Part shown: positions 1 through 64,000 of the stretch, in pieces
Layout: every line of letters starts with the position of its first letter
Numbering within the stretch: position 1 is the stretch's first letter
NCBI GenBank assembly: GCA_949297775.1
Contig: CASFTM010000005.1
Span: 26,605 to 90,604, forward strand
Length of the DNA stretch: 64,000 nucleotides
Reading direction: 5' to 3'
Origin: an uncultured bacterium
GTDB taxonomy: Bacteria; Elusimicrobiota; Elusimicrobia; Elusimicrobiales; Elusimicrobiaceae
Notes under the pieces: generated by a model
What the model was told of the DNA's origin: nothing
What the model saw: the letters and a program-made list of their open reading frames with translations, nothing else
The model's database searches: none
Translations under genes and position numbers: made by a program

Positions 1-90
1 CTGATGTTGGGCGGCTTCTGATTTTTTCCCGCTATACAAAGCATATTTTGTACAATAATAGAGTACCCTTTAAATTATAAGGAGAACCCA

Positions 91-1404
91 ATGACTTCAG
101 AAGTAGCAACCGTTAAAACCGAAAAGCAGCCCACCGGTTTATACATTTTGTTTCTGACCGAAATGTGGGAACGCTTCAGCTACTACGCCATGCGCGGTAT
201 TCTGGTGCTGTATTTGATTAAAGTTATGCAGTTTTCAGAATCGCACGCCAGCAAAATTTACGGCGCAGTAACCAGCCTTATTTACCTCAGCCCCTTACTG
301 GGCGGCTATATTGCCGACCGTTTTTGGGGCCAAAGACGTGCCATTATCGTGGGCGGCATTTTAATTGCCTTGGGCCAATTTGCCATCGCCTCCAACCCGA
401 CGCTGTCCTTTTTGTACACGGGGCTTTTCCTGCTGGTACTGGGGAACGGCCTGTTCAAGCCGAACATCTCTACTATCGTCGGCGAACTCTATGAAACCAA
501 CGACCCCCGCCGCGACGCCGGGTTTACCATTTTTTATATGGGCATCAACCTGGGTGCGTTTATCTGTAACTTTGTAGCGGGTACACTGGCCGAAAAAATT
601 GGTTTTGGCTGGGGTTTTGCCGCCGCCGGCGTGGGTATGATTGCCGGTTTGTGTGTGTTTATCTGGGGTAAAGACAAATATCTCCAGGGACAGGGCAAAA
701 AACCCAAAAAATTAACCAAAGAAGAAAAATTGCAGCACCCCAATACGCCGCTGACCACTGCCGAAAAGCAGCGCATTTTGGTCATTTTCATTATGGCGTT
801 TTTCAGCATTTTCTTCTGGTCCGCTTTTGAACAAGCCGGCGCTTCGCTGACGATTTTCGCCGAAAAATTTACCAACCGCTTTATCTTCGGTTGGGAAATG
901 CCGACCTCTTGGTTCCAGAGCGTCAACCCGATGTTTATTATCCTGTTTGCGCCGCTTTTCTCCAAGCTGTGGCTGAAACTGGCCAAAAAAGGGCTGGAAC
1001 CTTCCACCCCGGCTAAGTTCGTATGGGCGTTTATGTCGCTGGCGTTTGGGTTCTTAATCCTGGTTGTTGCGTCTTATGTTCTGCAGACCACCGGGGCGAA
1101 AGTAGGTATTTTCTGGCTGGTATTTGCGTATATGTTCCACACGACGGGTGAATTATGCTTGTCCCCGGTGGGGCTGTCGCTGGTAACCAAGCTGGCGCCT
1201 TTGCGCTTTGCGTCCTTGTTAATGGGTACCTGGTTCCTGGCCAACGCGCTGGCGAACTTTACCGCCGGTTTCTATTCCGGTTACTTCGGGCACATCAGCA
1301 ACATTCAGTTCTTTACGTGGCTGGTCGTAATGCCGGTGTGCGGCGGACTCATCCTGCTGTCCATCAAGAAGTACGTCATCAAATGGATGAACGGTATCCA
1401 ATAA
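91..1404 (+). CDS. POT/PTR-family proton-dependent oligopeptide MFS transporter
   Basis: ExxERFxYY motif (TEMWERFSYY), GNGLFKPN motif, many TM helices; AGGAG RBS. Confidence 0.93.
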   Translation: MTSEVATVKTEKQPTGLYILFLTEMWERFSYYAMRGILVLYLIKVMQFSESHASKIYGAVTSLIYLSPLLGGYIADRFWGQRRAIIVGGILIALGQFAIASNPTLSFLYTGLFLLVLGNGLFKPNISTIVGELYETNDPRRDAGFTIFYMGINLGAFICNFVAGTLAEKIGFGWGFAAAGVGMIAGLCVFIWGKDKYLQGQGKKPKKLTKEEKLQHPNTPLTTAEKQRILVIFIMAFFSIFFWSAFEQAGASLTIFAEKFTNRFIFGWEMPTSWFQSVNPMFIILFAPLFSKLWLKLAKKGLEPSTPAKFVWAFMSLAFGFLILVVASYVLQTTGAKVGIFWLVFAYMFHTTGELCLSPVGLSLVTKLAPLRFASLLMGTWFLANALANFTAGFYSGYFGHISNIQFFTWLVVMPVCGGLILLSIKKYVIKWMNGIQ

Positions 1405-1419
1405 GTATTTTACTACCGC

Positions 1420-1449
1420 AAAACCCCGCCTAACCGGCGGGGTTTTTTG
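1420..1449 (+). terminator. Intrinsic terminator (likely bidirectional)
   Basis: AAAACCCCGCC-taacc-GGCGGGGTTTT followed by T-run, between convergent genes. Confidence 0.8.
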
Positions 1450-1468
1450 TGGTATAGTTAATTCCGCC

Positions 1469-1996
1469 TTACAAACCCGACTTGCACAATTGGGTCCCCA
1501 AATCCGTTTTCCCCGTACAAGTAGTCTTGCCGGGATAAGAAGATTGATCCAGCCACACCGTATAGGAAAAATCAGCTTTTTCCAAACACGCTCCAAAGCT
1601 CAGTGTTTTGGCAAATGTCGGGCAATATAGCACACTCAAATATGCACTGCCCGGGGAAGCAGTATTATTTACACCTAGTAAAGGGTCCAACTGAAAGTCG
1701 TCGTCACAGACAAGCAAATCCCCCTGCAAAACAGAACAACTGGGGAATGCAATATCCATTTGCTGGATATCAACCGTATATTCCCCATTTGCCATATAAT
1801 AGGCTTCTTCCGCCGCCTTAAATTGCGCCGCAATTTGGCGCATATTGGCAAAGCGGGATTTTAATACCGCCAGTTGGTATTGCGGCAAAGCAATAGCCGC
1901 CAGGATACCAATGATTAAAACGACCACTAATAGTTCTATTAGCGTAAATCCGGCGTTTTCCCCCGCCGGGAAGGATTTTTGATAAATTTTGCTCAT
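1469..1996 (-). CDS. Type IV pilin-like (PilE-like) protein, palindrome class, copy 1
   Basis: Class III signal ENAG|[25 protein letters not shown]-terminal Cys pair; start placed at the ATG inside the inverted repeat. Confidence 0.9.
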   Translation of the reverse strand: MSKIYQKSFPAGENAGFTLIELLVVVLIIGILAAIALPQYQLAVLKSRFANMRQIAAQFKAAEEAYYMANGEYTVDIQQMDIAFPSCSVLQGDLLVCDDDFQLDPLLGVNNTASPGSAYLSVLYCPTFAKTLSFGACLEKADFSYTVWLDQSSYPGKTTCTGKTDLGTQLCKSGL

Positions 1997-2030
1997 AGCC
2001 AAAATTTATCAAAAAAAAAAAACAAATCAA
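1976..2030 (-). promoter_or_regulatory. Pilin start-site element copy 1: 16-bp IR, T12 tract, -35 TTGATT / -10 TAAATT
   Basis: Arms 1976-1991 and 2000-2015, spacer CTCATAGC, A12 at 2011-2022 on + strand; repeated at 4 other loci. Confidence 0.8.
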
Positions 2031-2188
2031 GGGGCGGGGCGCCCCTCCCCTCTTTTTACCCGTCAACGCGATTAGTTTAGGCCACACTGTTTGGGCACTG
2101 TCGCGCCCTTGCGTAACGGCCCAGAGGCTGGGCTCCCCACTCTATACCCGTTAGCGCGCTTAGCCTAGGCCACGCTGTTCCCGCACTG
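2031..2188. repeat. Pilin-upstream mosaic repeat (hairpin modules plus two 44-bp units)
   Basis: Segments shared with 14310-14379, 21379-21422 and 37508-37577. Confidence 0.75.
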
Positions 2189-2346
2189 CCGCTCTCCTAC
2201 GAAACAGCCCCAAACAGGGCCCCTGCCTACACCGCTCACACAACTGGCGGAACCGTACACTTATCCACAAACTGCGTAGTGCCCCATATAAAATGCCGCG
2301 GGGGCCTAGAGGCCCCGCAGACAAATGGTTATTGATAGCGTTTTGC

Positions 2347-2799
2347 TTATTCTTCGGGCATTTCCGTTTCGGGTTCTTCGGCCGGCTCTATGTGTAAAGA
2401 CGCCAGCAGCATATCCACCAATCGGATATCGCTGGGGTATTGCACCAACTCGCGCGCTTTTAGCAAAGAAACCCAGCGTATCGCCAAAATTTCGGAAGCG
2501 TCGTGCTTGCCGATGCGGCCCAGCTTTTTCATCAAATACCACTGCACCATTTTTTTGACGTAATTGCCCTGGAACGTAAAAGCATATTTCACCCGAATCA
2601 TCGGCCGGACGATAACGGCTTTGTAGCCGGTTTCTTCCAGCACTTCGCGCAGGGCGGCCTGCCGGGGCGTTTCGCCCGCTTCAATATGGCCTTTGGGGAA
2701 GGTCCAAATCTTTTTCCCCTTCATATTTTTGACTTGCACGAGCAACACTTTCCGCCCGTCCAAAATCACGCCGCCGCACGAAAATTCGGAAACGATCAT
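2347..2799 (-). CDS. NUDIX hydrolase
   Basis: Nudix box GHIEAGETPRQAALREVLEETG. Confidence 0.92.
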   Translation of the reverse strand: MIVSEFSCGGVILDGRKVLLVQVKNMKGKKIWTFPKGHIEAGETPRQAALREVLEETGYKAVIVRPMIRVKYAFTFQGNYVKKMVQWYLMKKLGRIGKHDASEILAIRWVSLLKARELVQYPSDIRLVDMLLASLHIEPAEEPETEMPEE

Positions 2800-4211
2800 A
2801 TGCTTTTCTCTAAGTTATACGCCGCGTTGAGAATTTTTTCCTCTTTCAAAATCGGTCCGTAGAACTGCACGCCGATCGGCAGGCCTTTTTCGTCCTTGCC
2901 GAACGGCACGCTGATCCCCGCCAGTCCGCCAATGTTACCCTGGCACGTGTACAAATCCGCCAGGTACAGCGCCAGCGGGTCCTCGTCGTGCTGGCCCAGT
3001 TTCAAAGCCGTCGTGGGCGAGGTCGGTGTCAGGAGGACGTCCACTTGCTCAAACGCTTTTTTAAAGTCATCGCGGATCAGTTCGCGCACTTTCATCGCTT
3101 TTAAAAAGCATTCTTCGTATCTTTCCGAAGTCAGCGCGTAAGTGCCGATAATCAAGCGTTTTTTTACTTCCAGCCCGAACGGCGCGCGGGAGCCTTCGTA
3201 ATAGGTGTTTAAATCTTTGGCTTCGTTGTCGGCATATCCGTAGCGGATGCCGTCATAACGGCCCAGGTTAGAGCTGGCCTCCGCGCTGGTAATGATATAG
3301 TAGCACGGCGCCGCATATTTAGCCAACGGGACTTCCACTTCCACCAGCTCAGCGCCCAATTCTTTTAAGCGCGCGGCGGCTTGGTTCATCTTTTCGGTAA
3401 TATCTTGGCCCAAGCCGTCCAAAAATCCTATGGGAAGGCCCACTTTTACGCCTTTTAACCCATCGGTGAACAAGGTGTCGTAGGCGGGCACGGGAGCGTC
3501 CAACGAAGTGGAATCGTGCACGTCTTTTCCGGCGATGACTTCCAACACTTTCGCCGAGTCCGCCACCGTGCGGGCCAAAATGCCCACTTGGTCGGCGCTG
3601 GACGCAAACGCAATCACGCCGTAGCGGGAAATGCGCCCGTAGCCGGGCTTAATGCCTACAACGCCGCAAAAGCCGGCCGGCTGGCGCACGGAACCGCCCG
3701 TATCCGTCCCAAGCGCAACGGGCACCATCCCCGCCGCCACCGCGGCTGCACTCCCGCCGGAAGAACCGCCGGGAACGCATTCCAAATTAACCGGGTTTTT
3801 AACGGGGCCGTACACGGAAGTTTGGTTCGTGCTGCCCATGGCAAATTCGTCCATATTGGCGCGCCCGATGATCACGGCGTCCGCCGCCAGCAGTTTTTCC
3901 ACCACGGTAGACGTATAAGACGCTACATAATTTTCCAGCATTTTGGAACAACAGGTGGCTTTGTGCCCTTTGTACAAAATGTTATCCTTAATCGCCACCG
4001 GCACGCCGGCTAAGGCGCCCAGTTTTTCGCCGCGGGCGCGTTTGGCGTCTATTTCTTTGGCGCGGGCCAACGCGTCGGCTTCAAACACTTCCACCAGCGC
4101 ATTAATAGAGGGGTTAAGTTCGGCAATTTTAGCCAGCGACTGGCGGGTAATCTGTTCGGCGGTTTGTTCGCCGGAAGAAACGGCTTTTACAATTTCCAAA
4201 GCGGTCATCAT
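2796..4211 (-). CDS. gatA: Asp/Glu-tRNA amidotransferase subunit A
   Basis: Amidase signature GGSSGGSAAAVAAG, GTDTGGSVRQP; next to gatC. Confidence 0.96.
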   Translation of the reverse strand: MMTALEIVKAVSSGEQTAEQITRQSLAKIAELNPSINALVEVFEADALARAKEIDAKRARGEKLGALAGVPVAIKDNILYKGHKATCCSKMLENYVASYTSTVVEKLLAADAVIIGRANMDEFAMGSTNQTSVYGPVKNPVNLECVPGGSSGGSAAAVAAGMVPVALGTDTGGSVRQPAGFCGVVGIKPGYGRISRYGVIAFASSADQVGILARTVADSAKVLEVIAGKDVHDSTSLDAPVPAYDTLFTDGLKGVKVGLPIGFLDGLGQDITEKMNQAAARLKELGAELVEVEVPLAKYAAPCYYIITSAEASSNLGRYDGIRYGYADNEAKDLNTYYEGSRAPFGLEVKKRLIIGTYALTSERYEECFLKAMKVRELIRDDFKKAFEQVDVLLTPTSPTTALKLGQHDEDPLALYLADLYTCQGNIGGLAGISVPFGKDEKGLPIGVQFYGPILKEEKILNAAYNLEKSI

Positions 4212-4212
4212 A

Positions 4213-4494
4213 TTACAATACCTTTTTTACTTTAGCGCACTGGTCCTGTTCTTGGTCAAATGCGCCGCGCAGTTCGGCGGCGAGGGCCGGATTGGTGACA
4301 GCCACATCCGGGCGGATGTGCGCACAGTGGTTTACGTTACGCAGCCGGACGGAATCCGTATTCACGGCGGAAAGTTCCTTCACCCATTTAAACAGGGCTT
4401 CCAGCTGTTCTTGGTAAATGGCGGCTTCCTGCCCGCTCACCCGCATTTTGGCAAGTTTGGCGGCCAGCTCTACGTCTTTTTTAGTTATTTCCAT
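4213..4494 (-). CDS. gatC: Asp/Glu-tRNA amidotransferase subunit C
   Basis: MEITKKDVELAAKLAK, about 93 aa, directly upstream of gatA; start moved to the ATG after AAGGAG. Confidence 0.88.
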   Translation of the reverse strand: MEITKKDVELAAKLAKMRVSGQEAAIYQEQLEALFKWVKELSAVNTDSVRLRNVNHCAHIRPDVAVTNPALAAELRGAFDQEQDQCAKVKKVL

Positions 4495-4610
4495 AAATAG
4501 AATACTCCTTCTGAAAGTATATTTTATATAATAATGGGGCCGTTTGGCTACCATTCCGCCCGTTCCTAAAACGCCTACGGAAAAACGCCTGCGGCAGGGG
4601 GGTTGTATAT

Positions 4611-4970
4611 ATGACGGAAGAAATCAAACACAAAGAACCGACGCAAAGCCAAAAGCGCGACGATTACCGCAACAATTTAAACGGCGGCGAATACATCAAC
4701 AGCCATTTTACGCTGTCTATTATCGCGGTCATCTTATCGTGCTTTACGGGGTTTTTTACGATACCGATTGCCCTGGCGGCGCTGATTTTATCGCTGCGGG
4801 CGCAGGATTGGGCGCGCGCTGACCGCCTGGAAGAAGCCCAGCGCGTAGCGTGGTGGGCCGCCTTTTGCGGCTGGCTGACGATACTTATTGCGGTAATCCC
4901 GCTGTTGTTTATTATTTTCTTTGGCGGCACGATTATCGCCTTCTTAACGGCCATGCTGGCCGCCGCCTGA
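4611..4970 (+). CDS. CD225/dispanin-like membrane protein
   Basis: Two hydrophobic segments with INSHFTLSIIAVILSC...ALILSLRAQ pattern typical of the family (by eye). Confidence 0.6.
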   Translation: MTEEIKHKEPTQSQKRDDYRNNLNGGEYINSHFTLSIIAVILSCFTGFFTIPIALAALILSLRAQDWARADRLEEAQRVAWWAAFCGWLTILIAVIPLLFIIFFGGTIIAFLTAMLAAA

Positions 4971-4985
4971 TTTAAGGCAACCGGC

Positions 4986-5014
4986 AAAAAGCCCCGGGAT
5001 TACCGGGGCTTTTT
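4986..5014. terminator. Bidirectional intrinsic terminator
   Basis: AAAAAGCCCCGG-gatta-CCGGGGCTTTTT between convergent genes. Confidence 0.85.
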
Positions 5015-5017
5015 GGT

Positions 5018-5539
5018 TTAGGAGTCTAAATTCATAGACTTACACAAATAATTGCCTAAATCGGTATAACCGGTGCATTCCTCTACATTGGGATAAGAAG
5101 AATGTTGCAGCCATAAACTGATGGTGGCATCGCATCCAGAAAAAAGGTTGCCTCCTATCCCGCGGGAATGATAAAAAATTCTTACGCGGTTGGCCCCGGC
5201 CACCGCATTGGGGCCGGTAATATTTGCCACATAAGCAAAAGGGCAATCCAACCGATGATCTGCTGAATCCAGTTCGCACACTTGGGTATAGTCTACATCC
5301 AAATCTTCCACCGGGATTGAATATTTTCCATTTGCCAAGTAATACATTTCCTGCGCCCGGCGAATACCCTGCGCCATTTGGTAATAATTCATTAGCCTCG
5401 TTTTCTGCACGGCGCGTTGGTATTGAGGAAGCGCTACCGCCGACAAAATACCAATGATTAAAACAACTACTAACAATTCTATTAGCGTAAATCCGGCGTT
5501 TTTCTTAGCCGGGAAGGGTTTTTGATAAATTTTGGTCAT
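5018..5539 (-). CDS. Type IV pilin-like protein, palindrome class, copy 2
   Basis: KNAG|[24 protein letters not shown]; C-terminal CTGYTDLGNYLC. Confidence 0.9.
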   Translation of the reverse strand: MTKIYQKPFPAKKNAGFTLIELLVVVLIIGILSAVALPQYQRAVQKTRLMNYYQMAQGIRRAQEMYYLANGKYSIPVEDLDVDYTQVCELDSADHRLDCPFAYVANITGPNAVAGANRVRIFYHSRGIGGNLFSGCDATISLWLQHSSYPNVEECTGYTDLGNYLCKSMNLDS

Positions 5540-5573
5540 AGCCAAAATTTATCAAAAAAAAAAAACGAGTCAA
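5519..5573 (-). promoter_or_regulatory. Pilin start-site element copy 2 (-35 TTGACT, T12, -10 TAAATT, IR)
   Basis: Arms 5519-5534 and 5543-5558, spacer GTCATAGC, A12 at 5554-5565. Confidence 0.8.
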
Positions 5574-5614
5574 GGCCCTTCAGCCAAGACCCGTTTTCAA
5601 ATAAAAAGACAGCC

Positions 5615-8092
5615 TTACAGCAATTCCAGCGGGGCGAATTTAAGCATAAACGTACGCCGCACGCCGTTGCCGAACAGCACGGTGATTTTGGCACTGTCGC
5701 CCGAACCGGCTACCGCCACAATTTTGCCCTGCCCAAACACGCCGTGCTTCACCAGCCCGCCTACCACAGGTTCCCCCGCTTTTTGGGAAGGCGCTTTATC
5801 CGGTGCGCCGCCCGACGACGGAGCGGAAGCGGGCGAAGCGGGTTTGGCAAAAGCGGGCCGCGCATATAACGAGCCTATGCCGGACGAACCGCCGTAGGAA
5901 GAAGAGGTATAATCCAAATCGTCGTCTTCCTGTATTTCGTAGCCGTCCTCGTCGTAGCGTTTTTGAAAGCGGCTCTTGGAGGCGTAGCCCTCAAACGGTT
6001 GGTAGCGGTTGGCGCCGAAATTGTTTTTGCCGCGGGCATACCCGCCGCCATAGTGCCCGCCCGAATACGAACCGCCGGCACCGGCGCCGTACAAGCCGTA
6101 TTTGGAACGGTAATCCGTATAGCGCGGCTGCACGCGGGACTCCTGCACCTCGTTTTCATCCAACAGGCCGCTTTCAAACAAAAAGCGCGAAGGCAGTGCG
6201 TCCTGCAGCTGGCCGAATTTGCGGCGCGTGCGGGCATAGGTTAAAAAGAGCTTTTCGCGGGCGCGGGTCATCGCTACGTAACACAGGCGGCGTTCTTCTT
6301 CCAAATCGTCCTCGTTGTCGCGCCCGATGGGGAAGAGGTTTTCCTCCAGCCCGGTTACAAAGACATTGTTAAATTCCAATCCTTTCGCCAGGTGGACGGT
6401 CATCAAGGTAACGGCGCCGTTTTCGTCCGCTTGGGAATCGTCCTCGCCGGACAAAAGAGAAATTTCCTGCAAAAAATCCGCCACGGACGGTTCCTTTTCC
6501 CCTTTATGGCAGCGGTCCTCATATTCTTTGACGGCGTTGATTAACGCGTCCAAGTTCTGCAGGCGGCTTTCGGCTTCGGGGTCTTTTTCCAATTCGGCTT
6601 TTACGGCATCTTCGTAGCCTGATTCCACCAGAATTTTACGAAAGATATCCGCCGGATCCGTCAACAGCATATCACCGCGCCAATTTTTAAACAGCTGCAC
6701 CAGCTTCGCCGCCGCCTTTATCGCGCCGGAGGTTAACCCCGGCACATACGCCGCCTGGTTAAGGGCTTCGTACAGCGAAATTTGTTTTTCTTCCGCATGC
6801 GCCAGCAAGCGGTCCTGCGCCACTTTGCCCAGGCCGCGGGTGGGCGTATTAATAATACGCAGCAAACTGACGTTATCGGCCGGGTTAACCAAAATGCGCG
6901 CATAGCACATAATGTCTTTAATTTCTTTGCGGTCGTAGAAGCGGACCGTCCCTACCAAGCGGTACGGAATTTGGTAGCGGCGGAAATATTCTTCAAAACT
7001 GCGGCTTTGTGCGTTGGTGCGGTAGAAGACGGCTATTTCTTTTAAGCTGGCACCTTCGTCCACCAGGGCTTTGATGTTTTGGCTGACCCAGCGCGCTTCG
7101 TCCCCCTCGCTTAACAGTTCGCGCACTTCAATCGGGTCGCCCTGGGATTTATCGGTAAAGAGATTTTTTTCCTTACGCTTTTTATTTTTGGTAATCAAGC
7201 GGTTGGACGCGTCCAAAATAACTTTGGTGGAGCGGTAATTCTGCTCCAGCGTGATGACTTTGGCATCCTGAAAATCTTTTTCAAATTCCAAGATATTGCG
7301 GATGTTCGCACCGCGCCACGAATAAATGCTCTGGTCCGGATCCCCCACTACGCACAGCTTGCGGTGTTTGGCGGCAAGCATTTTGGTAATTAGATATTGG
7401 GTATGGTTGGTGTCCTGGTATTCGTCCACCAAAATATACTGGAAAAAGTCCTGGTAATAGGTGCGGATGTCCTCGTGGTCGCGCAGCAGAACGACGGTTT
7501 TAACCAGCAAATCCCCGAAATCCAGCGCGCCCGCTTCTTTGAGTTTTTGCTCGTAACGGCGGTACACTTCCGCGGCGCGGATTTTGAAATCCAACCCGCT
7601 GGCGGTGGCGCTTTGCATCATCGTATCGGGCGTGACCATATCGTCCTTGGCGCGGGAAATTAAGCCGACGATTTGGTTGATTTCTTTCTTCGGGTCTTTA
7701 ATGCCCATTTGCTCCAAAATCAGGCTGACGACTTTCTTTTGGTCGGAATCGTCGTAAATGGCAAAATCGCGCGAGAGGCCAAGCGCCTCCGCATTTTGAC
7801 GCAGGATGCGCACGCCAAACGAGTGGAATGTGTGTATCCACACGCGGCGCCCGCAGCCGGGCTCCAGCGCTTCCACGCGTTCGCGCATTTCCTGGGCGGC
7901 TTTGTTGGTAAACGTAACGGCCAAAATGCGGGCCGGGTGACAGCCGTCCGCAATCAGTTTGGCGATTTTGGTTGTAAGCGTTTTGGTTTTGCCGGTGCCG
8001 GCGCCCGCCACAATTAAACACGGGCCTTCCGTATAATTAACGGCTTCCAGCTGTTGGGGGTTTAATGATTGTAAAGCTTCTTGCAAGTCCAT
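5615..8092 (-). CDS. pcrA: UvrD/PcrA DNA helicase
   Basis: AGAGTGKT, VDEYQD, EQNYRS, LMTVHLAKGLEF, EERRLCYVAMTRA motifs; Tudor-like C-terminus. Confidence 0.96.
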   Translation of the reverse strand: MDLQEALQSLNPQQLEAVNYTEGPCLIVAGAGTGKTKTLTTKIAKLIADGCHPARILAVTFTNKAAQEMRERVEALEPGCGRRVWIHTFHSFGVRILRQNAEALGLSRDFAIYDDSDQKKVVSLILEQMGIKDPKKEINQIVGLISRAKDDMVTPDTMMQSATASGLDFKIRAAEVYRRYEQKLKEAGALDFGDLLVKTVVLLRDHEDIRTYYQDFFQYILVDEYQDTNHTQYLITKMLAAKHRKLCVVGDPDQSIYSWRGANIRNILEFEKDFQDAKVITLEQNYRSTKVILDASNRLITKNKKRKEKNLFTDKSQGDPIEVRELLSEGDEARWVSQNIKALVDEGASLKEIAVFYRTNAQSRSFEEYFRRYQIPYRLVGTVRFYDRKEIKDIMCYARILVNPADNVSLLRIINTPTRGLGKVAQDRLLAHAEEKQISLYEALNQAAYVPGLTSGAIKAAAKLVQLFKNWRGDMLLTDPADIFRKILVESGYEDAVKAELEKDPEAESRLQNLDALINAVKEYEDRCHKGEKEPSVADFLQEISLLSGEDDSQADENGAVTLMTVHLAKGLEFNNVFVTGLEENLFPIGRDNEDDLEEERRLCYVAMTRAREKLFLTYARTRRKFGQLQDALPSRFLFESGLLDENEVQESRVQPRYTDYRSKYGLYGAGAGGSYSGGHYGGGYARGKNNFGANRYQPFEGYASKSRFQKRYDEDGYEIQEDDDLDYTSSSYGGSSGIGSLYARPAFAKPASPASAPSSGGAPDKAPSQKAGEPVVGGLVKHGVFGQGKIVAVAGSGDSAKITVLFGNGVRRTFMLKFAPLELL

Positions 8093-8157
8093 AAATCTTC
8101 CTACTTGCGCGGCGGAGGCCGCGCTTAAATTTGCGGGGCGGTTGCCCCCGGAAAAGG

Positions 8158-9378
8158 TTATTTCAGCTTAAGCTGTACGAACGTTTCAATATGTTCGCTG
8201 TGCGGGAAAAAATCAAACGCTTCCACGTGCAATATGTCGTAATGCGGCGTAAGGATTTTTAAATCCGCCGCCAGCGTAACGGGGTTGCAGGAAATATACA
8301 GCACGTTTTCCACGCCCGATTCCGCCACCGCTTTAGCCGCTTTGGGGTGCATTCCGCCGCGGGGCGGGTCCAAAATAATCAGCGCGTTTTTGCGTTCAAT
8401 CGGCTGTTGTTTAACGAAATCTTCCACCTTGGAGCAGAAAAATTGCACATTGTCCACGCCGTTTATTTTGGCGTTTTCAATCCCGTTGTATACGGCGGGG
8501 GCCACGCTTTCTACGCAAATGCTTTTTTCGCACAAGTCGGCGCACGAAAGCGAAAAGCTGCCCGCACCGCCGTACAAATCGTAAATGCGTTTGGGGGCCA
8601 GTTTTTTGACCACAGCCCGCACGCGGGAATACATTTTTTGCGCGGTGCGGGTGTTTGTCTGAAAAAACGACTGCGGCGAGAGCTTGAACGTCACTTCCCG
8701 TTCGGTTTTGCCGTCCGCCCCGGTTAAAAAGATTTTTTCAAAAATATGGTCCTTGCCTTTCAGCACGCGCAGGGATTCGGGGGCGGCGGTGTCCGCCAGC
8801 CCGGTGTTGACCGCCGCCATAATGTTGGCATTGGGCAGGACGCTTTCCACCGTTTGCACGAATGTTTTTTCGTTGAAATCGTCCGTTACAAACAGCACCA
8901 CAATTTCTTCGCCGGTGTTTTTGCCTTCGCGCACCATTAAATGGCGCAACACGCCGGTGTGTTTGCGTTGGTCGTAGTACTCCAAATTTTCGGCTTTGGC
9001 CCAGGCGCGGATAGCGTCCAACAGCGGGATGAGTTTATCGTTAAACAGGGCGCACTCGGCAATGTCCACTGCGCGGTCCCAACGGCCTTTTAGTTTAAAG
9101 CCCAGGGCGTTTTCAAATTCCAGCGGGCGGGTTTTGTTGGCGGGGTCTTTTTTATCGTAATCGTCGCGCCACTTTACCTGGTGGCAAAACCCCAGTTCCA
9201 CTTTATTGCGGAAGTTTTTCGGCTCGTCCGTTACGGTAACGGGAATATTCCCCGCCCAAAAATCTTTCAGCGTTTCCTGCAATTTGACGCTTTTTTTGGC
9301 TACCTGTTCTTCATAGGACAGGTGGAGCAGCGCACAGCCGCCGCACTGACCAAAATGTTTACAGGTAATGTTAGGCAT
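8158..9378 (-). CDS. rlmD: 23S rRNA m5U methyltransferase (RlmD/RumA family)
   Basis: CxxxxxCGGC cluster motif, SFFQTN, LDPPRGG, YISCNP, FDFFPHSEHIE. Confidence 0.92.
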   Translation of the reverse strand: MPNITCKHFGQCGGCALLHLSYEEQVAKKSVKLQETLKDFWAGNIPVTVTDEPKNFRNKVELGFCHQVKWRDDYDKKDPANKTRPLEFENALGFKLKGRWDRAVDIAECALFNDKLIPLLDAIRAWAKAENLEYYDQRKHTGVLRHLMVREGKNTGEEIVVLFVTDDFNEKTFVQTVESVLPNANIMAAVNTGLADTAAPESLRVLKGKDHIFEKIFLTGADGKTEREVTFKLSPQSFFQTNTRTAQKMYSRVRAVVKKLAPKRIYDLYGGAGSFSLSCADLCEKSICVESVAPAVYNGIENAKINGVDNVQFFCSKVEDFVKQQPIERKNALIILDPPRGGMHPKAAKAVAESGVENVLYISCNPVTLAADLKILTPHYDILHVEAFDFFPHSEHIETFVQLKLK

Positions 9379-10444
9379 TTACTTTAAACAGGCAAACATC
9401 GCCGTCCTTTACAATATAGTCTTTCCCTTCGGAACGGATTAAACCGTGCTCACGCAGGGCTTTTTCGCTGCCGTATTTGGCGAAATCGTCAAATGTGTAT
9501 ACATCGGCGCGGATGAAACCTTTTTCAAAATCGCTGTGGATTTTGCCCGCCGCCTGCGGGGCCGTACAGCCCACCGGGATCAGCCAGCTGCGCACTTCCA
9601 CTTCTTCGCCGGCGGTAAAATAGGTGCACAGGTTTAATAACTTCATTCCTTCGCGCACGATTTTTTCAAGCCCGGTGTAGTCGTTGCCGGTTTCCGCCAG
9701 GAAAGCTTTCTTTTCCTCTTCGGAAAATTCGGCAATGTCGGCTTCAAACTTCACGCACAGTTCCACAAAACCCGCGCCGTTTTCTTTGGCGTACTTTGCC
9801 ACTTTTTCGGCGTTTTCCACGTTGCGCTTTTCGGAATTGTTACCCACATACAGCACGGGTTTGGCGGTAAGAAATTGATAATCTTTTAAATCTTCCGGTT
9901 CCAGCCCCAGCGAACTGACGGGTTTGCCGTTTTCCAGCGCGGCTTTGATTTCTTTCATCCGTTCCCAGGCGGCTACGGCATCCTTCTTGCCGCTTTTGGC
10001 GTTGGAGCCCAGGCGGTCGCATACTTTGGTGGCGGTTTCCAGGTCGGCCAGCATCAGTTCGGTATTGATGATTTCAATATCGCGCAAAGGATCTACGGAG
10101 TTCATCACGTGTGTCACGTTATCATCATCAAACAGACGCACCACGTGGATAATCGCGTCCACTTCGCGGATATTGGCTAAAAATTTGTTCCCCAATCCTT
10201 CGCCTTGGCTCGCGCCTTTGACGATGCCGGCGATATCCACAAATTTGATAAACGCGGCGGTTTTCTTGGGCGGTTTGAACATTTCAAACAGTTTATCCAG
10301 CCGCTTGTCCGGTATCGGCACAATGCCGACGTTGGGTTCAATGGTGCAGAAAGGATAGTTGCTTGCTTCCGCACCCGCGCAGGTAAGGGCGTTAAAAAGG
10401 GTGGATTTGCCTACGTTAGGCAAGCCGACAATACCAATTTCCAT
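9371..10444 (-). CDS. ychF: Ribosome-binding ATPase YchF
   Basis: GIVGLPNVGKST, NYPFCTIEPN, GEGLGNKFL, YIVKDGD. Confidence 0.97.
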   Translation of the reverse strand: MEIGIVGLPNVGKSTLFNALTCAGAEASNYPFCTIEPNVGIVPIPDKRLDKLFEMFKPPKKTAAFIKFVDIAGIVKGASQGEGLGNKFLANIREVDAIIHVVRLFDDDNVTHVMNSVDPLRDIEIINTELMLADLETATKVCDRLGSNAKSGKKDAVAAWERMKEIKAALENGKPVSSLGLEPEDLKDYQFLTAKPVLYVGNNSEKRNVENAEKVAKYAKENGAGFVELCVKFEADIAEFSEEEKKAFLAETGNDYTGLEKIVREGMKLLNLCTYFTAGEEVEVRSWLIPVGCTAPQAAGKIHSDFEKGFIRADVYTFDDFAKYGSEKALREHGLIRSEGKDYIVKDGDVCLFKVNA

Positions 10445-10628
10445 AGATAAAACTCCTTAGGACTGATGATAAAACGGAATAATTACTTATATTTTACCAT
10501 TTTGCGTCGTTCCCCGGCACGCCGCACAAAGAAGACTTTCTCTTTTTCTCCCAAACTAACCATTTTTTCCCTCTATCCGGGGGCGCAAATAAAACTTATA
10601 ATAGGGCATCACACAAGGAGAACCCCCA

Positions 10629-13607
10629 ATGAAAAAACAACCCTTTTTAATATGCTGCCTGTTAGCCTTGGCCCTGCCCGTTTTGGCGTGCCCGGATAAC
10701 GACAGCAACAACATACTGACGTATGACGACCAAACGGTGGCCGGGTTGGAAGAAATCGTTGCCGGGCACGGCCAGCAAAACGCCGACGGCAACTCGGTCA
10801 TCATTACAAACAGCACCATTCAAGACAACGGCAGCCCGCTGCGCAATTCCCAGGTGGTCGGCGGCTGGGCGGTGGAAGAAACGGCCAACCAAAACCGTGT
10901 TGAAATTACCGATTCCACCGTTAACCGCAACATTGTGGGCGGTCAATCCACCTTCGGCACGCAGGCCAACGGCAACGTGGTCAGCATTACGCAATCCAAA
11001 GTAAACGAAGGCGCCGCCCTGCAGGATATGACCACTCTTTCGGCATATCAAGCCGAGCACCGCTACGATGCCATGGGAAACGACACTTATGTCCTTTCCA
11101 GTATGGCATCCGATTCGGTACAAACCGCGGGAAATATCACTCCGGAGTCTTCTCTCTACACCACCTACGGAGGTATGGTAGCTAACGGCGAAGCCTGCGG
11201 CAACCAAATTATTGTTACAGGCGATGGCAGCGTGATAGGCAACAACTTAATGGCGGCCTATTCCCCTTATTTGGAAGAAACCCACCTGCACGACAATTCC
11301 GTTACGGTAACCAATGCCCAAGTAACAGGTTTAATTACAGGCGCCGGCAGTTTGGGGGCCAATTGGAATACCACCATACAAGACCCGCTGACCGTCAACA
11401 ATAATTCGGTGACAATTACCGCTTCCCAAATTAACGACGCTATCGGCGCGTACGGCGGCTTAACCACCAACGGAAACCGCATTACGCTCGTAAATTCTTC
11501 AGCAGACAACTTATACGGCGTTTCCTTTGGGCAGGACATTTTCTACTCCGGTTCCCAACCCGCCACCATTGAAAACACCGCCAACAATAACAGCGTTCTC
11601 CTTTATAGCAATTCCTCCGCCACGGGCAATATCTACGGCGCCCAAAGCCACAGCGTGCAAGCCTACGGCAACCAAGTGGTGTTAGCCGGCGGTTCCTCCG
11701 CCCAAGGCGATATTTATGGGGCGCATGTTTCCAACGCCCGCGTGCAAACCAGCGATACTACCACAGATTGGAACACCGTGCAGACCGCGGCGGAAAACAA
11801 TACGCTTTCTCTCTCCGGGTCCACCGCCGGGAACGCTTCGGCCCATATAGCCGCCGCCAAAAACTTCAGCGGCTGGGCGAACAATAATACCGTAGACATT
11901 ACGGATTCCACCGTCAGCGCCGCCATTTTGGCGGGCGGCTGGGCCGAACACGAACGCCAAACGCTGACCACCAAAGGCCAGCAGAATTTTTCCATCGGCT
12001 ACCAAGCCGACGGCAACACCGTTTCCGCTGTCGGAAGCCAGTTTTCCGTCACTGTTTACGGCGGGTTCGTATCCACCAAAGACGATATCAATCCGGACGC
12101 CCTAACCGATGACACGCCTTCCTCCGCTTCGTCCAACCTGGTTCACTTAGACTCTTCCACCTTAACCGGCAACGTGTACGGCGGCGCCGCACAAGGGGAT
12201 TACACCGCGGCGAATAACAACCGCGTATGGTTAACAGACGCACAAGTAACAGGGAGTGTATATGGGGCGTTGGCGGAAGGGACCACTTCGTCCGCCGCAC
12301 AAAACGAAGTGATTTTGCAAAACAGCACCGTCACAGGGGACGTATACGCCGCGTCCGCCGCGCAAAGCGGCAGCAACACCGTCACGCTTTCGGGCCAAAG
12401 CCGTGTGGACGGCACGGTATATGGCGGCAACGGCGGGAACAACCAGCTGACACTGCTGAATTTCCAAAGCGACCAAGCGTTAAATGTAAGCGGGTTTGAC
12501 AAGCCATATATCATCTCCGGGGCGGATACGTCCGTGATTTTCGCCCAGGACGTAGCCCAAGGGGAAGTGTACGTGCAGGGCGTGGACGCCGTGGACGGCC
12601 GCGTGATTATCCAAACGCCGGACGAAAATTCCAGCTTTACCCTGCACGCCGCCGACTCCGGCGTGTATACCTATTCGCTGACGCCGCAGGCCCAGTCCAG
12701 CGGGCTTACCGGCTGGCTGCTGGCGGGCGGATTTTCCAGTGCGCGGGCCAAAACATACGCCCAAACAAGTATGGCCGCCTTGGCGTTGGCCAACGCCGGG
12801 GATAATTTACTGACCGATGCCGTCAGCGCCGCCTGGCAGAGCGACCAGGAAACCGGCTCTTTCCTGCAAAGCGGCTACGAAGAAACCCGCCACGAAACAG
12901 GCAGCGGCGTACACTTAAACGCCACCACCGTGCTAGGCGGCCTGTACGCCAAAACCGGCGACTGGCTGGGCGGTTTTTACGCCCGCTATGCTTATGGGGA
13001 CTATCACACCTACCCGGTACGGGCGGAAAGTTATGCTTCTTCCTGGGCGGGCGGCGTATTCGGCGCGTGGAACGGGGTGGAAAATCTCCGGCTGGGGGCC
13101 GATGCGCGCCTCGGCTGGCAAAGCACCAGCTACGGCGGATCGGAAGAAACAGGGGCGTCGTTTGATTACGAAAGCGTATTTACCTCGCTGCAAGCGTCGG
13201 CCCAATATGGATTTTGGCAGGATATGCAAGCCGAAGCCCGCCTGCGCTGGACACACATCCAAGGGGACAGCTTGACCGACAATTTAGGCGAAGCCGTTTC
13301 CCTGCACGCCAGCGACAGTTTGCTGAGCACCGTGGGCGTCACGTATGCGCCCCGCGCCCTGGCGTTTAACTATTTTACGCCGGAAGTGAAGGTGCAATGG
13401 CTGCACGAATTTAACGGGAAAGGCTCCGCCGATGTAGAAGGGCACCGCATAGACGGGCTTTCCCTGCGCGGCAGCACCGGGCGGGTAAGTTTGGGGCTTA
13501 ACTATCAACGCCCCGAACAAGGATTATTGGCGCGGCTGGCCGGCTTTGTGCAAGGCGGCCAGATGGACGGCTGGGGGCTGAAATTGGACGCCGCTCTGCG
13601 CTTTTAG
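10629..13607 (+). CDS. Autotransporter-like outer-membrane protein with beta-helical passenger
   Basis: Signal peptide, N/S/T/G-rich repeats (GNIYGA...ANNNxV), about 280-aa amphipathic beta C-terminus ending in Phe. Confidence 0.8.
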   Translation: MKKQPFLICCLLALALPVLACPDNDSNNILTYDDQTVAGLEEIVAGHGQQNADGNSVIITNSTIQDNGSPLRNSQVVGGWAVEETANQNRVEITDSTVNRNIVGGQSTFGTQANGNVVSITQSKVNEGAALQDMTTLSAYQAEHRYDAMGNDTYVLSSMASDSVQTAGNITPESSLYTTYGGMVANGEACGNQIIVTGDGSVIGNNLMAAYSPYLEETHLHDNSVTVTNAQVTGLITGAGSLGANWNTTIQDPLTVNNNSVTITASQINDAIGAYGGLTTNGNRITLVNSSADNLYGVSFGQDIFYSGSQPATIENTANNNSVLLYSNSSATGNIYGAQSHSVQAYGNQVVLAGGSSAQGDIYGAHVSNARVQTSDTTTDWNTVQTAAENNTLSLSGSTAGNASAHIAAAKNFSGWANNNTVDITDSTVSAAILAGGWAEHERQTLTTKGQQNFSIGYQADGNTVSAVGSQFSVTVYGGFVSTKDDINPDALTDDTPSSASSNLVHLDSSTLTGNVYGGAAQGDYTAANNNRVWLTDAQVTGSVYGALAEGTTSSAAQNEVILQNSTVTGDVYAASAAQSGSNTVTLSGQSRVDGTVYGGNGGNNQLTLLNFQSDQALNVSGFDKPYIISGADTSVIFAQDVAQGEVYVQGVDAVDGRVIIQTPDENSSFTLHAADSGVYTYSLTPQAQSSGLTGWLLAGGFSSARAKTYAQTSMAALALANAGDNLLTDAVSAAWQSDQETGSFLQSGYEETRHETGSGVHLNATTVLGGLYAKTGDWLGGFYARYAYGDYHTYPVRAESYASSWAGGVFGAWNGVENLRLGADARLGWQSTSYGGSEETGASFDYESVFTSLQASAQYGFWQDMQAEARLRWTHIQGDSLTDNLGEAVSLHASDSLLSTVGVTYAPRALAFNYFTPEVKVQWLHEFNGKGSADVEGHRIDGLSLRGSTGRVSLGLNYQRPEQGLLARLAGFVQGGQMDGWGLKLDAALRF

Positions 13608-13678
13608 CGGATTTTCCCCCTAACCAAACGGCCCGCCAACCGGCGGGCCGTGGCTTGTTCAACACGTAAAGTATCCTT

Positions 13679-14173
13679 TTATTTGATGCCATACCAATAG
13701 CCGGACGCTTTTACTCCGGCTAATGCGGCACATTTTTTCGCGCCATTCCAGTTATACCCGAAACACACTACATCTGTTTGCCTTTTTTCTATTTTTAAAT
13801 AATACAGATGATCTCTTCTCACTGCAAACCCGACACCGGCCTCGCCCCCCTGTTTCAAGCGATAACTAAAATCCTTTGTCTGTTTAGCCCGATAGCCGTC
13901 CACTTCAATCTCTTCCCCGGGAACGGTAATATCCAGCTCGTCTATATTAGAAGCATAAACACCATTCGCCAAGTAATAGGATTCCTGGGCCTGCATAATT
14001 TTGCGCAACATGGCTACCGCTTCCAATCCGCGGGCTTTGTCTACCGCCCGCTGGTACTGCGGCAACGCCACCGCCGCCAAAATACCAATAATTAAAACGA
14101 CTACTAACAGCTCTATTAGCGTGAAACCGGCGTTTTTCCCCGCCGGGTAGGATTTTTGATAAATTTTGCTCAT
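13679..14173 (-). CDS. Type IV pilin-like protein, palindrome class, copy 3
   Basis: KNAG|[24 protein letters not shown]; divergent C-terminal domain with Cys pair. Confidence 0.9.
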
Positions 14174-14207
14174 ACGCAAAATTTATCAAAAAAAAAAAAC
14201 AAATCAA
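14153..14207 (-). promoter_or_regulatory. Pilin start-site element copy 3
   Basis: Arms 14153-14168 and 14177-14192, spacer CTCATACG, A12 at 14188-14199, TTGATT at 14202-14207. Confidence 0.8.
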
Positions 14208-14309
14208 CCCCCTTGCCGGGGGCAGGCTTTTTGGCCCCGGCCAAGGGGGTTGCCTAATACGGTACTTACGCTATTAGGGAACAACTGGTTGAGGATGTTC
14301 CTGCAAGGG

Positions 14310-14641
14310 GCCCAGCGCCTGGGCCCCCACTCTAGGCCCACCAACACGACTAATTGGGCCACACTGTTTTGCCGCACTACTAAAAAAGGAAAGCCGTTTC
14401 CGCTTATGTTGTTGTCGTGGTTGTAGCCGTTGCCGTTGCCGTGGTTATGGCCGTTTAACCGGCCCATTTGCCCCGTCTATAAAAAGCCTTCCAAGCGGAA
14501 AAGAAATTTTATTGTTTGAGCGCGGGGCAAAGCCCGCGCGAGTTATAAAATTTCCCGCTGGGAAGTGATTTTTATGGGGCCCTGGGCCGGGGCAGAGCCT
14601 GCCCTCCCATCTTTGGTACTTTTTCCCGCCGGAAAAAGTAC
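14310..14641. repeat. Pilin-upstream mosaic repeat with long hairpin module
   Basis: Homologous to 2119-2188, 37534-37770, 21331-21354 and 21452-21476. Confidence 0.8.
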
Positions 14642-14676
14642 AAATAAATTTATTTCTCTGACAAAAAATACCAACA

Positions 14677-14704
14677 AAAAACCCCGCTTGAAGCGGGGTA
14701 AAAA
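14677..14704 (-). terminator. Terminator downstream of tRNA-Glu
   Basis: ACCCCGC-ttgaa-GCGGGGT flanked by A-runs. Confidence 0.7.
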
Positions 14705-14712
14705 GAGAAATA

Positions 14713-14786
14713 CGTCCCGTACGAGATTCGAACTCGTGATCTCCGCCTTGAGAGGGCGGCGTCCTGGGCCACTAGACGAACGGGAC
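14713..14786 (-). tRNA. tRNA-Glu(CTC), CCA not encoded
   Basis: Cloverleaf: GTCCCGT/ACGGGAC acceptor, CCGCC-CTCTCAA-GGCGG anticodon arm, TTCGAAT T-loop. Confidence 0.95.
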
Positions 14787-14913
14787 TCTTATATTTATTT
14801 TATCATATTTATTTTTATGCGTAAAAAGCGGGTGGGGTTGTGTATTTTATATAATTGTTGTGTAAACTTACACGAGGCCTAAACCGCCTCTTTTATCAAC
14901 CAAGAGGTATTGT

Positions 14914-15978
14914 ATGGAACTTTCCGTCGTACAGACGACGCTTTTGTCGTTGCTGATTGCCGTTGTATTATTTTTGCCGCTTACCGTGCATAAAGTAGAA
15001 GAAAACCTGGAAGCGTTTTTGTTTCTCTGCGGCGTGTTCGCCGTAACCGTATCCAAAGTATGGAGCGGGCACTTGGTGCTTACCGCACTGGAAGACCCCA
15101 TCAAAATCACCGTTGCGGTGTTGGTAGCGGGCTTGTTATTCCGCAAATTCAACAAACACCTGCAAAAACTGACGCAAAAAGCCGTCAAAACGCTCGGCCT
15201 GCGCTGGACGCTGTTTGCCATTGTCTTTCTGCTGGGCATAACGTCCAGTCTAATCACCGCCATCATTGCGGCGCTTGTCTTATCCGAAGTTACCGTTATG
15301 TTGCCGCTGGAGCGCAAAGGACGCGTAAAATTGGTGGTATATGCGTGTTTCTCTATCGGAATGGGCGCCGTGCTTACCTCTATTGGCGAACCGCTGGGAA
15401 CGGTGGTGCTGTCTAAGCTGTCCGGAGAGCCGCACAACGCAGACTTCTTCTTTTTAATTGACCATTTGGGCTGGTTTGTGTTGGGCGGTATTGTATTTAT
15501 GTCGGGCCTGGCCAGCGCCATCCGCGACAATACCATCCAAAAAGCCCCCGGCCCCAAACCGGCGGACGCTTCCGCCCCGGATGAACATTCCGTAAAAAGC
15601 ATTGTCATCCGCGCCGCCAAAGTGTATTTGTTTGTAATGGCTTTGGTATTTTTGGGGGACGGGTTAAAGCCCTTGGCTATGAAAACGATTTCACACCTGT
15701 CCGCCGGCTGGCTGTACTGGATTAACACCCTTTCTGCCGTGTTGGACAACGCCACCCTGGCCGCCATTGAAGTTACCCCGGACATCAGCACCCGCACACT
15801 TACGTTTTTGCTGATGAGCTTGATTGTTTCGGGCGGGATGTTAATCCCCGGCAACATTCCCAACATTATTTGCGCCTCCAAGCTGGGCATTAAAAGCAAA
15901 GAATGGGCCAAAGCCGCCGTGGGATTGGGCGCGGCCGTGATGGTGGCGTATTTTATTATTCTAACCGTTGTTTTATAA
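14914..15978 (+). CDS. DUF1646-family integral membrane protein (IT-superfamily-like)
   Basis: Multi-TM; VEENLEAFLF, GEPLGT, LDNATLAA, GGMLIPGNIPNII motifs. Confidence 0.75.
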   Translation: MELSVVQTTLLSLLIAVVLFLPLTVHKVEENLEAFLFLCGVFAVTVSKVWSGHLVLTALEDPIKITVAVLVAGLLFRKFNKHLQKLTQKAVKTLGLRWTLFAIVFLLGITSSLITAIIAALVLSEVTVMLPLERKGRVKLVVYACFSIGMGAVLTSIGEPLGTVVLSKLSGEPHNADFFFLIDHLGWFVLGGIVFMSGLASAIRDNTIQKAPGPKPADASAPDEHSVKSIVIRAAKVYLFVMALVFLGDGLKPLAMKTISHLSAGWLYWINTLSAVLDNATLAAIEVTPDISTRTLTFLLMSLIVSGGMLIPGNIPNIICASKLGIKSKEWAKAAVGLGAAVMVAYFIILTVVL

Positions 15979-15990
15979 AACAGCCCGCCG

Positions 15991-16025
15991 CAAAAAGCCG
16001 CTTCCTGCCGGGAAGCGGCTTTTTT
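15991..16025 (+). terminator. Intrinsic terminator
   Basis: AAAAAGCCGCTTCC...GGAAGCGGCTTTTT. Confidence 0.8.
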
Positions 16026-16099
16026 GCGCCCTTTTGCAAGGCAAGCCAGGCGGGAATTTTATATAATCTCTGTATATATAAAAATACAGGGGAGAATTT

Positions 16100-18655
16100 A
16101 TGAAAATCCATTCCTTTAACGTTCAGCCCAACCTGCCCGAAAACATCAAATTTTTGGAAGAGTTGGCCAATGATATGTGGTTCACGTGGAACTGGCAGGC
16201 CATTTTGCTTTTCGTGCAGGTGGACGCCAAACTGTGGACAGCCGCCAAACGCAACCCGAAATGGTTCCTGGGCTGCGTGCCGCAAAAACGGCTGGAAGAA
16301 CTGAGCAAAGACGAAACCTTCGTCAACAATTTAAATAAAGTCAAAGAAGCCTATTATAACTACAAAAACAACCAGCACACCTGGTATCATGAAAACCGCC
16401 GCGAAAACGGCAACCTGCTGACGGCGTATTTCTCCATGGAATACGGCATCGGCGAAGGGCTGCCCATCTATTCGGGCGGCTTGGGAATGCTGGCGGGCGA
16501 CCATATGAAATCCGCCAGCGACTTGGGAATGCCGATTATCGGTGTAGGGCTGTTCTATAAGCAAGGCTACGTCCAACAGGTGCTCAACCGCGAAGGTTGG
16601 CAAAATGAAGAATACCCCGATAACGACTGGGCCCATATGCCGGTGGAACGCGTGATGAAAGACGGCAAAGAAATTACCGTGGATATTCCGCTGGGTACGG
16701 AAACCGTCAAAGCCTGCATTTGGCGCGTACCCGTAGGGCGCACTTCACTCTATTTGCTGGACACCAACCTGCAGGAAAACACCCCCGCACAGCGCGCCAT
16801 TACCGAAAAACTCTACGGCGGCGACCGCGAAAACCGCATCCGCCAGGAAGTAGTACTGGGCATCGGCGGCGTAAAAGCGTTAACCGCTATGGGCATTCAC
16901 CCGACGGTATATCATATCAACGAAGGGCACAGCGCCTTCCTGCTATTCCAACGCATTATTGATATTATGAAGGAGAAAAATCTTTCCTTCGCCCAAGCGC
17001 GCGAAATTGTGTGGGCGTCCTCGGTATTTACCACGCATACGCCCGTCATCGCCGGCAACGAACACTTTGACCCGGCCCTCGTACGCAAATATATGGATTT
17101 TTATGCGCGGGAAATGGGTATTTCCTGGGATGAATTTTTGGCCCTCGGCAAAGAAACGCCCGAATCCGCCACCTATTGTATGACGGTTGTCGCGCTGCGG
17201 CTGTCGGCATTCTGCAACGGGGTTGCCAAACTGCACGGGCAGGTCAGCCGCGAAATGTGGCACAACCTGTGGCCCGGCCTTCCCATCAGCGAAGTACCGA
17301 TAACCAGCATTACCAACGGTATCCACAGCGCATCGTGGATTTCGCACGAACTCAACGAACTGTACCGCAAATACTTGGTTAACAACGACCAAAGCGGCGA
17401 AGTGGATCCGTCGGACCCCAAAATTTGGGAAAAAGTCCCCTCTATCCCGGATAACGAACTGTGGAATGTGCACACCATCCGCAAAAACAAGCTGATTGAT
17501 ATGGTGCGCGGGCGCGTTAAACGCCAGCTCACCCGCCAAGGCTTTGACGTAATGAGCGTAAAAAAAGCCAGCAAAGTACTGCGCCCCGATTTGTTAACCA
17601 TCGGTTTTGCGCGCCGCTTTGCCACGTACAAACGCGCCACCTTGTTGTTTAAAGATTTGAACCGCTTGGACAAAATCGTCAACAACCCGCAGCGCCCGGT
17701 ACAGTTTGTATTTGCCGGGAAAGCGCACCCCGCCGATACGGCCGGAAAAGAATTTATCAAAATGATTGTCAGCCTGACGCAAAATGACCCGCGCTTTAAA
17801 GGCAAAATCGTATTTGTGGAAGACTACAATATGAACACCGCCCGCTATATGGTGCAGGGGGTGGACGTATGGCTTAACAACCCCATCCGCCCAATGGAAG
17901 CCAGCGGCACCAGCGGGATGAAAGCGGCTTTAAACGGCGCGCTGGCGCTGTCTATTTTGGACGGCTGGTGGGACGAAGTCGGCCCGTGCGATTACGGATG
18001 GTCCATCGGCGGCGCGGAAAACTATAAAACCGAAGCCGAACGCGATGCCGTAGAATCCGAGGCCCTGTACAACTTAATTGAACAGGATATCGCCCCGGCC
18101 TATTACGCCAAAGAAGCCGGCGCGGAATATTCCCAGCCGTGGGTTTCGCTGATGAAAGAATCCATCCGCCATATTGCGCCTGTCTTTAACACGAACCGTA
18201 TGGTCAAGGAATATTACGAAAAATTCTATATTCCGGCCAACAACTTCGGCCTTATTTTAAACGAACCCGGCAAAGCCGAAGCCGTAGCCGCGTGGCGGCG
18301 CAAAATTGCCGAAAACTGGTACCGCGTGAACGTGACGGACATCACCCCGCAGCCTGAAACCGCCATTCTGATGGGCGATAAAGTAAACTTTAAAGCCCGC
18401 GTCGTTTTGGGCAGCCTGGCGCCGGAAGATATCCAGGTGGAACTGTACCTGGGCCAGCGCGGCAGTTTGGGCGACATCGTAAAAGAAGACGCCATTGATA
18501 TGACCTGCACCGGTAAAGACGGGGATGCGTATTTGTACGAAGTGTCTATGTCGCCGCTTAACAGCGGCCGCCAGGACTACGCCCTGCGCATTCTGCCGTT
18601 TAATAACGATATTCCGCACGTGCTTACGCCGTTGTTTATCCGCTGGGAAGAATAG
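16100..18655 (+). CDS. glgP: Alpha-glucan (glycogen) phosphorylase
   Basis: AYFSMEYG, YSGGLGMLAGD, HINEGH, GFARRFATYKR, EASGTSGMKA motifs. Confidence 0.96.
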   Translation: MKIHSFNVQPNLPENIKFLEELANDMWFTWNWQAILLFVQVDAKLWTAAKRNPKWFLGCVPQKRLEELSKDETFVNNLNKVKEAYYNYKNNQHTWYHENRRENGNLLTAYFSMEYGIGEGLPIYSGGLGMLAGDHMKSASDLGMPIIGVGLFYKQGYVQQVLNREGWQNEEYPDNDWAHMPVERVMKDGKEITVDIPLGTETVKACIWRVPVGRTSLYLLDTNLQENTPAQRAITEKLYGGDRENRIRQEVVLGIGGVKALTAMGIHPTVYHINEGHSAFLLFQRIIDIMKEKNLSFAQAREIVWASSVFTTHTPVIAGNEHFDPALVRKYMDFYAREMGISWDEFLALGKETPESATYCMTVVALRLSAFCNGVAKLHGQVSREMWHNLWPGLPISEVPITSITNGIHSASWISHELNELYRKYLVNNDQSGEVDPSDPKIWEKVPSIPDNELWNVHTIRKNKLIDMVRGRVKRQLTRQGFDVMSVKKASKVLRPDLLTIGFARRFATYKRATLLFKDLNRLDKIVNNPQRPVQFVFAGKAHPADTAGKEFIKMIVSLTQNDPRFKGKIVFVEDYNMNTARYMVQGVDVWLNNPIRPMEASGTSGMKAALNGALALSILDGWWDEVGPCDYGWSIGGAENYKTEAERDAVESEALYNLIEQDIAPAYYAKEAGAEYSQPWVSLMKESIRHIAPVFNTNRMVKEYYEKFYIPANNFGLILNEPGKAEAVAAWRRKIAENWYRVNVTDITPQPETAILMGDKVNFKARVVLGSLAPEDIQVELYLGQRGSLGDIVKEDAIDMTCTGKDGDAYLYEVSMSPLNSGRQDYALRILPFNNDIPHVLTPLFIRWEE

Positions 18656-18761
18656 CGGCACGCGTTTATAAAACGCTTGCTTTTAAAATAACCGGCCGGA
18701 AAGGACGCTTGCCCGCCAAGCCGATTTTCCGGCCGGTTTAATTTATCCGGAAACACTATTT

Positions 18762-19217
18762 ATGTTAAATATTGTACTTGTAAATCCTGAAATCCCGTTT
18801 AACACGGGCAATATCGGACGCTCCTGCGTGGCTACCGGTACGCGGCTGCATTTGGTGGGGAAATTAGGCTTTAAAATTGCTTCCAAAGAAATCCGCCGCT
18901 CCGGGCTGGACTATTGGCCTAACCTGGATTACCGCCGCCACGAAAACTGGGAAGCCTTCCTGGAAGCGGAACACCCGGCAGAGGACCAGATGTTCTTCCT
19001 GTCCACCAAGGGGAAAACCGCTTATTGGGACGCAGCCTTCCCGCCGGACGCTTACCTGGTATTCGGCGCCGAATCGTGCGGCCTTCCCAAAGAGTTTTAT
19101 GAACGCTACAAACACCGCCTGTTTACCATCCCCATGCCCGGACCGGTTCGTTCGCTGAATTTATCTTCCTCTGCGGCGATTGTGTTGTTTGAAGCCATCC
19201 GCCAAAACCGCCCGTAA
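18762..19217 (+). CDS. trmL: tRNA (cytidine/uridine-34-2'-O)-methyltransferase
   Basis: SPOUT motifs PEIPFNTGNIGR, FGAES, RSLNLS. Confidence 0.92.
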   Translation: MLNIVLVNPEIPFNTGNIGRSCVATGTRLHLVGKLGFKIASKEIRRSGLDYWPNLDYRRHENWEAFLEAEHPAEDQMFFLSTKGKTAYWDAAFPPDAYLVFGAESCGLPKEFYERYKHRLFTIPMPGPVRSLNLSSSAAIVLFEAIRQNRP

Positions 19218-19305
19218 AATAGGCAAGGGGTGGAGCCAAAAGCCCCGAAAAATACCCATAAAAAAGCCCGCTAAAAGCGGGCTTTCACACACACTTTTAT
19301 AAAAA

Positions 19306-19749
19306 TCAATTGGAAAAATCCATCCTATATCTGCCGCCCGATAAATCCATCCCGATATTTAAGCAGGTTTGGCCGTCACCTGTACACTCAATATAATTCA
19401 GATCTCCATTGGAATTATAAGCCTTTAGGGTATAGCTGCCATCCGCGCGGGACGTGGAAACCGTTACCGTATTCCCGGAAAAAGAAACAGTCGGCGTAGT
19501 AAAATAAGCGCTTTTGGTCACATCCCCCACCTGCAACGCGGAAGACCCCGTAATAGAGGACGGGTAGGAATTCCCATTAACCACGTATTGCGCATTGATT
19601 GCGTCGCTGGCGGCGCGCAGATTGGAAATGCCTTCCACGGAGCGGCCGCGCTCCAACGAGGCGTAATACTTCGGGAGAGCCACCGTTACCAATACGCCCA
19701 CTACCACCATGACAATTAACAATTCAATTAATGTAAAACCCTTGTTCAT
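19306..19749 (-). CDS. Type IV pilin-like protein, short-leader class
   Basis: MNKG|FTLIELLIVMVVVGVLVTVALPKY; AGGAGG RBS; no palindrome element. Confidence 0.88.
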   Translation of the reverse strand: MNKGFTLIELLIVMVVVGVLVTVALPKYYASLERGRSVEGISNLRAASDAINAQYVVNGNSYPSSITGSSALQVGDVTKSAYFTTPTVSFSGNTVTVSTSRADGSYTLKAYNSNGDLNYIECTGDGQTCLNIGMDLSGGRYRMDFSN

Positions 19750-19860
19750 AAATCCTCCTGGAATTTAATTATATAAATTTGCCCCTTTGATTAACAGTAT
19801 AATTCTTTTTTCGCCCTTTGCCAGTTTTTTTATAAAATGAAAAAAACGCCCGGGGGTAAG

Positions 19861-21069
19861 ATGAACATTAAAAAACTCTTTTGGATTTTATTTTTGCTTA
19901 ACCTGTTTAACTACATAGACCGGCAGGTGCTATATTCCGTATTCCCGCTGCTGCAGGCCGATTTAAACATTACCGATTTGCAGCTTGGTGCGTTGGCCTC
20001 GGTATTTATGTTGGTCTATATGTGTTATGCCCCATTGGTCGGCTATTTTGCCGACCGAACCCCCCGCCACAAATGGATTGGCTTCAGCGCACTGATTTGG
20101 AGCATTGCCACACTGGCCTGTGCCGGAGCCAAAAACTATGCGTCCCTTTTGGGTGCGCGGGGGCTCATCGGCGTAGGGGAAGCCGGGTTTACCACTATCG
20201 CCCAACCGTTTTTAGCTGAAAACTACCCCCCACAAAAACGCGCCTCCATATTGGCCATTTTTGGGTTGGCGCTCCCTCTAGGCAGTGCGCTTGGATATTT
20301 ATGGGGCGGCGTAATAGGCCTGCACTGGGGCTGGCGGGCGGCTTTTTTGCTGGCGGGCGTGCCGGGGTTAATCCTGGGTTTTTTGGCGTGGACGCAACTC
20401 CAGGATGTCCGCCGCGCCCAACAGCGCCCTTCCGAAAAACCCGGCTGGAACGATTATTGGGCATTGCTTTGCAACAAACCATTTTTATTTATCTGCCTGG
20501 CGCACGCAATGCTGACGTTTATTACCGGCGGGCTGTCCGCTTGGATGCCCACCTATCTGCACCGTTATTTAGGGATGGATGTAGCGCAGGCAGGCACGGT
20601 ATTTGGCGCGTTAGTAATCCTTTGCGGCGCGGCAGGCACCTACCTGGGAGGGAAAGGAGCCGATAAGCTGCTATCCTACACCCCAAAAGCCTATTTTTGG
20701 GTAATGCTCGTAGCTTTCGTCGGGATTTTGCTGCCCGCCTGGGTTGGGGTACAGGCTACGCACGCCCCGGCAGTTTTGGCGTGTTTTGGCGTGGCGATTG
20801 TATGCCTATTTTTGCCCACCGGCCCCATTGCTGCGGCGTTAGTAGCCACCACCCGGCAAAAAGTACAGGCGATGGCGTTTGCCGTAAATATCTTTCTGAT
20901 ACACGCACTGGGGGACGCCATTTCGCCGGTGCTGGTGGGGCACGCGTCGGACTTGTGGGGGCTCAAAACCGCCGTACTGCTGTGCACTGCCATTTCCTTG
21001 CCCGGCATACTGTTTGCCTGGCTGGCCTTCCGCCCAAACGGAACAAAGCATCAAGCGGACATTAATTAA
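19861..21069 (+). CDS. MFS transporter (spinster-like)
   Basis: LNLFNYIDR, GYFADR, RGLIGVGEA motifs, about 12 TM. Confidence 0.88.
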   Translation: MNIKKLFWILFLLNLFNYIDRQVLYSVFPLLQADLNITDLQLGALASVFMLVYMCYAPLVGYFADRTPRHKWIGFSALIWSIATLACAGAKNYASLLGARGLIGVGEAGFTTIAQPFLAENYPPQKRASILAIFGLALPLGSALGYLWGGVIGLHWGWRAAFLLAGVPGLILGFLAWTQLQDVRRAQQRPSEKPGWNDYWALLCNKPFLFICLAHAMLTFITGGLSAWMPTYLHRYLGMDVAQAGTVFGALVILCGAAGTYLGGKGADKLLSYTPKAYFWVMLVAFVGILLPAWVGVQATHAPAVLACFGVAIVCLFLPTGPIAAALVATTRQKVQAMAFAVNIFLIHALGDAISPVLVGHASDLWGLKTAVLLCTAISLPGILFAWLAFRPNGTKHQADIN

Positions 21070-21189
21070 TGTGGTAACGCTTGTAAACGGTATCTTCCCA
21101 AAACATCGGCCCATAGCCGGCGCATAAACGATTTGAAACGGCAGAAGAAGATTTACCCTCCTATATACCTACCATTGAACCCCGCTATT

Positions 21190-21269
21190 AGATATCCGGC
21201 GTTTTTCCCCCAGGGAGAAGGTTTTGATACATTTTGTGTATGAGCAAAATCTATCAAAAAACAAATCAA
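21190..21269 (-). pseudogene. Decayed pilin 5' end with degenerate start-site element (spacer inverted, tract of 6)
   Basis: GGAAAAACGCCGGA...CTAATAG remnant of KNAGFTLIE coding DNA; arms 21222-21236 and 21245-21259; rest of gene absent. Confidence 0.75.
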
Positions 21270-21476
21270 GGGGCGGGCCGGCGCTCTTTTTCGCCCTTTT
21301 TCTGGCGGCAGGAAAAGGGCTGTATAATTAGTGATTTTTGTTGCTCCCTGGGGCACCGGGCCGCTGTTCCCCTGCCTTTACCCGTTACCGCGATTCGTGG
21401 AGCCACCTTGCTTCCGCGTTGCCGCACGCTTGTCAGGTTCCCCCTTCTTGGATACTTTTTCCGCCGGAAAAAGTAT
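21270..21476. repeat. Pilin-upstream mosaic repeat, rearranged module order
   Basis: Modules shared with 37771-37819, 37747-37770, 2057-2100 and 14616-14641. Confidence 0.75.
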
Positions 21477-21497
21477 TGTTAAAAGGCATACGCATAA

Positions 21498-21529
21498 AAA
21501 AGGAACGGAATAAAAATTCCGTTCCTTTT
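21498..21529. terminator. Bidirectional intrinsic terminator
   Basis: AAAAGGAACGGAAT...ATTCCGTTCCTTTT. Confidence 0.8.
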
Positions 21530-21551
21530 AAATTTTTACCTTGCGGAAAAT

Positions 21552-21699
21552 TTACTTCACCGCGTTGTAACCAGCTTCCAACGCTTTTTTATTTTTATGG
21601 CATTAAAATCCCCTGGGCTTTCGCTCCAGGGGATAAATCTTCGCCTTCTAACGCACTTACTTCACCGCGTTGTAACCAGCTTCCAACGCTTTTTTATTT
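21552..21699. repeat. 43-bp perfect direct repeat duplicating the 3' end of the oxidoreductase gamma gene
   Basis: 21552-21594 is identical to 21657-21699. Confidence 0.92.
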
Positions 21700-22193
21700 A
21701 GTTCCAGCATTTCCGGTTTGGCACGCTTGTACACTTTCTTCATCGCGTGTTCCACGCTTTGCAGCGTTACCGCGCCGGTTTGCTTAATAAACGCACCCAG
21801 CGCCACTAAGTTGGCGATGCGGTCCATCCCCAATTCTTCCGCAATTTTGTTGCACGGCACGCATACAACAGTAATGTCGGTACGGGCCGGGCGGGAGTTA
21901 ATCAACGAGCTGTTGATAATCATCAGCCCGCCTTTTTTGAGCAGCGGTTCAAACTTAGGCAAGGACGGCTCGTTCATAACAATTACCGTATCGGGCACGG
22001 AAACAATAGGCGTATAGACTTCTCCGTCCGTTACCACCACCGAGCAGTTGGCGGTGCCGCCGCGCATTTCAGGCCCATACGAAGGCAGCCAGCTGGCGTT
22101 TTTCTTATCTTCCACACCGGCCTGCGCCAAGAGAATCCCCGCGGAAATAACACCCTGTCCGCCGAAACCGGCTATTCGGATACCTTGATACAT
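21657..22193 (-). CDS. 2-oxoacid:ferredoxin oxidoreductase gamma subunit
   Basis: IRIAGFGGQGV, PSYGPEMRGG. Confidence 0.93.
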   Translation of the reverse strand: MYQGIRIAGFGGQGVISAGILLAQAGVEDKKNASWLPSYGPEMRGGTANCSVVVTDGEVYTPIVSVPDTVIVMNEPSLPKFEPLLKKGGLMIINSSLINSRPARTDITVVCVPCNKIAEELGMDRIANLVALGAFIKQTGAVTLQSVEHAMKKVYKRAKPEMLELNKKALEAGYNAVK

Positions 22194-22936
22194 TATTTGC
22201 CTCCCTCGTCTTTGAATACGCCCAACGGATACTGCGGCATCATTTTAGTCCGTACAAATTCCAACGCCTGCGGCACGCTGGCATACCAGTTGGTGGGGCA
22301 CTGCGAAAGCACTTCCACCATAGAAAAGCCCACCCCTTTTACTTGGTTTTCAAACGCTTTTTTAATAGCTTTTTTGGCTTTCATCACGTTTTGGGGCGAA
22401 TCTACCGCTACGCGTTCCAAGTATTTGGCACCGGTAATTTGCGCAAGCATTTCGCACATATTAATCGGCCAGCCCTGCAGTTTGGGGTCCCGTCCTTTGG
22501 GGGCGGTGGTAGCCACTTGACCAACCAAGGTGGTTGGGGCCATTTGTCCGCCGGTCATACCGTAAATGGCGTTATTGATAAAAATGACGGTGATGTTTTC
22601 GCTGCGTACGGCGGCGTGTACAATTTCCGCCATACCAATAGAAGCCAAATCGCCGTCCCCTTGGTAGGAGAATACGATCGCTTCCGGTTTGGAGCGTTTA
22701 ATGCCCGTAGCGATAGCCGGGCCGCGCCCGTGCGCGCCCTGCACCATATCGCACGCGAAGTACGAATCCGCAAATACGGCACAGCCCACCGGGGCCACGC
22801 CGATTACGCGGTCTGCAATGTTCAGTTCGTCAATGGCTTCGCCCATCAAGCGGTGCACAATGCCGTGCCCGCAGCCGGGGCAATAATGCATCGGCAAATC
22901 GGTTAAACTGGCGGGTTTTTTGGCGATGATTGTCAT
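22193..22936 (-). CDS. 2-oxoacid:ferredoxin oxidoreductase beta subunit (TPP-binding)
   Basis: YCPGCGHG, YQGDGD, NNAIYGMTGGQ; start moved to the ATG after GGAGG. Confidence 0.93.
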   Translation of the reverse strand: MTIIAKKPASLTDLPMHYCPGCGHGIVHRLMGEAIDELNIADRVIGVAPVGCAVFADSYFACDMVQGAHGRGPAIATGIKRSKPEAIVFSYQGDGDLASIGMAEIVHAAVRSENITVIFINNAIYGMTGGQMAPTTLVGQVATTAPKGRDPKLQGWPINMCEMLAQITGAKYLERVAVDSPQNVMKAKKAIKKAFENQVKGVGFSMVEVLSQCPTNWYASVPQALEFVRTKMMPQYPLGVFKDEGGK

Positions 22937-22938
22937 AC

Positions 22939-24102
22939 TTATTTGCCTCCCTTTAAATCGCCCTGCATACCGAGCGATGTATCGCGCTTGCATTCATAGG
23001 TAAATCCCGCAGCGTGTTCCTGCAAATCAAATAACCCTTCTTTGCCGCCGTTTAAAATAGAGTGCACCGCGGTAAGAATGGTGTGTCCGTCCGGCTGACC
23101 GCCGGAAGGGTAAGCATTCAAATAAACAGGCGTTTTGCCGTTAATCGCCAGTTTTACATCTTGTACCAACTGGCCTAAACTCTGTTCCACCGTCAGTACG
23201 GCCTTGGCTTTAGACGCCAATTCCGCCAAGCGTTTGGACGGGAACGGCCACAGCGTGATCGGGCGGAAAAGGCCTACTTTCAGGCCTTCCTCTTTGGCGT
23301 GGTTGACGGCTTCCAGGCACGCACGGGAAGACAATCCGTACGCCACCAGCAGGACATCGCAGTCCTCGGCGTTGCGTTCTTCCCAGCGGGCTTCGGTTTT
23401 TTCAATCAGCCCGTAGCGTTTGGCACGTTCCACTACGTCCGCAATTAGGTTATCGCCTTTGTAGGAAAACACATTGTTTTTCTTGTGTCCGTTTTTGTGG
23501 ATGTCCACCGCCCAGTCAAATTTACCCAGTGCATTGGGATCAACCGGGTCAAAATTAAAAGACATACTTTCCATCATCTGTCCCAAAATACCGTCGGCCA
23601 AAATCATACAGGGCATCCGGTATTTTTCGGCCAGTTCAAAGCCCAGTTTCGGGAAGTTTCCCAACTCTTCCACCGAATTCGGAGCCAACACAATAACGTG
23701 ATAGTCCCCGTTACCGCCGCCGCGGGTGGCCTGGAAATAATCCCCCTGCGCGCCCGCAATGCTGCCCAACCCCGGGCCGCCGCGCATCACGTTAACGATT
23801 AAGCACGGCAAATCGGCGCTTGCCAAATAGGTAATGCCTTCCTGTTTTAAGCTGATACCCGGCGAAGAAGAAGACGTCATGCTGCGCGTACCGGTAGACG
23901 CAGCCCCATACACCATATTAATAGCCGCCAACTCGCTTTCCGCCTGCACAAACGCGCCGCCGGCCTCGGCCATATGGGCCGACATATATTCCGGCACTTC
24001 GTTTTGCGGGGTAATCGGATACCCGGCAAAAAAGCGCGCTCCGGCGCGGATGGCGCCTTCAGCCAAGGCTTCGTTGCCTTTTCGTAATGTTTTTTCTGTC
24101 AT
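22939..24102 (-). CDS. 2-oxoacid:ferredoxin oxidoreductase alpha subunit (VorB-like)
   Basis: KGNEALAEGA, GYPITPQ, QAESE, TSSSSPG. Confidence 0.93.
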   Translation of the reverse strand: MTEKTLRKGNEALAEGAIRAGARFFAGYPITPQNEVPEYMSAHMAEAGGAFVQAESELAAINMVYGAASTGTRSMTSSSSPGISLKQEGITYLASADLPCLIVNVMRGGPGLGSIAGAQGDYFQATRGGGNGDYHVIVLAPNSVEELGNFPKLGFELAEKYRMPCMILADGILGQMMESMSFNFDPVDPNALGKFDWAVDIHKNGHKKNNVFSYKGDNLIADVVERAKRYGLIEKTEARWEERNAEDCDVLLVAYGLSSRACLEAVNHAKEEGLKVGLFRPITLWPFPSKRLAELASKAKAVLTVEQSLGQLVQDVKLAINGKTPVYLNAYPSGGQPDGHTILTAVHSILNGGKEGLFDLQEHAAGFTYECKRDTSLGMQGDLKGGK

Positions 24103-24121
24103 GGTAAAATCCTCAAAATGA

Positions 24122-24328
24122 TTAATCTTTAATTACCGTGATGGCGATATCGGGGCACATCATATAGCACATCGCGCATCCGATACAATTTTCCGGGTGT
24201 TCCATTGTTGCTGGGAAATACCCTTTTTTACTGATGGTAGTGGATTTGCCCAAACATTTTTTCGGGCAGGCGTTGACGCACAGGTAGCAGGCTTTGCACT
24301 TGTTGGCGTCTACTTCTATTCTTGGCAT
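24122..24328 (-). CDS. 2x[4Fe-4S] ferredoxin / oxidoreductase delta subunit
   Basis: CKACYLCVNACP and CIGCAMCYMMCP; AGGAG RBS. Confidence 0.93.
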   Translation of the reverse strand: MPRIEVDANKCKACYLCVNACPKKCLGKSTTISKKGYFPATMEHPENCIGCAMCYMMCPDIAITVIKD

Positions 24329-24433
24329 AATTCTCCTGTGGGTCCGGGGGTTTTGCCGGAAAAACCCATATATAAAGTATATGTCTTTTGAAAGCCCAAA
24401 CGCAATAATTCTAATCTTTTTATACAATAAAGT

Positions 24434-24904
24434 ATGACTGATATACCTCAAACACCGTTTAATGAAATTTTATTGCCTCAGCTGCGCTCCCTGCTGGAGG
24501 CCGAACGCGACCCAGTGGCCAATATGGCCAATATGGCCGCGCTATTGTACCATTCCTTGCCGGAAATCAATTGGGCCGGATTTTATATTTTAAAAAACAA
24601 TCACTTGGTACTAGGGCCCTTTCAAGGCAAACCCGCCTGCGTGCGCATTCCGCTGGGCAAAGGCGTCTGCGGGACGGCCGCCGCACGCCAGGAAACGCTG
24701 CTGGTGCCCAATGTACACGAATTTACCGGGCATATTGCCTGCGACGGGGCTTCCAACAGCGAAATTGTGGTGCCCATTTTGCATAACGGGCAAACCTGGG
24801 GCGTGTTGGATATAGATTCCCCGGTGTTAAACCGCTTTGCCGAAGAGGACCGCCGCGGATTGGAACAAGCGGTGCATCTCTTTATAAAAGCCAGTGATTT
24901 ATAA
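24434..24904 (+). CDS. GAF-domain protein (free Met-R-sulfoxide reductase MsrC-like)
   Basis: NWAGFY, LGPFQGKPAC, GVCG, HIACD...SEIVVP, LDIDS. Confidence 0.88.
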   Translation: MTDIPQTPFNEILLPQLRSLLEAERDPVANMANMAALLYHSLPEINWAGFYILKNNHLVLGPFQGKPACVRIPLGKGVCGTAAARQETLLVPNVHEFTGHIACDGASNSEIVVPILHNGQTWGVLDIDSPVLNRFAEEDRRGLEQAVHLFIKASDL

Positions 24905-24991
24905 AAACAACCGTCCGGGGTGTAATTTCTCCGTCGGAAAATGAATTTTAATTGCCGAAGGTTTAGAAATTTGGTATTATATGTAGGTAAT

Positions 24992-25063
24992 GCCGAGGTA
25001 GCTCAGTGGTAGAGCACCGGTCTGAAAAACCGGGTGTCGACAGTTCGATCCTGTCCCTCGGCA
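24992..25063 (+). tRNA. tRNA-Phe(GAA), CCA not encoded
   Basis: GCCGAGG/CCTCGGC acceptor, CCGGT-CTGAAAA-ACCGG anticodon arm, TTCGATC T-loop. Confidence 0.95.
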
Positions 25064-25095
25064 TTTCTTTATGGATTTTCCGTTCATCTAAGTTC

Positions 25096-25118
25096 CCTGG
25101 GGTTCCCCAGGTTTTTTT
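25096..25118 (+). terminator. Terminator after tRNA-Phe
   Basis: CCTGGG-gttc-CCCAGG followed by T7. Confidence 0.75.
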
Positions 25119-25283
25119 ATTTCCCTTCCTCCGGGGAAGTTCCATGCCAAATCCCGCTGGAGGAAGAGCCTTTCCTTTTTGCCCCCTGGGCCACACCTAG
25201 ACTTATCCCCCAGGCTGGCTGAGTTTCACAACATACAAAAAACCCCGCGCAAAGCGGGGTTTCAGAAAAAACAAAGTAAAAAA

Positions 25284-25976
25284 TTAAAATTTTAAGGCAC
25301 TTGCCAGAAAATTATGTATAGACGTTTTCGCTAAAGCTTTTCTTCTTTCATCCAATCGCAAAGAAGTAAAAACTAACAGCTTTTCATAAAATTGGGAAAA
25401 ATTGCCGGATTGATACGAAATATTTAATTGGGTTTTTTCTGAGTCGGACAAATTCGCGCAGGCAGGGTCCATATTATAATTTTTTAAATACAGCAAATAG
25501 GATACTAATAAGGTTTCCAAGGATTCATCTTCTTTAAATAATTTTGTCAGGAAAGAATCAGCCAACAGGACGGCGTTATCGGGGTACAGTTTTAATAAAT
25601 CAATTAAGAAAGGCTTGTTGCGGGTGATTTTTTTCATGTTTTCTACAGGAAGCTGATTAAAAGTAAGAAACGGAACATTCTTCCCTTCCTTTACTTTTTT
25701 TAATTCTTCCCGTAATTCTTTTTTAAAAGCGCTTACGTCTTGCTGTCTTAAATTAAAATAATTTTCGTATAACTGTGTGCGGATTTTGCGGGCTTCTTTT
25801 TCTTTCATTAAGGCTATAACTCTGGGGGCCATTGGATTTTCGTTTTGCCAATTTAGGAGGGACCGTCTTTGTTTTAAGAGTTCATTATATTTAGCTTGCT
25901 GGGTAGTAGTATTTTGGGCAAACCCAACCCCTCCAACTAGGACTAGGCTGACTAGGGTAATCAAAACTTTGCGCAT
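25284..25976 (-). CDS. Secreted hypothetical protein, AT-rich gene
   Basis: Signal peptide MRKVLITLVSLVLVGGVGFA; AGGAGG RBS; no recognised domain. Confidence 0.7.
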   Translation of the reverse strand: MRKVLITLVSLVLVGGVGFAQNTTTQQAKYNELLKQRRSLLNWQNENPMAPRVIALMKEKEARKIRTQLYENYFNLRQQDVSAFKKELREELKKVKEGKNVPFLTFNQLPVENMKKITRNKPFLIDLLKLYPDNAVLLADSFLTKLFKEDESLETLLVSYLLYLKNYNMDPACANLSDSEKTQLNISYQSGNFSQFYEKLLVFTSLRLDERRKALAKTSIHNFLASALKF

Positions 25977-26171
25977 AAAATTCCTCCTGTAAAAAAGTTG
26001 CTCTTTCCTCCATTATGCCATAAATCCGATCTAAAAACAAGCAAAAAAATAAAGGCGTTCTTCTCCTTATTTTTTAATGATTTTTACTCTGCTTTTATTT
26101 TACAGTGCAACTTGTTCACTCATAAAAAACCCCGGGTTTAGAACACCCGGGGTTTTAGCAGATTTTTTGTT

Positions 26172-27365
26172 TTATCGCACTTGGACCAACGCAAAATGCA
26201 AATATTCTGTTTCCGGCATTCCGATTAATACGGGGTGGTCTTTTGCCTGCCCGCGGAGTTCCACCAGCACCGCCTTGCGCCCGGATTTACTGACGCCTTG
26301 GCGGATGATGTCCACAAACAATTCGCGTGAAATATGATGGGAACAGGTGGAAAAAGCCAAATACCCGCCGGCCTTTATGCCTTCTAGCGCCATTTTGACC
26401 AGCTTGACATACAGCCCCACCGCCTGCGGAAGCGCTTTGCGGCTTTTGACAAACGCCGGCGGGTCCAACAGCACAATATCCGGCTGGTCCGGCAGTTCGC
26501 CTTTTTTCATTGCGGAAAGTAACCGTTCCGCATCGTCACGGTGAAACACGGTAATATCCGATACGCCGTTTAGTTCGGCATTTTTCTGGGCCCATTCCAC
26601 TGCCGCGGCGGAACTGTCGCACCCCCACACCTGGCTGGCGCCGGCTAACGCCGCCGTAATGCCAAAGGACCCGATATACGAATACAAATCCAACACCAGT
26701 TTTTCTTTGAAATAGGGTTTTAAAAATTCGCGGTTTTCGCGCTGGTCAAAATAAAACCCCGTTTTCTGCCCGCCGCGCAGCGGCACCAAATACTTTACTT
26801 TGTTTTCTTCAATTTCCACCACATCGGGCACATCGCCAATAATTTCCGGCGTATTGGTCAGTCCTTCCAAGGCACGGAAAGAACTGTCGTTTTTGTAGTA
26901 AATGCCTTTGGGTTTAAAAATTTTCTGGCAGGCCTTGGAGATTTCGGGCTTTAATTTTTCCATGCCGGCCGTCAGCACATCAATTACCAACACATCGCCG
27001 TAGCGGTCAATCACCAAACCGGGCATATTGTCGGCTTCGCCGTAGCACATACGCCCGTATTTGCGCACGCCGATTTCTTTACGGTAGGAATAAGCATTGT
27101 CCAAATTTTCAAACACAAAATCTTTCGGCAAATCTTCTTCGCCTTTTTGAATAAGCCGTACGGAAATTAAACTGTGCGGATTAAAATATCCAATCCCTAC
27201 TTGTTTGCCCTCGTGGTTCATCACGCGGACCAGCGTACCGGGATCAATCGAGGTGTCCAGCCCGTCAATTTCGTTGGAAAATACCCACCAGTGTCCGGCC
27301 TGGAGGCGGCGTTCTTCTTTGGCTTTGAGTTTAATTTCTATCATACGGTTTCTATCCTTATTCAT
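26172..27365 (-). CDS. rlmI: 23S rRNA m5C1962 methyltransferase-like (RlmI family)
   Basis: PUA-like N-terminus GHWWVFSNE, QKTGFYFDQRENR, LDPPAF; start uncertain (27365 or 27344). Confidence 0.85.
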   Translation of the reverse strand: MNKDRNRMIEIKLKAKEERRLQAGHWWVFSNEIDGLDTSIDPGTLVRVMNHEGKQVGIGYFNPHSLISVRLIQKGEEDLPKDFVFENLDNAYSYRKEIGVRKYGRMCYGEADNMPGLVIDRYGDVLVIDVLTAGMEKLKPEISKACQKIFKPKGIYYKNDSSFRALEGLTNTPEIIGDVPDVVEIEENKVKYLVPLRGGQKTGFYFDQRENREFLKPYFKEKLVLDLYSYIGSFGITAALAGASQVWGCDSSAAAVEWAQKNAELNGVSDITVFHRDDAERLLSAMKKGELPDQPDIVLLDPPAFVKSRKALPQAVGLYVKLVKMALEGIKAGGYLAFSTCSHHISRELFVDIIRQGVSKSGRKAVLVELRGQAKDHPVLIGMPETEYLHFALVQVR

Positions 27366-27949
27366 TAATTGCCCTTTTCCGTTTCTTCCAGTTTGGAAAA
27401 CGGTATCTTGGCGGCGCAGAGCGGGCACTCTTTCGCCGAGAAAGTTTGCATCGGATAAGATAAAAGCGCCCGCAGCGGCACGGTAAGCGGCAAATACCCC
27501 ATAGAACGGTCCACCACCACGCCTACACCGATGACGTTCCCGCCCGCCTTGTTTACCAAGTCAATCGCGCGGTTAATTTTCCGTCCGGAAACGGCCACAT
27601 CATCTACGATGAGCACCTCTTCCCCTTCTTTAATCATAAAATTATGTTTCAAAATCATTTCACCAGTTTCGCTGCGCGACGCAAAAATGGCGCGCACCCC
27701 GCGCGCGCGGGCAACCTCCTGCGCCAATACCGAGTTGGACGGCGTAAGCGCCATCACGACATCGGCCTTTTTGGTGAATTTATCCGACAGCGCCCCCGCA
27801 ATGCGCTGGGCCAAATGCGGGTGCTGCATTAAAAGCGAGGTTTGGATATATGTTTGGCTATGAAAGCCGGAAGGCATTACAAAATGCCCTTCCAAAATGG
27901 CTCCGTGTTCCTGCAGGAGGCAAAGCACATCTATATTATTTCTTGGCAT
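27365..27949 (-). CDS. pyrE: Orotate phosphoribosyltransferase-like
   Basis: GHFVMPSGFHS, PRPP motif VLIVDDVAVSG. Confidence 0.8.
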   Translation of the reverse strand: MPRNNIDVLCLLQEHGAILEGHFVMPSGFHSQTYIQTSLLMQHPHLAQRIAGALSDKFTKKADVVMALTPSNSVLAQEVARARGVRAIFASRSETGEMILKHNFMIKEGEEVLIVDDVAVSGRKINRAIDLVNKAGGNVIGVGVVVDRSMGYLPLTVPLRALLSYPMQTFSAKECPLCAAKIPFSKLEETEKGN

Positions 27950-30236
27950 GAAAATCTCCTTGGATAAATTCCTGTGCGGCTTTAAAACTGGTTCCCAGTC
28001 CCTGCTCTTGGGCGGTGCGGATAGTTTCGCCGGTTTTTTTGGCGCGCAGCATTTCCAGCTTGGGTTTTAGCATAGAAGACGAAACCCGGAACGCCAACGC
28101 CGGATTGCCCGACTCATCCGTCAAGTTTTCCGCCAATGCGCCGGAGCGGGACGTATTGTTAAACATCGTCCATATAATGATATCAAAATTTTCGTTCACC
28201 CAGTCGGTCCACCCGCTGACCGCGGCTGAAATAGTGGGCCCCACCGTATAGGCGTTGTTGATTTGCATACGGCCTTTGTCAAAATCCACCGATACCGCCA
28301 TATCGTCAAACGGCACGTCTTTAAGCACTTGCCCCACTTTAAAGCTCCCGGCCCGTTCCATACGGTGCATCAAAATAAACGGCTGGAAGGTAATGTTTAG
28401 CGCCTGCTGTTCTTCCGCCAGTTTTTCCATTTGGTGGATAACCCCCCCTTCCAAACGCGCTTCCAGCGGGCCGGAGAGGTTTTTCATCCCGGCGCGCATA
28501 CCGGTAAAATCAAACTCAGCGCTGAAGCGGTTGCCAGACAAAACTTGCGTGGAAAAAGTATCCGCCGTCAAATTACCGGCAAAGTTGGGCATAAAAGCGG
28601 GCAGCCGGTCGCGGAAATTGCGCAGCCAAGCCAACTGCCCTTCCACAGGCTCCTTAAAATTGGGTTTCTTTTTAAGCAGCGGGGTAATTACCGTAACAAA
28701 ATCTTTAACCGTGCCGATAAAGGCCATCGGGTCCAAATCGCGCCAATAAATAGAGGTACGGATTTTGCGGCTGCGGCTTTTTAAATTATTTACCGACAGG
28801 CTTAATTTAAACGGCACCCGGTTGAGCTCAGTAGACGCAATATACGCATACAAATTGCCTTTGCGCCAACTGGCGCTCATATTGAGCTTATCAAAAACAG
28901 AATTATTCACCGTTACCTTTCCCGCCGAAGTATTGGCGTACAAATCGGTAAAGTTCGTCTTGGCCTGGAACTCGCCGCTTACGCCTTCGGCCTTAAACCC
29001 GTAAAAGAATCCGTCTACATTTTTCACCTGGGCGGTTAACAGCGGCAACGTATATTTGCCGTTTTGGCGCGTTACCCGGGCCGACACAGCCCCTGTCCCT
29101 TTCAGCTTATATGGGGCAATTGGGGCATAATAGGCCTCCTTCCCGGCCAACTTAAAGAAATTGGTTTCGCCCTGCAAATCCAGGGCAAACGGAGTTTGGG
29201 AAAAGTCCACACTGCCCGAAGCGGAAAGGGTTACATCCTCGGCGGACGCCGTTACTTTGGACAGTTTTAATAACTGGTAATCATTATCCAACATCCCTTG
29301 GACGGCAATTTCCGATTTCGGAAGCGAAAAGTCCATTCCTTCCGTATGGAAAAGCGATAAATTCTTGTCCGAAAATGCCGGCACGCTGGCCTTGATATTA
29401 AAATACGGCGTGCGCAAATTATCTAAATCAATCAGCAAATCCACCGGTTTTTGGAACAGAAACACCTGCGTACGCAGGCTGCGCAGGGCAAAGTTATTCC
29501 AGTCAAACCCCGCCAGATTCACGTGCCCTGTACCGGTAATTTCCATATCGGAAATATTATCCCCCCACTTGTTGCGCAATACCATTTCCGCCCGGAAACG
29601 GGAAAGCTCGTTAAACCGCAGCTGTTCAAATTGGACATTCAGCCCATACACCGCGTGCGATACACCGGAAGCCAAATCCTTATAGCTCAGCACGCCGTTG
29701 TGCACCGTCCAGTCCTCTACGCTTACCGCGAATTTTTTCCCGGTCAGTTCGCTGGTGTAAAACGATTTTTCTTTTGGGGTGCGCAGACGCGGCATATTGT
29801 AGCTCCCGTCTTTTAGCCGCACCACATTAAACCGCGGGGAATTTAAAGAAACCTCATCAATCACCAACTGCTGTTGTAAAAGCGGCAGCAACTGCAGGCG
29901 CAGGGTAACGGACTCGGTTGACAGCAACGGATACCCCGGCTGCCCTGTAGTATCCAATACCGAAAATCCTTTTAATTCCAATGTATTAATGAATTTTAAA
30001 TCCAAAGAAGTAATAATAACCGGGCGGTCCAGGCGTTTTTGCAGCTCTTCGGTAATCACTTCGCTGATGTGCTGGGCGTTAAATGTTTTTAAAAACAACA
30101 GCCACAGCCCCGCCACCAAAAGCAGCAAAAGCATCACAGCAAACAGCACCGTGCGGAAACTTAACAAAAAGCACGCTTTAAAAAACCGCCATAATCCAGC
30201 CCAAAAGCCGGTTTTCTTTTTATTTTTTTTGCTCAT
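27936..30236 (-). CDS. AsmA-family protein
   Basis: N-terminal TM anchor, IDEVSLNSP...DGSYN, long beta-rich body. Confidence 0.7.
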   Translation of the reverse strand: MSKKNKKKTGFWAGLWRFFKACFLLSFRTVLFAVMLLLLLVAGLWLLFLKTFNAQHISEVITEELQKRLDRPVIITSLDLKFINTLELKGFSVLDTTGQPGYPLLSTESVTLRLQLLPLLQQQLVIDEVSLNSPRFNVVRLKDGSYNMPRLRTPKEKSFYTSELTGKKFAVSVEDWTVHNGVLSYKDLASGVSHAVYGLNVQFEQLRFNELSRFRAEMVLRNKWGDNISDMEITGTGHVNLAGFDWNNFALRSLRTQVFLFQKPVDLLIDLDNLRTPYFNIKASVPAFSDKNLSLFHTEGMDFSLPKSEIAVQGMLDNDYQLLKLSKVTASAEDVTLSASGSVDFSQTPFALDLQGETNFFKLAGKEAYYAPIAPYKLKGTGAVSARVTRQNGKYTLPLLTAQVKNVDGFFYGFKAEGVSGEFQAKTNFTDLYANTSAGKVTVNNSVFDKLNMSASWRKGNLYAYIASTELNRVPFKLSLSVNNLKSRSRKIRTSIYWRDLDPMAFIGTVKDFVTVITPLLKKKPNFKEPVEGQLAWLRNFRDRLPAFMPNFAGNLTADTFSTQVLSGNRFSAEFDFTGMRAGMKNLSGPLEARLEGGVIHQMEKLAEEQQALNITFQPFILMHRMERAGSFKVGQVLKDVPFDDMAVSVDFDKGRMQINNAYTVGPTISAAVSGWTDWVNENFDIIIWTMFNNTSRSGALAENLTDESGNPALAFRVSSSMLKPKLEMLRAKKTGETIRTAQEQGLGTSFKAAQEFIQGDFHAKK

Positions 30237-30239
30237 AGC

Positions 30240-30926
30240 TTATGCTGCATTGACTGCTTTTTCTACTATATAGTTTACTATAATTCGCCAAATGTTGACG
30301 GTCCCCGCCAACACATTTTTCCCGGCCGCCCCCAGGCTGACCGCTTCCGGGAACAGGGCTTTTAGCACCACCGCCAGAATAATCAAATTAGCCAGCACAA
30401 TCATCACTACGGAAAAAACTTTCCCGCCGGCTAATTTTAAGTCAGGCTGTTCGGCTTCAAATAATGTTTTAAACGTCTGTACCAGGTGAAAGGCTATACA
30501 AAAACCCACCACAAACAAAAACGCCTGCCGGTAGGGCGTTATGTCCACAAACAAATTAACCAACAAATATACAAACGCCGCCAGCACCGCATAGGCCGGC
30601 ACAAAATACGGCGCCAGCACCACAAAGGCGTTGCAACGGTCCATTTTTACGTAGCCGCTGTCCCGCCCGACGGAAATATCTTTAATCCGGCACCCGCACA
30701 ACAACGCCGCCAGGGCGTGTGTCATTTCGTGTGCAAACACATATGGGCGCGAAAAATCATAATACCCGTAATGAATGCCGGAATACACCACCGCCCCGGC
30801 AACAAAACTGACGGCAGTTTGCAAATGCCCCAGTACAGCCAGCAAAATCCGCGCCGTTTCGGCAAAGGTCAAAACGGCCGTCGGCAATAACAGCAACGCT
30901 ACCAGCAATTTCACAAGGCGCACCAT
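30240..30926 (-). CDS. Membrane metallopeptidase, M50-like
   Basis: HEMTH motif, LAPYF, hydrophobic helices. Confidence 0.7.
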   Translation of the reverse strand: MVRLVKLLVALLLLPTAVLTFAETARILLAVLGHLQTAVSFVAGAVVYSGIHYGYYDFSRPYVFAHEMTHALAALLCGCRIKDISVGRDSGYVKMDRCNAFVVLAPYFVPAYAVLAAFVYLLVNLFVDITPYRQAFLFVVGFCIAFHLVQTFKTLFEAEQPDLKLAGGKVFSVVMIVLANLIILAVVLKALFPEAVSLGAAGKNVLAGTVNIWRIIVNYIVEKAVNAA

Positions 30927-31624
30927 TAAAATTTCTCCGTCCAGGCCGGCTGGGCATATTGTGTTTGGGCCAGCTTCCGGACCGCTTGCAGCAGGGATTG
31001 TTCGGCGCGGGCCGGTGTTAAGTCCGCCGCCAAAAATTCCCGCACCGCGTTAATAACAGCTGTTTTGTAAGCGGGGTTTTCGCGCGCACCGGGCAGCTGC
31101 AAAGAGCCTTGATAGAGCACCGTTTCGCCAAAGCGGCGAATGGCGCCGCCCAACACTTTGGCTCCGTCTGCGGAGAGCAAATCATTCTCCACCGGGTTAC
31201 TAAAGCACGCGCTGGCGGCGTGGTTTACGCTGGGTGCATACGCCGCGGCAGGCAGTTTTTGCCCGAATACGCAGTTTTGTGCCCCCAAGCGGGCCAGCTG
31301 TTCATGGATTTGCGCATGCAACCGGCGGTAAATTTCCGCCGGACGCCCGGGCGAGACAAACACCAACGAAAATGTTAAATCGTCCCGATGGAACACCACT
31401 CCCCCGCCGGTCGGTCGGCGCGCCAGCGGCCCGGCGCCGGGCACAGCCTGCACGGCGCGGCGGACCTCGCTTACAAACTGGGCATAGCCAAATGTAACGG
31501 CAGGTCCGTCCGTCCAGCGGTAAAAGCGCAGCGTGGTCTCACGCGGGCGCGCGCGTACAAGGCACTCGTCCAGAGCCATTTGTTCAAACACGTTTAAAGC
31601 CGGAACCGTCAGCAATATATCCAT
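30926..31624 (-). CDS. Lipoate-protein ligase / octanoyltransferase (LplA/LipM-like)
   Basis: MALDE, RRPTGGGVVFH, KVLGGA, YQGSL; downstream of gcv genes; start uncertain. Confidence 0.85.
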   Translation of the reverse strand: MDILLTVPALNVFEQMALDECLVRARPRETTLRFYRWTDGPAVTFGYAQFVSEVRRAVQAVPGAGPLARRPTGGGVVFHRDDLTFSLVFVSPGRPAEIYRRLHAQIHEQLARLGAQNCVFGQKLPAAAYAPSVNHAASACFSNPVENDLLSADGAKVLGGAIRRFGETVLYQGSLQLPGARENPAYKTAVINAVREFLAADLTPARAEQSLLQAVRKLAQTQYAQPAWTEKF

Positions 31625-31713
31625 AGGCAGACCCGCCGCCCGGGCACTCCAAGCGGCGCAAACATATTTCCGTGCGCCCGGCCCCGCCCAAACGGCGGGG
31701 CCGTACACACAGG

Positions 31714-33162
31714 TTACCAGCGCAAATTGGGTTCACGCGCGGCGGAAACCTCATCAATGCGGCACACGCACTGGCTGTGCGGTGCGTCCTTGACGGTTTG
31801 CGGTTCGGTTTGGATTTCCGCGTAGATTTGTTCCATCGCTTCCACAAACGCATCCATCATCTGCTTGCTTTCGGTTTCCGTCGGTTCCACCATCATTGCT
31901 TCCGGCACAATGAGCGGGAAGTAAATGGTGGGAGCATAAAAGCCGTAGTCCAAAAGGCGTTTGGCAATGTCGGACGTATGCACGCCGTTTGTTTCGGCCG
32001 GGTTGACGCTTAACACGCATTCGTGCATACAAACGCAGTCAAAAAACGCATTGAACTTGCCTTTGAGCGCGGCGCGGACGTAGTTGGCATTTAGAATGGC
32101 GTTTTCGGCAATTTGGCGGAAAGTGCTTCCGTCAAACTGGCGCAGGTAGCAGTACCCGCGCAAACACACCGCCGCGTTGCCAAAGAACGCTTTCATTTTG
32201 CCCAAGCTTTTGGGCATTTTGCCGCTTAAGGTATATTTGCCGTTTTTCAGTTCCACCATCGGTTTGGGCAGAAAAGGCGCCACGTGCGCCGCTGCGCCAA
32301 CCGGGCCTGCGCCGGGGCCGCCGCCGCCGTGCGGCGCGGCAAAACTTTTGTGCACGTTTAAGTGCATTAAGTCCGCCCCCATATCGGCGGGTTTAACCAG
32401 GCCCGCCAGGGCGTTAAAGTTGGCTCCGTCCAAATAAAAGAGCGCGCCGGCTTTGTGCACCATATCGGCAATTTCGCGGATGTCCGTTTCAAAAAGCCCC
32501 ACCGTGTTGGGCACGGTAAGCATGACCACCGCCGTTTTGGCCGACAGTGCCTGCCGTAAAGCTTCTTTATCCACGCGTCCGTCGGGCGCGGATTTGATGT
32601 TCACCACCGTGTATCCAGCCATATGCGCCGTGGCGGGGTTAGTGCCGTGGGCGGTGTCGGGCACGATGACTTCGGTACGGTTGAAATCTTTGCGCGCATC
32701 GTGATAGGCGCGGGCCGTTAAAATACCCGTCAACTCGCCGTGCGCGCCCGCCGCGGGCTGAAGCGTAAACGCCGCCAACCCCGTTACCTTTTTAAGCAGT
32801 TCCTGGAAGTTGTACAGCATTTCCAATGTGCCCTGCACCGAAGATTCCGGCGCCAGCGGATGCACGTTAGAAAACCCGGGCAAAGCGCTCAGCACATCGT
32901 AGGCTTTGGGGTTGTATTTCATCGTGCACGAGCCCAACGGATAAAACTCCCCGTCCAGGCAGTAGTTCAGCTCCGACAAACGCGTAAAATGGCGCACCGT
33001 TTCAAATTCCGAAAGTTCCGGCAGTTTCGGCGCGGTTTTGCGCAGATACGCTTCCGGCAGATAGGCCGGGGCGTGCTTTTGCACCGGTTCAAACCGTACG
33101 CCGCGGCGGCCGGGGCGTGATTTTTCCAACGATAACGCATTATGCGGCAAAACCGTTTTCAT
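31714..33162 (-). CDS. gcvPB: Glycine dehydrogenase subunit 2
   Basis: YPLGSCTMKYNP, QPAAGAHGE, HLNVHKSFAAPHGGGGPG; ATGA overlap with gcvPA. Confidence 0.95.
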   Translation of the reverse strand: MKTVLPHNALSLEKSRPGRRGVRFEPVQKHAPAYLPEAYLRKTAPKLPELSEFETVRHFTRLSELNYCLDGEFYPLGSCTMKYNPKAYDVLSALPGFSNVHPLAPESSVQGTLEMLYNFQELLKKVTGLAAFTLQPAAGAHGELTGILTARAYHDARKDFNRTEVIVPDTAHGTNPATAHMAGYTVVNIKSAPDGRVDKEALRQALSAKTAVVMLTVPNTVGLFETDIREIADMVHKAGALFYLDGANFNALAGLVKPADMGADLMHLNVHKSFAAPHGGGGPGAGPVGAAAHVAPFLPKPMVELKNGKYTLSGKMPKSLGKMKAFFGNAAVCLRGYCYLRQFDGSTFRQIAENAILNANYVRAALKGKFNAFFDCVCMHECVLSVNPAETNGVHTSDIAKRLLDYGFYAPTIYFPLIVPEAMMVEPTETESKQMMDAFVEAMEQIYAEIQTEPQTVKDAPHSQCVCRIDEVSAAREPNLRW

Positions 33163-34490
33163 TTTACACCTCCCAGCGCATCGGCATAGGCCTGCAAATC
33201 GTCCGCGGTTTTGGTTTCCGTGGCGCACACCAGCAGGCAGTTTTCCATTCCCTTAAAATCTTTCCCCAGCGCATAGCCCGCGCTGATGCCTTTCTTTTCC
33301 AGCTTTTGGATAATTTTCTTGGCGGGAAGCGGGCACTCCAACACAAATTCGTTAAAAAACGGCGCCGCAAATTTTACGCGGAACCCGGGCAAATGGCCCA
33401 ACTTTTCCGCCAGCTGATGGGCGCGTTCCAAATTCAGTTCGGCTACTTCCGCCAGCCCCGCGGGGCCCAAGAGCGTCAAGTAAATCACCGCGTTGAGCGC
33501 GCAGAGCGCTTCGTTGGAACAAATGTTGGAAGAAGCTTTTTCGCGGCGGATGTGCTGTTCGCGCGCCTGCAGGGTAAGCACGAAGGAGCGTTTGCCGTTT
33601 TTGTCTTTGGCAATGCCCACAATGCGCCCGGGCAGCTGGCGCATATAGGCTTTTTTAGCCGTCATAATGCCCAACCCGGGGCCGCCAAAGTTCATGGCAT
33701 TGCCCAAGGGCTGTCCTTCGGCTACGGCAAAATCGGCGTTGTACGAACCCGGCGTTTGCATCACGCCCAGGGCAATCGGGCTGAAAACAGCCGTCAGTAA
33801 AGCCCCCGCCTGGTGCACGCGCGAAGAAACTTCTTCCGCTTGCTCCACACAGCCAAAAAAGTTTGGCGTAGCCAGTACAAAACACGCGGTCTTATCGGAC
33901 AAGCGCTGTGAAAGCGCTTCCAAATCCAGCGTGCCGTCCGCGCCCAAGGGGGCTTCGCTAATACTCACGCCCGGCTGGTGGCGGACATACGTTTTAAGCA
34001 CTTCTTTGTAATGCGGGTGCAGGGCGGCGGAAATTAAAATTTCCGTCCGGCCCGTAAGGCGCAGGCACGCCAAAACGGCTTCGGCCAGGGCGGTGGCTCC
34101 GTCGTAGTGGGAAGCGGTAGCCACGTCCATATCCGTCAGCGCGCACATACAGCTTTGAAATTCGTAAATCGTCTGCAGTGTGCCCTGGCTGGCTTCGGCC
34201 TGGTAGGGTGTGTAGGCGGTTAAAAATTCCCCGCGGGAAGATAACGCGTTTACCGCGGCGGGAATGAAATGTTCGTAAATGCCCGCGCCGATAAAATTTT
34301 TAAGCGGTTTGTTGCGCGCGGACAAAGCCTTTACGTGTTCGGTCAGTTCCTGCTCGGTAAGGGCGCGGGGAAGGTCCAGCGCCGGGTACAGCAAGTCTTG
34401 CGGGATTTGCGAAAGCAGTTCTTTTACCGACGAAACGCCGATTTTTTGCAGCATTTCTTGCCGGTCTTGCTCGGTGTGGGGAATAAACAT
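33159..34490 (-). CDS. gcvPA: Glycine dehydrogenase subunit 1
   Basis: TAYTPYQAEASQG, QAREQHIRREKASSNICSN. Confidence 0.95.
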   Translation of the reverse strand: MFIPHTEQDRQEMLQKIGVSSVKELLSQIPQDLLYPALDLPRALTEQELTEHVKALSARNKPLKNFIGAGIYEHFIPAAVNALSSRGEFLTAYTPYQAEASQGTLQTIYEFQSCMCALTDMDVATASHYDGATALAEAVLACLRLTGRTEILISAALHPHYKEVLKTYVRHQPGVSISEAPLGADGTLDLEALSQRLSDKTACFVLATPNFFGCVEQAEEVSSRVHQAGALLTAVFSPIALGVMQTPGSYNADFAVAEGQPLGNAMNFGGPGLGIMTAKKAYMRQLPGRIVGIAKDKNGKRSFVLTLQAREQHIRREKASSNICSNEALCALNAVIYLTLLGPAGLAEVAELNLERAHQLAEKLGHLPGFRVKFAAPFFNEFVLECPLPAKKIIQKLEKKGISAGYALGKDFKGMENCLLVCATETKTADDLQAYADALGGVK

Positions 34491-34543
34491 AATAAAATCC
34501 TTGTAAAATCCCCCGCCGAAGCGGGGGATAACTAAAAGTCCGC

Positions 34544-34924
34544 TTATTTGTTCAGCGTCGCTTTGTAAGCGTTCAGGTCCAGCAGGTTTTCGTATTCCGC
34601 CGGGGCCGACATTTTGATTTTAAACAGCCAGCCGTTGCCGTGCGGTTCGCGGTTGACGAGGGCCGGGTCGTTGGCGAGGGCGGAGTTTACTTCCACCACT
34701 TCGCCGCTGACGGGGGCGTAAATTTCGGAGGCGGATTTGACCGACTCAATCACGCAGCAATTTTGGCCCGCGGTTACCTGTTGGCCCACTTTGGGCAGGT
34801 CCACAAACACAATATCGCTGATTTCTTCCTGCGCGTGGTTGCTGATGCCCACGGTGGCGATGTCGCCTTCCATATGGGCCCATTCGTGCGTTTTGGCAAA
34901 ACGGCAATTTTCTTCGTTGTGCAT
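34544..34924 (-). CDS. gcvH: Glycine cleavage H protein
   Basis: HEWA, IESVKSASEIYAPVSG lipoyl-Lys motif. Confidence 0.96.
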   Translation of the reverse strand: MHNEENCRFAKTHEWAHMEGDIATVGISNHAQEEISDIVFVDLPKVGQQVTAGQNCCVIESVKSASEIYAPVSGEVVEVNSALANDPALVNREPHGNGWLFKIKMSAPAEYENLLDLNAYKATLNK

Positions 34925-34939
34925 ATGCTCTCCTTTTGG

Positions 34940-36022
34940 TTAAACTCGGTTTTTATAAAACGGCGGTTTGACGACTTCGGCCTTGGCCCGCTTGCCGTGG
35001 ATTTCAATTTCCACTTCCGTACCGGGCACGGCTTCTTCAGCCGCCAGATACCCGACGGCAATCCCTTTAAATAAAGGGGAATACGTGCCGCTGGTCAGCA
35101 CGCCTTTTTCCGCACCGCCAGCAAACACTTTGCAGCCGGCGCGCGGCACGCCGGGGCTTTTAAGCACAAAGCCAATGAGTTTTTCCTTTACCCCCTGTGC
35201 TTTTTGCGCCGCCAGCGCGTCTTTGCCTACAAATTTTTCTTTGGCCAGTTTCACTACCCACCCGCAGCCGGCTTCGTACGGCGTGCGTGTTTGGTCCGCG
35301 TCCGCCCCGTTAAGCAGGTACCCGGCTTCCAGGCGCAGCACGTCGCGCGCGCCCAAGCCGCACGGCGTAACGCCTTGCTTTAAAAGCGCGTCCCACAGTT
35401 GGGCAATTTTATCCGAAGGCAGCATAATTTCCACACCGTCCTCGCCGGTGTACCCGGTGCGGGTCAAATAGCCTTTGGCGCCAAACAGTTCAATTTCCGC
35501 AATGTGGAAGCGCGCCGTCTGGGAAACCTGCGGCAACAATTTGGAAACCTGTTCCAATGCCTGCGGGCCCTGGACGGCAATCATCCCCCAGCGGGCGCTT
35601 TCGTTGCGCACGGTAACGTCAAAATTTTTGGCCTGTTTTTCAAACCAGGCGAAATCTTCCGCGGTGCAGGCGGCATTGACGACCACCAAAAATTTTTCCG
35701 GCGTTAAGCAGAACGAAATAGCGTCGTCAATAATCGTTCCCTTGTCAGTTAAGATATGGGAATAAACGCCCGCGCCGGGTTCATTTTTGATGTTATTGCA
35801 ATTAATATACTGCAAAAACGGCCACGCGTCTTTGCCTTCCACAAAGATTTGCCCCATATGGGACACATCAAACATTCCGGCGCTTTCGCGCACGGCTTTG
35901 TGTTCGGCGATGATGCCGGCAAACTGCACGGGCAAAAGCCAGCCGTGAAAGTCCACCATTTTTCCGCCGGCCGCTTCACACGCGGCGCAGAGCGGGGTTT
36001 TTTGCAAATCGGTATGGGTCAC
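34940..36022 (-). CDS. gcvT: Glycine cleavage T protein (aminomethyltransferase)
   Basis: FDVSHMG, TRTGYTGEDG, GLGARDVLRLEAG; GTG start after GGAGG. Confidence 0.95.
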   Translation of the reverse strand: MTHTDLQKTPLCAACEAAGGKMVDFHGWLLPVQFAGIIAEHKAVRESAGMFDVSHMGQIFVEGKDAWPFLQYINCNNIKNEPGAGVYSHILTDKGTIIDDAISFCLTPEKFLVVVNAACTAEDFAWFEKQAKNFDVTVRNESARWGMIAVQGPQALEQVSKLLPQVSQTARFHIAEIELFGAKGYLTRTGYTGEDGVEIMLPSDKIAQLWDALLKQGVTPCGLGARDVLRLEAGYLLNGADADQTRTPYEAGCGWVVKLAKEKFVGKDALAAQKAQGVKEKLIGFVLKSPGVPRAGCKVFAGGAEKGVLTSGTYSPLFKGIAVGYLAAEEAVPGTEVEIEIHGKRAKAEVVKPPFYKNRV

Positions 36023-36084
36023 AAACGCCTCCAAAAGTATACGACCATTGTATAAAATTTGACTGTTTTTTATACAATGTATAT

Positions 36085-36897
36085 ATGGCAGACACGCAGA
36101 CCGTTATCAGCGACGTAAAATTATTTATTGAACGGCTCAAAAAAGAGCTGCCGGAAGTGTTCGGCAATCCGAGCGCCCCGGCTGATGCGCATACCGCGCC
36201 AAATAGCCCGGCGGACGGCAACAAAGTTCTTTATAACGGGGACCTGTACGAAGCCCGTATGTACGTAACGCCCGACCAGGAAGAAGGCGTGGCGTTTGAC
36301 GGCACTATTTTCCACATTTACCTGCAGTCCAAAAATTCCGACCCGGCGGCGTTGGTAACGGCCTGGCTGAGAAACAAAGCCAACGAAACCTTAAAAGCCA
36401 AAACGAAAGAATGGGCGGAAAAAATCGGCGTGGAATACAATAACATCGTGATTAAGGACCAGCGAACCTGCTGGGCCAGTTGCTCGGGCAAGAAAAACAT
36501 TAACTATTCATACCGCATTGTCAAAATGCCGCTGGCGGTGCAGGACTATTTGATGGTGCACGAACTGTGCCACCTGGTGCATATGAACCACGGGCAGGAA
36601 TACTGGCAATTGGTGGCGCAGTTCTGCCCCGACTATAAAAGCCACCGCCGTTGGCTAAACGAAAATAAAGGCGCGGTATTTGCCGAAGTGGAACTTACCT
36701 ACCGCGAAACGCCCGAAGAAAATACCGACGGGGACACGGCCCACGCAGAGGCGGCCCCGACGCAAGAAATGTCCGCCCCGGAAACAACCGCGGCAAAAGC
36801 CGCTCCCGCGGAGGCGGAAGAGCGAGAAGTACCACAAGAGCAAGCCCCTCGGAATGCGACTTCCACCGGCGAAAACAAGCCAACGGAAAACGACTGA
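36085..36897 (+). CDS. M48/YgjP-like (DUF45) metallohydrolase with acidic tail
   Basis: WASCS, DYLMVHELCHLVHMNHG. Confidence 0.82.
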   Translation: MADTQTVISDVKLFIERLKKELPEVFGNPSAPADAHTAPNSPADGNKVLYNGDLYEARMYVTPDQEEGVAFDGTIFHIYLQSKNSDPAALVTAWLRNKANETLKAKTKEWAEKIGVEYNNIVIKDQRTCWASCSGKKNINYSYRIVKMPLAVQDYLMVHELCHLVHMNHGQEYWQLVAQFCPDYKSHRRWLNENKGAVFAEVELTYRETPEENTDGDTAHAEAAPTQEMSAPETTAAKAAPAEAEEREVPQEQAPRNATSTGENKPTEND

Positions 36898-36957
36898 TTT
36901 TCCCTACACATAACACAACGCCCCGGTTTTGCCGGGGCGTTGTTCATTTGGTAAATG

Positions 36958-37473
36958 CTAAAAATGAAGCGCTTTGCACAACCGGCGGCCGCGGTCGGTT
37001 GTGGCATCGCAAGTGATTGCGTTTGGATTGGAAGAATTGGCAAAAAATACATGCGCGGTAGCAATACGGGAGGAAGAACAAGTTCCGTCACCGGGGCAAT
37101 AAATGGCCCGCACCTGGTGCTGTGCTAAAGCGGGTTGTATTGACCCGTGGATATTATCCAGCTGTCCGTTTTCGCAGCGTATTTGGCTGGAATCATTGGC
37201 AAGAAGTTGACACGCCGAAGAATAATCCACATCCAAGTCCGCAAGCTTGATTGTATACGATCCGTTTGCCATATAATAAACTTCCTGCGCTTTGCGGATA
37301 TCCGACGCCATTTGGATGAGCGTCATCATACGAGATTTGTCCACCGCCAGTTGGTATTGCGGAAGCGCCACCGCCGACAAAATACCAATGATTAAAACAA
37401 CCACTAACAGCTCTATTAACGTAAATCCGGCGTTTTTCCCCGCCGGGAAGGATTTTTGATAAATTTTGGTCAT
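36958..37473 (-). CDS. Type IV pilin-like protein, palindrome class, copy 4
   Basis: KNAG|[24 protein letters not shown]; C-terminal CDATTDRGRRLC. Confidence 0.9.
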   Translation of the reverse strand: MTKIYQKSFPAGKNAGFTLIELLVVVLIIGILSAVALPQYQLAVDKSRMMTLIQMASDIRKAQEVYYMANGSYTIKLADLDVDYSSACQLLANDSSQIRCENGQLDNIHGSIQPALAQHQVRAIYCPGDGTCSSSRIATAHVFFANSSNPNAITCDATTDRGRRLCKALHF

Positions 37474-37507
37474 AGCCAAAATTTATCAAAAAAAAAAAAC
37501 AAATCAA
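37453..37507 (-). promoter_or_regulatory. Pilin start-site element copy 4
   Basis: Arms 37453-37468 and 37477-37492, spacer GTCATAGC, A12 at 37488-37499. Confidence 0.8.
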
Positions 37508-37819
37508 GGGGCGAGCCGCCCCTCCCCTCTTTTTACCCGTCAACACGATTAGCTTAGGCCACACTGCTCCTGCAATGTTGCACTGTTTCAAAAAGGAAGT
37601 TTTTCCGCTTGTATTTATGTCGTAGCCGTGGTTGTTGCCGTTTATCCGCCCCTTTAGAGCCGTCTACAAAAAGCCTTTCAAACGGATTAGAAATTTTATT
37701 GTTTGAGCGCGGGGACCGCGTGAGTTATAAAATTTCCCGTTTGAAAGTGATTTTTGTGGCTCCCTGGGGCGGCGCTCTTTTTCGCCCTTTTTCTGGCGTC
37801 AGAAAAAGGGCTATATAAT
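37508..37819. repeat. Pilin-upstream mosaic repeat (most complete copy)
   Basis: Contains modules also seen at about 2.0, 14.3-14.6 and 21.3 kb. Confidence 0.8.
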
Positions 37820-37955
37820 GAAGCTGTGCCCTTACGCAACAGCCCCGAGCCGGGGCTCCCCCTGGGCCGCCAACAATAAATAAAACCGCCGGGTGCGAAT
37901 GCCGGCGGTTTATAGGAGACCCCCTCGTCCCTGGCTTTAGGAAGAGGAAGCAAAT

Positions 37956-38726
37956 TTATTTGGCGGCTAATAAATTATCGTGTATACCAGTGTGGAAAAC
38001 AGCCAGATGCTCTTCCGACACGCCGCCCCAAAAGGACACCGGCAACCGCCGGGGAACCTCATTCACCAAAGCAACCGCTTTCCCTTGGTAAAAGAAAGGC
38101 TCCCCTTTTTGGAGCGTATTTTTTACGCCCGCCAGCCGGCTGGCACGCGGCGAAACAACCCCCCGATTTACAAAAAATTCCAATAATTTTTGCTGTACGC
38201 CTTTTCCAAAAACCTCATAAAGCGTTTCTCCTTCCGGCACAGCCGCCACCGGCACACCTTGTAACCCTTCCGTCAACCGGGAAGAAACAGCCACTCCGGC
38301 AAAATTTCCATTTATGCTTACGCTTCCCGCCGGGCCGCTCCCGCGGCGGCCATTGGCTAATTGTACACGTACTTTTTTTAAGGAAAATCCACTCGGTGCC
38401 TGGGCACACGAAGCCGTGGTAAGGATGCGGTTTTCCCCCGCCAACAATACCCCGCGGCAGGCCGTCGTTTGGCGCTCCGTTTTAACCAACACATCCCTGA
38501 ATCCGGGCCGGCGGGGCCGGCGGACGGTATCGCTTAAATAAACCGGTTTTTCCCATTCAAATACAAGCGTTGCCACCGCTTGTTCCTGGCGGTGCAGTTT
38601 TTCCGCCTCTACAGCCTGCCGGGTAAGCGCCGGCAGCATGCCGGCAGATTCCTGGGCAGATACATTTCCAGCGGCGCAAAGGGCAACGGTTGCGAACAAC
38701 ATTTTAATATACTGATTCCTTTTCAT
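37956..38726 (-). CDS. Secreted hypothetical protein, possible degenerate trypsin-like fold
   Basis: Signal peptide; CRGVLL...ILTTASC and GEPFFYQGKAV resemble trypsin motifs lacking the catalytic His and Ser. Confidence 0.6.
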   Translation of the reverse strand: MKRNQYIKMLFATVALCAAGNVSAQESAGMLPALTRQAVEAEKLHRQEQAVATLVFEWEKPVYLSDTVRRPRRPGFRDVLVKTERQTTACRGVLLAGENRILTTASCAQAPSGFSLKKVRVQLANGRRGSGPAGSVSINGNFAGVAVSSRLTEGLQGVPVAAVPEGETLYEVFGKGVQQKLLEFFVNRGVVSPRASRLAGVKNTLQKGEPFFYQGKAVALVNEVPRRLPVSFWGGVSEEHLAVFHTGIHDNLLAAK

Positions 38727-38869
38727 AAGACCTCGCTTTTGTTTGATAAATTTATTATACAAAAGTTAGGCAAAACTAACAAGTATTTTTCTAAAAACAA
38801 ATAACGCCCTTATAAAAAGGACGTTATTATGCATTAATAAACTAAAAAATAAAGTTAGCTAAAGCTATC

Positions 38870-39397
38870 TTATAAATATACTATCCACCCCGCCGCACCG
38901 CACAGAGCAAGCACGCCAATGGGGCCTGTTTTCTTTTTCCACACCAGCATAAATGCGCCGGCAAAAAACACCAAGCTCTTATAATCCACAAAATTTTCCG
39001 CGTTGCACAAAACTAATGCCGCCGCGGCAATCAGCCCGATTACCGCCGGGCGCAGCCCCGCAAACACCCCTTCCACCGCCGGAGCATGGCGGTATTTTAA
39101 AAAATACTGGCTGACCGCCAACATCAAAATAAACGAAGGCAAACACACGGCAAACGTCGCCACCGCCGCACCCAGCACGCCGTCCGCCGCCGTATACCCG
39201 GTATAAGTAGCCAAGTTAATCCCCACCGGGCCAGGCGTCACCTGGCTGATGGCCACCACATCGGTAAATTCCGCCGTCGTCAGCCACGCGTGTTTGTGCA
39301 CCACTTCGTTTTGGATAAACGAAATCATCGCGTATCCGCCGCCAAAGTTAAAGAGGCCAATTTTAAAAAAAGTAACAAACAATTTCCAGTAAATCAC
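38870..39397 (-). CDS. chrA: Chromate transporter (short-chain CHR, second half)
   Basis: FFKIGLFNFGGGYAMI, SQVTPGP; GTGA overlap with upstream paralog. Confidence 0.9.
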   Translation of the reverse strand: MIYWKLFVTFFKIGLFNFGGGYAMISFIQNEVVHKHAWLTTAEFTDVVAISQVTPGPVGINLATYTGYTAADGVLGAAVATFAVCLPSFILMLAVSQYFLKYRHAPAVEGVFAGLRPAVIGLIAAAALVLCNAENFVDYKSLVFFAGAFMLVWKKKTGPIGVLALCGAAGWIVYL

Positions 39398-39933
39398 GGC
39401 ATCCTCCGCTTGCGCGCATACAACCAGCCGCCCAAGCCGGCCGCCAGCACAATGTACACCGGCGATACCTTCAGCAGCCACACCAACACCGCGCACACCA
39501 CTGGTATCCAAACGGTTCTATAATTAATTCCCGCCGTTTTGGCTAAGTTAAACACCGGCACGGCAATCAAGGCCACCACCGCCGGACGGATGCCCATAAA
39601 AATACGCCGCACGGTAGGATTATCTTGATATCCGTGAAAAAACAACGCTATCAGCAAAATAATAATAAACGACGGCAAGGCCGCGCCCAAAGAAGCCGCC
39701 GTGCTGCCCCAAAAGCCTTTCATTTTGTAGCCGGATAAAATGGCCACATTAATTGCCAAAATGCCCGGCGCAGCCTGGGCAACGGCAACACAATCTAAAA
39801 ATTCCCCGCGGTCCAGCCAGGATTTTTTATCCACCAATTCCCGTTCAATAAGCGGCAGCATCGCATAGCCGCCGCCTAAGGTAAACGTGCCGATTTTGGC
39901 AAAAATCCAAAATAAAGAAAAATAGTCTTTCAT
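39394..39933 (-). CDS. chrA: Chromate transporter (short-chain CHR, first half)
   Basis: FAKIGTFTLGGGYAML, AQAAPG. Confidence 0.9.
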   Translation of the reverse strand: MKDYFSLFWIFAKIGTFTLGGGYAMLPLIERELVDKKSWLDRGEFLDCVAVAQAAPGILAINVAILSGYKMKGFWGSTAASLGAALPSFIIILLIALFFHGYQDNPTVRRIFMGIRPAVVALIAVPVFNLAKTAGINYRTVWIPVVCAVLVWLLKVSPVYIVLAAGLGGWLYARKRRMP

Positions 39934-39971
39934 TGGTTATATTTTACTATTTCCCCATAACGAAAAGGACA

Positions 39972-40199
39972 CTAAAATAAATCACGCTCTTTTACGCCCA
40001 GCCCTTTTGCTATTTTGCGTATGTTAAGCAACGCCAAATTGCGTTCCCCACGCTCTACTCCTCCCATATACGTCCGGTCCAGCCCGATTTCCAAGGCAAA
40101 ATCCTCCTGGGAAAACCCCGCCTGCCGGCGCAGTGCCCGCACTCGCGCGCCAAACGCCTTTAAATACTTTTTGTCCGCCTGCGAATAATTGTTTTTCAT
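39972..40199 (-). CDS. XRE-family HTH protein resembling R-M controller (C) proteins
   Basis: FGARVRALR...SQEDFA...[18 protein letters not shown] pattern; 75 aa. Confidence 0.85.
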
Positions 40200-40222
40200 A
40201 CTTCAAGGATAGCTGTATGATA

Positions 40223-40247
40223 TCTATAAGTACACGGACTATAAGTA
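40223..40247 (-). promoter_or_regulatory. C-box-type double operator
   Basis: Minus strand TACTTATAGTCC-GTG-TACTTATAGA matches the GACT-TAT-AGTC/GTG C-box architecture, just upstream of the HTH gene. Confidence 0.75.
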
Positions 40248-40293
40248 TCTTTTTTTTGTTATAATAAAGCTACATTTAATATGCGGAGGTTTT

Positions 40294-40776
40294 ATGCAAA
40301 AAGGTTTTACGCTGATAGAATTATTAGTGGTTGTGCTGATTATCGGCATATTGGCGGCGGTCGCTCTGCCGCAGTATCAGCTGGCGGTGGACAAAAGCCG
40401 CCTGGCGGGAGCAATTTCGTTGGCGCAGTCTTTGCGCAAAGCGCAGGAAATTTATTATATGTCCAATAACGCTTACAGTGTGGATTTGGAAAATTTTGAT
40501 ATTGATTTATCTAAATCCTGCCGCCGTTCCGCCCCGGGAATGATTAATTGCCACCACTATATTGTTGACAACATCTACGGCGACCTAAATACTTCCGAAG
40601 AAGTCAACCAAGTGGCTATTTTCTATGTGCCTTCCAACCCCGGACAGACCGCCCAAAAAGACGCCCTTATCCATGTGTATCTGGAACATTCTTCCCTCCC
40701 CAACGAAATTACCTGCGAGGGCTTTACCGACCGCGGCAAAAAATTGTGCCGTGCTTCGGGCTATACAGTCATTTAA
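40294..40776 (+). CDS. Type IV pilin-like protein, short-leader class
   Basis: MQKG|[24 protein letters not shown]; GGAGG RBS; C-terminal CEGFTDRGKKLC. Confidence 0.9.
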   Translation: MQKGFTLIELLVVVLIIGILAAVALPQYQLAVDKSRLAGAISLAQSLRKAQEIYYMSNNAYSVDLENFDIDLSKSCRRSAPGMINCHHYIVDNIYGDLNTSEEVNQVAIFYVPSNPGQTAQKDALIHVYLEHSSLPNEITCEGFTDRGKKLCRASGYTVI

Positions 40777-40807
40777 GGCACGCTGCTTATCCGCCCGCTT
40801 TCCAGCA

Positions 40808-40834
40808 AAAAGCCCCGGCCAAACCGGGGCTTTT
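40808..40834. terminator. Bidirectional intrinsic terminator
   Basis: AAAAGCCCCGG-ccaaa-CCGGGGCTTTT. Confidence 0.85.
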
Positions 40835-40855
40835 GCACGCTAAAACTTGCGGAGG

Positions 40856-42532
40856 TTACTCTATCCAGCCTTCTTTTTTGGCGTAATCGCGGATACCGTT
40901 GTAAATGCCTTGGGCCATCCGGTCGCGCACGGTACCGTTAGAAAGGCGGCCTCTGTCTTTATTGCTGCTGATGTAGCCCATCTCCACCAAAATAGCCGGG
41001 CTGTTGACACCCTTGAGTACGTAGAAGTTAGCCTGGCGGACGCTGTTGTTGCGGTTAACGGCAATCCCGATACCCGGCTGTTTATAAACGGCGTTACGCA
41101 CATAGCCGGCAAGTTTGGAACTTTCGTTAATGTATTCGTTTTTCGCCAAGGATTGCAGCAACGCGTCTACAAAATTATAGTGCACCTCTTCATATTGCAT
41201 TGCTTCGTTTTCCAAGGCGGCGACTTCGGCGGCTTCTTTGTCGGTCGCTTTCTCGGAGCGGAAATATACCTGGAAGCCGTTGGCGCTGCGGTTTCTAGAA
41301 GCGTTGGTATGGATGGAAACAAATAAATCCGCTTTGAACTTGTTGGATTTTTTGGAACGTTCGGAAAGGGCGATAAAGCTATCGTTATCCCGCGTCATTT
41401 GCACTTCAAACCCGCCCTTTTTAAGTAAGCGCGTAAGCTCCTTGGCAACGTCCAAGTTCCAATCTTTTTCGCGGTAACGGCTGCGCACGGCACCAGGGTC
41501 CCGCCCGCCGTGCCCGGGGTCCACCATAATGCGCATTTTTTTGCGCGCGGTGCTGACCGCCACCGGGTTAGGCTCCGCTTTCATCACGGGCGCCGGCTTG
41601 GGGGCCGGTTCCGGCTTGGCGGACGATACCGCCGTCGGCTTGGGGGAAACAGCGGACATCACAGGAGTATCGTCGGCTTCCATTAACACAGAGGGTTTTT
41701 CGTTCCCCAACGCCGCTTGAGGAGAGGGCTCCTTCTCTTTTACGCTCTCCGGCTCCGGCTTGACCACCGGCACCGGCTTTGCCGCCAGTACTGGCGCGGC
41801 TTTTTGCGCACCGGCGCGGAATACGAGTTTTCCCGCTGTTTCGCCAAAGCTCCAGTCCCGGGCGTTTTTACCTAAAATCACTTTTAAAACAGCTTCGCCG
41901 TTGCGTCCCTGGCGCACATCCATAGAGGATATGTAATCCGTTTTTACGCGCAAATGCAAATCCCGCTTAAGCACCACATTTGGGAAGGTTACCTGCACCG
42001 TATGTTTATTAAGTTGCTTGGTTTGGTAAGAAATGGATTTAAGAGCGTCAAACACCAGCAAGGTATCCTGTGCGCTTTTTTGAGTGTCTGTAAAAGCAAA
42101 ATTGAAGCGCCGCTCCACATAAAAAGCGCCGTCTTTAAAAGACACATACCGGTCTACCGCTTCCTGAAACTGGGGCAGCAGGAAAAATTCTGCCGGCACC
42201 ATCATTTTACCGCCGTCAATTTGCACCGGGGCGGATAAAGTTTTGGGCTGGGCGTTGACGATAATTTCCGCCAGCGGGGCCGTTAAAATAGCATAAAATC
42301 CTTTGGCAGAAATGCGGGCTTGCTTGGATTGGGCAAACAGCTCTACCCCCGCGCCGAATTTGCGGGCGGTTTTTTGCAGGTTCACGTAAGTAACGCCGCC
42401 GGACTGCATAGCGGCCACCGAGCCTTTATCCCGCCCGGAAACGATAAAATCCACTTTTTCCGCCGCGTATCCCGCCGCGGAAAAAGCCATACACAATAAG
42501 CCCGATAAGAAAATTCTGCCCCAACGTTTCAT
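40856..42532 (-). CDS. N-acetylmuramoyl-L-alanine amidase (Amidase_3)
   Basis: VDPGHGGRDPGA, E(K)DWNL, FVSIHTNA, ILVEMGYISS; Pro/Ala-rich linker. Confidence 0.92.
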   Translation of the reverse strand: MKRWGRIFLSGLLCMAFSAAGYAAEKVDFIVSGRDKGSVAAMQSGGVTYVNLQKTARKFGAGVELFAQSKQARISAKGFYAILTAPLAEIIVNAQPKTLSAPVQIDGGKMMVPAEFFLLPQFQEAVDRYVSFKDGAFYVERRFNFAFTDTQKSAQDTLLVFDALKSISYQTKQLNKHTVQVTFPNVVLKRDLHLRVKTDYISSMDVRQGRNGEAVLKVILGKNARDWSFGETAGKLVFRAGAQKAAPVLAAKPVPVVKPEPESVKEKEPSPQAALGNEKPSVLMEADDTPVMSAVSPKPTAVSSAKPEPAPKPAPVMKAEPNPVAVSTARKKMRIMVDPGHGGRDPGAVRSRYREKDWNLDVAKELTRLLKKGGFEVQMTRDNDSFIALSERSKKSNKFKADLFVSIHTNASRNRSANGFQVYFRSEKATDKEAAEVAALENEAMQYEEVHYNFVDALLQSLAKNEYINESSKLAGYVRNAVYKQPGIGIAVNRNNSVRQANFYVLKGVNSPAILVEMGYISSNKDRGRLSNGTVRDRMAQGIYNGIRDYAKKEGWIE

Positions 42533-42573
42533 AAGCGTGCCCAACCGGCGCCCGGCTGCCGCCGGGCGTACGG

Positions 42574-44028
42574 TTACTCTAACACAATTTTGTAATCTTC
42601 CCAGGGCAGCTGCGGGTCCGCCTGGATTTTAAGCGTGCGGTGGATATTCTGTTCAATATCCTCCTGGCGGTTTTTAATGGCTTCCGCCAGCACGGGGTGG
42701 AGCACCACGCGCAAGTTGCCGCCGGGGCGTCCGCTGGTTAAATCGTAAATTTCGCGCTGGATTTTAATGCGCATACTTTCCGCCGAAAGCACCCGCCCGG
42801 AACCGTGGCACTGAGGGCATTCTTCGCTGATAAAACTGCCCGTGCTGGCGCGTTTGCGTTCGCGGGTCATTTCCACCAAGCCCAGGCGCGTGATGGGAAG
42901 AATGCGGATTTTGGCGCGGTCCCCGTGCACGGCCTGCGCCAAGGCTTCCACCACGCGGTGGCGGCTGGAGGCTTTGCGCATATCAATAAAGTCAATCACG
43001 ATAATCCCCCCAATGTTGCGCAGGCGCAGCTGGTGGGCGATTTCGTTGGCGGCCTCAATATTGGTTTGGGTAACGGTTTCTTCCTGCGATTTGTTGCCGG
43101 TAAATTTGCCGGTGTTTACGTCAATGGCGCAGAGGGATTCTGCTTCCTGGATGATGATACTGCCGCCGTTAGGCAGGGGCAGTTTGGTTTTGCGCAGGTT
43201 GTCAATTTCCGTTTCAATGTTATAGGCTTCAAAAATGGGCGTTTTCCCTTTGTACAGCTTCACGCGGTCCGCCAAATCGGGAGAGTTCTTTTCCACAAAG
43301 TCCAGCACGCGTTCATAATCTTTTTTGCTGTCCAGCAAGTAGACCTTGGCGTTTTCCGACAGGACATCGCGGGCCACCTGCAGCACGGCGTCCATATCTT
43401 CGTGCAAGAGTTTAGGCGCGCGGGACGCTTCAAACTTTTTGACGATGGACTGCCACTGGCGGTACAGGTATTTTACTTCGCGTTCCAACTCGTCTTTGGT
43501 GGCTTCTTCGGCCTCCGTACGCACAATGCAGCCCATACCGTCCAAATGTTTAGCGGCTAATTCCTGCATAATTTCATTCAGTTTGTGGCGCGCTTCGGAA
43601 TCTTCAATATTTTTGGAAACCCCCACAAAACTCTGGTGCGGCGTAAGCACTAAATAACGGCCGGGCAAGGTAACGTCCATCGTTACTTTCATTCCTTTAG
43701 TGCTGATGGCGTCCTTTACCACCTGCACCATTACTTCCTGGCCCTTGTGGAGCACTTTGTCTATATTCTTTTTGTCGCCGCCCAACACATCGGAGATATA
43801 CAAATAGGCGTTCTTTTCGTAACCGATGTTCAAAAACGCGCTGGAAATGCCGGGCAGTACGTTTTCCACCACGCCTTTATAGATGTTTCCTACAATGTTG
43901 AGCGAGCCGCGGCGTTCCCAAATCAATTCGTTGACGCGTTCATCCTCCAAAATGGCGATGCGCGTTTCTTCAAAAGACGTATTCACCAACACTTCTACAG
44001 TGGGCTGTCCTTCCAAATTTTTACTCAT
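42574..44028 (-). CDS. Ribonuclease E/G family
   Basis: S1 domain GNIYKGVV, IDVNTG, RLRNIGGIIVIDFIDM, CPQCHGSG. Confidence 0.95.
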   Translation of the reverse strand: MSKNLEGQPTVEVLVNTSFEETRIAILEDERVNELIWERRGSLNIVGNIYKGVVENVLPGISSAFLNIGYEKNAYLYISDVLGGDKKNIDKVLHKGQEVMVQVVKDAISTKGMKVTMDVTLPGRYLVLTPHQSFVGVSKNIEDSEARHKLNEIMQELAAKHLDGMGCIVRTEAEEATKDELEREVKYLYRQWQSIVKKFEASRAPKLLHEDMDAVLQVARDVLSENAKVYLLDSKKDYERVLDFVEKNSPDLADRVKLYKGKTPIFEAYNIETEIDNLRKTKLPLPNGGSIIIQEAESLCAIDVNTGKFTGNKSQEETVTQTNIEAANEIAHQLRLRNIGGIIVIDFIDMRKASSRHRVVEALAQAVHGDRAKIRILPITRLGLVEMTRERKRASTGSFISEECPQCHGSGRVLSAESMRIKIQREIYDLTSGRPGGNLRVVLHPVLAEAIKNRQEDIEQNIHRTLKIQADPQLPWEDYKIVLE

Positions 44029-44061
44029 ATCAAATTCCTCTCTCCCCAGCCGGGGTTAAAA

Positions 44062-44757
44062 TTAAATCAAATGGAGCGCTCCGGCTCCGTCCTGCCAAAA
44101 AAGTCCTTCCCGGACAAACGCAAATTCTTCCAACAGCGGGGCGTCTTCCTGCAGCGGAATTTCCACCCCCAGCCACGCCGCCAACAATAGCTGCGGACGC
44201 AGCCATTTGCCTTCCACACACGCCAACGTCAAGTGCAGTACACGCGGAGAAAGCAACTGGGCCTCCCGGACAAACGGTTTGGCGTTTTGCGTAAACGTCA
44301 GGCCGTTTTCCGCCTGGCGGACAATTTCAATCCGGGCGGCGTTAAAAAAAGTTTCTGCCGGCTGCGCGGGTGCATAGGCGGCGAAGTCGCCTTCTATGCA
44401 GTAGCGGGCCGCCACAGCCAAGTTTTGCACCGACGGCAATGCATACGGTACCCGCTGTACGCTCAAAAGCTGTATACCCGCCGGCGCGGCCTGCTCCAAA
44501 GCCGGGCGGACCTGCTCCGCCGGAACCGGCTCGGTTAAATAAATGTCCAGATACTCCCGCTCGGCTTCCTGCCCTTTTGCCGGGGCCGGCCCATACGCCA
44601 GCCGGGGCCAGTTTGGGTTTACTTTGGCTTTTTCAAAAGGAAGTCCGCTTGAAAGCACCATTTTGCGTACGGCATTAAAAACAAAAGTCGTTCCCGCAGT
44701 TTTTTGGGGCCCGCGGAACACTATACGCATTTTATAAATTTTTGGCGTGTTTATCAT
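44062..44757 (-). CDS. DUF2344/TIGR03936-like protein
   Basis: VLSSGLPF...NPNWPRLAYGPA...AEREYLDI pattern; upstream of RNase E/G as is usual for the family. Confidence 0.6.
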   Translation of the reverse strand: MINTPKIYKMRIVFRGPQKTAGTTFVFNAVRKMVLSSGLPFEKAKVNPNWPRLAYGPAPAKGQEAEREYLDIYLTEPVPAEQVRPALEQAAPAGIQLLSVQRVPYALPSVQNLAVAARYCIEGDFAAYAPAQPAETFFNAARIEIVRQAENGLTFTQNAKPFVREAQLLSPRVLHLTLACVEGKWLRPQLLLAAWLGVEIPLQEDAPLLEEFAFVREGLFWQDGAGALHLI

Positions 44758-44761
44758 CTTT

Positions 44762-46105
44762 TTATGCCCGTATCCGGCGTGCATACACGGATTGCACCAC
44801 TCCCAGCGCCCACAAGCTGGACACCAGGTTGGACCCTCCGTACGAAATAAACGGCAATGGAATGCCTGCCACCGGCACAATACCGATAAGCATGCCAAAA
44901 TTTACCAGCATATAGGTAAAAAACATCCCAAATATGCCCGAACAGACCAAATAACCGTATCGGTCACTGGCGCTATACGCCACCATAATCGTCCGCCATA
45001 AAATCAGCAAATACAACCCCAACACCAAAAGGGTGCCCCACAAGCCGAGCTCTTCCCCCACTACGGCCAAGATAAAGTCGGTGTGTTTTTCGGGCACGAA
45101 CCCCAGGCGCGACTGGGTGCCGGAAAAGAGCCCTTTTCCCCAAATGCCGCCCGCCCCCATGGCAATTTGGGCTTGCAGTACATTGTAGCCGGCGCCCTGC
45201 GGGTCCGAACGGGGAGCCAAAAACGTTTCTACGCGCTTGCGTTGGTGGGGTTTCATTTGGTGGTCCACAAAAATACCGCCAAACAGCCCCGCCAGCACCA
45301 CCAGCGTTGCCAGCACAAAGTAAAACGACGGCAGAAAAATGCGCAGCTGCTTAAAAATCCACCACGTCAAATAACCGCCCAATATCACCAACACGGAAAA
45401 CCCCGCCATATACCACGGGCTGTGCGCCAGCTGATAAAACGCGTTTACAATCCAAATATCCATTAGCTCCGGGTGGAGATAGATATATGTCCAGGCAACC
45501 GTAAAAAAGCCCGTCACGCCTGCAAAAAGACCGATTAACCCCAAATAAAACACATTCACCCCAGTGCAAAAAAGCAACACCAACACAGCCGGGAAGGTAA
45601 CCACTACGGAAGAAAAATCCGGCTGCATCATAATCAGGCCGAAAATCGGCACCAACAGCGCCCCCAAGCCAAACAAGGTGGACACTTCCCTAATGCGCTG
45701 GCCGCGGCGGTCCAAATACGCCGCCGCCACCAAAATCGTACAGACGCGGCAAATTTCGGACGGCTGCATAGAAAAAAACGGCAAGACAAACCACGAACGG
45801 CTGCCCCGCTGGTAGGAGCCAAACAACAGCACCCCAATCAATAAAGCCAAAATAAAGCCATACAGGTATTGCCACTGCTCATCAAAAATTTGATAATTAA
45901 AACTCCACCCCACAAAAAACGCCAGCGCTCCAATAGGCAAGGCCACCAAGTGGGTACGCACTACAGAGTTGGACCACGACAGACTGTTTACGGCGGACAT
46001 AATACACAGCGCCCCCAACACCACCAGTCCAATCATTGCCCCAAACAGGACATAGTCCAACCGGCTCCGTCCTGCAGGCCGGCTAAAATTTCTAAATGCT
46101 GCCAT
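44762..46105 (-). CDS. rodA: Rod shape-determining protein RodA (SEDS)
   Basis: QPSE, QPDF, GYNVLQAQIAMG, PEKHTDFI, PFISYGGS. Confidence 0.95.
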   Translation of the reverse strand: MAAFRNFSRPAGRSRLDYVLFGAMIGLVVLGALCIMSAVNSLSWSNSVVRTHLVALPIGALAFFVGWSFNYQIFDEQWQYLYGFILALLIGVLLFGSYQRGSRSWFVLPFFSMQPSEICRVCTILVAAAYLDRRGQRIREVSTLFGLGALLVPIFGLIMMQPDFSSVVVTFPAVLVLLFCTGVNVFYLGLIGLFAGVTGFFTVAWTYIYLHPELMDIWIVNAFYQLAHSPWYMAGFSVLVILGGYLTWWIFKQLRIFLPSFYFVLATLVVLAGLFGGIFVDHQMKPHQRKRVETFLAPRSDPQGAGYNVLQAQIAMGAGGIWGKGLFSGTQSRLGFVPEKHTDFILAVVGEELGLWGTLLVLGLYLLILWRTIMVAYSASDRYGYLVCSGIFGMFFTYMLVNFGMLIGIVPVAGIPLPFISYGGSNLVSSLWALGVVQSVYARRIRA

Positions 46106-47951
46106 TTTCTTCTCCTGACGTCAAAAGTTCTTGATAATCTTCCTCCGTCCGTTCAGGCGCTTGCGGCCCTCCGGCGGTTTTGGCAGAGGCAGGCTCGTCT
46201 AAATCAAAATACGCCTCCAACATAGCGCGGGCGATGGGGCCGGCGGCGGAGCTGCCACCCTCGCCAAATTCCACAAACACCGCCAAAGCGATGGAAGGCT
46301 CTTCCCCTTCCCTCCCGGCAAAAGCCATAAACCAGCCGTGATCCTCCCCGTGCGGGTTTTGGGCCGTCCCGGTTTTACCGTATACGTCCAGTCCTTTAAT
46401 CCACACGCGGGCAGCAGTGCCGCCTTCCACGGTGTGCTTTAGGGCCTTAAAAAGCAAATCATACGTTTCGGGTTTTAAATCGGCTTTCTGCAAAATTTCC
46501 GTTTTGCCTAATACTTCGGTCTTGCCCGTTTGGTTACTGACGATTTTTTCCACATAATACGGGCGATACACGTTGCCGCGGCTGGCAATAGCGGCGGCAA
46601 ACTGGGCCATTTTCAGCGGGGTAAACAACAGTTCGCCCTGCCCGATAGACAAATTCAGCGTATCGCCAATAAACCAATACGTTTTGTTACGTGCACGGCG
46701 GGTAGGTCCGTAGAGGTTGCCGGCTTTTTCGCCCGGCAGGTCAATGCCTGTCTGGCGGCCGATCATAAACTCGCGTTCTATGCGCTCAATCGCGGCGGAA
46801 CCCGTCTGCGCAGCCACTTGGTAAAAATAAACGTCGCACGAATGGCCCATTCCGTCAAACAAATCTACCGGGCCGTGTTTGCCCCAACATCTAAATACGC
46901 GCGGACCGGAATCATAATATCCCGGACATTTGATTTTTTCGTTTACATCCAAATGCCCGTACTCCAAAGCGGCTGCCGCCGTAATAATCTTAAAAGTAGA
47001 AGCCGGCGGATAAATACCCTGTATGGCCAAATTATATTCATTGATTTTTTTGGATTGCTTGGGGGTGTCCTCATCGCTGTAGGGAACAAAGATATTCGGG
47101 TCATACGCGGGAGCACTGGCTAACGCCAAAACCGCCCCCGTGCGCGGATCCAGCGCTACGGCGGCGCCGCGGCCGGTTTTGGAGTTTTTGAGTCCTTCCT
47201 CGGCAGCGCGCTGCAGCTTAAAGTCCAACGTCAAATATACATCACTGCCGGCCGACCATTTTTTATCCTGAATAATACTTTTGACGCGCCCCCGGTAGTC
47301 CACTTCCAAGTATACGCCGCCATCGGTACCTTTCAGTTCTTTTTCAAATTTCTTTTCAATACCGTTTTTGCCGATTTTGGACGTCAGCCGGTACCCTAAC
47401 CGCGGATCGCGGTTGCGCCATTCGTGGTCGTCCATACTGCCAATATAGCCCAATAGGTGGCTGGCAAACCCGCCGTACGGATAACTGCGCTTGGTTTCTT
47501 CAATCAAATAGACACCCGGATAATACAGCCGCAGTTCCTGCAATGCCACGGTGCTTTTGGTAGATAAATTTTCCGCCAGCAGGATTGCTTTTCCAGTTTT
47601 GGTGCCTTCCTCCAGCTTAGCCAAAATATCCTCCGGCTCCATATGCAGCCGCGGGGCGAAGTCTTGTGCCAAACGCCCCAGATACATAGGGTCCTGGTTC
47701 CCGCCTAAATAATAAAAACTAAACGACGGTGCGTTGGACGCAACCGCTACCCCATCCGAGGTAAACACACGCCCGCGGGGGGCCGTTTGGTAAATAATTT
47801 GCGTGCGGTTCCGCTCCGCCATTTCCAAATACGCTTGGTGGCGCAGCACCTGAATATCTACCAAGCGCAGCGCTATCACGCCGCCCGCCACTGCGGCCAG
47901 TACCATCATAAACTTTAAGCGCGTATTAAAGAAAAGTTTTGTAACCGCCAT
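46092..47951 (-). CDS. mrdA: Penicillin-binding protein 2
   Basis: PASTFK (SxxK), SCDVYFY, KTGTAQ. Confidence 0.95.
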   Translation of the reverse strand: MAVTKLFFNTRLKFMMVLAAVAGGVIALRLVDIQVLRHQAYLEMAERNRTQIIYQTAPRGRVFTSDGVAVASNAPSFSFYYLGGNQDPMYLGRLAQDFAPRLHMEPEDILAKLEEGTKTGKAILLAENLSTKSTVALQELRLYYPGVYLIEETKRSYPYGGFASHLLGYIGSMDDHEWRNRDPRLGYRLTSKIGKNGIEKKFEKELKGTDGGVYLEVDYRGRVKSIIQDKKWSAGSDVYLTLDFKLQRAAEEGLKNSKTGRGAAVALDPRTGAVLALASAPAYDPNIFVPYSDEDTPKQSKKINEYNLAIQGIYPPASTFKIITAAAALEYGHLDVNEKIKCPGYYDSGPRVFRCWGKHGPVDLFDGMGHSCDVYFYQVAAQTGSAAIERIEREFMIGRQTGIDLPGEKAGNLYGPTRRARNKTYWFIGDTLNLSIGQGELLFTPLKMAQFAAAIASRGNVYRPYYVEKIVSNQTGKTEVLGKTEILQKADLKPETYDLLFKALKHTVEGGTAARVWIKGLDVYGKTGTAQNPHGEDHGWFMAFAGREGEEPSIALAVFVEFGEGGSSAAGPIARAMLEAYFDLDEPASAKTAGGPQAPERTEEDYQELLTSGEENGSI

Positions 47952-47959
47952 CTTTATTC

Positions 47960-48454
47960 CTATCCCTGCCGGCTAAAAGTGCCCCCGCCCATCAGCAGGC
48001 GCACTAATCCAAACACAACCGGCGAAAAAACCGCCGTTACCAGCGAACCTCCGGCTAAACTCCAGAAGCCGGGCCACATATCGGTAGAAGCAAACCACAA
48101 AAACAACAAGCTATTGAGCGCTCCGACCAAAAAAGTCAGCACAAACACGGTAACCATTTGGGGAGGAACGGCATCAAAATCAAACCGGTCGGATAAGGTA
48201 TACACCACACACGCCGCGACGGTAAAGGTAAAGGCGTTATTGCCAAACAATTTAGCTCCAAAAAAATCCAAGAAAAGCCCGCAAATAAAAGCCGCCGGAT
48301 AACCGAACCCCGGTTTTAATACGGCACAAAAAGCAATGGCAAAGGCTAAAATCATATTAACGCTTAAACCCCAATACGAAAATACGGAAGCAAAAGCCCA
48401 GTGAACCACGGTAGCTAAAATAAATAAAAACATCAGTTTAATTAAATTCCACAT
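47960..48454 (-). CDS. mreD: Rod shape-determining protein MreD
   Basis: Hydrophobic, GLFLDFF motif, between mreC and mrdA. Confidence 0.82.
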   Translation of the reverse strand: MWNLIKLMFLFILATVVHWAFASVFSYWGLSVNMILAFAIAFCAVLKPGFGYPAAFICGLFLDFFGAKLFGNNAFTFTVAACVVYTLSDRFDFDAVPPQMVTVFVLTFLVGALNSLLFLWFASTDMWPGFWSLAGGSLVTAVFSPVVFGLVRLLMGGGTFSRQG

Positions 48455-48455
48455 A

Positions 48456-49316
48456 TTATTTGTCGCCCCCGTCACCTAAAATCACAAACACTTCTTTTAC
48501 GGAAGAAGAATGCACCTGCGGTTCTACGTTCACCGTCAACGCCGTTTGGAAGCTTTCATCCTCCCGCACTCCGCTTACTTCCCCCACTAAAATCCCCGCC
48601 GGGAAAATACTGCTGGTAGAGGCCGTGAACACTTTGTCGCCTTTCTCCACTTTCGTTAACAGCGGAATATACTTAATCCGAACCGGACGCAGCCCATTGC
48701 CCACCAACAAGCCTTCTTCCTGGCCACGCTCTAAATAAACCGCGGCGGAAAAATCTTCATCCCGCACCAACAGGACTTTAGCGGTGTTTTCCGTCACTTC
48801 CACAACAACCCCCGCCAAGCCTTCTTTGCCGGCTTCCATAGAAATCACCGCACTGCGCTCCCGGATTCCGTCCCGGCTGCCTTTGTCTATAATAACGGTG
48901 TTCCATTGGGTGGGCTCCCGGTATGCCACTTTGGCCCATACCCCCGTCCAACGCTTGGCAGGCTTTAATTGCAAAATTTCCGTCAAGCGGCCGTTTTCAT
49001 CCAAAATGGCTTCCGCTTGCGAAGCCAACAGTTTGGTCATTTCAATTTCCTGCTTTAAGGCGCGGTTTTCCCGGTGGGTTTCCAACAATTCACGTACGGT
49101 TTGGCTTACATCTTCCGCATATTTGGCAGTTCCGTGGGCCAACCGCACTTGGGGAATAAATACATACGCCAGTACCGCTTTCACGGATGAAACAAAGCCT
49201 TCCAACGGCAAAATCATCAGTAAAAACGACAAGAGCAAAAAAGATACCGGCAGCAACAGCCGCTGGCGCACAGCGGGATCTGCCTGTTTTTTAGAAGATT
49301 TTTTACGGGGTAACAT
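48456..49316 (-). CDS. mreC: Rod shape-determining protein MreC
   Basis: TM plus coiled coil, IIDKGSRDG, FPAGILVGEV. Confidence 0.92.
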   Translation of the reverse strand: MLPRKKSSKKQADPAVRQRLLLPVSFLLLSFLLMILPLEGFVSSVKAVLAYVFIPQVRLAHGTAKYAEDVSQTVRELLETHRENRALKQEIEMTKLLASQAEAILDENGRLTEILQLKPAKRWTGVWAKVAYREPTQWNTVIIDKGSRDGIRERSAVISMEAGKEGLAGVVVEVTENTAKVLLVRDEDFSAAVYLERGQEEGLLVGNGLRPVRIKYIPLLTKVEKGDKVFTASTSSIFPAGILVGEVSGVREDESFQTALTVNVEPQVHSSSVKEVFVILGDGGDK

Positions 49317-49461
49317 ATATCAAATTCACCTGCCGCCTTTCCGGGCGGCGCATATAATTTCAGCACGTCGTCCTGTGCTGATAAGCCCTTTGCGGGCTGC
49401 CCCGCCCAGCAGTATACAGCTGAGCGGGCGGTTCAAAAACAATCGCAGGTAAAGACCCAAA

Positions 49462-49497
49462 AAGCGGACACGGTCCCCAAAAGAACTGTGTCCGCTT
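49462..49497 (-). terminator. Terminator-like hairpin after mreB
   Basis: AAGCGGACAC...GTGTCCGCTT with T5 on the minus strand. Confidence 0.65.
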
Positions 49498-49517
49498 AAA
49501 TTTTTCAGCAGCTCAAG

Positions 49518-50561
49518 CTAGAAAGATTTACCACGGGAGCTGAAGAAACGGGACCCTTTCTCGTTCAACTGTTCCAAGAATTTACCCGTTCCGAGCGCCA
49601 CACAGCTAAGTGGGTCAGCCGCGCGGTGAACGGGGATGTCCGTTTCCTTGCGGATGAGCTCAGTAATGCCTCTTAGCAAGCTGCCGCCTCCGGCCACCAC
49701 CAAGCCTCTGTCCACCAAATCGGCGGCCAGTTCCGGCGGGGTTTCTTCCAAGGTGCTCTTAATGACGTCAATAATCAGCCGCACCGGCTCCATCAGCGCC
49801 TGACGGATTTCTTCCGAAGTAACCGTCAGCGTCCGGGGCAACCCTTGCGTCTGGTCGCGTCCTTTGACTTCCATGGATTTTTCTTCTTTCAGCGGATAGA
49901 CGGAGCCTAAATTAATTTTTACTTCTTCGGCTGTCGTTTCGCCAATAATCAGGTTGTATTTTTTGCGGAAATACTGCACGATGCATTCCGTCAGTTCATC
50001 GCCGGCAACGTCGATGGATTTCGCCACCACCATACCGCCTAACGAAATAACGGCTACTTCCGTCGTGCCGCCGCCAATGTCTACAATCATACTGGCATGC
50101 GGTTCCGCAATCGGCAAATCGGCACCCATGGCCGAAGCCATGGGTTCTTCGATCAAATAGACCTCGCGTGCACCCGCCTGGCGGGCAGCGTCGTCTACCG
50201 CGCGTCTTTCTACGCCGGTAATATCCGAGGGAATGCCGATCACAATTCTAGGGCGTAACAGACTGCTTCTGCTGTGGACTTTGCGGATAAAATAACGAAT
50301 CATCTCTTGTGTTACTTCAAAATCCGCAATCACACCGTTCTTCATCGGGCGCACGGCCACGATGTTGGCAGGGGTTCTGCCAAGCATTTGCTTGGCTTTT
50401 GCGCCTACGGCTTTTACTTCGCCGGTTTCTCTTTCCACGGCTACCACAGAAGGTTCGCGCAGGACAATGCCCTTATCTTTTACATAAATCAGGCAGTTGG
50501 CCGTACCCAAATCCATTCCCAGGTCCGAGGAAAAAAGCCCCCCGAGATAGTCTATTACCAT
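49518..50561 (-). CDS. mreB: Rod shape-determining protein MreB
   Basis: [24 protein letters not shown]. Confidence 0.97.
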
Positions 50562-50569
50562 ATTCGCCC

Positions 50570-50914
50570 CTATTCTACCAATTTAACGATGGCTACTTGG
50601 GCATTGTCGCCTTGGCGCAGCCCCGCGCGGTAAATGCGGCAGAAACCGCCGGCGCGGTTGGCATAGCGGGCAGCCAGCACTTCAAACAATTTCTTCAGCG
50701 CAGCCGCATCTTTGAGCGTATCTTTGGCGGCGCGTTCGTTGTTGGCTTTGGCCAGGGTAATCAACCCTTCCACTACGCGGCGCACTTCTTTGGCTTTGGG
50801 CAAGGTGGTCTTCACTTCTTCGTGAAGAATGATGCTCGTGGCCATATTATTCAGCATCGCTTTGCGGTGGGACGCAGTCTTGCCAAGTTTTCTGTATCCG
50901 GTATTTTTAATCAT
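50570..50914 (-). CDS. rplQ: 50S ribosomal protein L17
   Basis: [17 protein letters not shown]; operon position. Confidence 0.96.
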
Positions 50915-50929
50915 ACTAAAACTTACTCC

Positions 50930-51928
50930 TTAAATTTTCATACCGAGCGAAAGTTTCATCTCGGCAAGTCTTTCTTTGATTTCGTCCATCGATTTGGCAC
51001 CGAAGTTCTTAATCATTTTTAAGTCGTCTTCGGACATTTTAACCAAATCACGCACCGTGTTGATGTTTTCGGACTTGAGGCAGTTGATGGAACGGGAAGA
51101 CAATTCAATAAACTCAATGGACTGATTAAGCAATTCGTCCATTTTGGAATTGACATTCGCCCCCGCCACGGAACCAGTCATAGACACGGGTTCTTCCACC
51201 GCTTCGTCGCTGGTGGTGGCTACGCAGTCATCTTCGCCTTCAATCGTGAAAATATGCAGGGAGCTGGACAGCAACACCGCCGCGCGGTGGAGCGCACGGG
51301 CCGGCACCAGAGTACCGTCGGTGGTGATTTCCAAAATCAAGCGGTCATAGTCGGTTTTCTGCCCCACGCGGGCGGGTTCCACATCGTAGTGAACCTTCAC
51401 GATAGGAGAGAAAAGAGCATCCACCGGGATAAAACCCGCCGGACGTTGGATTTTGGCTAAATCTTCGGCCGGCACATAACCTTTGCCGCGGGAAATTTCA
51501 ATTTCCATTTCCAGGCTGCCGCCCACTTCCAGCGTAGCCAGGGCCAGGTCTTTATTGACAATTTCCACACCGTCCACTTCTTCAATATCCGCAGCGGTAA
51601 CTACTCCCGGCTTGGTGACATGCAGCTGCAGGTATTCGCGGTTTTTGCTTTCCATCTTCACACGCAGGTGCTTCAAGTTCAGCAAAATATTAATAACGTC
51701 TTCCCGTACATTCGGAATGGTGCTAAATTCATGCACCGCCCCCGCGATTCTGACGGCGGTAACGGCAGCCCCTTCCATACCGGACAGCAAAATCCGGCGC
51801 AGCGAGTTGCCCACCGTGTGGCCATAACCGCTTTCGTACGGTTCTGCGATAAATTTACCGTAGAAGTCGGACGCGGTTTTTTCTTCCAACTGAATCTTTT
51901 GCGGAAGGACTAATTCGTTAAAAGCCAT
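50930..51928 (-). CDS. rpoA: RNA polymerase alpha subunit
   Basis: GYGHTVGNSLRRILL, LSSRSINCLK, NFGAKS. Confidence 0.98.
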   Translation of the reverse strand: MAFNELVLPQKIQLEEKTASDFYGKFIAEPYESGYGHTVGNSLRRILLSGMEGAAVTAVRIAGAVHEFSTIPNVREDVINILLNLKHLRVKMESKNREYLQLHVTKPGVVTAADIEEVDGVEIVNKDLALATLEVGGSLEMEIEISRGKGYVPAEDLAKIQRPAGFIPVDALFSPIVKVHYDVEPARVGQKTDYDRLILEITTDGTLVPARALHRAAVLLSSSLHIFTIEGEDDCVATTSDEAVEEPVSMTGSVAGANVNSKMDELLNQSIEFIELSSRSINCLKSENINTVRDLVKMSEDDLKMIKNFGAKSMDEIKERLAEMKLSLGMKI

Positions 51929-51943
51929 TGCAAATCCTCCAAA

Positions 51944-52573
51944 CTATTTAGAGTAGTATTCGACGATGAGCTGCTCGTTGACAGGGTAGGACATTTCCGC
52001 TCTGTCGGGCCATCTTAAAAGTTTACCGGTTAATTTCTCCGCGTCATATTCCAAAAAGCTGGGCCGCTGGTTGCGTTTTTCGGCTTCGGTCAGCGCTTGT
52101 TTCACCTGGGCGTTTTCCGCCAAGGCGCTGTTTAACGCCACTTTATCGCCGATGCGCAGCTGGTAAGAGGGAACATTGACGGCTTTGCCGTTAACGGTCA
52201 CATATCCGTGCAGCACAATTTGGCGCGCAGCTTTCAAAGAAACAGCAAAGCCCAAGCGGCGGACAACATTGTCTAAGCGGGTTTCCAGTTTGCGCAAGAA
52301 GTTTTCGCCCGTCTGGCCTTCGGCTTTAGCGGCGGCGTCAAACAAATTGCGGAACGGAATTTCCGACATGCCGGACTGCAGTCTGGCTTTCTGTTTTTCC
52401 TGCAAGCGAATGCCGTATTCGGAGACTTTGGCCTTTCTAACTTTGCCGCCGCGTTTGGTTACGGCCGCCAACTTGTCAATAACGCAGTTGGTGTAGCATT
52501 TGGTTCCTTTCAAGAAAAGTTTGCAATCTAATTTTCTGCACTTTTTGCAGCTGGGTCCTGTATATCTAGACAT
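51944..52573 (-). CDS. rpsD: 30S ribosomal protein S4
   Basis: MSRYTGP, LETRLDNVV, EQLIVEYYS. Confidence 0.98.
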   Translation of the reverse strand: MSRYTGPSCKKCRKLDCKLFLKGTKCYTNCVIDKLAAVTKRGGKVRKAKVSEYGIRLQEKQKARLQSGMSEIPFRNLFDAAAKAEGQTGENFLRKLETRLDNVVRRLGFAVSLKAARQIVLHGYVTVNGKAVNVPSYQLRIGDKVALNSALAENAQVKQALTEAEKRNQRPSFLEYDAEKLTGKLLRWPDRAEMSYPVNEQLIVEYYSK

Positions 52574-52579
52574 AAATTT

Positions 52580-53002
52580 TTATACTCTCCTGGCTTTGGG
52601 CGGTCTGCATCCGTTGTGGGGGATGGGGGTGATGTCTTTAATAGAAGACACGGTTAAACCGGCTTGCTGTACGGCGCGCACGGCAGTTTCTCTGCCCTGG
52701 CCCGGGCCGCAAACTTTTACGGCTACTTCGCGCATACCCATCGCCACGGCTTTTTCGGCCGCTTTGTTGCTGGTAATTTGCGCAGCAAACGGAGTGCTTT
52801 TCTTGGTGCCTTTAAAGCCGTGGGAACCGGCGGTGGACCAAGCAATCGTATTGCCCTTGTCGTCCGAAACAGTCACGATCGTGTTGTTGAACGAGCAATA
52901 AATATGCACCACGCCGAATACCGGCGCTTTGGCGTTTTTCTTTTTTCCTTTCGCCGCCGGGGCTTTCGCCGCGGGGGCCGTTTTCACTTTTTCTTCTGCC
53001 AT
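52580..53002 (-). CDS. rpsK: 30S ribosomal protein S11
   Basis: [24 protein letters not shown]. Confidence 0.98.
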
Positions 53003-53028
53003 ATGTTTTAAATTCCTAATCTCTAAAT

Positions 53029-53403
53029 TTATTTGGTTTTAGAACCCACGGTTTTTCTTCTGCCGCGGCGGGTTCTGCTGTTGGTTTTGGTGCGCTGTCC
53101 GCGGACCGGCAGGTTGCGGCGGTGGCGCTGGCCTCTGTAAGAACCAATCTCAATAGAGCGGTGAATGTTTTGCGCTACTTCGCGGCGCAGTTCACCTTCC
53201 ACTTTGTATTCTTTCTGCAAAATGGTGTTAAGCAAACCGGCCTGCTGTTCGGTCAAGTCTTTCACGCGGGTGGCGGGATCAATCTGGCCGTCTAATTTGG
53301 CAAGCACTTCTTTCGCGTTTTTCTTGCCGATGCCATAAATGTATTCCAACGCGACATCTATTCTTTTGTTTTTCGGTAAATCAATACCTGCGACTCTAGC
53401 CAT
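53029..53403 (-). CDS. rpsM: 30S ribosomal protein S13
   Basis: [20 protein letters not shown]. Confidence 0.98.
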
Positions 53404-53424
53404 ATCTTATAAAACTCCTATAAA

Positions 53425-53538
53425 TTAACCTTGGCGCTGTTTGTGTTTCGCGACTTCGCAAACCACCCGCACAACACCGTTGCGTTTAATGATTTTGCAT
53501 TTCTGACATATCTTCTTTACACTGGCTCTGACTTTCAT
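53425..53538 (-). CDS. rpmJ: 50S ribosomal protein L36 (not in ORF track)
   Basis: Hand translation [37 protein letters not shown]. Confidence 0.96.
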
Positions 53539-53751
53539 TTATTTCTCCCTATAAGTTATTCTCCCACGGGTCAAGTCATACGGAGAAAGTTCCAGCCTGA
53601 CCTTGTCGCCCGGAAGAATTCTTATATGATGAACTCTCATTTTGCCGGATATATGTCCCAGAATAATTTTGCCGCCCGGTATTTCTATTTTAAACATCGC
53701 GTTGGGCAGCGCTTCCAAGACTTTACCTTCAATTTCGATTTTATCGCTCAT
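53539..53751 (-). CDS. infA: Translation initiation factor IF-1
   Basis: [24 protein letters not shown]. Confidence 0.98.
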
Positions 53752-53827
53752 ACAACTCCGAGTTCGGATTAAATCTCAGAACAAACGTCCGCCCGCGCCA
53801 TTTTTCCTTCAAATGCGCGGCCGAATG

Positions 53828-54580
53828 TTATTCAAAAGCAGTGAAAATCTCACTGCCGTTAGCCGTTACGGCTACCGTGTGCTCAAAGTGGGCCGCATAA
53901 CTGCCGTCCCGGGTCACCACGGTCCAACCGTCGTCCAGCTCCCTGACTCTGAATGTTCCCGCAGTAAGCATAGGTTCTATGGCCAGGACCATTCCTTTCT
54001 CCAACAACGGCCCCGTGCCCGGTTTCCCGAAATTCGGGATACTGGGCTCCTCGTGCATATTACGGCCGATTCCGTGCCCGCAATAGTCACGCACCACGCC
54101 CATACCTTGGGATATGGCAAAAGTTTCCACCGCGTGTTGTACATCGCCTAAGCGATTACCCGGTTTGACTTGCCCGATTGCCTTATATAAAGACTTTTTG
54201 GTAACGTCCATCAGTCTTTGGGCTTCGTCGGAAACTTTCCCCACACCGAGGGTGATTGCGGCATCCGAACAGAAGCCGTCAAGGCGGGCCCCTGTATCGA
54301 TACTGATAATATCACCACTCTTTAATATTCTATCTTTTTTTGGGATTCCGTGCACGACTTCTTCGTTTACCGAAGCACAAATACTACCCGGAAACCCATA
54401 ATAACCCAGAAACAACGGCGTCGCCCCGAAGGAGCGAATCGTTTTCTCGGCTGCTTGGTCCAAATCCAGCGTGGAAATGCCGGGCTTTACCATTTCGGTC
54501 ATCAACTTGAGTACCGCCGCGGTTACTTTGCCCGCTTCCCGCATTTTTTGGAGTTCGCTATCGTTTTTTACTTCTATCAT
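53828..54580 (-). CDS. map: Methionine aminopeptidase type I
   Basis: SVNEEVVHGIP, GHGIG, HEEP, AIEPM, HFEHT. Confidence 0.97.
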   Translation of the reverse strand: MIEVKNDSELQKMREAGKVTAAVLKLMTEMVKPGISTLDLDQAAEKTIRSFGATPLFLGYYGFPGSICASVNEEVVHGIPKKDRILKSGDIISIDTGARLDGFCSDAAITLGVGKVSDEAQRLMDVTKKSLYKAIGQVKPGNRLGDVQHAVETFAISQGMGVVRDYCGHGIGRNMHEEPSIPNFGKPGTGPLLEKGMVLAIEPMLTAGTFRVRELDDGWTVVTRDGSYAAHFEHTVAVTANGSEIFTAFE

Positions 54581-55215
54581 TTTACCTTCTTGAGGACATT
54601 TACAATGTCTTCAAAAACTTGTTCGGGCGTTTGGTTCCCTTTAATTTCCACATACTTGCCGCTGTTTTGGTAATAACTCTTTACCGGCAGCGTTTCCGTG
54701 TGGTATACTTCCAACCGGTGTTTTACGCGTTCTGCCGTATCGTCCGGGCGCGTATAGAGCTCCCCGCCGCACACCGGGCATTTGTTAGCCGGTGCCTCCG
54801 GCGAAACGTGCAAAATCTCACCGCATTGGCGGCATTGGCGGCGCGAAGTAATGCGTCTGACGACTTCGCTTTCCGGCAAGTCAATCATTACCACTTCCGA
54901 AATTTCGCGGCCCAGCCGCGTCATCATCCCGTCCAGCGCCTTTGCTTGCGCTACGGTGCGAGGAAATCCGTCAAAGATGATGCCTTTGTCGGTCCCTTTG
55001 ACGATATTTTCCAACATAGAAATCATCAATTCGTCCGGCACCAAATTGCCTTTGTTGATAATTCCGGCAATCTCTTTGCCTAAAGCCGAACCGGATGCAA
55101 TTTCCGCGCGGAGCACATCCCCGGTGGAAATATGTTTTAAATGAAATTTATCCTGCAATTTAGCCGACTGAGTGCCTTTTCCGGCACCGGGGCAGCCCAT
55201 TAATACAATATTCAC
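54577..55215 (-). CDS. adk: Adenylate kinase
   Basis: GCPGAGKGTQ, FDGFPRT, Cys4 LID. Confidence 0.97.
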   Translation of the reverse strand: MNIVLMGCPGAGKGTQSAKLQDKFHLKHISTGDVLRAEIASGSALGKEIAGIINKGNLVPDELMISMLENIVKGTDKGIIFDGFPRTVAQAKALDGMMTRLGREISEVVMIDLPESEVVRRITSRRQCRQCGEILHVSPEAPANKCPVCGGELYTRPDDTAERVKHRLEVYHTETLPVKSYYQNSGKYVEIKGNQTPEQVFEDIVNVLKKVK

Positions 55216-55354
55216 TTGAAAAACCTTCTTTCTAAAGAACTTCAGACAACTTTGCGTTTAGACCCCGTAAGATCTAAACGCAAAATAGTTTTGTTCCCGT
55301 TAAAACGGAAAACGGGGAGCGCTGCTTTTGGCGGCAGGCTCCCCTTTTACAAAA

Positions 55355-56692
55355 TTACTGACCAACGTTAAACCAGCGGCCTTTGATGCGTTTGCTGCCT
55401 TTCATCAGCGGTTCATAGTTGCGGGCCAACAGATGGGCTTGTACCTGCCCCACCGTATCTAATGCCACACCGACTACGATCAACAGCGCCGTTCCGCCGA
55501 AGTAGAAGTCCACCCCAAACTCCGCACGGAAAAAGTCCGGCAATACCGCAATCAGACACACAAAAATCGCACCGCAGAACGTCAAGCGGTTCATCACCCA
55601 CTCAATGTAGTTCTTGGTCGGTTCGCCGGGGCGAATACCCGGAATAAAGCCGCCCCACTTCTTCATATTATCCGCCAAATCCGACGGGTTAATCGTCATA
55701 GAGTTGTAGAAATAGCAGAAGAAAATAATGAGCGCGGAAAAAATCGCCATATACAGCACGCTGCTGTGGCTCATCGCCTCCAGCATTTTCTGCGCCCAAG
55801 GGGCTTCCTGGTTAAAGCTGGCAATCGTCAGCGGCAGGGAGATAACGGACGAGGCAAAGATTACCGCAATTACGCCGCTCTGATCTATTTTAAGCGGCAA
55901 ATAGCTGGTCTGCCCGCCATAGGTTTTGTTCCCTACCTGGCGTTTGGCGTATTGAACCGGAATTTGGCGTTGGGCCGTTTCCAGCCACACCACCAGCGCG
56001 GTAATCACTACAGCCGCCGCAAAAATAACCAAAGCCATAAAGAAATCCATTTCTTCGGTTTTTACGCGGTTGACTACTTCCATAATCGCGCCCGGCAAGC
56101 GGTCCACGATCCCGGCAAAGATGATGAGCGAAATACCGTTGCCCACCCCTTTTTCCGTAATCTGTTCGCCCAGCCACATCACAAACATCGTACCGGCCGC
56201 CAAGGTCAATACGGTGGTGATGAAAAACATAAAAGACGGATTAACTACCGCAGATACGCCGCCCGCGCCTTCCACTTTCGTGATGGCGAACGTCATCATC
56301 GCGCCCTGCAGCAACGCTAAAAACAGTGCAAAAATACGGGTAATCTGGTTTTCTTTTCTTCTGCCGGATTCGCCCTCTTTGTGCATTCTGTCCAGCGCAG
56401 GGAAAATATGCGCCCCGCGCACGAGGCCCATAATGATGGACGCGTTGATGTACGGCATAATACCCAGCGCCAAAATGGAGAACTTGCCCAACGCCCCGCC
56501 CGAAAAGATATTCATAAAGCCTAAAATACCGTTTTGGTGCGCGGCAAAAAGTTGTTTCAAGACGTCCGTGTTAATGCCGGGTATTGGGATTGCGGCCGCA
56601 ATCCGGAAAACAGCCAACGCCCCGATCAAGAAGAGAAGTCTCTTCTTGAGTTCGGGGGCGTTAAAGATATTTGCAACTGTGTTGTTAGCCAT
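55355..56692 (-). CDS. secY: Preprotein translocase SecY
   Basis: LGIMPYINASI, GNGISLII, FIPGIRPG, GGTALLI. Confidence 0.98.
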   Translation of the reverse strand: MANNTVANIFNAPELKKRLLFLIGALAVFRIAAAIPIPGINTDVLKQLFAAHQNGILGFMNIFSGGALGKFSILALGIMPYINASIIMGLVRGAHIFPALDRMHKEGESGRRKENQITRIFALFLALLQGAMMTFAITKVEGAGGVSAVVNPSFMFFITTVLTLAAGTMFVMWLGEQITEKGVGNGISLIIFAGIVDRLPGAIMEVVNRVKTEEMDFFMALVIFAAAVVITALVVWLETAQRQIPVQYAKRQVGNKTYGGQTSYLPLKIDQSGVIAVIFASSVISLPLTIASFNQEAPWAQKMLEAMSHSSVLYMAIFSALIIFFCYFYNSMTINPSDLADNMKKWGGFIPGIRPGEPTKNYIEWVMNRLTFCGAIFVCLIAVLPDFFRAEFGVDFYFGGTALLIVVGVALDTVGQVQAHLLARNYEPLMKGSKRIKGRWFNVGQ

Positions 56693-57153
56693 TATTTGGT
56701 CTTCTGTTCAAGCACGGTCACAGTGCCGCCGGCTTTTTCAATCGCCGCTTTTGCAGTGGCGGAAAAACCATGTGCAGACACTTTCAAAGCCTTGGTCAAA
56801 GACCCATTCGCCAACACTTTCACGCGCGAAGCGTCGTGAATAATGCCGGCTTTTTTCAAGGCTTCCGGGGTGACTTCCGCACCCGCCGCAAACGCTTTTT
56901 CCAACGAGCCGACGTTTACATAATCGTAGCGTCTGGCAAAATCTTTATTGGAAAAACCGCTTTTCGGCGTGTGGCGGATAAGAGGCATCTGACCGCCTTC
57001 TTTGCTTTCTTTGCGGGTGTTGCCGGAGCGGGAGGTTTGGCCTTTCATACCTTTGGTGCAGTAGTTGCCCAAACCAGAACCCGGGCCCAAGCCCAAGCGT
57101 CTTTTTTCTTTTCTGGAACCATGTTTAGGGAAAAGTTTATTTAAAGTTACCAT
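56692..57153 (-). CDS. rplO: 50S ribosomal protein L15
   Basis: GPGSGLG, EGGQMPL, KAAIEKAGG. Confidence 0.97.
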   Translation of the reverse strand: MVTLNKLFPKHGSRKEKRRLGLGPGSGLGNYCTKGMKGQTSRSGNTRKESKEGGQMPLIRHTPKSGFSNKDFARRYDYVNVGSLEKAFAAGAEVTPEALKKAGIIHDASRVKVLANGSLTKALKVSAHGFSATAKAAIEKAGGTVTVLEQKTK

Positions 57154-57171
57154 TTTATTCTCTCCACAAAA

Positions 57172-57774
57172 CTATTCGGCCTTGGCGGCGTCGTTGGTTT
57201 CTTCCGCTTTCGGGGCTTCAGCGGCCGGCTTTTCGGCCTTGCCGCGCAACACGTTTACCGCTTCTTTGCTCTTCAATTGTTTGAAGGCTTCCATCGTGGC
57301 GTACACGAGGTTGCACGGGTTGGAGCTGCCCAGGCTTTTGGCCAAGACGTCTTTAATACCGGCGGCTTCAAACAATAAGCGCGCACCGCTGCCGGCGATT
57401 ACACCGGTACCGGGGGCGGCGGGCTTCATCCACACGGAAGCGGCACCAAATTTGCCGATAACTTCGTGCGGAATCGTTTCACCCACGATGGGGAACGTGA
57501 TCATATGTTTTCTCGCGTGGGATTCGGCCTTGGCGATTGCCAGCTGAACCTGATTCGCCTTGCCAATAGCAACGCCCACTTTGCCCTGGCCGTTTCCGAC
57601 CACTACCAGCGCGCGGAAGCCAAAGCGTTTACCGCCTTTGACTACCTTGGCCGTTCTGGCTACGTGGATGACCGTCGTCTTGCCTTCGGCGAGCGGTCTT
57701 GCTTTTTGAAACTCGGCTCTTTTGCCTTTCGCTTCTTTTCTGTTGTCGCTTTTCACTAGCGTTTCATTGGACAT
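57172..57774 (-). CDS. rpsE: 30S ribosomal protein S5
   Basis: [17 protein letters not shown]. Confidence 0.97.
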
Positions 57775-57790
57775 TAAATTCACCTAAACC

Positions 57791-58156
57791 TTAGAATTTC
57801 AATCCTGCTTCTCTGGCGGAATCCGCAAGCGCTTTGATTCTGCCGTGGTACACGCGCCCGCCGCGGTCAAACATCACTTCGCTGATGCCTTTTTCCAACG
57901 CTTTTTTGGCGATGGCGGCACCCAACGCTTTGGCGGCTTCTACGCTTTTGGCGGAGGTGTCAAACTTGCCTTCAAATTCTTTGGACAACGTCGTAGCAGA
58001 CACCAAGGTGCTGTGGGTGTTGTCGTCAATGATTTGGGCGTAAATGTATTTCAAGCTTCTGTATACGGAAAGGCGCGGGCGGTGGGCACCGTTTTTCAAA
58101 AGATGCCCGCGGCTGCGGTCCTTTCTGAACTGATATCTTTCTTGTTTAGTGGCCAT
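57791..58156 (-). CDS. rplR: 50S ribosomal protein L18
   Basis: [21 protein letters not shown]. Confidence 0.97.
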
Positions 58157-58158
58157 AA

Positions 58159-58710
58159 TTATTTGCCTCCCGCCGCAGTCTTACCGGCTTTGCGGGCAAT
58201 GTGTTCGCCCTGGTATTTAATACCGCTGCCTTTATAGGGCTCCGGAGGTCTGATTCTTCTGATCTTGGCCGCGAAATCGCCTACTTTAAACTTGTCGCTG
58301 CCTTTAATCGTCACCGCGCCGGATTTCGGATCCACCACGACCGTAAGGCCCGCGGGGATATCCAAATTGACGGGGTGAGAGAAGCCCAATTCCAAATTGA
58401 GTTTTTGCCCGGCTACGCTCGCGCGGTACCCCAGCCCGTTGATTTCCAACGTTTTGGAGAAGCCGTTCGTTACGCCTTCAATGATGTTGAATACGTTCGC
58501 GCGGGTAGTGCCGTGCAGGGCATTGAGTTCTTTCACGCGGTTTTCCGGAATGGAAAACGTCAATACGGCGCCTTCCAATTTCGGCGTGATGCCTTCCGGA
58601 ATGGTGTAAGACAAGGTGCCCAGAGCGCCAGTGGCGGTCAGCACGCTGTCTTTAATTTCCACTTTCGTCTTGGCGGGAATATTGATTATTTTTTTACCGA
58701 TTCTGCTCAT
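58159..58710 (-). CDS. rplF: 50S ribosomal protein L6
   Basis: [19 protein letters not shown]. Confidence 0.98.
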
Positions 58711-58719
58711 ATTCCCCCC

Positions 58720-59112
58720 TTACCAGACCTGGCACAACAGCTCGCCGCCGATTTTTTCGGCTTTGGCCTGCGCATCGGTCATCAAACCTTTAGAAGTGGA
58801 AAGAATGGAAATACCGAACGCACCGCGCACTTTCGGAATGTTGTTGTACGCGCTGTACACGCGGGAACCCGGTTTGGAAATTCTCTTCAAACCTTGGATG
58901 ACGCATTCGTTGTCGGGCGTGTATTTCAAAAATACTCTTACCACGCCGCCCTTCGTTTCGTTGTGGACGGCTTTGAAATTGGCGATATAGCCTTCTTCTT
59001 TCAGGATGCGCGCAATTTCAGTTTTGATTTTAGAAAAAGGGATATCCACTTTTTCTTTCTTTTTCATATTGGCGTTTCTTATTCTAGTTAAGAAATCTGC
59101 GATTGGATCCAT
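58720..59112 (-). CDS. rpsH: 30S ribosomal protein S8
   Basis: [26 protein letters not shown]. Confidence 0.98.
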
Positions 59113-59183
59113 ATTCTAGGTTATCGTCCCAAGCCACTTTCCGTTTGTCGGAGTTGGCCCGAAAGCGATACCTCCTCCTGTAA

Positions 59184-59369
59184 TTACCAGCTCGATTTTC
59201 TCAGACCCGGGATAAGACCCTGGTGTGCCATTTTTCTCAGGCAGATACGGCAAAGGCCGAAGTCGCGGTAGTAACCTCTCGCGCGTCCGCAGATTTGGCA
59301 TCTGTTGTGGTAGCGCACGGCGAACTTTTGGTCTTTAGCCATTTTTGCAACCCATGCTTTAGTAGCCAT
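59184..59369 (-). CDS. rpsN: 30S ribosomal protein S14 (Zn-binding type Z)
   Basis: RCQICGR...LCRICLR, 61 aa. Confidence 0.97.
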
Positions 59370-59387
59370 AAAGTTTTCTTGCTCCTA

Positions 59388-59981
59388 TTATTTAGCCGAT
59401 TTGCGGAAAGGCATACCCATATAATCCATGAGCAGGCGGCCGCTTTCATCGTTCTTGGCCGTGGTTACAAACGTAATGTTCATACCGTGGGCTTTGGGTG
59501 ATTTTTCAACATCAATTTCCGGAAAAATATAATGTTCTTTAATACCCAGGTTCAAATTGCCTTTTCCGTCAAAGCTCGGGTTAAAACCCTGGAAGTCGCG
59601 GATGCGGGGGCAGGCGATGCAGATGAAGCGTTCCATAAACTCATACATCTTCGCGCCGCGCAGCGTCACACGCACACCAATGGGCATACCTTCTCTGAGT
59701 TTGAAGTTGGAAATGGACTTTTTGGCCCGTCTTACTTGGGCGGCTTGTCCGGCGATGGCGGTCAAATCTTCTTTGGCGATTTCCATCGCTTTAATGTCTT
59801 CGCGGGCTTCTTTCACACCGATGTTGATGACGATTTTCGTCAATTTCGGCGCGGCCATCGGGCTCTTTACGCCCATTTCTTTGAGCAAGGCCGGAAGCAC
59901 TTTTTCTTTGTAAAGCACCTGGAGTCTGGGCTGATAGCCTTCCGGCGCTTTCGTCACGTTTTTGGTTTCTTTCTTAGTCAT
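59388..59981 (-). CDS. rplE: 50S ribosomal protein L5
   Basis: KIVINIG, FKLREGMPIG, PRIRDFQG. Confidence 0.98.
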   Translation of the reverse strand: MTKKETKNVTKAPEGYQPRLQVLYKEKVLPALLKEMGVKSPMAAPKLTKIVINIGVKEAREDIKAMEIAKEDLTAIAGQAAQVRRAKKSISNFKLREGMPIGVRVTLRGAKMYEFMERFICIACPRIRDFQGFNPSFDGKGNLNLGIKEHYIFPEIDVEKSPKAHGMNITFVTTAKNDESGRLLMDYMGMPFRKSAK

Positions 59982-59998
59982 TTTAATTCGTACCTAGA

Positions 59999-60307
59999 TT
60001 AAATGATCGGCTCGTTGCATTTGCGGCAGACGCGCACTTTCTTGCCGTCGGCCGAAACTTGCACTTTGGGCGTCATCGCTTTTTTGCATTTGCTGCATAC
60101 TACCGCCACGTTGGAAGCATCCATCGCAGCTTCTACCTGCACAATGCCGCCTTGCTTGTTTTGGGAAGGTTTCACGTGTTTGGAAACCATATTCACACCC
60201 GCCACTACTACTTTGTTTTTGGCCAGGTTGACCGATTTCACTTCGCCCTTCTTGCCTTTATCTTTACCAGCTAACACCAGAACGGTATCTTTCGTCTTGA
60301 TAATCAT
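59999..60307 (-). CDS. rplX: 50S ribosomal protein L24
   Basis: AGKDKGKKG KOW motif, SNVAV. Confidence 0.97.
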   Translation of the reverse strand: MIIKTKDTVLVLAGKDKGKKGEVKSVNLAKNKVVVAGVNMVSKHVKPSQNKQGGIVQVEAAMDASNVAVVCSKCKKAMTPKVQVSADGKKVRVCRKCNEPII

Positions 60308-60310
60308 ACT

Positions 60311-60679
60311 CTATACCACCTCAGGCGCCAGGGAAATGATTTTCAAAAAGTTCTTTTCTCTGAGTTCTCTGGCAATCGGCCCGAACACGCGGGTGCCTTT
60401 GGGTTCCCCGTTATCGTTGATGATGCAGACAGCGTTGTCATCAAAGCGGATATAGGAACCGTCTTTTCTTCTTTTTTCGCGGGCCACGCGGACAACTACC
60501 GCGCGGACTACGTCGCCTTTCTTAATGGCGGAGGTAGGGATCGCATCTCTGACGGAGCACATCACGACATCTCCCAAAGTTGCGATATCCCGGTGGTGGC
60601 CGCCGCGCACTTTAAAGCATTGCACTTTACGGGCGCCGGAATTGTCGGCCACATTGACTATGCTTCTTAATTGAATCAT
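60311..60679 (-). CDS. rplN: 50S ribosomal protein L14
   Basis: VADNSGA, FDDNA, RVFGP. Confidence 0.98.
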
Positions 60680-60706
60680 ACTTTAATAACTCCGTAGTTT
60701 TAAAAA

Positions 60707-60976
60707 CTAAGCTCTGGCTTTTTCCACAATTTTGGAAATGCGCCATTTCGTCGTTTTGGAAACCGGGCGGGTGCTCATAATTTCCACTTTATCGCCGATT
60801 TTGCTTTCGTTGGCCTCGTCGTGCGCGTGGAATTTGGCCGCTCTTTTGAGCGTTTTGCCGTAGCGGGCATCATGCACCAGGCGTTCCACCGTCACGGTGC
60901 GAGTTTTGTCCATTTTGTCGGACACCACTACACCGGTGAGGACCTTTCTTTTAGCACGGGATTCTTGATTTTCCAT
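60707..60976 (-). CDS. rpsQ: 30S ribosomal protein S17
   Basis: GVVVSDKMDKT, TRPVSKT. Confidence 0.97.
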   Translation of the reverse strand: MENQESRAKRKVLTGVVVSDKMDKTRTVTVERLVHDARYGKTLKRAAKFHAHDEANESKIGDKVEIMSTRPVSKTTKWRISKIVEKARA

Positions 60977-60987
60977 GGTTCAAACCT

Positions 60988-61194
60988 CTATTTCTGCTCT
61001 TTCTTCTGATTGATCAGCGTTTGCAAAAGAGCAATCTCACGTCTTACAGCTCTGATTTCCATCGGGTTGGCGATGGGAGTGGTGGTGCTGTGTTTGAAAA
61101 GAAGATTGAACTTCTTTTCCTGGGCTTTGCCGAGCGCTTCGTTCAGTTCGGCCAACGTTTTGTTTTTCAAAGCTTCTTTTTCGTTCGTTTTCAT
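60988..61194 (-). CDS. rpmC: 50S ribosomal protein L29
   Basis: Size, helical pattern, position between rplP and rpsQ. Confidence 0.92.
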   Translation of the reverse strand: MKTNEKEALKNKTLAELNEALGKAQEKKFNLLFKHSTTTPIANPMEIRAVRREIALLQTLINQKKEQK

Positions 61195-61197
61195 AAA

Positions 61198-61608
61198 CTA
61201 CCTTCTGGTTACCAGTTTTGTCTTAATCGGCAGTTTGTCGGAAGCCAAACGCATAGCTCTTTTAGTGTCTTCCACAGAAGCGCCTTCCAGTTCAAACAAA
61301 ATTCTGCCGGGCTTCACGACCGCGGCCCAGTATTCGGGCGCGCCTTTACCTTTACCCATACGGGTTTCGGCGGGGTGTTTCGTGATCGCTTTATCCGGGA
61401 AAATGCGGATCCAAAGTTTACCTTTCTTTTTAATAAAGCGGGACAAGGTAATACGGGCAGCTTCAATCTGCCGGGCGGTAATCCATTTGGGTTCCAACGC
61501 TTTCAACCCAAATTCGCCAAATACCACTTCCGTGCCGCGTTTGGCATTGCCTTTAATGCGGGGCGCGCTGAAGGGTTTGCGATATTTAACTCTCTTAGGC
61601 ATCAACAT
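61198..61608 (-). CDS. rplP: 50S ribosomal protein L16
   Basis: [18 protein letters not shown]. Confidence 0.98.
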
Positions 61609-61621
61609 ATGTCAAAGTCCT

Positions 61622-62356
61622 CTATTTGGTTTCTTCGGCCGCGGCGGCAACGGGTTCCGTTACCACGGAGGCGGAAGCGTTTTCCATGTCGCGATGTTTC
61701 TTGAGTTCATTCATAATCTCTTTCGGAGATTTGGCGAAATGGGTTCTCTTGAAAATCCAGACTTTAATGCCGATTTTACCGCTGATGGTATTGGCTTCGG
61801 TAAAGCCATAGTCAATATCGGCGCACAAGGTATGCAGCGGAACGCGTCCTTCGCGTTTCCATTCGGTGCGGGCGATTTCCGCCCCGCCGAGTCTGCCGGA
61901 CACCATGATTTTAATACCCAGCGCTTTGCCGGACAAGGCCTTTTCAATCGCTTTCTTGATAGCGGCACCGTAGTGGGCGCGTTTTTCAAGCTGCATGGCG
62001 ATATTCTGGGCAACCAGCTGAGCGTCCGTTTCCGGATTTTTAATTTCAATCACGTTCACAAACGTTTTGCTGCCGGTCATCGCTTCCAATTCTTTGCGAA
62101 GCGCTTCAATATCGGCGCCTTTTTTGCCGATTACCACGCCCGGGCGGGCCGTGTGGATGTTTACGCGCAAGAACGCACCGGCTCTTTCAATGCCGACGTA
62201 GCTGACAGCCGCCATTTTGAATTTGTCGTCAATAAGTTTGCGGATCTGGAAATCTTCCATGATCAGCGCGGGCATATTCTTAGGCGCGAACCATTTGGAG
62301 CGCCAATCCTGAATATAACCCAATCTGATTGACCGGGGATGAATCTTGTGTCCCAT
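61622..62356 (-). CDS. rpsC: 30S ribosomal protein S3
   Basis: MGHKIHP, RPGVVIGKKG, GRLGGAEIAR. Confidence 0.98.
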   Translation of the reverse strand: MGHKIHPRSIRLGYIQDWRSKWFAPKNMPALIMEDFQIRKLIDDKFKMAAVSYVGIERAGAFLRVNIHTARPGVVIGKKGADIEALRKELEAMTGSKTFVNVIEIKNPETDAQLVAQNIAMQLEKRAHYGAAIKKAIEKALSGKALGIKIMVSGRLGGAEIARTEWKREGRVPLHTLCADIDYGFTEANTISGKIGIKVWIFKRTHFAKSPKEIMNELKKHRDMENASASVVTEPVAAAAEETK

Positions 62357-62359
62357 AAA

Positions 62360-62719
62360 TTAGCGACCTCCCTTTTTTTCGTCGGTGACGATAACAGTCA
62401 AATGACACATACTTTTCTTGTAAGGCATCGCGCGGCCTTGCGGACCGGGCTGCACTCTTTTCAAGTGGCCGCTGGGGCCGAGATTCGCAAACGCTTCTTT
62501 AATGAAGACTTTGCTGAAGTCCAGCTTTTTACCGGCTTTCACTTCCAAGTTGGCAGCGGCGCTGTGTAAGGTTTTGGCTACCAAATCCGAGGTGCGTTTG
62601 GCTACGAAAGGAAGTACTTCTTCCGCCGCCTTGACGTTTTTACCGCGGATTTGATCCAACACCAGGTTTACCTTGCGGCTACCAAACCGTTGAAATTTAG
62701 CTTTTGCACAAGCTTCCAT
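62360..62719 (-). CDS. rplV: 50S ribosomal protein L22
   Basis: [22 protein letters not shown]. Confidence 0.96.
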
Positions 62720-62735
62720 ATCAAATCCTCAACTC

Positions 62736-63020
62736 TTATTTCAGGGCGGTGGAATCTTTCGTCATACCACCGTGACCTTTGAACAAACGGGTGAACGAAA
62801 ATTCACCGAGCTTGTATCCTACCATTCTTTCGGAAACGTAAATGGGAAGAAATTTTCTGCCATTGTGCACTAAAAATGTGTGTCCCACAAATTCAGGCAC
62901 GATGGTGCAGGCTCTTGCCCACGTCTTGATAGGTTTCTTTTCGTTGGAAGCGTTCATCGCTTGAACTTTTTCCAACAGGTTTAAATCCACAAACGGACCT
63001 TTCTTAGTTGATCTTCCCAT
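62736..63020 (-). CDS. rpsS: 30S ribosomal protein S19
   Basis: [19 protein letters not shown]. Confidence 0.98.
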
Positions 63021-63022
63021 AA

Positions 63023-63862
63023 TTACTTAACCTTGTTTTTTCTTCTGTCGCTGACAATCATCCAACCGAACGCTTTCTTGGTGGAGCGCGTCTTCAGACC
63101 GCGGGTCTGCTGGTTCCAGGGAGAGCGCGGAATGTTGCCGCCTTTACCGTGCCCGCGGCCACCGCCCATCGGGTGGTCTACCGCGTTCATGGCGCTACCG
63201 CGGACGGTAGGTCTTTCACCGCGGTGTCTGTTTCTGCCGGCGTTACCAATCACAATGTTGCCGTGATCAATATTGCCCACCTGGCCGATCGTCGCGCAGC
63301 AAGCGCTGGGTACCAGGCGGATTTCGCCGGACGGCATTTTGATATGGGCGTAGTCCGATTCTTTGGCCATAAGCTGGGCTTGGCTGCCGGCGCTGCGCGC
63401 CAACTGCGCACCTTTGCCGACTTTCAGCTCAATCGCGTGGATAAAAGTACCTTCAGGGATATATTTTAAAGCAAGGCAGTTACCCACTTTAATATCTGCG
63501 GCCGGGCCGGACATCAATACGTCGCCCACCTTTACGCCGAGCGGATGGAGAATGTATCTCTTTTCGCCGTCAGCATAATTTAAGAGGCAAATGCGGGCGC
63601 TTCTGTTCGGGTCGTATTCAATAGAAACGACTTTCGCCGGAATGCCGTATTTTTCTCTCTTAAAATCAATTTGTCTGTAAGCACGTCTGTGGCCGCCGCC
63701 AATGTGGCGGACCATAATCATACCGGTGTTGTTTCTGCCGCCGGTTTTGCGCAGACCTTTAGTTAAGCTCTTCTCCGGAGTGGTTTTGGTAATGTCGGAA
63801 TAATCCGAAACCGTAATCGTTCTGCGGGAAGGGGTGTAAGGTCTAAATGACTTGATAGGCAT
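63023..63862 (-). CDS. rplB: 50S ribosomal protein L2
   Basis: [25 protein letters not shown]. Confidence 0.98.
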
Positions 63863-63884
63863 AGTTAGTAGTTTCTCCTTTCAG

Positions 63885-64000
63885 CTACTTTGAAGTGGCT
63901 TCCACCATTTCAATTTTATCGCCTTCTTTCAAGGTTACAAAAGCCTTTTTATAGTCGGGTCTTTTGCCCTCAAAGCGACCCATACGGCGGGTCTTGCCCG
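63885..64000 (-). CDS. rplW: 50S ribosomal protein L23 (3' part, cut by window edge)
   Basis: Hand translation [26 protein letters not shown]. Confidence 0.93.

What the first reader, a model, noticed from the sequence alone, without database searches (positions are those of the whole stretch)
37676..37746. About 70-nt stem-loop with compensatory base changes between two copies
Seen: copy 37676-37746 pairs TTTCAAACGG/CCGTTTGAAA, AAATTTTAT/ATAAAATTT and GCGCGG/CCGCGT. Copy 14489-14564 pairs TTCCAAGCGG/CCGCTGGGAA, AAATTTTAT/ATAAAATTT and GCGCGGG/CCCGCGC. Two outer-stem pairs switch (T-A to C-G, A-T to G-C), and one change gives a G-U pair on the + strand. Inferred: selection on secondary structure, either as an RNA read from the + strand or as a folded single-stranded DNA site.
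Basis: partly seen in the sequence, partly recalled or inferred. Interest (0 to 1): 0.66.

Follow-up and report, generated by a model that had tools for sequence, protein, structure and literature searches.

The report
Origin-like DNA hairpin repeat beside pilin genes
The stem-loop is real and is one copy of a strand-specific hairpin repeat, about 125 bases long, whose conserved tip matches the sites where single-stranded plasmids and phages start copying their second strand, yet here it sits many times in a gut bacterium's chromosome just upstream of pilin-like genes.

Summary
The 70-nt stem-loop is the middle of a 125-132-nt multi-helix hairpin (37646-37772 and 14459-14590), followed by a T-run and a second hairpin.

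Scale and structure:
- At least 17 copies occur per genome in chicken-gut Elusimicrobiales.
- In 46 copies, 98.6% of cells pair and 12 of 36 pairs show double compensatory changes.
- The claimed G-U pair is actually an A.G mismatch.

Context: 35 of 52 copies lie 250-600 nt upstream of, and antisense to, one pilin-like gene family.

Wider distribution: the tip, YT-GTTTGAGCG-N-AGCGAGTT, recurs on top of unrelated stems. It is found in other bacterial lineages, a rolling-circle plasmid, Vibrio inoviruses, a microvirus and prophages. Only the + strand folds well.

Resemblance to known sites: the short form of the tip holds a GCGNAGC DNA mini-hairpin, and the copies hold a 12/13 match to the ssoA RSB core. 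The CS-6-like TAGCGA occurs in relatives but not in the two window copies.

Best reading (0.45): a folded single-stranded-DNA priming or RNA-polymerase entry site of the single-strand-origin kind, spread as a chromosomal repeat. Rivals are a + strand RNA, or a purely selfish palindromic repeat. No transcript or biochemical data exist.

The parts
37646..37772 (+). Copy B, full long hairpin. H1 CCGCCCC/GGGGCGG. H2 GAGCC/GGCTC. H3 ACAAAAA/TTTTTGT. H5 GAAATTTTAT/ATAAAATTTC. Internal loop TGTTTGA / GAGTT. Apical stem GCGCGG-GGA-CCGCGT.
   Evidence: Sequence; RNAalifold consensus and pair counts on 46 copies; covariance model score 158.6 bits.
14459..14590 (+). Copy A, full long hairpin. H1 CCGGCCC/GGGCCGG. 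H2 GCCCC/GGGGC. H3 ATAAAAA/TTTTTAT. H4 TTCCAAGCGG/CCGCTGGGAA with one A.G mismatch. H5 as in copy B. Apical stem GCGCGGGGC-AAA-GCCCGCGC.
   Evidence: Sequence; fold; covariance model score 144.2 bits.
37700..37726 (+). Conserved tip of copy B: TGTTTGA-GCGCGG-GGA-CCGCGT-GAGTT. This is the long form. In relatives the middle is replaced by GCG-N-A-GC, a GNA-triloop DNA mini-hairpin flanked by tandem G.A pairs.
   Evidence: The core GTTTGAGCG..GCGAGTT is invariant across families. The mini-hairpin literature is PMC13037366.
37690..37702 (+). GAAATTTTATTGT, which with the preceding A reads AGAAATTTTATTG. It matches the RSB core AGAAAATTTATTG of ssoA-type origins at 12 of 13 positions. The same sequence is at 14502-14514 in copy A.
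   Evidence: Comparison with pC194, pT181 and pE194. The RSB sequence is quoted in PMC4598088.
37773..37811 (+). T-run CGCTCTTTTT, then hairpin 2 GCCCTTTTTCTG-GCGT-CAGAAAAAGGGC (37784-37811).
   Evidence: Sequence. The same two-part layout is seen in other lineages, plasmids and prophages. A downstream TTTG-N-T[AT]CTTT motif is present in 51 of 89 paired tips.
14606..14641 (+). T-rich run CCCATCTTTG, then hairpin 2 GTACTTTTTCC-CGCC-GGAAAAAGTAC (14616-14641). An extra GC hairpin at 14591-14604 separates it from the long hairpin.
   Evidence: Sequence; repeat family D12.
36958..37479 (-). Pilin-like gene downstream of copy B. The prepilin N-terminus reads M..KIYQKSFPAGKNAG|FTLIELLVV. The + strand is its template strand.
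   Evidence: ORF list. 35 of 52 copies have such a gene in this geometry. The pilin family is the only protein family that recurs near copies.
13679..14179 (-). Pilin-like gene downstream of copy A.
   Evidence: ORF list.
37500..37645 (+). Shared upstream mosaic between the pilin start and the hairpin. It holds a GC hairpin, module M1 (CCCCTCTTTTTACCCGTCAACACGATTAGCTTAGGCCACACTG), a small GGAAG..TTCC hairpin, and imperfect (GYY GTK)n repeats. The equivalent in copy A is 14200-14458.
   Evidence: Pairwise alignment; repeat families D1, D4 and D6; upstream listing for all copies.

Best explanation
The element is a strand-specific, two-part DNA hairpin of the single-strand-origin kind. It resembles the sso of rolling-circle plasmids and the complementary-strand origins of ssDNA phages, and it has multiplied as a chromosomal repeat.

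Proposed mechanism (inferred):
- When the + strand is single-stranded, it folds into a hairpin of about 125 nt.
- The tip is a compact mini-hairpin stacked on tandem G.A pairs.
- A conserved host enzyme binds this structure: RNA polymerase as at ssoA, or primase as at phage G4.
- The enzyme makes a short RNA on the + strand template, so synthesis runs leftwards in the window.

Context in this genome: the unit became part of the shared upstream region of one pilin-like gene family and was copied along with it. Any RNA started on the folded + strand would therefore run into the pilin gene.

What is shown: the structure, the strand polarity, the copy number, the gene association, the sequence resemblance to RSB/CS-6 and to the GCGNAGC mini-hairpin, and occurrence of the core on the single-stranded form of ssDNA replicons.

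What is inferred: that an enzyme binds it, that it primes or transcribes, and that the chromosomal copies are still active.
For: - Structure under selection: 98.6% of cells paired, 12 pairs with double changes, 159 double-change cells against 44 in shuffles. The variant subfamily compensates H5. Under the same tip there are 31 distinct stems.
- Strand-specific: G.T 22 against A.C 7 and 9 against 1. The + strand fold is more stable in 38 of 50 family copies and by 10-20 kcal/mol in other lineages.
- Tip: in short-form relatives it is GC-GNA-GC with N free, inside TGAG/CGAG, the 5'-Y-GA-R-3' context I recall as favouring sheared tandem G.A. GCGNAGC is an extraordinarily stable DNA mini-hairpin reported at ssDNA priming sites of G4, St-1, alpha3, ssiA and N4 promoters (PMC13037366).
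- ssoA resemblance: AGAAATTTTATTG against RSB AGAAAATTTATTG, 12/13. TAGCGAGTT is identical to the pT181 CS-6 region. pE194 has GAGCGTAAGCGA (PMC4598088; PMC8860593; PMC5703833).
- The same core sits at the tip of a long + strand hairpin in the 3.4-kb plasmid pJ10_4, whose ORF matches RepD-like_N (25.5 bits, cut-off 25) and weakly Rep_trans (22.5 bits, below the 29.6 cut-off).
- It lies on the coding (which in these phage groups is the packaged) strand in non-coding stretches: in a Vibrio inovirus contig (L112) between the morphogenesis genes and a cargo module, and in a gut microvirus in a gap of about 1 kb. About ten further Vibrio-type contigs carry the same core.
- There are 99 loci in IMG/VR against roughly 7 expected by my estimate.
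- No Rfam family matches.
Against: - The two window copies lack the TAGCG hexamer. Their tip is an extended GC stem with G[GGA]C and AAA loops.
- RSB and CS-6 are 40-55 nt apart in real ssoA (pT181, pC194, pE194; PMC4598088) but about 8 nt apart here.
- The RSB-like A/T stem is not universal across families, so part of the resemblance may be coincidence.
- The element is chromosomal and multi-copy. It also occurs inside dsDNA prophages (P2-like and Mu-like), where a single-strand origin has no obvious role.
- GC skew places the + strand on the leading-strand template in this window, which is not the strand exposed for long during replication.
- No biochemical or transcript evidence exists. The only RNA data were unstranded, low-depth contigs.
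- One IMG/VR family (L102/L127) has the core inside an ORF and is probably a chance match.
Confidence: 0.45

Rival explanations
1. A structured RNA read from the + strand: a multi-copy small RNA, or an RNA element transcribed divergently from the pilin gene. The long hairpin with its conserved internal loop (possibly a kink-turn-like G.A motif) would bind a protein, and the T-run after it would end the transcript.
For: - G.U pairs favour the + strand.
- A T5-6 run follows the basal GC helix by 3-5 nt on the + strand only.
- The loop has the order C-stem, bulge, G-A, NC-stem, typical of kink-turns (sequence; inference).
- A metatranscriptome contig covers 37716-37819.
Against: - No sigma-70-like promoter lies upstream on the + strand. 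In inverted-pair loci only 117-250 nt of promoter-less repeat separates two copies.
- No Rfam match.
- Loops are of the DNA GNA type rather than GNRA or UNCG.
- The same core lies on the packaged ssDNA strand of phages and in a plasmid's hairpin.
- In other lineages the orientation relative to neighbouring genes is random.
- The RNA contig is unstranded, about 3.6x deep, and may be DNA.
Confidence: 0.2
2. A selfish palindromic repeat (MITE, ERIC or Correia-like) with no sequence-specific cellular role. Arm-to-arm correction in a long palindrome keeps the arms complementary. Any effect, such as acting as a terminator, insulator or recombination hot spot in the pilin upstream mosaic, would be incidental.
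For: - At least 17 exact-core copies in one MAG, many at contig ends.
- Modules occur in mosaic order and are absent from otherwise homologous pilin upstream regions.
- Inverted pairs and chimeric or truncated copies exist.
- It is inserted in prophage intergenic regions.
- Family a is a palindrome of about 230 bp.
- Canonical copies are almost purely Watson-Crick, with 1.2% G.U.
Against: - No target-site duplication or defined termini were found.
- No transposase or reverse transcriptase recurs near copies.
- The most conserved part is the unpaired tip, not the ends. That 20-nt tip is identical across phyla on unrelated stems, which arm-to-arm correction cannot explain.
- Strand asymmetry is clear in divergent families.
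Confidence: 0.2
3. A cis-regulatory leader of the pilin mRNA, read from the - strand. The hairpin would be the first structure of a long 5' UTR that must read through two terminator-like hairpins before the start codon (attenuation or antitermination).
For: - Fixed position and orientation upstream of pilin genes in 35 of 52 copies.
- On the - strand, two hairpin-plus-T-run sites lie between the element and the ATG.
Against: - Wobble pairs favour the opposite strand.
- A promoter-like TTGATT-N16-TAAATT sits directly before the ATG, so the hairpin would not be in the mRNA.
- The element is missing from other members of the same pilin family.
- It occurs without pilin genes elsewhere.
Confidence: 0.07

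Closest known systems
ssoA-type single-strand origins of rolling-circle plasmids (palA of pT181, pC194, pE194, pLS1/pMV158)
   Same: - An imperfect, orientation-specific hairpin of about 130-160 nt that works only in the single-stranded form.
- An RSB-like AGAAA(A/T)TTTATTG in the stem.
- A TAGCGA/TAGCGAGTT at the tip in short-form relatives.
- Recognition by a host enzyme would explain the cross-phylum conservation.
   Different: - Chromosomal, with at least 17 copies per genome, and not next to a Rep gene or dso.
- RSB-like and CS-6-like parts are about 8 nt apart instead of 40-55.
- The two window copies have no TAGCG hexamer.
- A second hairpin preceded by a T-run is part of the unit.
- The conserved core is longer (YTGTTTGAGCG-N-AGCGAGTT) than the CS-6 hexamer as quoted (TAGCGT; PMC4598088).
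Complementary-strand origins and ssi signals of ssDNA phages and plasmids that contain GCGNAGC/GCGNNAGC DNA mini-hairpins (G4, St-1, alpha3 oric; RSF1010 ssiA)
   Same: A GC-GNA-GC mini-hairpin with a free middle base at the tip of a larger hairpin, on the strand that exists as ssDNA. Found here in inovirus and microvirus genomes on the packaged strand.
   Different: Those sites are single-copy, primase-dependent and have no sequence similarity outside the mini-hairpin. Here the flanking TTGA/GAGTT and the two-part layout are conserved, and the enzyme is unknown.
Frpo-type single-stranded DNA promoters of conjugative plasmid leading regions, and the M13/f1 minus-strand origin
   Same: A folded template strand upstream of genes that are read from that same strand. 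The M13 origin has two hairpins (from my own knowledge of that literature).
   Different: No -35/-10 mimic could be identified. The TGnTACTTT in hairpin 2 is replaced by a compensated GCCC/GGGC in copy B. The core is absent from 5,426 E. coli genomes and their plasmids.
Palindromic intergenic repeats (ERIC/IRU, Correia elements, BIMEs, bcr1-type MITEs)
   Same: Imperfect palindromes of about 125 bp in intergenic DNA, many copies, mosaic combination with other modules, and compensatory changes.
   Different: The conserved part is the tip rather than the ends. No target duplication was found. The same tip occurs across phyla and in ssDNA replicons. There is strand asymmetry. No ERIC-like sequence is present, and the core is absent from E. 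coli.

Membership tests
ssoA-type single-strand origin | RSB sequence (TTATGCCGAGAAAATTT, core GAGAAAA) in the loop-distal stem | tested here: inconclusive
   The window copies have AGAAATTTTATTG against pC194 AGAAAATTTATTG, a 12/13 match. The upstream TTATGCCG part is absent. In other families the stem at this place is unrelated.
ssoA-type single-strand origin | CS-6 hexamer TAGCG(T/A) in the terminal loop | tested here: not met
   Short-form relatives have TAGCGA, CAGCGA or AAGCGA at the tip. Both window copies replace it with a GC stem (GCGCGG-GGA-CCGCGT and GCGCGGGGC-AAA-GCCCGCGC). For this reason I do not file the window copies as ssoA.
ssoA-type single-strand origin | Large imperfect hairpin (about 160 nt) that folds on one strand only | tested here: met
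   127-132 nt, six helices. The + strand is favoured.
ssoA-type single-strand origin | Lies on a rolling-circle replicon, on the displaced strand | tested here: not met
   The window is chromosomal, with housekeeping genes and tRNAs. No Rep gene recurs near copies. It is met only for relatives: pJ10_4, an inovirus and a microvirus.
ssoA-type single-strand origin | RNA-polymerase-made primer RNA and orientation-dependent conversion of ssDNA to dsDNA | not testable with these tools
   This needs plasmid ssDNA accumulation assays or in vitro priming.
GCGNAGC DNA mini-hairpin priming signals | 5'-GC GNA GC-3' with a C-G closing pair and a sheared G.A | tested here: inconclusive
   Exact in short-form family members and all cross-lineage hits (GAGC-GNA-GCGAG). 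Window copy B has a GGA loop but with a G-C closing pair. Copy A has an AAA loop.
MITE | Defined terminal inverted repeats flanked by a target-site duplication, with a related autonomous element | tested here: not met
   No duplication was seen at the edges in the Elusimicrobiales copies or in family a. No transposase recurs in 91 loci. Presence/absence between paralogous upstream regions looks like recombination at GC hairpins.
Integron attC site | R''/R' core sites (RYYYAAC...GTTRRRY) at the base, in cassette arrays next to an integrase | tested here: not met
   No such boxes lie at the hairpin base. The copies are 23 kb apart among housekeeping genes.
Any Rfam RNA family | Covariance-model match at the gathering score | tested here: not met
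   Only two tRNAs in the window. Nothing below E = 0.5 in 37400-38000. Nothing over the element in 12 related loci.
Intrinsic terminator | GC-rich stem followed within 0-2 nt by a T-run | tested here: inconclusive
   A T5-6 run follows the basal GC helix by 3-5 nt on the + strand. The scan did not call it. In a P2-like prophage the element sits inside a late operon in sense orientation.

The most novel reading that the evidence does not exclude
YT-GTTTGAGCG-N-AGCGAGTT on a long hairpin, followed by a T-run and a second hairpin, is a previously unrecognised, pan-bacterial recognition structure for a conserved host enzyme on single-stranded DNA. In this Elusimicrobiales clade it would have been domesticated as a single-strand-dependent promoter or priming site on the template strand of a phase-variable pilin-like gene family. 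Expression of those chromosomal genes would then respond to the DNA being single-stranded or extruded.
Probability: 0.12. Interest if true: 0.85.

Novelty: new variant of a known kind. Interest (0 to 1): 0.6.

Why it matters
Single-strand origins are known as single-copy parts of small plasmids, ICEs and ssDNA phages, and they are poorly catalogued.

A 20-nt core shared by inoviruses, a microvirus, a rolling-circle plasmid, prophages and chromosomal repeats from several phyla would have three uses:
- A searchable signature for complementary-strand origins.
- A pointer to a host enzyme that reads a folded DNA tip.
- A case where such a site has spread through a chromosome next to a surface-protein gene family.

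It also explains why these genomes assemble badly at pilin loci.

Tried and rejected
- Rfam at gathering and at permissive thresholds found nothing.
- Sigma-70 promoter scans on both strands around both copies gave zero hits. By eye I tried sigma-54, sigma-32 and extended -10 readings. TGnTACTTT in hairpin 2 looked like an extended -10, but copy B replaces TAC with a compensated CCC/GGG, so I dropped it.
- I considered a leader peptide or small ORF across the (GYY GTK)n repeats and the hairpin. It has no conserved start codon and the frame breaks between subfamilies.
- RNA evidence: two run searches and two read-laying runs gave only unstranded contigs a few-fold deep.
- blastn of family b and of the P2-like prophage unit against plasmids and phages gave no match.
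- E. coli genomes gave only chance hits in hsdS.
- A literature search for the core sequence returned only vector primers. Searches on Elusimicrobia pilins returned nothing relevant.
- The primary ssoA papers were not held.
- Rejected on anatomy from the sequences read here, compared with what I know of these families:
  - IS200/IS605 ends.
  - Integron attC sites.
  - Retrons.
  - Hammerhead and hairpin ribozymes.
  - An IHF site. This also rests on IHF being absent from Firmicutes, and families a and b are only guessed to be Firmicutes-like.
  - DNA uptake sequences.

Full report
**1. What is there**

The two stem-loops are at the stated coordinates, and the three stems pair as written.
- Each folds far better than dinucleotide shuffles on either strand, with z from -4.8 to -6.8 and 0 of 200 shuffles as good.
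- The two compensated switches in the outer stem are real.
- The change called a G-U pair is an A.G mismatch on the + strand (C.U on the - strand). It is left unpaired in the predicted fold of copy A.
- Homology between the copies runs over about 340 nt, not 70.

**2. The hairpin is larger than reported**

An exact 20-mer from the conserved part found 49 loci in one-genome-per-species bacterial assemblies. All were chicken- or bird-gut Elusimicrobiales MAGs (Candidatus Avelusimicrobium and relatives). There are 17 copies in one MAG, and many sit at contig ends.

Aligning 46 non-identical copies shows six helices:

| Part | 5' arm / 3' arm |
|---|---|
| H1 | CCGSCCC / GGGSCGG |
| H2 | GNNCC / GGNNC |
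| H3 | AYAAAAA / TTTTTRT |
| H5 | GAAATTTTAT / ATAAAATTTC |
| Internal loop | TGTTTGA / GAGTT (asymmetric) |
| Apical stem | GC-rich, variable length, or reduced to GCG-N-A-GC |

In the window the full hairpins are 37646-37772 and 14459-14590.

On the named structure:
- 98.6% of cells pair, against 89.2% after shuffling partners (0/500).
- 159 cells carry changes on both sides, against 44 (0/500).
- 12 of 36 pairs have double changes.
- Sliding partners by 1-3 columns drops pairing to 35-59%.

A covariance model found four further copies of a variant subfamily. In these even the invariant H5 changes to GGTATTTTAT/ATAAAATACC, two compensated pairs, while the loop TTGTTTGAGCG...CGAGTT stays. The structure is therefore under selection.

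**3. Surroundings**

- In 35 of 52 copies, a gene of one pilin-like family (M..KIYQKS.PAGKNAG|FTLIELL) lies on the opposite strand, with its N-terminal motif 250-610 nt to the left. Of the other 17 copies, 11 have too little flank to judge.
- Two of the remaining six have a different gene in the same geometry, an ABC-F ATPase and a membrane protein. Two more (L030, L042) are remnants of a pilin upstream region. L043 has a pilin gene further away, at -839.
- Four loci (L006, L010, L020 and L043) hold an inverted pair, a variant copy and a canonical copy with their 5' ends facing.
- The pilin family is the only protein family that recurs near copies. No transposase or reverse transcriptase does.
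- The space between hairpin and pilin start is a mosaic of other hairpin modules. Other members of the same pilin family in the window (starts near 1995 and 5550, plus a truncated one near 21240) have these modules in other combinations without the long hairpin.
- A T-run and a second hairpin follow the long hairpin on the + strand, at 37784-37811 and 14616-14641.

**4. Which strand folds**

- Within the family almost every pair is Watson-Crick. G.U outnumbers A.C by 22 to 7 cells (10 against 6 pairs), which is suggestive only.
- The + strand fold is the more stable in 38 of 50 copies.
- The decisive data came from more distant relatives, described next.

**5. The tip is shared far beyond Elusimicrobiales**

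A metagenome scan for GTTTGAGCG-N(2-30)-GCGAGTTATAAA returned 42 loci.
- Besides Elusimicrobia-like contigs, three unrelated repeat families of 26-40% GC carry the same tip. Their flanking genes are unrelated and they lack pilins.
- The tip in these families is TTTAT-Y(T)-GTTTGAGCG-NA-GCGAGTT-ATAAA, on top of long hairpins whose stems share no sequence.
- In these families the + strand fold is 10-20 kcal/mol more stable than the - strand fold.
- An IMG/VR scan for GTTTGAGCGNAGCGAGTT gave 99 loci, where I estimate about 7 by chance.
- Over all 121 unique tip-bearing sequences held, 89 have at least 7 of 9 flanking positions paired.
  - These use 31 different stem words.
  - G.T outnumbers A.C by 9 to 1.
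  - 51 of the 89 are followed within 200 nt by TTTG-N-T[AT]CTTT, the start of hairpin 2.
- The two-part layout also appears on a Bacteroidota plasmid.
- The universal part is therefore about 20 nt, YT-GTTTGAGCG-N-AGCGAGTT. It sits at the tip of a strand-specific hairpin, often with a T-run and a second hairpin.

**6. What the tip resembles**

- In the short form the centre reads GC-GNA-GC with a free middle base. It sits inside TGAG/CGAG, which I recall as the favoured context (5'-Y-GA-R-3') for sheared tandem G.A pairs.
- GCGNAGC is the 'mini-hairpin DNA' of Hirao and colleagues. Its Tm is 70-76 C for any N, and it is reported at ssDNA priming sites of phages G4, St-1 and alpha3, in RSF1010 ssiA and in N4 early promoters (PMC13037366).
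- A blastn search with the 41-nt core against annotated plasmids and phages gave few, weak hits, but they are telling:
  - The 3.4-kb Bacillus cereus plasmid pJ10_4. The core is at the tip of a long hairpin (+ strand -73.8, - strand -57.9 kcal/mol). Its ORF matches the RepD-like_N and, weakly, Rep_trans rolling-circle initiator families.
  - A Vibrio inovirus.
  - A gut microvirus with three copies of GAGCGGAGCGA in a 1-kb non-coding gap.
- In the microvirus and in an inovirus contig (L112, Zot plus Rep_trans), the core is on the coding strand. In these phage groups that is the packaged single strand, a point I take from my own knowledge. It lies in a non-coding stretch. About ten further Vibrio-type contigs carry the same core.
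- Direct comparison with characterised ssoA origins shows:
  - The RSB core AGAAAATTTATTG (pC194), against AGAAATTTTATTG here, 12/13.
  - The CS-6 region TAGCGAGTT (pT181), identical to the short-form tip.
  - GAGCGTAAGCGA in pE194.
- According to the literature held, sso hairpins fold only in the single-stranded state and are orientation-specific. RSB is needed for RNA polymerase binding, and CS-6 in the loop ends the primer RNA (PMC5703833; PMC8860593; PMC4598088).

**7. Best explanation and its limits**

I read the element as a folded single-stranded-DNA site of the single-strand-origin kind that has multiplied as a chromosomal repeat (confidence 0.45).

In this clade it was captured by the common upstream region of a pilin-like gene family. 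The + strand is the template strand of the pilin gene, so any RNA begun on the folded strand would run toward that gene.

Shown: structure, polarity, copy number, gene association, sequence resemblance, and occurrence on ssDNA replicons.

Inferred: enzyme binding, priming or transcription, and activity of the chromosomal copies.

Points against:
- Both window copies are the long form, without the TAGCG hexamer.
- The spacing between RSB-like and CS-6-like parts differs from real ssoA.
- The A/T-rich RSB-like stem is not universal.
- The unit also sits in dsDNA prophages, between gpM and gpL of a P2-like prophage and in a Mu-like one.
- GC skew puts the + strand on the leading-strand template here.

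Because a defining feature (CS-6) is not met in the window copies, and the replicon context is not met, I say it works like an sso. I do not say that it is an ssoA.

**8. Rivals**

| Rival | Confidence | For | Against |
|---|---|---|---|
| + strand RNA | 0.2 | Wobble bias and the T-run | No promoter, no Rfam family, DNA-type loops, ssDNA-replicon occurrences, random orientation to genes in other lineages |
| Purely selfish palindromic repeat | 0.2 | Copy number, mosaicism, prophage insertions | Conservation of the unpaired tip across phyla, strand asymmetry |
| - strand leader of the pilin mRNA | 0.07 | Position upstream of pilin genes | Polarity of the wobble pairs; promoter-like TTGATT-N16-TAAATT directly before the ATG |

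RNA-seq could not decide. Only unstranded contigs of a few-fold depth were available.

**9. Novelty**

- Single-strand origins and GCGNAGC mini-hairpins are known.
- I did not find any of the following described: a 20-nt core shared across phyla, a two-part layout, chromosomal multi-copy spread, or the link to a pilin-like gene family.
- The primary literature was only partly accessible.
- I rate it a new variant of a known kind, interest 0.6.

Noticed in passing
window 37451-37530; also 14150-14225, 1965-2047, 5510-5575: The start codon of each pilin-like gene of this family lies in the loop of a 12-bp perfect palindrome (GATAAATTTTGG / CCAAAATTTATC). Just upstream is a T12-13 tract between promoter-like hexamers TTGATT and TAAATT, which end about 7 nt before the ATG. 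There is no Shine-Dalgarno sequence. This looks like a leaderless, possibly phase-variable (homopolymer-length) promoter, preceded by a GC hairpin.
   Followed up: partly
window 21160-21480: A truncated pilin 5' fragment with only T6 in the tract. It is followed by the same modules in another order: hairpin 2, then the 3' end of a long hairpin (AGTGATTTTTGTTGCTCCCTGGGGC), then module M1. The junctions fall in GC-rich hairpins, which suggests module shuffling by recombination there.
   Followed up: partly
window 2030-2200; 14300-14365; 37507-37575; 21345-21420: Module M1 is a GC hairpin followed by CCCC.CTCT..ACCCGT.A.C.CGATTAG...GGCCACACTG. It recurs upstream of pilin-like genes, twice in tandem at 2030-2200, and its hairpin also shows compensatory changes. 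Its role is unknown.
   Followed up: no
window 37618-37645 and 14395-14458; L008, L010, L019, L046: Between M1 and the long hairpin lies an imperfect 3/6/12-nt repeat, (GYY GTK)n on the + strand, whose length varies greatly between copies. Examples are (GTTTCC)4 in L010 and (GTCGTGGCTGTG)n in L008. There is no conserved reading frame.
   Followed up: partly
window 21552-21594 and 21657-21699: Two perfect 43-nt direct repeats 105 nt apart (TTACTTCACCGCGTTGTAACCAGCTTCCAACGCTTTTTTATTT), with a weaker third copy at 57869.
   Followed up: no
L046 3659-3803: A chimeric copy: the 5' half of a canonical hairpin joined at the tip to the 3' half of the variant subfamily. It lies next to a normal copy, which is evidence for recombination between copies.
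   Followed up: no
L094 (Dulem virus 267, record 3118-4121): This gut microvirus has an unusually long non-coding gap of about 1 kb. It holds three copies of GAGCGGAGCGA, one within the full core GTTTGAGCGGAGCGAGTT, on the packaged strand.
   Followed up: partly
L098 4200-4528: In a P2-like prophage the whole two-part unit sits between the small terminase (gpM) and head completion (gpL) genes, in sense orientation. It is therefore tolerated inside a late operon.
   Followed up: partly
L112 860-2635: The Vibrio inovirus that carries the core also carries an AAA_21/RloB gene pair (OLD/Abi-like cargo) next to the non-coding stretch with the core.
   Followed up: no

What the first reader, a model, noticed from the sequence alone, without database searches (positions are those of the whole stretch)
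39972..40294. Orphan R-M controller (C) gene with intact C-box, divergent from a pilin gene
Seen: a 75-aa XRE protein with C-protein-like sequence. Upstream on its strand is TACTTATAGTCC-GTG-TACTTATAGA (40247-40223), then TATCCT 6 nt before the ATG. No endonuclease or methylase is adjacent; downstream is a chrA pair with its own -10. On the + strand the operator covers the -35 position of a TGtTATAAT promoter (40257-40265) for pilin 40294, and that spacer contains T8. Known: C.AhdI and C.Esp1396I bind GACT-TAT-AGTC half-sites separated by GTG and act as concentration-dependent activator/repressor switches; the PvuII C gene is leaderless. Inferred: an R-M timing switch co-opted to control a pilin gene.
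Basis: partly seen in the sequence, partly recalled or inferred. Interest (0 to 1): 0.72.

Follow-up and report, generated by a model that had tools for sequence, protein, structure and literature searches.

The report
Domesticated restriction-system regulator beside a pilin gene
A small DNA-binding switch protein that normally times restriction enzymes has lost its enzymes in gut Elusimicrobia and is kept, with its intact binding site, back-to-back with a pilin gene, so it probably switches that pilin on and off.

Summary
ORF 39972-40199(-) is a 75-aa HTH protein. Its best solved relative is the restriction-modification controller C.AhdI (E=3e-16). The site TACTTATAGTC-CGTG-TACTTATAGAT (40222-40247) is unique in the window.

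The window is core chromosome of a chicken-gut Elusimicrobiaceae bacterium. No R-M gene was seen nearby. In 31 related genomes a 28-nt C-box block is essentially invariant while the rest of the spacer has diverged. The C gene is under purifying selection (dN/dS about 0.09).

The unit pilin | C-box | C is kept in several gene contexts. One clade has it inverted in place.

If transcription starts at the ATG, the operators lie at -43 and -28 of the C promoter (AhdI: -44/-29). On the other strand they lie at -30 and -45 of a TGnTATAAT pilin promoter.

Close relatives in other phyla, and one viral contig, carry the same operator in classical C-R-M loci.

Best reading: an AhdI-type switch, domesticated once, that autoregulates and represses the divergent pilin promoter. 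No binding or transcription data exist. C and its box also persist in lineages where the pilin has decayed.

QseC/QseM is a precedent, so this is a new variant of a known kind.

The parts
39972..40199 (-). Controller (C) protein gene. It encodes 75 aa of the XRE/HTH_3 type and appears leaderless: there is no Shine-Dalgarno sequence, and the -10 ends 6 nt before the ATG.
   Evidence: C.AhdI, E=3e-16. Read-out residues R42/T43/R53 are invariant in alignment A1. Median dN/dS is 0.09.
40206..40211 (-). P_C -10-like hexamer TATCCT, at -12..-7 if transcription starts at the A of the ATG.
   Evidence: A TAnnnT hexamer is conserved at the same offset in 31 genomes. The same TATCCT-N6-ATG arrangement is seen in relatives from other phyla.
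40229..40234 (-). P_C weak -35-like hexamer TGTACT, inside O_R and the central spacer. It corresponds to TGGACT of P_ahdICR.
   Evidence: AhdI description in PMC2275141.
40222..40232 (-). Operator O_R, TACTTATAGAT. This is the weaker, promoter-proximal site, with a degenerate second half. Its centre at 40227 lies at -28 of P_C and about -45 of the pilin promoter.
   Evidence: The first half, TACTTA, is invariant and the second half varies.
40233..40236 (-). Central CGTG spacer of the C-box, containing the conserved GT.
   Evidence: Consensus described in PMC3351150.
40237..40247 (-). Operator O_L, TACTTATAGTC. This is the near-palindromic, presumably high-affinity site. Its centre at 40242 lies at -43 of P_C and about -30 of the pilin promoter.
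   Evidence: It is invariant in 30 of 31 genomes. The same O_L is present in C-R-M loci of other phyla.
40227..40253 (-). Clade-wide conserved non-coding block. The consensus is AAAATGATACTTATAGTCCGTGTACTTA. In the window, A replaces the outer T.
   Evidence: 1.89 bits per column in the block against 0.74 in the rest of the spacer.
40250..40257 (+). T8 tract between O_L and the pilin -10. It sets the O_L-to-TATAAT spacing at 12 nt; most relatives have 11.
   Evidence: T7 is found in L010 and in the strain of run X4.
40257..40265 (+). Pilin promoter, an extended -10 element TGTTATAAT. The predicted transcription start is about 40272.
   Evidence: TATAAT lies 10-12 nt from O_L in 27 of 31 genomes, and TG precedes it in 24.
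40285..40289 (+). Shine-Dalgarno sequence GGAGG of the pilin gene.
   Evidence: A CCTCC block is conserved on the C strand in relatives.
40294..40776 (+). Prepilin-type gene of 160 aa, with leader MQKG|FTLIELL and a C-terminal Cys pair.
   Evidence: N_methyl; IV_pilin_GFxxxE. The divergent pilin is present in most relatives, but their mean pairwise identity is only 37%.
40808..40834 (.). GC-rich hairpin with A/T runs on both sides, between the pilin stop and the convergent amidase stop. It probably acts as a bidirectional terminator and marks the right end of the module.
   Evidence: (inverted repeat I5, 11-nt arms, 100% complementary).
39934..39971 (-). Spacer between the C stop and chrA, marking the left end of the module. 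It carries chrA's own -10-like element TAGTAAAAT (39941-39949) and no terminator.
   Evidence: TAGTAmAAT is conserved upstream of chrA in both module orientations.

Best explanation
The locus is a three-part regulatory module: C gene, C-box, and divergent pilin gene. It descends from the control region of an AhdI-type type II restriction-modification system. The endonuclease and methylase genes have been lost. The module now resides in the chromosome of vertebrate-gut Elusimicrobiaceae (the named relatives are Candidatus Avelusimicrobium).

Shown by sequence:
- The protein belongs to the controller family and keeps all base-reading residues.
- The 35-bp double operator is intact and under very strong constraint.
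- The C gene has the leaderless, weak-promoter layout of ahdIC, with O_L at -43 and O_R at -28.
- On the opposite strand the same operators lie at about -30 (O_L) and -45 (O_R) of a near-consensus extended -10 pilin promoter.

Inferred mechanism:
- Without C, the strong pilin promoter fires and the weak C promoter is nearly silent. The two RNA polymerase footprints overlap, so the promoters also compete.
- Once some C dimer forms, it binds O_L. There it activates its own promoter, as C.AhdI does from -44. At the same time it sits across the -35/spacer of the pilin promoter and shuts it.
- At high C, a second dimer fills O_R cooperatively and caps C synthesis.

The expected outcome is mutually exclusive pilin-ON/C-low and pilin-OFF/C-high states. 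That would be an epigenetic, possibly bistable, on/off control of one rapidly evolving surface pilin. The neighbouring chrA pair has its own promoter and is not part of the circuit.
For: - Family membership: HTH_3; C.AhdI E=3e-16, C.BclI 1.5e-11, C.Esp1396I 1.2e-9. C.Esp1396I direct read-out residues R35/T36/R46 and the bend/phosphate residues Y37/N47/R43/R17 (PMC3351150) correspond to R42/T43/R53 and Y44/N54/R50/R24 here. R42, T43, Y44, R50, R53 and R24 are invariant in 23 homologues and N54 is nearly so.
- Operator: it is unique in the window. The 28-nt block is essentially invariant in 31 genomes, at 1.89 against 0.74 bits per column, while synonymous sites of the adjacent gene are saturated (pS 0.74). 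The two centres are 15 bp apart, as in AhdI (PMC1885659).
- C-promoter geometry: the C ATG lies 44-45 nt from the anchor in nearly all of the 31 genomes and TAnnnT sits at -12..-7. In AhdI the mRNA is leaderless and the operators are at -29 and -44 (PMC2275141).
- Pilin-promoter geometry: TATAAT lies 10-12 nt from O_L in 27 of 31 genomes, with TG in 24.
- Module integrity: a divergent pilin is present in most relatives across at least four gene contexts. One clade has the two-gene unit inverted in place between the amidase and chrA genes.
- No R-M nearby.
- R-M ancestry: the same TGATACTyATAGTCCGTr operator and TATCCT-N6-ATG layout occur in other phyla. Five of those loci have the order C, then an ORF of 284-293 aa, then a convergent N6_N4 methylase. 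One viral contig has C, a 405-aa ORF and a convergent SPPY-motif methylase.
- Single acquisition: the Elusimicrobia C proteins are monophyletic in a neighbour-joining tree.
- chrA independence: its own TAGTAmAAT element is conserved in both module orientations.
- Precedent for the logic: QseC/QseM (PMC8789080), and divergent C/M promoter competition in Kpn2I (review PMC12707154).
Against: - No transcript, binding or reporter data exist. Only DNA metagenome contigs were found for this organism, so both transcription start sites are predictions.
- C and the C-box stay intact where the neighbouring pilin is frameshifted and decaying (L007/L008/L035 and L034). They also stay intact where a non-pilin secreted protein or lipoprotein gene replaces it (L031, L032). 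C must therefore have value beyond this pilin.
- An extended -10 promoter does not need a -35 contact, so repression from -30 is plausible but not certain.
- The two promoters share one spacer and cannot easily be separated by rearrangement. Co-travel of pilin and C is thus weaker evidence of functional coupling than it first looks.
- The pilin globular domains are so divergent (37% mean identity) that some may be replacements rather than orthologues.
- Promoter rules for Elusimicrobia are assumed to be sigma-70-like.
- The tree rests on 58 columns without bootstrap, and C identity correlates only weakly with RNase G identity (rho 0.23).
Confidence: 0.6

Rival explanations
1. C is an autoregulated orphan whose selected function lies elsewhere, and the pilin is only a neighbour. 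Two candidate functions are a regulon of distant sites, or exclusion of incoming R-M elements that carry the same C-box: a resident C would trigger premature endonuclease expression. On this view the pilin shares the spacer by historical accident.
For: C and its box persist intact where the pilin is a fixed pseudogene (L007/L008/L035, L034) or is replaced by another gene (L031, L032). Pre-expressed C blocks establishment of cognate R-M systems, and related C proteins cross-complement (review PMC12707154). Mobile R-M loci with the identical O_L exist in several phyla and on a viral contig.
Against: The pilin-strand TATAAT keeps a fixed 10-12 nt distance from O_L in 27 of 31 genomes. A divergent pilin with an open reading frame is present in all 10 loci where chrA does not follow C, and the pair was inverted as a unit. 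No second O_L-like site was found in 284 kb of related loci plus the 64-kb window, apart from one overlapping the divergent gene's -10 in L032.
Confidence: 0.2
2. C activates the pilin gene rather than repressing it. A dimer at O_R, at -44/-45 of the pilin promoter, would act from the same position from which C.AhdI activates its own promoter.
For: The geometry is a mirror image: O_R lies at about -45 of the predicted pilin start, and C.AhdI activates from -44. In L031 the -10 of the divergent, non-pilin gene is moved about one helical turn further out. That places O_L near -40, a class II activator position.
Against: O_R is the degenerate, weak site and would fill only after O_L. O_L then sits at -30, inside the promoter. 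The pilin promoter is a near-consensus TGnTATAAT that should not need an activator.
Confidence: 0.1
3. C is the regulator and first gene of a C-chrA-chrA operon. On this view the chromate-transporter pair has taken the place of the endonuclease.
For: In the window and about 18 relatives chrA follows C on the same strand after a short spacer (38 nt in the window), and no terminator was detected in the window.
Against: In the inverted clade chrA lies downstream of the pilin, not of C. In other genomes chrA is absent from the locus altogether. chrA keeps its own conserved TAGTAmAAT element 6-8 nt before its start in both orientations.
Confidence: 0.05
4. The locus is a decaying remnant of a recently lost R-M system and has no present function.
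For: The nearest relatives outside the clade sit in R-M or mobile-element loci.
Against: The gene is intact in 31 species-level genomes with dN/dS about 0.09 and saturated synonymous sites. The operator is invariant. The Elusimicrobia proteins are monophyletic. The surroundings are core-chromosome genes such as rodA, RNase G, the amidase and gcv. No R-M gene lies at the locus in any relative.
Confidence: 0.03

Closest known systems
C.AhdI and the P_ahdICR promoter (type II R-M system AhdI, Aeromonas hydrophila)
   Same: It is the best solved relative (E=3e-16). The operator is of the same kind, GACT-TAT-AGTC / GT / repeat, with centres 15 bp apart. The C mRNA is leaderless, the -35 is weak and lies inside O_R (TGGACT there, TGTACT here), and the operators sit at -44/-29 there against -43/-28 here.
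   Different: AhdI C is co-transcribed with the endonuclease, and its methylase operon is convergent. Here no R or M gene exists, the upstream neighbour is a divergent pilin gene, and the unit is chromosomal and shared by the whole clade.
C.Esp1396I (regulates both the R and M promoters)
   Same: It shows that a C protein can control a second promoter as a repressor. Its base-reading residues R35/T36/R46 and the TG...GTC contacts are conserved here.
   Different: In Esp1396I the second target, M, has its own separate single operator. Here one double operator serves two back-to-back promoters.
Divergent C/M promoter arrangements (PvuII, Kpn2I)
   Same: C and its neighbour are transcribed divergently from overlapping promoters. 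C binding shifts the balance between them by excluding RNA polymerase (review PMC12707154).
   Different: In those systems the divergent gene is the protective methylase. Here it is a prepilin-type gene.
QseC-QseM switch of ICEMlSymR7A (Mesorhizobium japonicum)
   Same: QseC is a C-family protein not linked to R-M. It has a leaderless gene and O_L/O_R between two divergent overlapping promoters. It activates itself, represses the divergent gene, and gives a heritable two-state switch (PMC8789080).
   Different: QseC sits on a mobile element and belongs to a different operator class (motif 4). Its target is an anti-activator of conjugation, and it needs a second tandem C gene and an antisense promoter. 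Here there is a single C gene of AhdI-type specificity, in the core chromosome, with a surface-structure gene as target.

Membership tests
R-M controller (C) proteins, C.AhdI/C.PvuII operator class ('motif 2' of Sorokin et al. 2009) | Small single-domain XRE/lambda-cI-like HTH protein with significant similarity to characterised C proteins. | tested here: met
   HTH_3 at E=2.7e-12. C.AhdI E=3e-16, C.BclI 1.5e-11 and C.Esp1396I 1.2e-9, aligned nearly end to end.
R-M controller (C) proteins, C.AhdI/C.PvuII operator class ('motif 2' of Sorokin et al. 2009) | Conserved base-reading and DNA-bending residues: R35, T36, R46, Y37 and N47 in C.Esp1396I numbering. | tested here: met
   They correspond to R42, T43, R53, Y44 and N54 here. 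These are invariant or nearly invariant in 23 homologues. Their roles are described in PMC3351150.
R-M controller (C) proteins, C.AhdI/C.PvuII operator class ('motif 2' of Sorokin et al. 2009) | Double C-box upstream of the C gene: two GACT-TAT-AGTC-like sites around a central GT, with centres 15 bp apart. | tested here: met
   TACTTATAGTC-CGTG-TACTTATAGAT lies at 40222-40247. It is conserved in 31 genomes. Consensus and spacing come from PMC3351150 and PMC1885659.
R-M controller (C) proteins, C.AhdI/C.PvuII operator class ('motif 2' of Sorokin et al. 2009) | Leaderless C mRNA from a weak promoter, with operators near -44 (activating) and -29 (repressing). | tested here: inconclusive
   The sequence layout fits: TATCCT ends 6 nt before the ATG, there is no SD, and the operator centres lie 43 and 28 nt upstream of the ATG (AhdI values). 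The transcription start is predicted, not mapped, because no RNA runs were found.
R-M controller (C) proteins, C.AhdI/C.PvuII operator class ('motif 2' of Sorokin et al. 2009) | Genetic linkage to a restriction endonuclease and/or methyltransferase gene that it controls. | tested here: not met
   No methylase or nuclease domain lies next to C in the window, and none appeared among the families listed for the 64-kb window. None is adjacent to C in the 31 related loci. The only methylase seen lies 3.8 kb away in L004 and has its own HTH gene. Relatives in other phyla do show C-R-M order.
R-M controller (C) proteins, C.AhdI/C.PvuII operator class ('motif 2' of Sorokin et al. 2009) | Concentration-dependent activation and then repression of its own promoter. 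| not testable with these tools
   This needs EMSA, in vitro transcription or a reporter assay.
Co-opted C-type switches outside R-M (QseC/QseM type) | C-family protein not linked to R-M, with O_L/O_R lying between two divergent overlapping promoters. | tested here: met
   The predicted transcription starts are about 73 bp apart and share the 35-bp operator. QseC is described in PMC8789080.
Co-opted C-type switches outside R-M (QseC/QseM type) | Location on an ICE, QseM-type anti-activator as target, and a tandem second C gene with an antisense promoter. | tested here: not met
   The neighbours are core-chromosome genes. The target is a prepilin-type gene. No second C gene lies next to it.
Co-opted C-type switches outside R-M (QseC/QseM type) | Heritable two-state (bistable) expression. 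| not testable with these tools
   This needs single-cell reporters.
Type IV pilin / pseudopilin superfamily (the divergent gene) | Class III signal peptide G|F-x-x-x-E followed by a hydrophobic N-terminal helix. | tested here: met
   The leader is MQKG|[22 protein letters not shown]. It matches N_methyl at E=1.9e-8 and TIGR02532 above its cutoff.
Type IV pilin / pseudopilin superfamily (the divergent gene) | Assignment to a specific class (major type IVa pilin, GspG, ComGC) and presence of an assembly machinery. | tested here: inconclusive
   Only the N-terminal 60-70 residues match GspG, PpdD, PilA and ComGC models, all below their cutoffs. No pil or gsp machinery gene appears among the Pfam families listed for the window.

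The most novel reading that the evidence does not exclude
A restriction-modification controller, stripped of its enzymes, was domesticated once in the ancestor of vertebrate-gut Elusimicrobiaceae. It would now work as a DNA-change-free, bistable phase-variation switch for one fast-evolving surface pilin. C-high cells would be pilin-off and C-low cells pilin-on, with each state inherited through C's positive feedback. A side effect may be to poison incoming R-M elements that use the same C-box.
Probability: 0.3. Interest if true: 0.75.

Novelty: new variant of a known kind. Interest (0 to 1): 0.6.

Why it matters
Controller proteins are studied as the timing devices of mobile restriction systems. 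Textbook and review accounts treat them as part of those systems (PMC12707154). The well-studied exception, QseC/QseM, still sits on a mobile element.

Here the complete switch is fixed in a core chromosome across a whole bacterial family. The complete switch means the protein, the double operator and the leaderless promoter. It is wired to a host surface-structure gene.

That offers a clean natural example of how selfish-element circuitry becomes host regulation. It also suggests a way to make pilin expression heterogeneous without slipped-strand repeats or invertases. The parts are small (about 300 bp plus a 75-aa protein) and closely resemble the biochemically and structurally characterised C.AhdI and C.Esp1396I. 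The prediction can therefore be tested directly in E. coli, even though the organism is uncultured.

Tried and rejected
1. RNA evidence. Two run searches found only DNA-type metagenome contigs, mostly chicken gut. Laying four runs gave strain SNPs, T7/T8 variation and one low-depth deletion junction, but no transcript ends.

2. Extra operators.
- A scan for single O_L-like sites found none with 1 mismatch or fewer in the window, apart from the C-box.
- The same scan over 284 kb of related loci found only one, in L032.
- A metagenome scan for a hypothetical symmetric operator, GATACTTATAGTATC, returned 120 hits. None lay near a pilin or a C gene, so they look like chance 15-mers.

3. Invertible element. 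No substantial inverted repeats flank the 920-bp module. The in-place inversion between clades therefore has no visible site-specific mechanism.

4. C-chrA operon idea. I first read the data as 'two outputs, pilin and chrA'. I dropped this once context B turned out to be an inversion that leaves chrA next to the pilin, and chrA proved to have its own conserved -10.

5. Consensus promoter scan. It misses both promoters because neither has a good -35, so it carries no weight either way.

6. Known RNA elements. There was no Rfam match above noise, and the pilin 5' UTR shows no significant structure (z = -0.63).

7. Co-divergence with RNase G. The correlation is only weak (rho 0.23). RNase G is 85-100% identical and the C protein is short. 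Vertical descent therefore rests on monophyly and synteny.

8. Structure prediction was not run. The sequence match to solved C proteins already covers nearly the whole protein.
Full report
**1. The observation**

- ORF 39972-40199(-) encodes the 75-aa protein [75 protein letters not shown].
- It is an HTH_3 protein.
- Its best matches among solved structures are restriction-modification controllers: C.AhdI at E=3e-16 over residues 13-75, then C.BclI and C.Esp1396I.
- Upstream on its strand lie TACTTATAGTC (40247-40237), CGTG, and TACTTATAGAT (40232-40222).
- TATCCT (40211-40206) follows, then 6 nt and the ATG, with no Shine-Dalgarno sequence.
- The double box is unique in the window. Shuffles predict 0.04 matches even with 3 mismatches allowed.
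- On the plus strand, T8 (40250-40257) runs into TGTTATAAT (40257-40265). GGAGG (40285-40289) and the ATG of a 160-aa prepilin (40294-40776, MQKG|FTLIELL) come next.

**2. The organism and its surroundings**

Named homologues are from Candidatus Avelusimicrobium (Elusimicrobiaceae). The DNA is found in metagenomes, most of those labelled being chicken gut.

The window is core chromosome. It carries ribosomal protein genes, secY, mreB, rodA, PBP2, RNase G, an amidase and gcvT/H. It also carries six prepilin-type genes. No R-M gene was seen.

Downstream of C lie two Chromate_transp genes. Beyond the pilin lies a convergent N-acetylmuramoyl-L-alanine amidase gene.

**3. Comparative evidence**

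A protein search gave more than 100 clusters at 69-96% identity. A scan of one genome per species gave 28 Elusimicrobiaceae loci plus about 50 loci from other phyla. Three further loci came from exact-protein look-ups.

I anchored the 31 Elusimicrobia spacers on the box.
- The block AAAATGATACTTATAGTCCGTGTACTTA is essentially invariant, at 1.89 bits per column. The rest of the spacer scores 0.74.
- The C ATG is 44-45 nt from the anchor in nearly all of the 31 genomes, and a TAnnnT hexamer sits at -12..-7.
- On the other strand, TATAAT lies 10-12 nt from O_L in 27 of 31 genomes. TG precedes it in 24.

The C gene is under purifying selection. Median dN/dS is 0.09 and synonymous sites are saturated at pS 0.74. 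Strain SNPs in the metagenome runs fall almost entirely on third codon positions, and none falls in the box.

The divergent pilins average only 37% pairwise identity, against 78% for C.

**4. The module moves as a unit**

- Context A, which includes the window, reads: RNase G> amidase> <pilin | C> chrA> chrA> hyp> <YgjP.
- One clade (L016, L020, L021, L025, L028) reads: amidase> <C | pilin> chrA> chrA> hyp> <YgjP. That is an in-place inversion of just the two-gene unit.
- Other genomes have the pair next to gcv genes (L014, L018) or in unrelated surroundings (L004, L030, L036).
- chrA keeps its own TAGTAmAAT element 6-8 nt before its start in both orientations, so it is not driven by the C promoter.
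- No R-M gene is adjacent in any of these loci. The only methylase seen, in L004, lies 3.8 kb away and has its own HTH gene.

**5. Ancestry**

Relatives in Planctomycetota, Legionellales/Coxiellaceae, Chloroflexota and other groups (53-69% identity) carry the same TGATACTyATAGTCCGTr O_L. They have a more degenerate O_R and often the same TATCCT-N6-ATG layout.

Their neighbours include methylases, a nuclease family, AAA ATPases and integrases.

Five loci have the classical order: C, an ORF of 284-293 aa with no Pfam family, then a convergent N6_N4 methylase. A viral contig has C, a 405-aa ORF and a convergent SPPY-motif methylase behind the same box.

In a neighbour-joining tree the 30 Elusimicrobia proteins form one clade. 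The tree has 58 columns and no bootstrap support.

The simplest history is a single capture of an AhdI-type control region, loss of R and M, and vertical descent.

**6. Mechanism**

In AhdI the C mRNA is leaderless. The -10 is TGTAAT, and the -35 is TGGACT lying within O_R. The operators are centred at -44 and -29. O_L is needed for activation and O_R for repression (PMC2275141). The two centres are 15 bp apart (PMC1885659).

Here the transcription start is predicted at the A of the ATG.
- O_L (centre 40242) then lies at -43 and O_R (centre 40227) at -28.
- The -35-like hexamer is TGTACT.
- The C.Esp1396I residues that read the bases (R35, T36, R46) and bend the DNA (Y37, N47) are all present and conserved.

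I therefore consider C binding and autoregulation very likely, at about 0.85.

For the pilin promoter, with TATAAT at -12..-7 and a start near 40272, the picture is a mirror image. The strong site O_L sits at -30 (-29 in most relatives). The weak site O_R sits at -45.

A dimer occupying about 21 bp around -30 should block polymerase at a promoter that otherwise needs no activator. The two polymerase footprints also overlap.

The inferred logic is as follows.
- The pilin is on and C is off by default.
- C, once made, locks itself on and turns the pilin off.
- O_R caps the level of C.

This matches the logic shown experimentally for QseC/QseM (PMC8789080). It also matches that described for divergent C/M promoters (PMC12707154).

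**7. What does not fit**

In L007/L008/L035 the pilin carries a shared frameshift (an A4 run where A5 is needed) plus further decay. In L034 it is also broken. In L031 and L032 a secreted protein or lipoprotein gene takes its place, with the -10 moved about 10 bp outward.

C and the box are intact in all of these lineages. C therefore has some value beyond this pilin.

Other targets were not found in the 348 kb I could scan. Whole genomes were not available to the tools. A role in excluding incoming cognate R-M elements is conceivable but untested.

No RNA data exist for this organism.

**8. Comparison with what is known**

The protein and its site pass every sequence-level test for the AhdI/PvuII class of controllers. 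They fail the functional criterion of linkage to R and M genes.

Non-R-M members of the C family were already listed by Sorokin et al. (PMC2632904). One of them, QseC, is a characterised bistable switch on an ICE.

My literature searches found no paper linking controller proteins to pilins or to Elusimicrobia. This is an absence in the searched library only.

Three features are new here: chromosomal fixation across a whole family, a surface-structure gene in the place of the methylase, and a mirror-symmetric use of one double operator by two promoters. I class the finding as a new variant of a known kind.

**9. Verdict**

Interest is 0.6.

Noticed in passing
window 2003-2045, 5546-5590, 14180-14225, 37480-37525 (upstream of the pilin genes ending at 2002, 5545, 14179 and 37479, all on the minus strand): Four other prepilin genes share a nearly identical upstream block, TTGAyTyG-T12-GATAAATTTTGGCTATG. 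It reads as a -35 TTGATT, a spacer made largely of a T12 homopolymer, and a -10 TAAATT, with the ATG about 6 nt later. These genes therefore look leaderless. They encode a 15-17-aa leader, M(A)MxKIYQKxFPAxxNAG|FTLIELL. A T12 tract in a promoter spacer is a candidate slipped-strand phase-variation device. The C-linked pilin has a different architecture: a short leader, an SD and an extended -10.
   Followed up: partly
L016, L020, L021, L025, L028 compared with window 39934-40853: The two-gene unit (pilin, spacer, C) is inverted in place between the amidase and chrA genes in one clade of species. No long inverted repeats flank it in the window. Whether the inversion also occurs within populations could not be tested, because only contigs were available.
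   Followed up: partly
window 39933 / 40854 (run X4, 219-nt contig, depth 2.2): One low-depth contig joins the chrA start directly to the amidase end. It skips exactly the 920-bp pilin-C module, which suggests a co-occurring strain or relative that lacks the module. The evidence is weak: only 34 nt lie on the shorter side.
   Followed up: no
window 40250-40257: The T tract between O_L and the pilin -10 is T8 in the window. It is T7 in the closest species genome (L010) and in the strain of run X4. This changes the operator-to-promoter spacing by 1 bp. Most other species have no homopolymer at this position.
   Followed up: partly
L017:4569-4898 (also L001-L003, L011, L015, L022): In the Ca. Avelusimicrobium stercoris group the pilin reading frame is interrupted right after MKGF. 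The insert consists of 1-3 copies of a roughly 65-110-nt hairpin-containing repeat, giving peptides such as DPLLSKKKNDRFPTTTLGNDD and GHPELVSGS. The frame is usually kept open, so the protein has a 50-115-aa leader before G|FTLIELL. L014 and L020 have 23-aa leaders that look like remnants (RHAELVSASS).
   Followed up: partly
L031:2800-2940, L032:4880-4992, L033:1-172: In L031 and L032 the divergent gene is a signal-peptide or lipoprotein gene instead of a pilin. In L031 its -10 lies about one helical turn further from O_L, and L032 and L033 have no TATAAT at the usual offset. L032 also has a third half-site, TACTTATAGTA, overlapping that -10. This hints that the same operator can be rewired to another gene, possibly as an activator site.
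   Followed up: no
window 39941-39949 and the equivalent positions in 10 related loci: The chrA pair appears to be transcribed as a leaderless mRNA from its own TAGTAmAAT element, 6-8 nt before the start codon. C, chrA and the four T12 pilins all show a -10 element within a few nt of the start codon, so leaderless mRNAs may be common in this organism.
   Followed up: partly
L037, L039, L042, L055, L056, L066 and others (Planctomycetota): In about ten loci the C homologue, with the same O_L, lies next to a conserved convergent pair: an ORF of about 104 aa and an AAA ATPase of about 495 aa. No recognisable R-M pair is present. This may be another non-R-M or defence module under C-type control.
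   Followed up: no
L004:9802-12125: A separate 63-aa HTH_3 gene sits immediately upstream of a 703-aa fusion of an EcoRI-type adenine methylase and a C5 cytosine methylase. It lies 3.8 kb from the pilin-C pair in a 1.2-Mb Elusimicrobia contig.
   Followed up: no
L007:5767-5910, L008 and L035 (pilin 5' region): The pilin next to C carries the same frameshift, at CCAAAAGC (A4 where A5 would keep the frame), in three diverged genomes. It is therefore an old, fixed lesion and not an assembly error.
   Followed up: partly
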